DNA of 20,766 bases from Abditibacteriaceae bacterium (GTDB lineage Bacteria; Armatimonadota; Abditibacteriia; Abditibacteriales; Abditibacteriaceae): NCBI GenBank assembly GCA_031372065.1, contig JANMKN010000292.1:1-20766 (forward strand), in the 5' to 3' direction. How positions within the stretch are numbered: position 1 is the stretch's first letter; each line of letters begins with the position of its first letter. This document shows positions 1 to 20,766 of the stretch, piece after piece. A program made the position numbers and the translations under genes. The notes under the pieces were generated by a model that worked only from the letters and a program-made list of their open reading frames with translations, made no database searches and had not been told where the DNA came from.

Positions 1-53
1 CCTTCCATGAAAGTGTTGAGCCGTGCGGCGTCGTCCTTGCACCTGCGTTCGCT

Positions 54-2738
54 ATGCTTTCTTCGGTTCAAGACCGCTATTTGCCGCCCGATCACGAGGC
101 TTTCGTCGCCGCGCAACCGCCGACGGGCCGCGTCATCATCATCGCGCCGACGCGCGCGGCGTGCGAAACCATCGAAATCGCGCTGACTTTGCATCTCGAA
201 ACGTATCTCGAAACCACGCACGGCCAGAATTTGCGTGAATTGGCGCGCGGGGGACGCGGTTTTGGCATCGTGGCCGGCACGGGAACAGGAAAAACGCTGG
301 CCGTGCGCCCGATTGCCGAAGAGATTTTACAAGCGCCTTTAAAAATCGGCGTTGTGAATCGCGAACGCGAAGCCACACCCGAACTGCCAAATCTCAACGC
401 CATTGTTGTCACAACCGGCATCGCCCGACGTTGGTTTCAAGACGGCGATATTTTGCCGCATGACACTTTGGTGGTTGATGAAATCCATCAAACGTCCGCC
501 GAATTGGAATTGTGTTTGGCTTTGGGCAAACGCGTCGGCTGCCGCTTTATTTGGCTTTCGGCGACAGTTGACCCAGCTTTTTATCGCGCTTATTTGAATT
601 CGGCAGATGTTTTGGAAGTGTATTCTTTCGACCCGAAAAAAGCCGCGAAAGTCGAAGTTGTCAACAAAGAAGCGCGCGAATTTTTGAATGAGCGCTTCGT
701 TCAGGAAGCCATCAAACAAAAGCGCGGCATCGGCCTTTTCATGCCAACGCGCGCCGGAGTGGAACAAGCTGCCTCCGCTGTTCGCGCGCGTTTTCCGCGT
801 TTGAATGCGGCGTTTTATCACGGGGGCGAGCCGGTGCGCGCCATTCGGCCTTTTTTGGAAGAAGACGGCGCGCCGAAGCCGTATTTATTGGCGATGACCG
901 CTGCGGGCCAAAGCGCCCTCAACGTGCGCGGCTTGGACACGGTTATCATTGACGATTCGCGCTTTACCAATGTTATTCAGCGCGGGCGCAATGTGCTGAC
1001 GCGCTTGCATTTGGGCAGCAACGAAATTTTGCAAATGGCTGGGCGCGTGCATGGCCGCGTCGAGGGCGGGCGCGTGTTTATTTTGTCGGATCGCGCCATC
1101 AATTTCGCCTCGCTCAAACCCACTGCGCCCGAATTTCAATTGGCGGGCGATTCGGAGCGCGTGGCTCTAACTTGCGCCGATTTGGGCGTGCGCGCCGACG
1201 AACTGGACTTGCCTGTTCCGCTGGACAAATTCGCTTATCGCCGCGCCTTTTCGGAATTGCAACAACGCGGCATCATCAACGAAAGCGGGCGCTTGACAAG
1301 CTACGGCAAAGCCATCGAAACCTTGCCGGTTGACCGCGCGTGGGCCGAACTTATCGTCAACGGCGACAAAGATTTGCTGCCTTATTTGGCCGTGATGAGT
1401 TCGATTGAAAGTTTGCATCGCATGACGCGCGACGAACACGATTTGCGCGGCTTGGTGGCGCCCGGCAGCGATCATTTGACGACGTATAATCTTTACGCCG
1501 AAGCCTTTGCCGCTGCGGGTTATATCGGCGAAGTTCACGGTTTGCCGCGCCATTTGTTCGACACCGAAGCAATTAACAAATGGGCCGAGGAGCGCGGCGT
1601 TTTGGTGAAAACCATCGAAGACGCGGCTTTGGCGATGGCCTGTGTTTTTCGCAGCGTCGGCTTGCCGTTGCCCGAAAAAATGCCGCCCGCCACCACGAAA
1701 ATCGGGCAGCGCTTTACCGATTTGCTGGCGCAGTTCATGCCGTTCGATTTGGTGATTGACGGCGTAACTTCTGACGGCCAAGACGCGCGTGTTTCGCGCT
1801 CAAGCGTCTGCGCCGAATGGGGTGCGATTGCCGGTTCGCTCAGTTTTTTCGCGGATCGTCAGGGCGTGCCGCGCGCTTTCATCGAAGGCACCAGCATTCC
1901 CTTGAACACTCTGCGCCGCTACGCCAAACGCGGCGTGGCCGAGTTCATCTATGACGGACGCTATCCCAACGCGCCCCTGCTTCTCAAGCGCAGCACGCAG
2001 TATTTCGGCTTTGTTTTGGAGCGCCAAAACGACCCGATAAAACAGTTCCCACCCGAATTACTTCCGCAAGCGCAGCGCGCTTTGGCCGAAGCTCTGGCGC
2101 GCTTTGAAGCGCAGCACAAAGACATTTTCAAAAACCGCGAAGTCGTGGACGAAGTGCGCGAATTGTATAACCGCTCCGGCGCGCAAACCGCCAAACTTGG
2201 TTTCGCGGAATTGTCCGATGTTTACGCCCAAAAATTAGCCGCGCAAAATGTAACTTCACTTTTGGAATTTCGCAACGCCGATTTGAATTTGCACGCCGAC
2301 GATTTCGTGCCGCCCGATGTGCGCGAAAAATTATGGGCGCTGCCGGCGAAATTTTTGGTTCAAAATCACGAAGTCGAAATTGATTACGATTTGGAAGACG
2401 AAGACAGCGCGCCGCTCGCCGTGGCGCGCTTGCGCTTGCCCGAAAAAATCGCGCGTTCCATAAAGGAAAGCGAGTTGCCGATTTTAGATCGCCCTTTGCG
2501 TTTCATCGTCAGTCGCGGCTCACGCGGCGCCTTGCGCGCCGACACTTTGGAAATGCTGCAAACTTTGCTCGAAGGCCCGTGGACGCCAACGGAAAAACAC
2601 GAACACCGCACGGCCCCCACAGAAAAGAAAGTAGTGCAATCCAGTCGCAAACCCAAAACAGAACATCGCAAAGGCGCTTCCAGCGGTCCGCGCAAATTCC
2701 GTCCACGCGGCCCCAAAGGGCCGAAAAAGCCGCGCTAA
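54..2738 (+). CDS. SF2 DExH-box helicase, HrpA/HrpB-like, with atypical N-terminal motif order
   Basis: 894 aa. Walker A GTGTGKT, Ib-like VVTTGI, DEIH, SAT, IV-like FMPTR, V-like TAAGQSALNVRGLDTVIID, VI QMAGRVHGR, HA2-like GRLTSYGKAIETLPV, GSDHLT, basic K/R/P tail. The frame is open to the window start, so the true start could lie upstream. Confidence 0.85.
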   Translation: MLSSVQDRYLPPDHEAFVAAQPPTGRVIIIAPTRAACETIEIALTLHLETYLETTHGQNLRELARGGRGFGIVAGTGTGKTLAVRPIAEEILQAPLKIGVVNREREATPELPNLNAIVVTTGIARRWFQDGDILPHDTLVVDEIHQTSAELELCLALGKRVGCRFIWLSATVDPAFYRAYLNSADVLEVYSFDPKKAAKVEVVNKEAREFLNERFVQEAIKQKRGIGLFMPTRAGVEQAASAVRARFPRLNAAFYHGGEPVRAIRPFLEEDGAPKPYLLAMTAAGQSALNVRGLDTVIIDDSRFTNVIQRGRNVLTRLHLGSNEILQMAGRVHGRVEGGRVFILSDRAINFASLKPTAPEFQLAGDSERVALTCADLGVRADELDLPVPLDKFAYRRAFSELQQRGIINESGRLTSYGKAIETLPVDRAWAELIVNGDKDLLPYLAVMSSIESLHRMTRDEHDLRGLVAPGSDHLTTYNLYAEAFAAAGYIGEVHGLPRHLFDTEAINKWAEERGVLVKTIEDAALAMACVFRSVGLPLPEKMPPATTKIGQRFTDLLAQFMPFDLVIDGVTSDGQDARVSRSSVCAEWGAIAGSLSFFADRQGVPRAFIEGTSIPLNTLRRYAKRGVAEFIYDGRYPNAPLLLKRSTQYFGFVLERQNDPIKQFPPELLPQAQRALAEALARFEAQHKDIFKNREVVDEVRELYNRSGAQTAKLGFAELSDVYAQKLAAQNVTSLLEFRNADLNLHADDFVPPDVREKLWALPAKFLVQNHEVEIDYDLEDEDSAPLAVARLRLPEKIARSIKESELPILDRPLRFIVSRGSRGALRADTLEMLQTLLEGPWTPTEKHEHRTAPTEKKVVQSSRKPKTEHRKGASSGPRKFRPRGPKGPKKPR

Positions 2739-2866
2739 ATTCGTCATTTGCGCCGAGCGTTTTTTGATTAAGCCGTTTGGTGTAAATCTTTCGGGCAAAC
2801 GAAACTGACCGAAGCTCGGTTGTGTGATGCTCAAAGGTATTCCACCTTGAATAAGGTGCCTTTATC

Positions 2867-3319
2867 ATGTCCAGTTCAGTAAAAATGTATCTTGCGCTGT
2901 GCATGGGGGCTCCCTTTGGGGCATTGGGTTTGTCTCTTTTACCTTATGTCATGGCTGGTGTTCTTGTGCCAGCTACATTAGGTGATGGGCAATTTGGGAT
3001 GATATTTTTTGAAACTTTGCCAGCCGGTGCTGTTGGTGGGTCGTTTTTATTGCTGTTTGTTTTAAATAAAAAGGAGCCACGCGTAACGGATGACCACTTT
3101 AAGGCCGTAGTGCTCTGGACTCTTTTGGGCTGTTTTCCTCTGGCGATTGTTCTATTTTTCCCTTTGATGTTTGTAATAGTCGAGGTTGAAAAAATCTCCA
3201 AAATTCTGGCTCAACATGCGCAACCAGCCTTATTCATTGAATTGTTTCTCATAATCCTGCTGGTGTTGATTTTAGGTATTCGCTTTATTCAAAAATTAGA
3301 ACATAAATTATCCTCATAG
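2867..3319 (+). CDS. hypothetical membrane protein (about 4 TM helices), AT-rich
   Basis: 150 aa ORF with several long hydrophobic segments; AAGGTG upstream of ATG; visibly lower GC than the helicase gene. Confidence 0.65.
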   Translation: MSSSVKMYLALCMGAPFGALGLSLLPYVMAGVLVPATLGDGQFGMIFFETLPAGAVGGSFLLLFVLNKKEPRVTDDHFKAVVLWTLLGCFPLAIVLFFPLMFVIVEVEKISKILAQHAQPALFIELFLIILLVLILGIRFIQKLEHKLSS

Positions 3320-3402
3320 TGACCTAACTAAAGGCCTCTTGTAACAGGTTGAAGCCTCCAATTACTATAAAAGTTCCACACCGATTTATCCTCTGAAAAA
3401 CG

Positions 3403-3440
3403 CAAAAGCGCCCCGCGAAAACTTTCGCGGGGCGCTTTTG
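3403..3440. terminator. bidirectional intrinsic terminator-like hairpin
   Basis: Perfect 18-bp inverted repeat CAAAAGCGCCCCGCGAAA-ac-TTTCGCGGGGCGCTTTTG with T tracts on both strands. Confidence 0.8.
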
Positions 3441-3478
3441 GTGGTGGTTTTAACCGCCGGAAAGTTCGCTGCCTTGCG

Positions 3479-3568
3479 TTAGGGCCGTTTTGCGTGCGGC
3501 GTGGTGGTGGTTTGTCCGTTCGCCACAGCGTTTAGACGTCTGGGACAGCGTTTAGACGTTTGGGACAT
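3479..3568 (-). CDS. possible 29-aa micro-ORF (MSQTSKRCPRRLNAVANGQTTTTPHAKRP)
   Basis: SD-like GAGGGAGAGG 7 nt before ATG at 3568; no recognisable homology. Confidence 0.3.
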   Translation of the reverse strand: MSQTSKRCPRRLNAVANGQTTTTPHAKRP

Positions 3569-3573
3569 CGTTT
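3525..3573. repeat. 20-bp tandem duplication (2 copies plus a partial third)
   Basis: ACAGCGTTTAGACGTCTGGG (3525-3544), ACAGCGTTTAGACGTTTGGG (3545-3564), ACATCGTTT (3565-3573). Confidence 0.9.
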
Positions 3574-3592
3574 TTCCTCTCCCTCAAACAAT

Positions 3593-3631
3593 CAAAAGGC
3601 GCAGAGATCATAAAAATCTCTGCGCCTTTTG
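3593..3631 (-). terminator. intrinsic terminator of the discoidin-domain gene
   Basis: 16-bp inverted repeat CAAAAGGCGCAGAGAT-7 nt loop-ATCTCTGCGCCTTTTG, 15 nt past the stop codon at 3647. Confidence 0.8.
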
Positions 3632-3646
3632 GTTGGTGATGAAATT

Positions 3647-4162
3647 TTACTTCGTCAGAAATTCAATTTCGCCGACGTTGCCCCAGCCTTCATCGGGCGC
3701 GAGGTAACGCAGGTAGCGAAACTTTTTATCGGAATCAATCTTTTTGATTTCCATCCATTCAAATGGCTCGGCGTCAATGGTAGCCAAGGTCACGGCGTCT
3801 TTGAATTCGGGATTATCGGCGCCTTGAAACTTGCCGCCGACCATGCGTCCGGGAAAGTCGTCGCGCGGATAATAGCGAATTTTCGTGACTTGCGAGGCTT
3901 TGCCTTCGCCCAAATCCAGACCTGCCCACACGCCGTTGCCGTTGGTGTCTTCCGGCGCATCGAAAAACGTGCTGTGATCGCCGTCGAATGCTTTGGAGCG
4001 GTCATTGCCGCCGTCCTGATACGAACCCGCCGTGCCGATAACGGTGCCTTTGAGAACCGTAAATTCAGCCGCGAGAGTTTGATGCGCGCCCAGCGCCAGG
4101 CCCAGCATTGCCCCCAAAGTGCAAGCTAACAGACTGCGCCGCGAAACCTTCTTTGTCAACAT
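3647..4162 (-). CDS. secreted discoidin / F5/8 type C (CBM32-like, galactose-binding fold) protein
   Basis: Start moved to ATG 4162 (GAAAGGA RBS). Signal peptide with SRRSLL, a hydrophobic core and TLA-A cleavage; motifs AFDGD-STFF, WAGLDLG, KIRYYPR, FRYLRY, GEIEF. Confidence 0.8.
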   Translation of the reverse strand: MLTKKVSRRSLLACTLGAMLGLALGAHQTLAAEFTVLKGTVIGTAGSYQDGGNDRSKAFDGDHSTFFDAPEDTNGNGVWAGLDLGEGKASQVTKIRYYPRDDFPGRMVGGKFQGADNPEFKDAVTLATIDAEPFEWMEIKKIDSDKKFRYLRYLAPDEGWGNVGEIEFLTK

Positions 4163-4249
4163 GGAACGTCCTTTCAAACAAAAGTAATCCGTAGATTACC
4201 AGATTTTGACACTCATTTCTTCTCGCAAGATTCACGGTAAAATTTCCCT

Positions 4250-4993
4250 GTGCCTGAAAACTCAACACAAAAGAACAAGCAAATTTTAATCAGCGAAATT
4301 TTCGGCCCGGTTTTACAAGGCGAAGGCGCGCTTATTGGCCGCCCGACGCTTTTTGTGCGCACTGGCGGCTGCGATTTTGTTTGCGATTGGTGCGATACGC
4401 TTTACGCGGTTTTGCCCGAATATCGCGCGCAATGGACGCCGATGAGCGAAGACGCCATTTTCGCGCGCCTCAATGAATTATCGCGCGGCGTGCCGATGCT
4501 GGTCACGCTTTCCGGCGGCAATCCGGCGTTGCAACCGTTGGGAAAATTAATCGCCGAAGGTCACGAACGCGGCTACACCTTCGCGCTCGAAACGCAGGGC
4601 AGCATAGCGCGCGATTGGTTCGCGCAGCTTGATTATTTAGTTTTGTCGCCCAAGCCGCCAAGTTCGCAAATGCCGATGGATGATAAAAAATTAAGTCGCT
4701 GCATCGCCGCTGCCCGCCAAGAGCGTGAAGAAGGGCACATCTCACTAAAAGTTGTGGTCTTCGACGACGATGATTATCAATTCGCCCGCAACGTGCAACA
4801 GCAGCACGCCGATATTCCGTTTTATCTGCAAGTCGGCAATCCGTTTAGTCAGGACAGCGAGCCATTTTCGCCAGAGCAACTGACTGACAAATTACGCTAC
4901 TGGGGCGAGCGCGTATTGGCTGATGGCTGGCACAATGTCACCGTATTGCCGCAAATGCACGTTTTGATTTATGGCAACCGGCGCGGCGTTTAG
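4250..4993 (+). CDS. queE: 7-carboxy-7-deazaguanine synthase (radical SAM)
   Basis: EIFGPVLQGEG, FVRTGGCDFVCDWCDT (CxxxCxxC), LSGGNP, ETQG, LSPKPPSS, LPQMH. Confidence 0.95.
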   Translation: MPENSTQKNKQILISEIFGPVLQGEGALIGRPTLFVRTGGCDFVCDWCDTLYAVLPEYRAQWTPMSEDAIFARLNELSRGVPMLVTLSGGNPALQPLGKLIAEGHERGYTFALETQGSIARDWFAQLDYLVLSPKPPSSQMPMDDKKLSRCIAAARQEREEGHISLKVVVFDDDDYQFARNVQQQHADIPFYLQVGNPFSQDSEPFSPEQLTDKLRYWGERVLADGWHNVTVLPQMHVLIYGNRRGV

Positions 4994-5104
4994 TTAGCTT
5001 TATGACTGAAGGCCTTGAGTTGGGCTTGCAATTTGCCGTTTACTCTGCGGCACCGTCGGACTCCACTTTTCAAAAAAAAAGGTAGCCAAAAACATTCGGA
5101 GCCG

Positions 5105-5120
5105 TGGCATTGCTTTTGCA
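5105..5120 (+). promoter_or_regulatory. candidate sigma54 (-24/-12) promoter
   Basis: TGGCATTGCTTTTGCA matches TGGCAC-N5-TTGCW with one mismatch and exact GG-N10-GC spacing, 67 nt before ATG 5188. Confidence 0.6.
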
Positions 5121-5187
5121 AAGGCTTCGGAACCACTGGAAAGTCGGAAACAAACTCGTGGAGAAAATTCCAGGGAGGAATAAAAAC

Positions 5188-6183
5188 ATGATTCAAAAGA
5201 CGGGAAAAGGACGTTTGATTCTTGGAGTGGCTCTTGGAGCCGCTGCGCTGAACGCACCGACATTGACGGGAACCGCTGTAGCAGACCATCAGATGATGGG
5301 GGACATGGCTATGTCCGCGCCGATGATGGTGAGCGGCAAGGTCAACAATTACTGGACGGACGAGTCCGGTTATGTAACTGCTGTGGACGTGCAAACAGCC
5401 AATGGCCCCGCCGTAGTTCGTCTTGCGCCGGGTATGGCTATGCGCACCATGCAATTGTATCCAGTTGGCTCGATGGCCGATCTGTGGGTCAAGGGCAGCA
5501 TGGAAGGCGGTATGCAGAAGTGGGATATGGTTGGTATGGGCAACAAGCAGCCGACCAGTTGGCAGAGCGCGATGGCCGGTCGCAGTTGGAGCAGCCTCAC
5601 AGCGATGCCTTACACCGATGGCGACCCTACCTACATGAGTGTGGCGGGCAAGCTGAAGAAAGTGATCGTGGACGATAAGGGCCAAATCATGGGTTTGATC
5701 ATCGAAACCGCATGGCTGGGCAAAGGCGCGGTGCATCGCACCATGTCAGGCCGCAATGTGCCAACCGAAGTCACTTGGAAGTCAACGGATGGTGGCGCTC
5801 CGATGTGGACTTTGGTGCGTGTTCCGATGGAAGGCATGAGCGCTCCGAACCATGACGAGGGAATGCGCCGTAAGACACCCTTGCTGCTCAATGACGACAT
5901 TGAGGCCACAGGCTATGTAGAATCTGCCTTATATGGCGCCGCTTCGTCTTATAGCCACCGTTTTGCAGCCACAGGCGTTTCGGTCAATGGCCGTGGCGTC
6001 GGTGAAATGGGTTATGGTGTGTATAAGCCAAACACCAAAACACTCTTGAACTTCGATCTCAAACTCCCGCTCATCAATAACGGATCATCCAGCGATTTGC
6101 CAATCGTGCCGATGGGCTACGAAGTTTACAACCCGCAAGCCGGTGCCAACATGAGCATGGGCAACGCCATGATGAGCAAGTAA
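5188..6183 (+). CDS. secreted methionine-rich hypothetical protein with two related beta-rich (possibly OB-like) modules
   Basis: Start moved to ATG 5188 (GGAGG RBS). Signal peptide ending AVA-D; about 30 Met in 331 aa by hand count, no Cys; internal similarity VSGKVNNYWTDESGYVTAVDVQT / VAGKLKKVIVDDKGQIMGLIIET. Confidence 0.8.
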   Translation: MIQKTGKGRLILGVALGAAALNAPTLTGTAVADHQMMGDMAMSAPMMVSGKVNNYWTDESGYVTAVDVQTANGPAVVRLAPGMAMRTMQLYPVGSMADLWVKGSMEGGMQKWDMVGMGNKQPTSWQSAMAGRSWSSLTAMPYTDGDPTYMSVAGKLKKVIVDDKGQIMGLIIETAWLGKGAVHRTMSGRNVPTEVTWKSTDGGAPMWTLVRVPMEGMSAPNHDEGMRRKTPLLLNDDIEATGYVESALYGAASSYSHRFAATGVSVNGRGVGEMGYGVYKPNTKTLLNFDLKLPLINNGSSSDLPIVPMGYEVYNPQAGANMSMGNAMMSK

Positions 6184-6206
6184 TTCTTGTTCCTCAAGAA
6201 GCCGTA

Positions 6207-6243
6207 AAAAAGAAAGCCAACCGAATCGGTTGGCTTTCTTTTT
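6207..6243 (+). terminator. intrinsic terminator
   Basis: AAAAAGAAAGCCAACCG-aat-CGGTTGGCTTTCTTTTT shortly after the stop at 6183. Confidence 0.85.
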
Positions 6244-6272
6244 GTCTTTATAGCGCGGCGAGGCCGGAACGC

Positions 6273-8939
6273 ATGGTAAAATTTGCTCCGATGATGTCCG
6301 ACGAACCACACCAACACCACGCGGAAAATTCGCTAAACCTGCAAAATGGCACGCAAAGCGGCACTCAGAATGGCGCGCCGCCACGTCTCGCACCGCCGTT
6401 TGCGATGGTAGCTTTGGATTGCGGGCAGTCATCCTTCGACCGCGAACTGACTTATACCGTGCCCGAAAATTGGCGCCCGTTTATGCGCACCGGCTTCGCG
6501 GTTTTAGTGCCTGTCGGACGACAAATGGTGACTGGATTCATCACCGGATTCAGCCAGACAGCCGATTTCGACGGCCAAATTCGTCCGTTAGCGCGATTAT
6601 TATCCAAAGCGCCGCTTTTTGACCGCAATTCGCTTAAATTAGCGCGTTGGATGAGCGCTTACTACCATTGCCCGCTCAATTTTTGCCTTGATTGTTTCAT
6701 CCCGCACGGTTGGCAAGTTGCGCTGGAACGGCGCTTTGTTTTGGCTTCGCAAGATCACCACGAAAACCTGCGTTTGCTGCGCGATTTATCGCGCAGTCCG
6801 CGTCAGGCGCAAATTTTTCAATTGCTTATCGAAACCGCGCGGCCTATGACGCAAAAGGAAATCGAAAAAGCACTTGGCGGCGCCAAACTCAGCGACGGCT
6901 TGAAAAAATTAGTCGAAGACGGCGCCGTGCAAATGAACGAAGAAGTTCTCGATTCGGGCCAAAAACCGCGCCGCGTTTTGGCGGTGCGCGCCCTACCCGA
7001 CCTGGCCCCCGACGAAGAAACGTGGCTCGCTCTCGAAAAAGCCGCGCCCAAACAAGCCGAGGCGCTGCATCGCTTGTTGACATTCACAACGCCCATCGCC
7101 GCCGCGCAACTCGCGCGCGAGGAAAACATGGATTCGGCGCTTTTGCGCGCGCTCGAAAAGAAAGGCTACGTCGAATTTTCGCATCTCGAAATTCGCCGCG
7201 ACCCAACAGCCGATATGCCCATCGCCGATGTCGGCAAAGTAGTTCTCACCGACGAACAAAAAAACGCCGTAGCCGAAATCGAAGCCGCGCTGCATTCCAG
7301 TGGGCAGTGGGCAGTGAGCAGTGGGCAGAAAACACAGCCCTCAGCAGAGCCACCGACCACCGACCACCGACCACCGACCACTGTTCTTCTGCACGGCGTC
7401 ACCGCCAGCGGCAAAACCGAGGTTTACCTGACGGCCATTGAAAAATGCCTGCAAATGGGCCGTCGCGCTTTGGTCTTGGTGCCGGAAATCGCGCTTACAG
7501 CGCAAACGGTGGAGATTTTCCAGCGGCGTTTTCAAGAACGCGTGGCGATTTTGCATTCGGCGCTGGGCGCGGGTGAGCGCTTCGACGAATGGCGCCGCGC
7601 CCGCAGCGGTAAGGCTGACATTGTTGTCGGCGCGCGTTCGGCGATTTTCGCGCCGTGCCGCAATGTCGGCCTGATTATCATTGACGAAGAACACGATCAT
7701 TCTTATAAACAAGATTCCACGCCGCGTTATCACGCCCGCGATTTGGCTTTAAAGCGCGCTTCCTATGAAAACGCCGTTGTGGTTTTGGGTTCGGCCACGC
7801 CCAGCCTCGAAAGTTACTATCGCGCCACGCGCGGCGAATTTACGCACGTCAAAATGACAACGCGCGTCGGCATTCGCGTCATGCCCGAAGTCGAAACCGT
7901 TGACATGACCGGCGAAGCGCAAATGGGACTTTTGCCGCCGCTGTCACGCCGCTTAAAAGAAGAACTTTGCGCCACTGTCGCGCGCGGTGAACAAGCGATT
8001 TTGTTCCTTAACCGGCGCGGTTTTGCGACTTATGTGCAGTGCCTCGAATGCGGCCACGCCGAGCGCTGCGAAAACTGCGATGTGACGCTGACTTATCACA
8101 AAGGCGACGGCATTTTGCGCTGTCATCACTGCGATTTTCAGCGCGAAGTGCGCCAGGAATGCCCGCAATGCAAGGGCTGGATGATTGGTTTCACCGGCAC
8201 CGGAACCGAGAAAATCGAGGCCGAAGTCGCCGAATTATTGCATAAAAACCAGCTCAACACCAAAATTTTGCGCCTTGACCGCGATACGACGATGCAAAAA
8301 GGCGCGCACGCGCGGATTTTGTCGGAATTTCGTCATGGCCGCGCGCAAATTCTCATCGGCACGCAAATGGTGACGAAGGGTTTGGATTTCCCGAACGTGA
8401 CTTTGGTGGGCGTGATTTCCGCCGATGCCGCGTTGAATGTGCCCGATTTTCGCGCGTCGGAGCGCACTTTTCAGCTTTTGGCCCAAGTTTCGGGCCGCGC
8501 CGGACGCGGAAACCGTCCGGGCCGCGTTTTGGTGCAAACTTTGACCACCGACCACTACGCCATCGAAGCCGCTTGCCAACACGATTACGATTTGTTCATC
8601 AATCAGGAAATCGAATCGCGCCAATCGCCGTGCTATCCGCCGTTCACGCATATCGTGAACGTGATTTCCAGCGACGAAGATTTAAACATCGCGCGCGGAC
8701 GCTTGGAAAAATTAGCGATTCGTTTTCACGACGCGATTGCCAAAAACGGCGGCGGAACCGAACTTCTCGGCCCGGTAGATTGCCCTTTGGCGCGGGTTAA
8801 AAACAAATTTCGCTTTCATTTGATGCTGCGAGATCGCAATCGCCCGCGCCTGCATCGCGTGCTGGCGGTTTACGACGAACTGCCCCAAGAAGCACGCAGC
8901 GGTCTGATTGTTGATGTAGACGCCATGACGACTTTGTGA
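6273..8939 (+). CDS. priA: primosomal protein N' (replication restart helicase)
   Basis: LTY-VP/VPVG 3'-binding domain, HGVTASGKTEVY, DEEHD, GSATPS, four CxxC zinc motifs, GTQMVTKGLDFPNVTLV, QVSGRAGR. The true start may be ATG 6291 or 6294. Confidence 0.97.
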   Translation: MVKFAPMMSDEPHQHHAENSLNLQNGTQSGTQNGAPPRLAPPFAMVALDCGQSSFDRELTYTVPENWRPFMRTGFAVLVPVGRQMVTGFITGFSQTADFDGQIRPLARLLSKAPLFDRNSLKLARWMSAYYHCPLNFCLDCFIPHGWQVALERRFVLASQDHHENLRLLRDLSRSPRQAQIFQLLIETARPMTQKEIEKALGGAKLSDGLKKLVEDGAVQMNEEVLDSGQKPRRVLAVRALPDLAPDEETWLALEKAAPKQAEALHRLLTFTTPIAAAQLAREENMDSALLRALEKKGYVEFSHLEIRRDPTADMPIADVGKVVLTDEQKNAVAEIEAALHSSGQWAVSSGQKTQPSAEPPTTDHRPPTTVLLHGVTASGKTEVYLTAIEKCLQMGRRALVLVPEIALTAQTVEIFQRRFQERVAILHSALGAGERFDEWRRARSGKADIVVGARSAIFAPCRNVGLIIIDEEHDHSYKQDSTPRYHARDLALKRASYENAVVVLGSATPSLESYYRATRGEFTHVKMTTRVGIRVMPEVETVDMTGEAQMGLLPPLSRRLKEELCATVARGEQAILFLNRRGFATYVQCLECGHAERCENCDVTLTYHKGDGILRCHHCDFQREVRQECPQCKGWMIGFTGTGTEKIEAEVAELLHKNQLNTKILRLDRDTTMQKGAHARILSEFRHGRAQILIGTQMVTKGLDFPNVTLVGVISADAALNVPDFRASERTFQLLAQVSGRAGRGNRPGRVLVQTLTTDHYAIEAACQHDYDLFINQEIESRQSPCYPPFTHIVNVISSDEDLNIARGRLEKLAIRFHDAIAKNGGGTELLGPVDCPLARVKNKFRFHLMLRDRNRPRLHRVLAVYDELPQEARSGLIVDVDAMTTL
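7298..7383. repeat. heptamer tandem-repeat hairpin-like element inside priA
   Basis: (CAGTGGG)x4 with one CAGTGAG variant plus CAG, a 21-nt spacer, then (CCACCGA)x4 plus CCACTG; translated in frame as SGQWAVSSGQKTQPSAEPPTTDHRPPTT. Confidence 0.9.
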
Positions 8940-9982
8940 ATTTTATGAATGAACTTTTGACTGTATCCTGGGAAAACGGCGCGGTGCGCTTGCTCGATCA
9001 AAACGCGCTGCCGGGCGAAATGCGCTACTTGAATTTTGAGCGTTGGCAAGATGTGGTGGACGCCATTCGTATCATGACGGTGCGCGGCGCGCCCGCCATC
9101 GGCGCCACCGCCGCGCTGGGTTTGGCCCTTGCCGCGCAGCAAATCGAAGGCAATTCGCGCGAAGATTTTTTGCTGCAACTCGACAAGGCCGCGTGGTCTT
9201 TCAAAGGCGCGCGTCCAACCGCCGTTAATTTGTTTTGGGCCATTGACCGCCTGATGAAACGCGCGCGCAACTGCGAAGGCGGCATCAAAGAAATCCGCGC
9301 CATTATTTTGGGCGATGCCACGCGAATGCTGGGCGAGGATGTAGATATTAACCGTCAAATGGGCGCGCACGGCGCGGCGCTTTTGCCCGATAATGCGCGC
9401 GTTATCACGCATTGCAATGCGGGCGCGCTTGCCACCGTCGGGCACGGCACGGCGCTTGGCGTGATTCGCAGCGCGGTGGAAATCGGCAAGAAAATTCATG
9501 TTTTCGCCGACGAAACGCGGCCCCGCTTGCAAGGCATGAAGCTGACCGCGTGGGAATTGCAGCGCGACGGCATTCCCGTCACCATAATCGCCGATAACAT
9601 GGCAGCCGTGCTACTGCGCGACAGGAAAGCCGATTGCGTGATTGTCGGCGCTGACCGCATCGCGTCCAACGGCGACACCGCCAACAAAATCGGCACTTAC
9701 GGCCTCGCGGTGCAAGCGCATTATCATGGCGTGCCGTTTTACGTTGCCGCGCCGCTTTCGACCATTGATTTCGATTTGCAAAACGGCACGCAAATTCCCA
9801 TCGAAGAACGCGACCCGACGGAAATGACGCACGCTGGCGAAACCAATTTGGCGCCCTTTGATGTGCCGGTCTGGAATCCGGCCTTCGATGTGACACCGGC
9901 GAATTTAATCACCGCCATCATCACCGAAAAAGGCATCGCCCGCGCGCCGTTTCTCGAAAGTTTGGCGGCGTTGCGGGCGTAG
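8936..9982 (+). CDS. mtnA: S-methyl-5-thioribose-1-phosphate isomerase
   Basis: LLDQ, VRGAPAIG, RPTAVNL, THCNAGALAT, DETRPRLQG, GADRIASNGDTANKIGT, NPAFDVTP. GTGA overlap with the priA stop; alternative ATG at 8945. Confidence 0.96.
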   Translation: MNFMNELLTVSWENGAVRLLDQNALPGEMRYLNFERWQDVVDAIRIMTVRGAPAIGATAALGLALAAQQIEGNSREDFLLQLDKAAWSFKGARPTAVNLFWAIDRLMKRARNCEGGIKEIRAIILGDATRMLGEDVDINRQMGAHGAALLPDNARVITHCNAGALATVGHGTALGVIRSAVEIGKKIHVFADETRPRLQGMKLTAWELQRDGIPVTIIADNMAAVLLRDRKADCVIVGADRIASNGDTANKIGTYGLAVQAHYHGVPFYVAAPLSTIDFDLQNGTQIPIEERDPTEMTHAGETNLAPFDVPVWNPAFDVTPANLITAIITEKGIARAPFLESLAALRA

Positions 9983-10035
9983 TTTTGAAGTGTTTCTATG
10001 GCTTGAGCAGAAGCGCACAGTGGAATTCATCATAA

Positions 10036-10073
10036 AAAAAAGGCCCGCTGCAAATTTGCAACGGGCCTTTTTT
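10036..10073. terminator. bidirectional terminator between convergent mtnA and the Fn3 gene
   Basis: A-tract-GGCCCGCTGCAAATTTGCAACGGGCC-T6 hairpin. Confidence 0.85.
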
Positions 10074-10085
10074 CTGCTTTCAGCC

Positions 10086-11006
10086 TCACACGGCCAGTTC
10101 AAGCACTTCGCTAACCGGGCCTTCGCCGTGTTCGTTGACGGCGCGAATCATGAAACGCACTGTCCCGCCCGCTGGCAGATTCAGCACGGTGGCGTCGCTG
10201 TCATGCACAGTTTGGTTGAGATTGAAATGCGCGTCGGTGCCGACGATTTGCACATAAACGTGGTAACTGGTGGCCAAATCGCTATCGCGCCAATCGAGCA
10301 TGACGCTTTGCGGCAACACGCCCGCGTGCGCCACGAAAGCTTTGATGCTGCCCGGCGCGCCGACCACAGCCGGAGGCACAAAACCGAAATCATACCAACG
10401 CGCGTCGTCGCCCGGCATCAGACTGGAAAGTTCTTTAATGAGATTGCGCAAGCGCCCCACAAGCGTGCGAATCGCCGCGTCGCGCGCTCTTTTGGCGTTG
10501 AGATTGGCGGTTTGCGCCGTGATTTCGCCGCCAATAGCGCCGATTAATTGCGTGTGCAGCGCGGTGATGCGCGTCGCTGTGAAGTTGAGTGGCGCATTTT
10601 CGTGTGCGCTATGACTTGTCAGATAAGCGGCCAGCGTTTCGAGTAGCAGCGCCAAATCATCCGGGTCGTGCGGCAGTGCCAGCGTGCGATGCGTCCAACC
10701 GGCGGCGTTCCAAGGCTGCGAATAATCGCGTCCCAGATGCGGCTTGAGCAAATCGCGCCCGGTGAGTATTTCGGGCGTCATTTGCCGCACCACAGACTGC
10801 CGTGTTTTGCTGGCGCTTGCTTTTACCGTTCGCGTGCTGACAAAATTCCTCTGCGCCGTGACCAACGCCGCACGATCTATCAGCACATTAGATTCGGTGT
10901 TATGCGCCACACCCAGCGTCGTTTCATGCAGATGCAACCCCGCCGCTGCCATCTCCGCCTGCCGCAAAAGCGGCCCGACTTTGTTAAAAATAGGATTTTC
11001 CGCCAT
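10086..11006 (-). CDS. cytoplasmic protein with a duplicated helical region and a C-terminal fibronectin type III domain
   Basis: GGAGG RBS. Fn3 pattern VMLDW...ATSYHV...VLNLPAGGTVRFMIRAVNEHGEGPVS; two helical modules ending QPWNAAGW and ARWYDFGF; no signal peptide. Confidence 0.85.
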   Translation of the reverse strand: MAENPIFNKVGPLLRQAEMAAAGLHLHETTLGVAHNTESNVLIDRAALVTAQRNFVSTRTVKASASKTRQSVVRQMTPEILTGRDLLKPHLGRDYSQPWNAAGWTHRTLALPHDPDDLALLLETLAAYLTSHSAHENAPLNFTATRITALHTQLIGAIGGEITAQTANLNAKRARDAAIRTLVGRLRNLIKELSSLMPGDDARWYDFGFVPPAVVGAPGSIKAFVAHAGVLPQSVMLDWRDSDLATSYHVYVQIVGTDAHFNLNQTVHDSDATVLNLPAGGTVRFMIRAVNEHGEGPVSEVLELAV

Positions 11007-11056
11007 TTTATGCCTCCCAGAAGAAATATAACCAGCAAAAAACAGTCAACGACCCT

Positions 11057-11304
11057 TTTTTCCTTCCTCCAGAATGCCCGTAGGAAGTTTCGCGCACTTT
11101 TTCCTTCCCTCAAAATGCCCGTAGGAAGTTTCGCGCACTTTTTCCTTCCCTCAAAGTGCCCGATAGGAAGCTGCGGGCGTTTTTTGCTTCCCTCAAAATG
11201 CCCGCAGGAAGCTACGGGCATTTTTTCCTTCCCTCAAAGTGCCCGAAACTTCCTACGGGCACTTTTTCCTTCCCCCAAAATGCCCGCAGGCTTCCGAAGA
11301 ACAC
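11057..11304. repeat. tandem array of six 41-42 bp hairpin-containing units
   Basis: Units start at 11057, 11098, 11139, 11181, 11222 and 11263. Each has a near-constant linker TTTTTCCTTCCCTCAAA and a palindromic arm RTGCCCG...CG(G/C)GCRY around a variable core; unit 6 is degenerate. Confidence 0.93.
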
Positions 11305-11333
11305 TTTTCACACTGCAAAAATGGATTACTCTT

Positions 11334-11364
11334 ATTTTATCACGCTTTGCGGCAGCGTTGGCAA
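11334..11364 (-). promoter_or_regulatory. candidate sigma70-type promoter upstream of the repeat array
   Basis: Extended -10 TGATAAAAT (11342-11334) and TTGCCA (11364-11359, 19-nt spacer), about 30 nt before the array. Confidence 0.4.
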
Positions 11365-11427
11365 GGCCCCAACATCGTCAGTTCGTGATTTCTTGTCTCA
11401 GGCAGCCATTACGCGAAGTAACACGTC

Positions 11428-12177
11428 TCAAATACGTTTCAGCCACAGATGTCGAATTGTAATATCCGGGATTTTATCTCCCGTTTCTTTGTAGATAAGA
11501 GGATTGCCTTTATCATCTTTTCTATCGTGTTGGGTAACATGGACAGCCTCGCTTAAAGCGGTAGCTTTTGAACGACTGCACGGCGAAGGGCCTGCTTTGG
11601 TAGTAATATTCGACGGCTTCTTATTTAACGCCTGTTTTAATGATTCTGTGCCGCGTTTCTTTTTAGGGTCTATCTCATAGTCGGAGCGAGCGTAACCAAC
11701 CATCATCGCCTCAGTCATCGCCCACGCATAGCGCCCATCTACGAAGCGAATTAAGCCCTCGCTGCAATAGCAGGAGCCAACCGTGTGGGTTGAATCAACT
11801 GGCTTGCATTCGATGAAAAGGCCGTCATCAGAATGTAATTCAACTTCGGGACGCCCAATTATATCAACAAAAAGGTCGGGCATTTTGTCAATGTCTTTGC
11901 CAAGATAGTTGGCAAATTTCGGTTCACGATACACGCGAAAAATATCAAGATTAAATCCATCCACGATTCGCTTGTTCAGAACTTTGTTGCAAAGTATGAG
12001 GCGTAGATGGTGAGTGATTGTGTCTTCATCTGCCTTCGCCCAATCAAACCCGGCGGGCGGCTGTGTTCGGAGTAAATCCCAAGCCACAACCATAGCTTCT
12101 TCCACAATTAAAAATTGCGCCTTTGAAATTTTTGTATGCGGCGGAAGGGGCAACTGGGGTTGCTCATACATCAGCAT
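11428..12177 (-). CDS. putative PD-(D/E)XK nuclease partnered with the methyltransferase
   Basis: MPDLFV...FIECK catalytic-like triad, then YCSEGLIRFVDGRYA...MMVGY; starts 3 nt after the MTase stop. Confidence 0.7.
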   Translation of the reverse strand: MLMYEQPQLPLPPHTKISKAQFLIVEEAMVVAWDLLRTQPPAGFDWAKADEDTITHHLRLILCNKVLNKRIVDGFNLDIFRVYREPKFANYLGKDIDKMPDLFVDIIGRPEVELHSDDGLFIECKPVDSTHTVGSCYCSEGLIRFVDGRYAWAMTEAMMVGYARSDYEIDPKKKRGTESLKQALNKKPSNITTKAGPSPCSRSKATALSEAVHVTQHDRKDDKGNPLIYKETGDKIPDITIRHLWLKRI

Positions 12178-12180
12178 ATT

Positions 12181-15100
12181 TTAGTCCTCAAAAATATCCA
12201 TGTAATTTCGCACAATTTCTGCCGCGCACAAGCGCGCACGCGTTGGCGTCCAGTAGCGATATTGATTTAACATGGCGACGGCTAAACCGCCTTCAATTGG
12301 GTAGAAGATGCGCGTCGCGCCATTTTTACTGGCTTCTTTTACGATCTTGCGCCACAAATCTTCATCGGGAGACGGCATTTTGTCACTCTCGCCGATCAGC
12401 AAAACACCATAGGGCGTTTTATCCGAAGGTGACCCAGAAAAAGCAACCAATCGTTGATTAGTTTGCGGCTGCCAGAAAGTGAGATTCGACTCGCGCCCCA
12501 CGACATTGAAAAACGGTTTTAGAAGTTTCATCAACCGTTGACGAAAAGCTTCAAATTCTTCAGGGTTTGGCGCGTTACAGGCGCGTTGGCGCGCTGATTC
12601 GTAAGGCATCCCGACAGCGAGCGTATCGCGGATGACTTCCATGTCGAGTTCGTCCAAGCCATAGAGTCCCGCAAAGAAAGAGTCAATATCATCGAAGACG
12701 TTCATGTCTTCTTTAATCAATCGCTCACTTAGACGCGCAATAGTCTTTTCCTGTGCGGACGTGAGTGAGTCGAGAGGGATGATGGGGCAGTCATTTATAT
12801 CGCACTTGTAAAATCGTCGGCGCTCTGCCCCAAACACAGGGCTATTCAACAAAGCATAGTGCATCCAAATGTCGCTATGCATAAACAAATGGATATACTG
12901 CGCCAGTAACTTCTCTTGAGGATGTCCCTTGGTTGAATAGCCATAGAAACTCTTGTCATACACTACATCATCAAAGCTCAACAGGGCACGACCATTTTCT
13001 TTTTCAACGCCAGGTGATTCCTTTATCAAAACTAATGGTGCTTGATAAACATCACGAGTGCGTGGCCACGCTAACCGCGCACGATTGAATTTCTTTTCGA
13101 CCTCGTCTGCTTTCACATAAAATCGTGGTAGTTTTTCATTGTCTAATTCCGGCAGCCCGCGCAAGAACCCTGCATCTCTGCTTTCCTGTCTATCTATAGC
13201 AATATAACCTTGACGACTCTTCAGTTGTAAATCATCTTCCCAATACTCTCCCAGTGGCCGCCCCTCAGCCTCTTTCATCTTTCGCACAATCTCAATATCC
13301 AGCGCCGTTCCAACCGTCAATGCCTTCCATAACCACGGCTCATCGAAAGTTGCTTCAACCTCCACCGGAGTTGCTGACTTAGAGTCAATCCACATTTCCC
13401 CACGCCGATTGAGTGCTTTGTCGTAATAAGGCGTAACAAAATGTAAACGATGACCACTTTTCGGCTGGCGATTGGAGGCAAACAAAAGCATGATTGGCGG
13501 CTTTATCTCCGGCCAAACTTGAGTTTCACGGGCATTTGTGCAGTTAATGATGCCGTTGACTTCGAGCGATTGAAAAAGGGTTTTACGCGCTACGGAAGGA
13601 ACGTCTTCCTTCTTAAACAAAATGCGCGCAGGTAATGCCATTGCGATGCGTCCACCGGGCACGCACCATTCGGTAGATTTCCAAAGAAACGGCAAATCCG
13701 GCGCGCTATCGGGATTGTGATAGGCCACTGCCAAATCCTCGTCGCCCTTGCGTCGGATGATGTCCTTGCTGACTTCATTTAACTGAGCCGCGAGTGATTT
13801 ATGCTTTTCGTCAAAGCTCGTCCACGGTGGATTGCTTACGACAATGTCGAATTGGCCGTCAAACTTACCTGTGTATTTTGGATTCAGGCTACCTAAAACC
13901 GGCCCGCCCTGAGCGTCATCGTCTTCTCGGCATTTGATGAGAACAGTATCCCGCAGATTTTCAAAAATCAACTTCTTCGGCGGATTCGGGTCGGGGTCAA
14001 GCTCAATGGCTGTGAGATAGAGGCTAAGAGCGGCAAATTGCAAAGCCGATTCGCTAATATCGAAGCCCTTGATCTGCTCCATCAAGATTTTACGAATGGC
14101 AGCCGTATCGGGCCGTTCATCAGTTGCTTTCCAAAGTTCACGATAGAGACGATGAAAAGCAATCACCAAAAAGACACCGGCGCCGCAAGCCGGGTCAAGA
14201 ACACGGCATTTGTGGGCGTCTGGCAAGCCATCGAAAACCTCGCCAACTAATGTCTCGGCGATATTGCGCGGCGTATAATGCACGCTCGTGGAAGCGGCGT
14301 CTGGGCCCCACTTCCAAGAAAACTCTTCATAAACCTGACTGAGCAATCCAACGGGGACATGGGCAAAATCAAAATCATTCCATAAAGGAAGTTGATAATT
14401 GCCCTCGCCCGTCGCCTCATAAGCCCGTGTAATTGCGTTGAGGTGCGAAAAAATCTTTTCATTAGATTTCTGCCCAACGCTTTGAAAGAAATTCAAGCCT
14501 CTGCCTGTTAACGGCAAGAAATCTCCGTTGAAAGTGTCATCAAGCCATTGGCAGGTCTGAGCAGCATTTTCAGGATTTGAGAAGCAGTCATCTAATTTTT
14601 GTGTTTGCAACGCGATGCGATGAGCATCATTTTCGTTAACGATTTTTCTATCACGTAAGAAACGCAGGAACAACGCCCGCCCTACCAAGGAAAGAACATC
14701 ACGTCTATCTAAATCGCACTCAACAAGTTCTTTAGCTGCCTGATTCAGCAACTTGAACATCTGGTCAAAAACCAACGTGCCGCTTGCCGCTTCTTTTTTT
14801 CCGTCGTAATGTCCCCGCGCCAAGCGAGGGAAAAAAGACAAGGCTTTTTCGCTGCCTGCTGTGTATTCTTTCCAAGGCAAACCTTTTTCCTTCAACGCAA
14901 CAGAAACAATGGATAACTGACCGGGACTAAGCCGCGCCACATAAGCACGCTGCCCACGGCAGGCCACGGCGTGTCGCAAGCTCTGGATTTGTTTTTCTGA
15001 TTCTTGTGGAGATTGCGAGAGCCGCCCTGCATTTACAACGAACAAGAGCGGGCGTCCTTGGCTTTCGACTACATAATCCGGTGACAACTCCAAACCACCG

Positions 15101-15252
15101 CGAGGCTCTATAAGGTCAAGGTAGTCGAGTGTTTCCGGCAACGGCTCGCGGAGAGACTTAATGCTACCGTCGGGCACACCGTATTTTTGCAGTTCAGTGC
15201 TGAGGTTCACGGTTTCTTGGGCAGGCATTTTAGTTGTATGCAGTATGGTCAA
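12181..15252 (-). CDS. large N6-adenine DNA methyltransferase (Eco57I/type IIG-like architecture)
   Basis: HYTPRNIA (motif X), VLDPACGAGVFL (motif I), GFDI, FDIVVSNPPW (motif IV) and a C-terminal TaqI-like target-recognition region. Likely ATG start at 15228; lower GC than the flanks. Confidence 0.9.
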   Translation of the reverse strand: MTILHTTKMPAQETVNLSTELQKYGVPDGSIKSLREPLPETLDYLDLIEPRGGLELSPDYVVESQGRPLLFVVNAGRLSQSPQESEKQIQSLRHAVACRGQRAYVARLSPGQLSIVSVALKEKGLPWKEYTAGSEKALSFFPRLARGHYDGKKEAASGTLVFDQMFKLLNQAAKELVECDLDRRDVLSLVGRALFLRFLRDRKIVNENDAHRIALQTQKLDDCFSNPENAAQTCQWLDDTFNGDFLPLTGRGLNFFQSVGQKSNEKIFSHLNAITRAYEATGEGNYQLPLWNDFDFAHVPVGLLSQVYEEFSWKWGPDAASTSVHYTPRNIAETLVGEVFDGLPDAHKCRVLDPACGAGVFLVIAFHRLYRELWKATDERPDTAAIRKILMEQIKGFDISESALQFAALSLYLTAIELDPDPNPPKKLIFENLRDTVLIKCREDDDAQGGPVLGSLNPKYTGKFDGQFDIVVSNPPWTSFDEKHKSLAAQLNEVSKDIIRRKGDEDLAVAYHNPDSAPDLPFLWKSTEWCVPGGRIAMALPARILFKKEDVPSVARKTLFQSLEVNGIINCTNARETQVWPEIKPPIMLLFASNRQPKSGHRLHFVTPYYDKALNRRGEMWIDSKSATPVEVEATFDEPWLWKALTVGTALDIEIVRKMKEAEGRPLGEYWEDDLQLKSRQGYIAIDRQESRDAGFLRGLPELDNEKLPRFYVKADEVEKKFNRARLAWPRTRDVYQAPLVLIKESPGVEKENGRALLSFDDVVYDKSFYGYSTKGHPQEKLLAQYIHLFMHSDIWMHYALLNSPVFGAERRRFYKCDINDCPIIPLDSLTSAQEKTIARLSERLIKEDMNVFDDIDSFFAGLYGLDELDMEVIRDTLAVGMPYESARQRACNAPNPEEFEAFRQRLMKLLKPFFNVVGRESNLTFWQPQTNQRLVAFSGSPSDKTPYGVLLIGESDKMPSPDEDLWRKIVKEASKNGATRIFYPIEGGLAVAMLNQYRYWTPTRARLCAAEIVRNYMDIFED

Positions 15253-15317
15253 TTCAGGCCAAATTTGTATAGTCTTTCAGCCCATTTGTTCGTTAATTTT
15301 GAATAACAAGGCAGTAT

Positions 15318-15362
15318 AAAAAAGCAAAAGCCGCTGCCTATAAGACAATAGACAGCGGCTTT
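15318..15362 (-). terminator. intrinsic terminator of argG
   Basis: Minus strand AAGCCGCTGTCTAT-tgtctt-ATAGGCAGCGGCTT followed by TTGCTTTTTT. Confidence 0.8.
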
Positions 15363-15380
15363 CGATGCTTGACTGTCGGG

Positions 15381-16625
15381 CTATTCTTCTTCCAGCAAAC
15401 TTTCGGGCAGCATCGGCGCGGCGTTGCCGGCGGCGGGGAGCATTTGATATTTGGTTTGCGTTTGCAGCGGCAGGCCCCACAGTTTGATGAAGCCGAGCGC
15501 GGCGTCTTGGTCGAAGTTGTCGCCTTCGTCGTAAGTCGCTAAATCGTAGCGATACAGCGAGTTGGGCGATTGGCGTCCGACGATCATCGAAGAACCTTTG
15601 AACAATTTCACGCGCACGGTGCCCGAAACGTGTTTTTGGCTCGATTCGACAAAAGCGCGCAGGTCTTGATGCAAGGCCGAAAACCATAGGCCGTTGTAAA
15701 TCATTTCGGAAATCTGCGCGCTGACGGTGTTTTTGAAACGGGCCTGATCGCGCGAAAGGGTCATGTCTTCGAGCGCGTGATGCGCCTGATGCAAAACCAC
15801 AGCGGCGGGCGATTCGTAAATCTCACGGCTCTTGATGCCGACAAGACGGTTTTCAACGTGGTCAATGCGGCCCACGCCGTGTTCGCCCGCGATGTCGTTT
15901 AAGAGAAGCACCAGTTTCACGCCGTCCATTTCTTCGCCGTCCAAGGCAACGGGAATGCCTTTTTCAAACTGAATTTCCACATATTGCGGCTTATTGGGCG
16001 CCTCTTCGGGGCTTTTTGTCCACAGCCACACATCGGCGGGCGGCTCAATCCACGGGTCTTCCAAGATTCCGGCTTCGATGGAGCGGCCCCACAAGTTCAC
16101 ATCGGTGGAATACGGGCTGTTGACGCTGGCCGGAATCGGGATGCCGTTGGCTTCGGCGTAAGCGATCTCCGCCGGGCGCGACATTTTCCATTCGCGCACC
16201 GGCGCGATGATTTTCAAATTCGGGTCGAGCGCCGTCACCGAAACATCAAGGCGCACTTGGTCGTTGCCTTTGCCGGTGCAGCCATGCGCCACAGCTTTGG
16301 CGCCGGTTTCGTGCGCCACGTCCACCAAAAGTTTCGCAATCAGCGGGCGACCAATCGCGGTGGCGAGAGGGTATTCGCGCTCGTAAATCGCGCCCGCTTG
16401 CAGGGCCGGAAACGCGAAATATTTGAGGAACATTTCGCGTCCGTCCACGATTTTGGCGTCAATGGCGCCGACATTCAAAGCGCGCTGCTTGATTTCCGGC
16501 AAATTGCGCTCGCTGCCGAGGTCAATCGTCAACGCGATGACATCGAGATTGTATTTTTCTTTGATCCACTTAATGGCGACGGACGTATCCAAGCCGCCCG
16601 AATAAGCTAAAACAACAGTGTCCAC
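15381..16625 (-). CDS. argG: argininosuccinate synthase
   Basis: LAYSGGLDTS, YPLATAIGRP, AHGCTGKGNDQVR, ENRLVGIKSREIYE; AAGGAG RBS before GTG. Confidence 0.98.
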   Translation of the reverse strand: MDTVVLAYSGGLDTSVAIKWIKEKYNLDVIALTIDLGSERNLPEIKQRALNVGAIDAKIVDGREMFLKYFAFPALQAGAIYEREYPLATAIGRPLIAKLLVDVAHETGAKAVAHGCTGKGNDQVRLDVSVTALDPNLKIIAPVREWKMSRPAEIAYAEANGIPIPASVNSPYSTDVNLWGRSIEAGILEDPWIEPPADVWLWTKSPEEAPNKPQYVEIQFEKGIPVALDGEEMDGVKLVLLLNDIAGEHGVGRIDHVENRLVGIKSREIYESPAAVVLHQAHHALEDMTLSRDQARFKNTVSAQISEMIYNGLWFSALHQDLRAFVESSQKHVSGTVRVKLFKGSSMIVGRQSPNSLYRYDLATYDEGDNFDQDAALGFIKLWGLPLQTQTKYQMLPAAGNAAPMLPESLLEEE

Positions 16626-16724
16626 GAAGATTCTCCTTAAACAACTTGAAAACTTGTTTGAGTTGCAAGGTTTACCAGATTGCTCACGCGTAACAAAGCG
16701 ACTTTTCCAGAAGACAAAAATTAT

Positions 16725-19127
16725 CTACGAATACAGCAAAAATGCTTTGCGACGGGCCAGCCATGCGTCCACATCTTTGCTCCACGACGCGATGATTTCT
16801 TCGGGCGGTGTGCCTTGCGCGATTTGCGCGGGAATCGTTTTGTTGCCAATCCAACGGTGCATGATTTCCAAAGTTTTGGCGTCCATTTTTTCGGGAAACA
16901 AGCGCGCAAGGGCGTCGGCCAAGTGAATGCCCAGTTCCGTTGGGCGGCATAGGCGCCTGTCCCACAGCATGATTTGAACGCCGCTGCATTCCTCGTTTTT
17001 GAACTTGCTGGAAACCGGCGTAAAACGCGTCGGCGCGAACGACACGCCGGCCAAGCGGCGCGCGTTGAGATTCTCGGCCAGCGCCACGCCATCCATCCAC
17101 GGCGCGCCGATAACTTCAAAGGGCGCATCCGTGCCGCGCCCGACGCTAATCGGCATTCCTTCCAAAATTCCCACGCCCGGATAAATCGCCGCTTGGCGCA
17201 CGTTGCGAATGTTGGGCGAAGGGTTTACCCACGTCATGCCGGTTTGGTCGAACAGCAAGCGCCGGTTCCAGTTCGGCATTTTGACGACTTCTATGTCCGC
17301 GCCGATTTTGCGCTCGGCGTTGAACATCAGCGCCAGTTCGCCAATCGTCATGCCGTGCGAAATCGGCATGGTGTGATAGCCAATAAACGACGCCGATTCC
17401 GCGTTGAGCAGCGGCCCTTCGACAGTTAAACCGCCCAGCGGGTTGGGCCTGTCCAAAACCAAAACTTTGATTTTATTTTTCGCGGCGGATTCGAGCAAAT
17501 AGCCCAAAGTCGAAATGTAGGTATAGTAGCGCACGCCGATGTCTTGAACATCGAAGACCAAGGTATCAATGCCGGTTAGCATTTCCGGCGTGGCGCGGTA
17601 GCGGGTTTCGGGCGTTAATCCCGTGTCATACAGCGAGTAAATTTTCAGGCCGGTTTTTTCGTCGGTGCTGCTTTTGATGGATTCGTCCAAGGCGCCGCGA
17701 ATACCGTGTTCGGGCGAGAAAAGCGCCACGATACTCACATTTTTGTTGGCGAAAACGCTGTCCACCAAATGATTGCCTTTGCGGTCAACCGCCGTGTGAT
17801 TGCAAACAATGCCAACTTTTTTGCCTTCGAGCCGCTTGAAATTTTCCGCCATTAAAACGTCGAGTCCGGTTTGCACTTGCACAGATTCCTCCAAAGATTT
17901 CGGCAGTGTTGATGATAGTCGGCCCGGCCCAAGCGATAAATCGGCAAACGAGGCCGCCACGATGCTTGAAACCATGCGGCGCAGCGGCGTTAAAACAACC
18001 GGCGGTTTGCCATGCACGCCGTTAGCCAACAAAACGATAAACGATTTGGTCAGCGGGTCAATCCATAGCGATGTGCCGGTAAAACCCGTATGCCCGAACG
18101 AACCGGGCGGCAACGCGCCGCGAATGGAATAAGGCGAATCCAAATCGAAACCCAAACCGCGCGCGCTGCCGGCAAACGGCGATTGTTTGCTTGTCATCAG
18201 CGCTACGGTTTCGGGTTTGAGAATGCGCGCCCCGCCGTATTCGCCGCCGTTGAGAAACATCTGGCAGAATTTCGCTAAATCGTCGGCTGTCGAAAAAATG
18301 CCCGCGCTGCCCGCCACGCCATTTAAAGCCGCTGCTGTTGGGTCGTGAACTTTGCCGCGCAGTTCGGGCAAATCGGCATCCGGCGAAGTCGAAGCGGCGC
18401 GCTGGGCCAGTTCGCCTTGTGGACGAAACGCCGTATCTTTCATGCCGAGCGGCGCGAAAATGATGTCGTGGCAATACGCGTCCAAAGTTTGGCCGCTGAC
18501 GGCTTCGATAACGGCGCCAAGGGTGATGAAACTGAAATCCGAATACAAAAACTGCGTGCCCGGCGCGTATTTATGCGGCGAAGCGGCGATTTCTTCGGTA
18601 ATTTGCGCAACAGTGCGCGTTTTTCCGGCATAAGCGCCACCTGCGGGAAAGCCCGCCGAATGTGTCATCAAATGGCGAATCGTAATTTGCGCGCGTTCGC
18701 CTGTCGCGTCTGCGACGTTTTTGAAAGCGGGCAGATAATTCGCCACCGGCGCGTCCAGTGCGATTTTGCCTTCTTCCAAAAGGCGCATCGCAGCAGTGGC
18801 GGTGAAAAGTTTGGTCAGCGAAGCCAAATCGAAAACGGTGTCTTCGCGCATGGCGCGCGTTTGGGGACGGGCACCGGCAAAACCATACGCCTTGCGCAAC
18901 ACCACATTGCCATCGCGCGCAATCAGCAAAACCGCGCCGGGCACATTTTTGTGTTCGACGGCGTCTTTGACAACTTCATCGGCGACGCTCAAACGTTCCG
19001 GCAAAAAGCGTTCTTCCTGCGGCTCTTTGGTGGGCAGCGGTGGCGTGCCCGCAAATTCCCGCGCGGCGTGCGCGCCTTGAACGAACCACAGCAAAACGAA
19101 GACAAAAAAGCGGCGCAAAGCAAACAT
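16725..19127 (-). CDS. secreted serine hydrolase (beta-lactamase fold, AmiE-like) fused to exo-beta-N-acetylmuramidase NamZ (DUF1343)
   Basis: Signal peptide (AHA-A). SxxK in FDLASLTK, LMTHSAG, YSD, FGHTGFTG; then NamZ motifs FSPEHG, FDVQDIGVRYYTY, LDRPNP, WVNPSPN, GRGT-PF. Confidence 0.9.
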   Translation of the reverse strand: MFALRRFFVFVLLWFVQGAHAAREFAGTPPLPTKEPQEERFLPERLSVADEVVKDAVEHKNVPGAVLLIARDGNVVLRKAYGFAGARPQTRAMREDTVFDLASLTKLFTATAAMRLLEEGKIALDAPVANYLPAFKNVADATGERAQITIRHLMTHSAGFPAGGAYAGKTRTVAQITEEIAASPHKYAPGTQFLYSDFSFITLGAVIEAVSGQTLDAYCHDIIFAPLGMKDTAFRPQGELAQRAASTSPDADLPELRGKVHDPTAAALNGVAGSAGIFSTADDLAKFCQMFLNGGEYGGARILKPETVALMTSKQSPFAGSARGLGFDLDSPYSIRGALPPGSFGHTGFTGTSLWIDPLTKSFIVLLANGVHGKPPVVLTPLRRMVSSIVAASFADLSLGPGRLSSTLPKSLEESVQVQTGLDVLMAENFKRLEGKKVGIVCNHTAVDRKGNHLVDSVFANKNVSIVALFSPEHGIRGALDESIKSSTDEKTGLKIYSLYDTGLTPETRYRATPEMLTGIDTLVFDVQDIGVRYYTYISTLGYLLESAAKNKIKVLVLDRPNPLGGLTVEGPLLNAESASFIGYHTMPISHGMTIGELALMFNAERKIGADIEVVKMPNWNRRLLFDQTGMTWVNPSPNIRNVRQAAIYPGVGILEGMPISVGRGTDAPFEVIGAPWMDGVALAENLNARRLAGVSFAPTRFTPVSSKFKNEECSGVQIMLWDRRLCRPTELGIHLADALARLFPEKMDAKTLEIMHRWIGNKTIPAQIAQGTPPEEIIASWSKDVDAWLARRKAFLLYS

Positions 19128-19241
19128 GGTTTCTCATTTACCAACTGCCCGTCGGCGGCGCAATGGTTTGGTGCATTAATGGAGAAACGATGCAGTGGCC
19201 CGACGCAAAAAACGAGAGGCGTTTACACTACGAGCTACTTT

Positions 19242-20099
19242 ATGTCCAACGATTCGTGTCGCACAATTGAACAATCGCTTCAAGAATACGGGCGAGGCAT
19301 AGCGGGCGGGCTGATTTTCAGTTTGCCGCTGCTTTTTACAATGGAAATGTGGTGGATAGGGTTTATTTCCCATCCTTCGCGCTTGCTCTTTGGCTTGCTG
19401 GGCACTTTTTTGTTGCTTTTGGGCTACAATCGCTTTGCGGGTTTGCGCAGCGATTCTTCGTTTGGGGAAGTGGCCATAGATTCGATTGAAGAATTGGGCT
19501 TGGGCCTTGTTCTATCGGCATTTCTGCTGTTTTTGCTGGGCCGCATTCATAGCGAAATGCCTTTCGACGCCATTATGGGGCAGATTGTCGTTGAAGCGTT
19601 GACTGTCGCCATCGGCGTTTCGGTGGGCACCGCCCAATTGGGCAGCGACGATGACGGCGATTCTGGCATGGACAAAGACGACAATTCGTTTGCAGGCCAA
19701 ACAGTGCTGGCGTTTTGCGGCGCGGTTTTGTTTGCCGCCAACGTCGCGCCTACGGAAGAGATTGTGGTTTTGGCCGTGGAAAACGAGCCGCTGCGCTTGT
19801 TGGCGCTGGTGCTAACGGCGCTGGCTTTATCGGCTTTGATTTTGAATTTCAGCGCCTTTCACGGCACAGACCGTTCTACAACGCCCGCACCGCGAAAAAA
19901 CTGGTTTCGCGTGCTTTCCACAACGATTGTCAGCTATGCCATCGCGCTGAGTGCTTCGGCGGCTGTGCTATGGTTTTTTGGGCGCTTTGATGATAATTCG
20001 GGGCCGATTAATCTCGCGCAATGTGTCGTTTTGGGTTTGCCCGCCGCCTTAGGCGCTTCTGCCGGACGTTTGTTGGTGCAAGGCAATCAATCGTCGTGA
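19242..20099 (+). CDS. TIGR02587 / DUF2391-like integral membrane protein
   Basis: RGIAGGLIFSLPLLFTMEMWWIG and ANVAPTEEI motifs with multiple TM helices. Start taken at ATG 19242; the upstream part of the 584-aa ORF is antisense to the NamZ fusion. Confidence 0.85.
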   Translation: MSNDSCRTIEQSLQEYGRGIAGGLIFSLPLLFTMEMWWIGFISHPSRLLFGLLGTFLLLLGYNRFAGLRSDSSFGEVAIDSIEELGLGLVLSAFLLFLLGRIHSEMPFDAIMGQIVVEALTVAIGVSVGTAQLGSDDDGDSGMDKDDNSFAGQTVLAFCGAVLFAANVAPTEEIVVLAVENEPLRLLALVLTALALSALILNFSAFHGTDRSTTPAPRKNWFRVLSTTIVSYAIALSASAAVLWFFGRFDDNSGPINLAQCVVLGLPAALGASAGRLLVQGNQSS

Positions 20100-20122
20100 A
20101 TCCAGTTAAATTGACTAAAGTT

Positions 20123-20563
20123 ATGAGCCACGCGAACAACGAAAAACAAGGCGCCGATTCTCAAGCCTCTGTCAGCAAGAACCCGCTCGAATGGGCTGTT
20201 TTTGCTGTTAGTTTGCTTTTGGTGCTGGGCGTGCTGGGCTATTTGGGCCGCGAGATTTTCCTATTCGACAAAGCGCCGCCGCACATCGTTTTGCAATTGG
20301 GCAAACCGCAGCAACTACAAAAAGCGGCTGGAGAAGAAGCGGGTTTCATTGTTTCGGTGCAAGCCTCCAACAAAGGTCGCCAAACCGCCGAAGGCGTGCA
20401 TATCGAAGTCGAAATGCAACGCGGCAGCGAGAAACCGGAAGCCGCCGATTTTGAGATCGCTTTTCTGCCGCGCGGCTCCTCGCGCGAAGGCTGGGTCGCT
20501 TTCAAAGGCACAAAAGAGAACGTCAAACTCAAAGCCCGCGTGTTGGGCTACGAAATTCCGTGA
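20123..20563 (+). CDS. TIGR02588-like protein
   Basis: KNPLEWAVFAVS TM anchor, NKGRQTAEGVHIE, FLPRGSSREG, GYEIP; usual partner of TIGR02587. Alternative coupled GTG start at 20096. Confidence 0.8.
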   Translation: MSHANNEKQGADSQASVSKNPLEWAVFAVSLLLVLGVLGYLGREIFLFDKAPPHIVLQLGKPQQLQKAAGEEAGFIVSVQASNKGRQTAEGVHIEVEMQRGSEKPEAADFEIAFLPRGSSREGWVAFKGTKENVKLKARVLGYEIP

Positions 20564-20661
20564 TGTTCCCTATAGCGGGGCTGGCGCCCAATGGCATTAA
20601 GTTAAGGCGTTTGAAAGCGTAATTCCTCCAACTTTGACAGATGGGCGGGTTTGGTTTTCAC

Positions 20662-20766
20662 ACCGGTTGAAACCGGTCTCTGCAAGAGCCAAGGCCACCT
20701 TCGTGGCCTAAAAATGGAGGTTTTGAGCCTGCGAAGGCAGGCTTTGCCTCTACAGACGCCGGTTTC
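20662..20766. repeat. REP/REPIN-like inverted pair of palindromic units, truncated by the window end
   Basis: Hairpins ACCGGTTGAAACCGGT, AGGCCACCTTCGTGGCCT (20692-20709) and AGCCTGCGAAGGCAGGCT (20726-20743); the right half is an imperfect reverse complement of the left half. Confidence 0.7.

Follow-up and report, generated by a model that had tools for sequence, protein, structure and literature searches.

Tandem DNA arrays upstream of genes for small helical-Fn3 proteins have periods that follow the number of protein modules

In a 20,766-nt stretch of DNA (the window, which is the whole contig C151 of the 6.14-Mb assembly G000), an array of six 41-42-bp units lies directly upstream of a gene, P0001, that encodes a 306-residue protein. 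In the P0001 family, the period of the array follows the number of helical modules in the encoded protein: one module goes with 21-bp units, and two fused modules go with 42-bp units. With slightly less than even confidence, we regard the array as a row of phased double-stranded DNA sites for the product of its own gene, whose binding is predicted.

The array occupies positions 11068-11314 on the reverse strand, and each unit spans four turns of DNA. TRF reports a 41-bp unit in 5.7 copies at 11057-11290, with a score of 278 and 83% matches, and the repeat runs on to 11308; the start-to-start spacing of the units is 41, 41, 42, 41 and 41 bp. In the direction of the gene, a degenerate unit 1 (11314-11274) is followed by units 2 (11273-11233), 3 (11232-11192), 4 (11191-11150, 42 bp), 5 (11149-11109) and 6 (11108-11068), and by a partial seventh linker that reaches to about 11054. 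Each unit consists of a purine-rich linker and of inverted arms flanking a core of about 10 nt, so the TRF result and the spacing confirm the six units, near-constant linker, arms and short core of the initial annotation. Its statement that this is not a CRISPR array also holds, as the core is reused in both orientations (compare unit 2 with units 5-6) and the six neighbouring proteins match no Cas family above cut-off. Rfam returned no family at gathering score for the array, and no CRISPR repeat. Folded as RNA, the array has a z-score of -6.6 (0 of 100 shuffles were equally stable), as any tandem dyad array would. DNA reads from three runs of a single study came from the same strain and gave no informative junction over the array. 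Elsewhere in the window, a 20-bp repeat of 2.5 copies (3525-3573) adjoins a terminator-like hairpin and is possibly a small orphan array, and two inverted heptamer runs form an in-frame insertion (SGQWAVSSGQ...TTDHRPPTT) inside priA (7298-7381).

P0001 (10086-11006, reverse strand) begins about 50 bp downstream of the array end, and a ribosome-binding site, GGAGG (11013-11017), is located 6 nt ahead of its ATG. The protein comprises module 1 (about residues 1-112), module 2 (about 113-214) and an Fn3 domain (about 215-306). Its N-terminus is not hydrophobic and carries no signal peptide, and a hydrophobic N-terminal stretch occurs in only 1 of the 82 proteins of the cassette genes described below. 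The Pfam match to Fn3 falls below the cut-off (E 5e-4; profile matches at positions 213-304), and the fold is confirmed by a match to 7jgu_A (Z 14.4, rmsd 1.5, 87 aligned). The ribosome-binding site and the signal-less Fn3 protein of the initial annotation both stand. Its 'helical-repeat' label needs correction, because module alignment and AlphaFold2 give two long helical hairpins and no solenoid. Profile comparison of residues 1-112 with residues 113-214 gives an alignment (HHalign 96%, E 4.7e-9, 71 columns), which indicates an internal duplication; both parts also align with the one helical module of a shorter protein of about 207 residues, which has the Fn3 in common with P0001. We thus distinguish a long form, with two helical modules and Fn3, from a short form, with one module and Fn3. 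In the AlphaFold2 model of P0001 (pLDDT 97.2, pTM 0.78), helices 10-31, 38-91, 115-131 and 144-196 form two packed hairpins that are followed by Fn3. The short-form model (pLDDT 93.2, pTM 0.49) has one unpaired hairpin, which may be a half that needs a partner. By standard rises, a 54-residue helix measures about 81 Å and 21 bp of DNA about 71 Å.

Nothing in NCBIfam or PADLOC scored above cut-off for P0001, and it has no RHH/HTH match and no nuclease, recombinase or reverse transcriptase (RT) signature. Four of five fold searches returned Fn3 only, and the viral one mostly Fn3; no known DNA-binding fold was found in these searches, in which the helical part was barely probed. A search of phages and plasmids gave one weak phage match, mainly over the Fn3 half, and no plasmid match. 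The modules are near neutral (median charges +2 and 0; Fn3 -4), conserved Arg/Lys columns are present in both, and dN/dS is 0.17-0.42 across 20 paralogue pairs. Kinship of the modules with PF05635 was rejected (profile probability 0.3% or less), as was kinship with DUF6261 (PF19775), for which there was no genome match at E 0.01 and only a weak Atlas lead (score 0.82). Relatives of P0001 comprise 1017 cluster representatives at E 0.001 or better and 556 at 1e-10, some of them Fn3-only, and its Atlas neighbours are mostly from Verrucomicrobiota. In the Verrucomicrobial long-form loci L063, L067, L070, L081, L082, L087, L088, L089 and L091, 30-40 codons with aromatic-Asp motifs (YDSG/WDD-like) form either a small reading frame upstream of the gene or an extension of its N-terminus.

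The surroundings of the cassette are less constant. A terminator-like bidirectional hairpin (10034-10073), recognized by sequence and absent from the terminator scan, separates P0001 from a convergent mtnA-like gene. Between array and gene, TTGACT (11049-11044) and TATATT (11030-11025), with a 13-nt spacer, form a candidate non-canonical promoter (11025-11049, reverse strand); the promoter scan of this spacer found none. On the far side of the array is an extended -10-like motif, TG-n-TAAAAT (11334-11342, reverse strand). The motif noted initially is thus present but not conserved, being the only one among 58 upstream flanks, where 1.9 are expected. Farther upstream, and also on the reverse strand, are a 249-aa gene (11428-12177) and a 1023-aa gene (12181-15252), which had been described as a methyltransferase (MTase)-nuclease pair. 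Family matches make the latter N6-MTase/type IIG-like, but the 249-aa product has no family match above cut-off and may be a nuclease, given a PD-(D/E)xK-like motif. Both genes are context and no fixed part of the cassette; the mtnA neighbours differ in congeners, and the neighbours also differ among cassette paralogues.

Arrays of this kind are abundant in G000. TRF yields 488 merged tandem arrays, among which a period of 21 bp is the commonest tandem repeat of the genome (205 arrays), with 63 arrays of period 42, 27 of 41, 22 of 20 and 11 of 63. In total, 343 arrays have periods near multiples of 21 bp, or two turns of DNA, and their sequences are unrelated. By our own gene calling, 309 overlap no gene and are counted as intergenic; of the remaining 34, many represent ordinary repeats within proteins. 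In the pooled autocorrelation, the sole peaks are at 21, 42, 63 and 84 bp, with shoulders at 20 and 41 and no signal at 7. The suggestion that the array is unlikely to be coding is borne out, as unit-to-unit changes carry no codon phase (0.435 against a null of 0.448, n=170; coding controls 0.58 against 0.46, n=35).

The genes downstream of the arrays include 15 clusters of 120-330-aa proteins, which profile expansion extended to 82 cassette genes; 66 of the 343 arrays precede one of these small helical-protein genes. Homology among the clusters was shown for some pairs, and the others were grouped by size, helical look and array. An array lies upstream of 62 of the 72 cassette genes with enough upstream DNA; among other genes the figure is 211 of 4240, or 180 of 1304 where gaps are long. 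This count is partly circular because the seeds were picked from array neighbours. The P0001 family was found by protein search and is not subject to this circularity. A genome-wide REP lacking any gene association, which the initial annotation had set against its proposal, is half borne out: the arrays are genome-wide, yet they are tied to a gene family. Array length ranges from 40 to 435 bp (medians 200-290), which leaves a fixed length of 12 sites unsupported. Many unrelated sequence clusters coexist in this one genome, and array sequences are largely unrelated even among the P0001 long-form paralogues. Other repeats were also seen in G000. At C212:8133-8631, a long-form gene and its array are separated by a REP-like hairpin element about 400 bp long, and several further REP-like hairpin families are dispersed in the genome. 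Six inverted twin arrays could form long hairpins (C14:1618-1941, C173:4398-4773, C29:13495-13744, C325, C373 and C409), and the twin array of C373 is in frame within an 885-aa ORF.

The relation between period and protein architecture is seen within G000 and beyond it. All 10 full-length long-form paralogues for which upstream DNA is available carry a 41/42-bp array of their own (the eleventh, C406, has no upstream DNA), and 6 of 7 short-form paralogues carry a 21/22-bp array. Of 26 long forms scored in other genomes, 19 carry 41/42-bp arrays (one was called 21, four have another repeat on top and two have none); the corresponding figure for short forms and 21/22-bp arrays is 14 of 20 (three were called 42 and three have none). 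This scoring left out duplicates, two loci with no N-terminal match and three with short upstream DNA. Among metagenome short-form loci, 16 of the 20 scored have 21-bp arrays, 12 of 32 having been left out as partial, short or duplicate. The scored homologues come from few lineages, and largely from few genomes, so the loci are not independent. The recurrence of arrays upstream of homologues, and with it the proposed pairing of array and protein, is supported. The stronger statement that two modules always give 42 bp was rejected, since the duplicated families C125 (99%) and C257 (92%) have 20/21-bp arrays. The period could also be inherited with a subfamily in the absence of any contact between protein and array. 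One short-form subfamily (L096, L099, L100 and L102) has a period of 22 bp in place of 21. Three long-form loci of G027 and G044 (L011, L037 and L064) are split by frameshifts, and L011 and L064 keep a 41-bp array.

Unit symmetry also varies with architecture. The self-complementarity of 21-bp units has a mean z of 1.64 for one-module genes (n=21) and 1.19 in 24 outside loci; for two-module genes it is 0.17 where the two modules were shown (n=9) and 0.53 where they were assigned by length (n=15). The contrast between one- and two-module genes is significant (p=0.0014; p=0.007 at the level of families), under a rule devised after the two-module 20/21-bp exceptions had been seen. Palindromic units for one module and less palindromic units for two are what symmetric dimers and polar pseudo-dimers on duplex sites would give. 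Individual pairs of paralogues are discordant in sequence: C102 and C41 have upstream DNA that is 97% identical and a diverged central helix, while the proteins of C201 and C247 are 84% identical and their arrays cannot be aligned. A simple sequence code is thus doubtful.

Most arrays (277 of 343, of which 56 are near contig ends) have no cassette gene. By sequence, 91 of these orphans cluster with a cassette array, and gene remnants adjoin three. Among the matches listed, the sequence common to orphan and cassette is mostly the array with short flanks, and the identity of orphan and home arrays is only about 77%. A sister of the window array (C222:12252-12352) is found within an operon; the gap that holds it is 436 bp long and measures 30 bp in G002. 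Congeners also lack the arrays at two sites on C161, which makes three inspected empty sites. Orphans between co-directional genes have no preferred orientation (17 against 15). By eye, we saw no shared termini or target duplications at orphans, the congeners being distant for exact junctions, and 137 neighbours, also read by eye, showed no conspicuous transposase-like cluster. Full-length long forms are present in 3 of 41 related genomes and in 3 of 251 genomes of the phylum of G043 (G043 included), and short forms were not found in G001-G003, where 100 kb of sampled sequence held one weak array compared with 5.6 expected. Gene order is strongly rearranged between G000 and G001-G003, and arrays lie at 8 of 11 synteny breaks versus 9 of 24 junctions (p=0.075), which, as a hand tally in array-rich regions, is a hint only. 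On the best reading, the cassettes were gained patchily, often at hot spots common to restriction-modification genes.

If the array is indeed a row of DNA sites, the product of its own gene would coat it on one helix face and would likely control a promoter between array and gene. Two turns of DNA would be taken up by each two-hairpin helical bundle. Proteins with one module would form symmetric dimers on near-palindromic 21-bp units, and two fused modules would act as a polar pseudo-dimer; such pseudo-dimers arranged head-to-tail would give the 21-bp direct repeats of other families, and arranged head-to-head the 41/42-bp dyad of the window. Cassettes may further shed array copies into intergenic DNA. 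This reading is supported by the match of modules and period, the internal duplication, the unit symmetry, the 21-bp autocorrelation, the lack of a codon signal, the dN/dS values, the Arg/Lys columns and the position of promoters: sigma70-type motifs occur in the sense direction in 18 of 59 array-to-gene spacers (two genes were counted twice), compared with 4 in antisense and 3.65 +/- 1.9 after shuffling. Counted against it are the near-neutral modules, the two duplicated families with 20/21-bp arrays, the two discordant pairs of paralogues, the smaller promoter excess that upstream flanks show as well, the narrow range of genomes behind the homologues and the window spacer, which has no canonical promoter.

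Several other explanations have to be weighed against these phased DNA sites. The one we consider most credible, although improbable, is that expression of the gene is set by the array as an element of DNA shape, bent or cruciform, or as a target of host factors (a nucleoid protein or a regulator), while the encoded protein has another function and does not bind it. The period is kept while the sequence turns over fast, A-tracts favour the sense strand (142 against 55), and the protein charge and the C102/C41 discordance would fit; however, a common factor leaves unexplained why period and symmetry track protein architecture, and why one genome has many unrelated sequence clusters. The initial annotation favoured transcription into a structured RNA or leader, and processed RNAs of about 41 nt bound by the protein would be a version of this. 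Stable hairpins are present, the extended -10 motif lies upstream in the window, sigma70-type motifs show a smaller excess in upstream flanks (5 of 58 against 1.55 expected; 1 in arrays), G-U exceeds A-C (15:8 and 8:4, a weak and non-significant excess), and the 22-bp periods also fit two A-form turns. Yet the enrichment of promoters between array and gene, mostly downstream of the arrays, disfavours a leader; one-module and direct 21-bp arrays have no unit hairpins, greater stability of the sense strand is limited to 12 of 18 and 7 of 15 arrays, and the inverted cores, unoriented orphans and lack of an Rfam match also speak against RNA, which we therefore think very unlikely. Least credible of all is the idea that the arrays are unconnected with the gene, whether as neutral minisatellites or as coding heptad repeats. 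Turnover is fast, and some 21-bp arrays read heptad-like in one frame, but the excess of arrays at cassette genes over long-gap genes (seeds partly array-chosen), the missing codon periodicity and the 20- and 41-bp units that break the frame argue otherwise, and the cross-genome period rule largely refutes this idea.

Two further explanations concern what the cassette does as a whole. In a selfish element, the protein would copy the array or recruit copying machinery, and gene-less arrays would be non-autonomous copies descended from it, comparable to the REPINs of RAYTs. This is compatible with the DNA-site reading, and the many orphans, their clustering with cassette arrays, the rarity of gene remnants beside them, the empty sites, the lack of orientation and the scarcity of arrays in congeners with few or no cassette genes all fit it. 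The protein has no enzymatic signature of the kinds sought, the neighbours held no transposase-like cluster by eye, and neither common termini nor close orphan-home identity was seen, so we rate it as unlikely. Only a little less favoured is a role in defence, where the cassette might act, for instance, as a sensor or decoy and its array as a regulatory or titration element. Of 25 DNA MTase loci, listed independently and defined by Pfam, nine have a cassette gene at a distance of no more than 1.5 kb, compared with 185 of 4512 other genes (p=4e-7), and the many divergent paralogues, their patchy spread and a central helix that varies in one pair would suit a defence function. Nevertheless, an MTase lies within 3 kb of only 10 of 82 cassettes, there is no PADLOC match, and common insertion hot spots suffice. 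The MTase link of the initial annotation is confined to 1 of 11 long forms and holds for cassettes as a class, among which proximity shows shared hot spots and not function.

Taking the phased DNA sites one step further, a speculative and on balance improbable extension is a bacterial satellite-DNA system. Proteins would polymerise on their own arrays, one bundle per two turns, with unit symmetry set by protein architecture, and coated arrays would be copied in the absence of any known transposase, giving about 80 pairs in one genome, whose intergenic DNA would be reshaped by hundreds of offspring arrays. If the proteins do read their arrays, they and the arrays would make up an extensive natural collection of orthogonal protein-DNA pairs, based on a helical scaffold not described before and governed by a geometric rule (one module for 21 bp, fused modules for 42 bp), and a source would be at hand for a class of intergenic repeats with lineage-specific insertions, some of them inside operons. 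With 1017 protein clusters matching P0001, the class is widespread.

Compared with known systems, the cassette fails membership of CRISPR-Cas, TIGR-Tas and REPIN-RAYT on the features tested. CRISPR-Cas needs unique 25-45-nt spacers and cas genes, and the window array has neither. As far as described in the part of the TIGR-Tas source available to us (PMC12045711), those arrays resemble ours as loosely conserved repeats next to a small gene, with stem-loop variants, and give rise to 36-nt RNAs upon processing; P0001, however, has no Nop domain, its family has a period of 21/42 and not 36, we saw no paired variable spacers, and the promoter is usually downstream of the array. The initial statement that no Nop-domain/Tas protein is present agrees with searches of Pfam and PDB sequences, which gave no Nop match, and with the model of two hairpins and Fn3. 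REPIN-RAYT, from the portion of its description consulted (PMC3116915), likewise joins a gene to cognate repeats, with many gene-less extragenic copies and several repeat groups per genome. The cassettes differ in having no tyrosine (HUH) transposase domain (no Pfam or NCBIfam match in P0001 or 20 other cassette proteins) and in a unit that is a one-sided tandem array of 150-350 bp rather than an inverted doublet. BrickBuilt, a MITE of Porphyromonas gingivalis (PMC4596501), is a many-copy intergenic tandem repeat with a 23-nt unit; judging by its abstract, it forms a single sequence family that has a leader, a tail and inverted ends and no cognate gene, unlike the many sequence families of cassette arrays, which are tied to genes and in which we saw no common ends. 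Intergenic heptamer repeats are also dispersed, and their report, as far as it was accessible (PMC4679880), raises a repeat-binding protein as a mobile unit; the G000 arrays differ in their lack of 7-bp autocorrelation. Genes for PF05635 four-helix-bundle proteins in G000 (C312:12542-12853, C5:10554-10871, C173:19530-19844 and C153:24701-24991) have short inverted repeats on both sides and no profile likeness to the P0001 modules, and the C312 gene sits within the span of an MTase-like ORF, as if inserted. Our literature search, which did not extend to subscription papers and supplements, found no published description of a cassette of array and gene. The layout resembles that of the centromere-operators ParR/parC and SopB/sopC, where tandem phased sites lie beside the promoter of the gene that encodes their presumed coating protein, the sopC units being 43 bp long with an inverted repeat. 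By analogy, the cassettes would share an array next to the promoter of a gene with a predicted array-coating product. They differ in being chromosomal, in comprising about 80 paralogous cassettes, and in having unrelated array sequences on a fixed 21-bp grid; no partition ATPase adjoins the long- or short-form genes, and no neighbour is consistent among 18 family genes. What is new is the module-period rule, the symmetry trend, the position of the promoter and the dispersal of orphan arrays.
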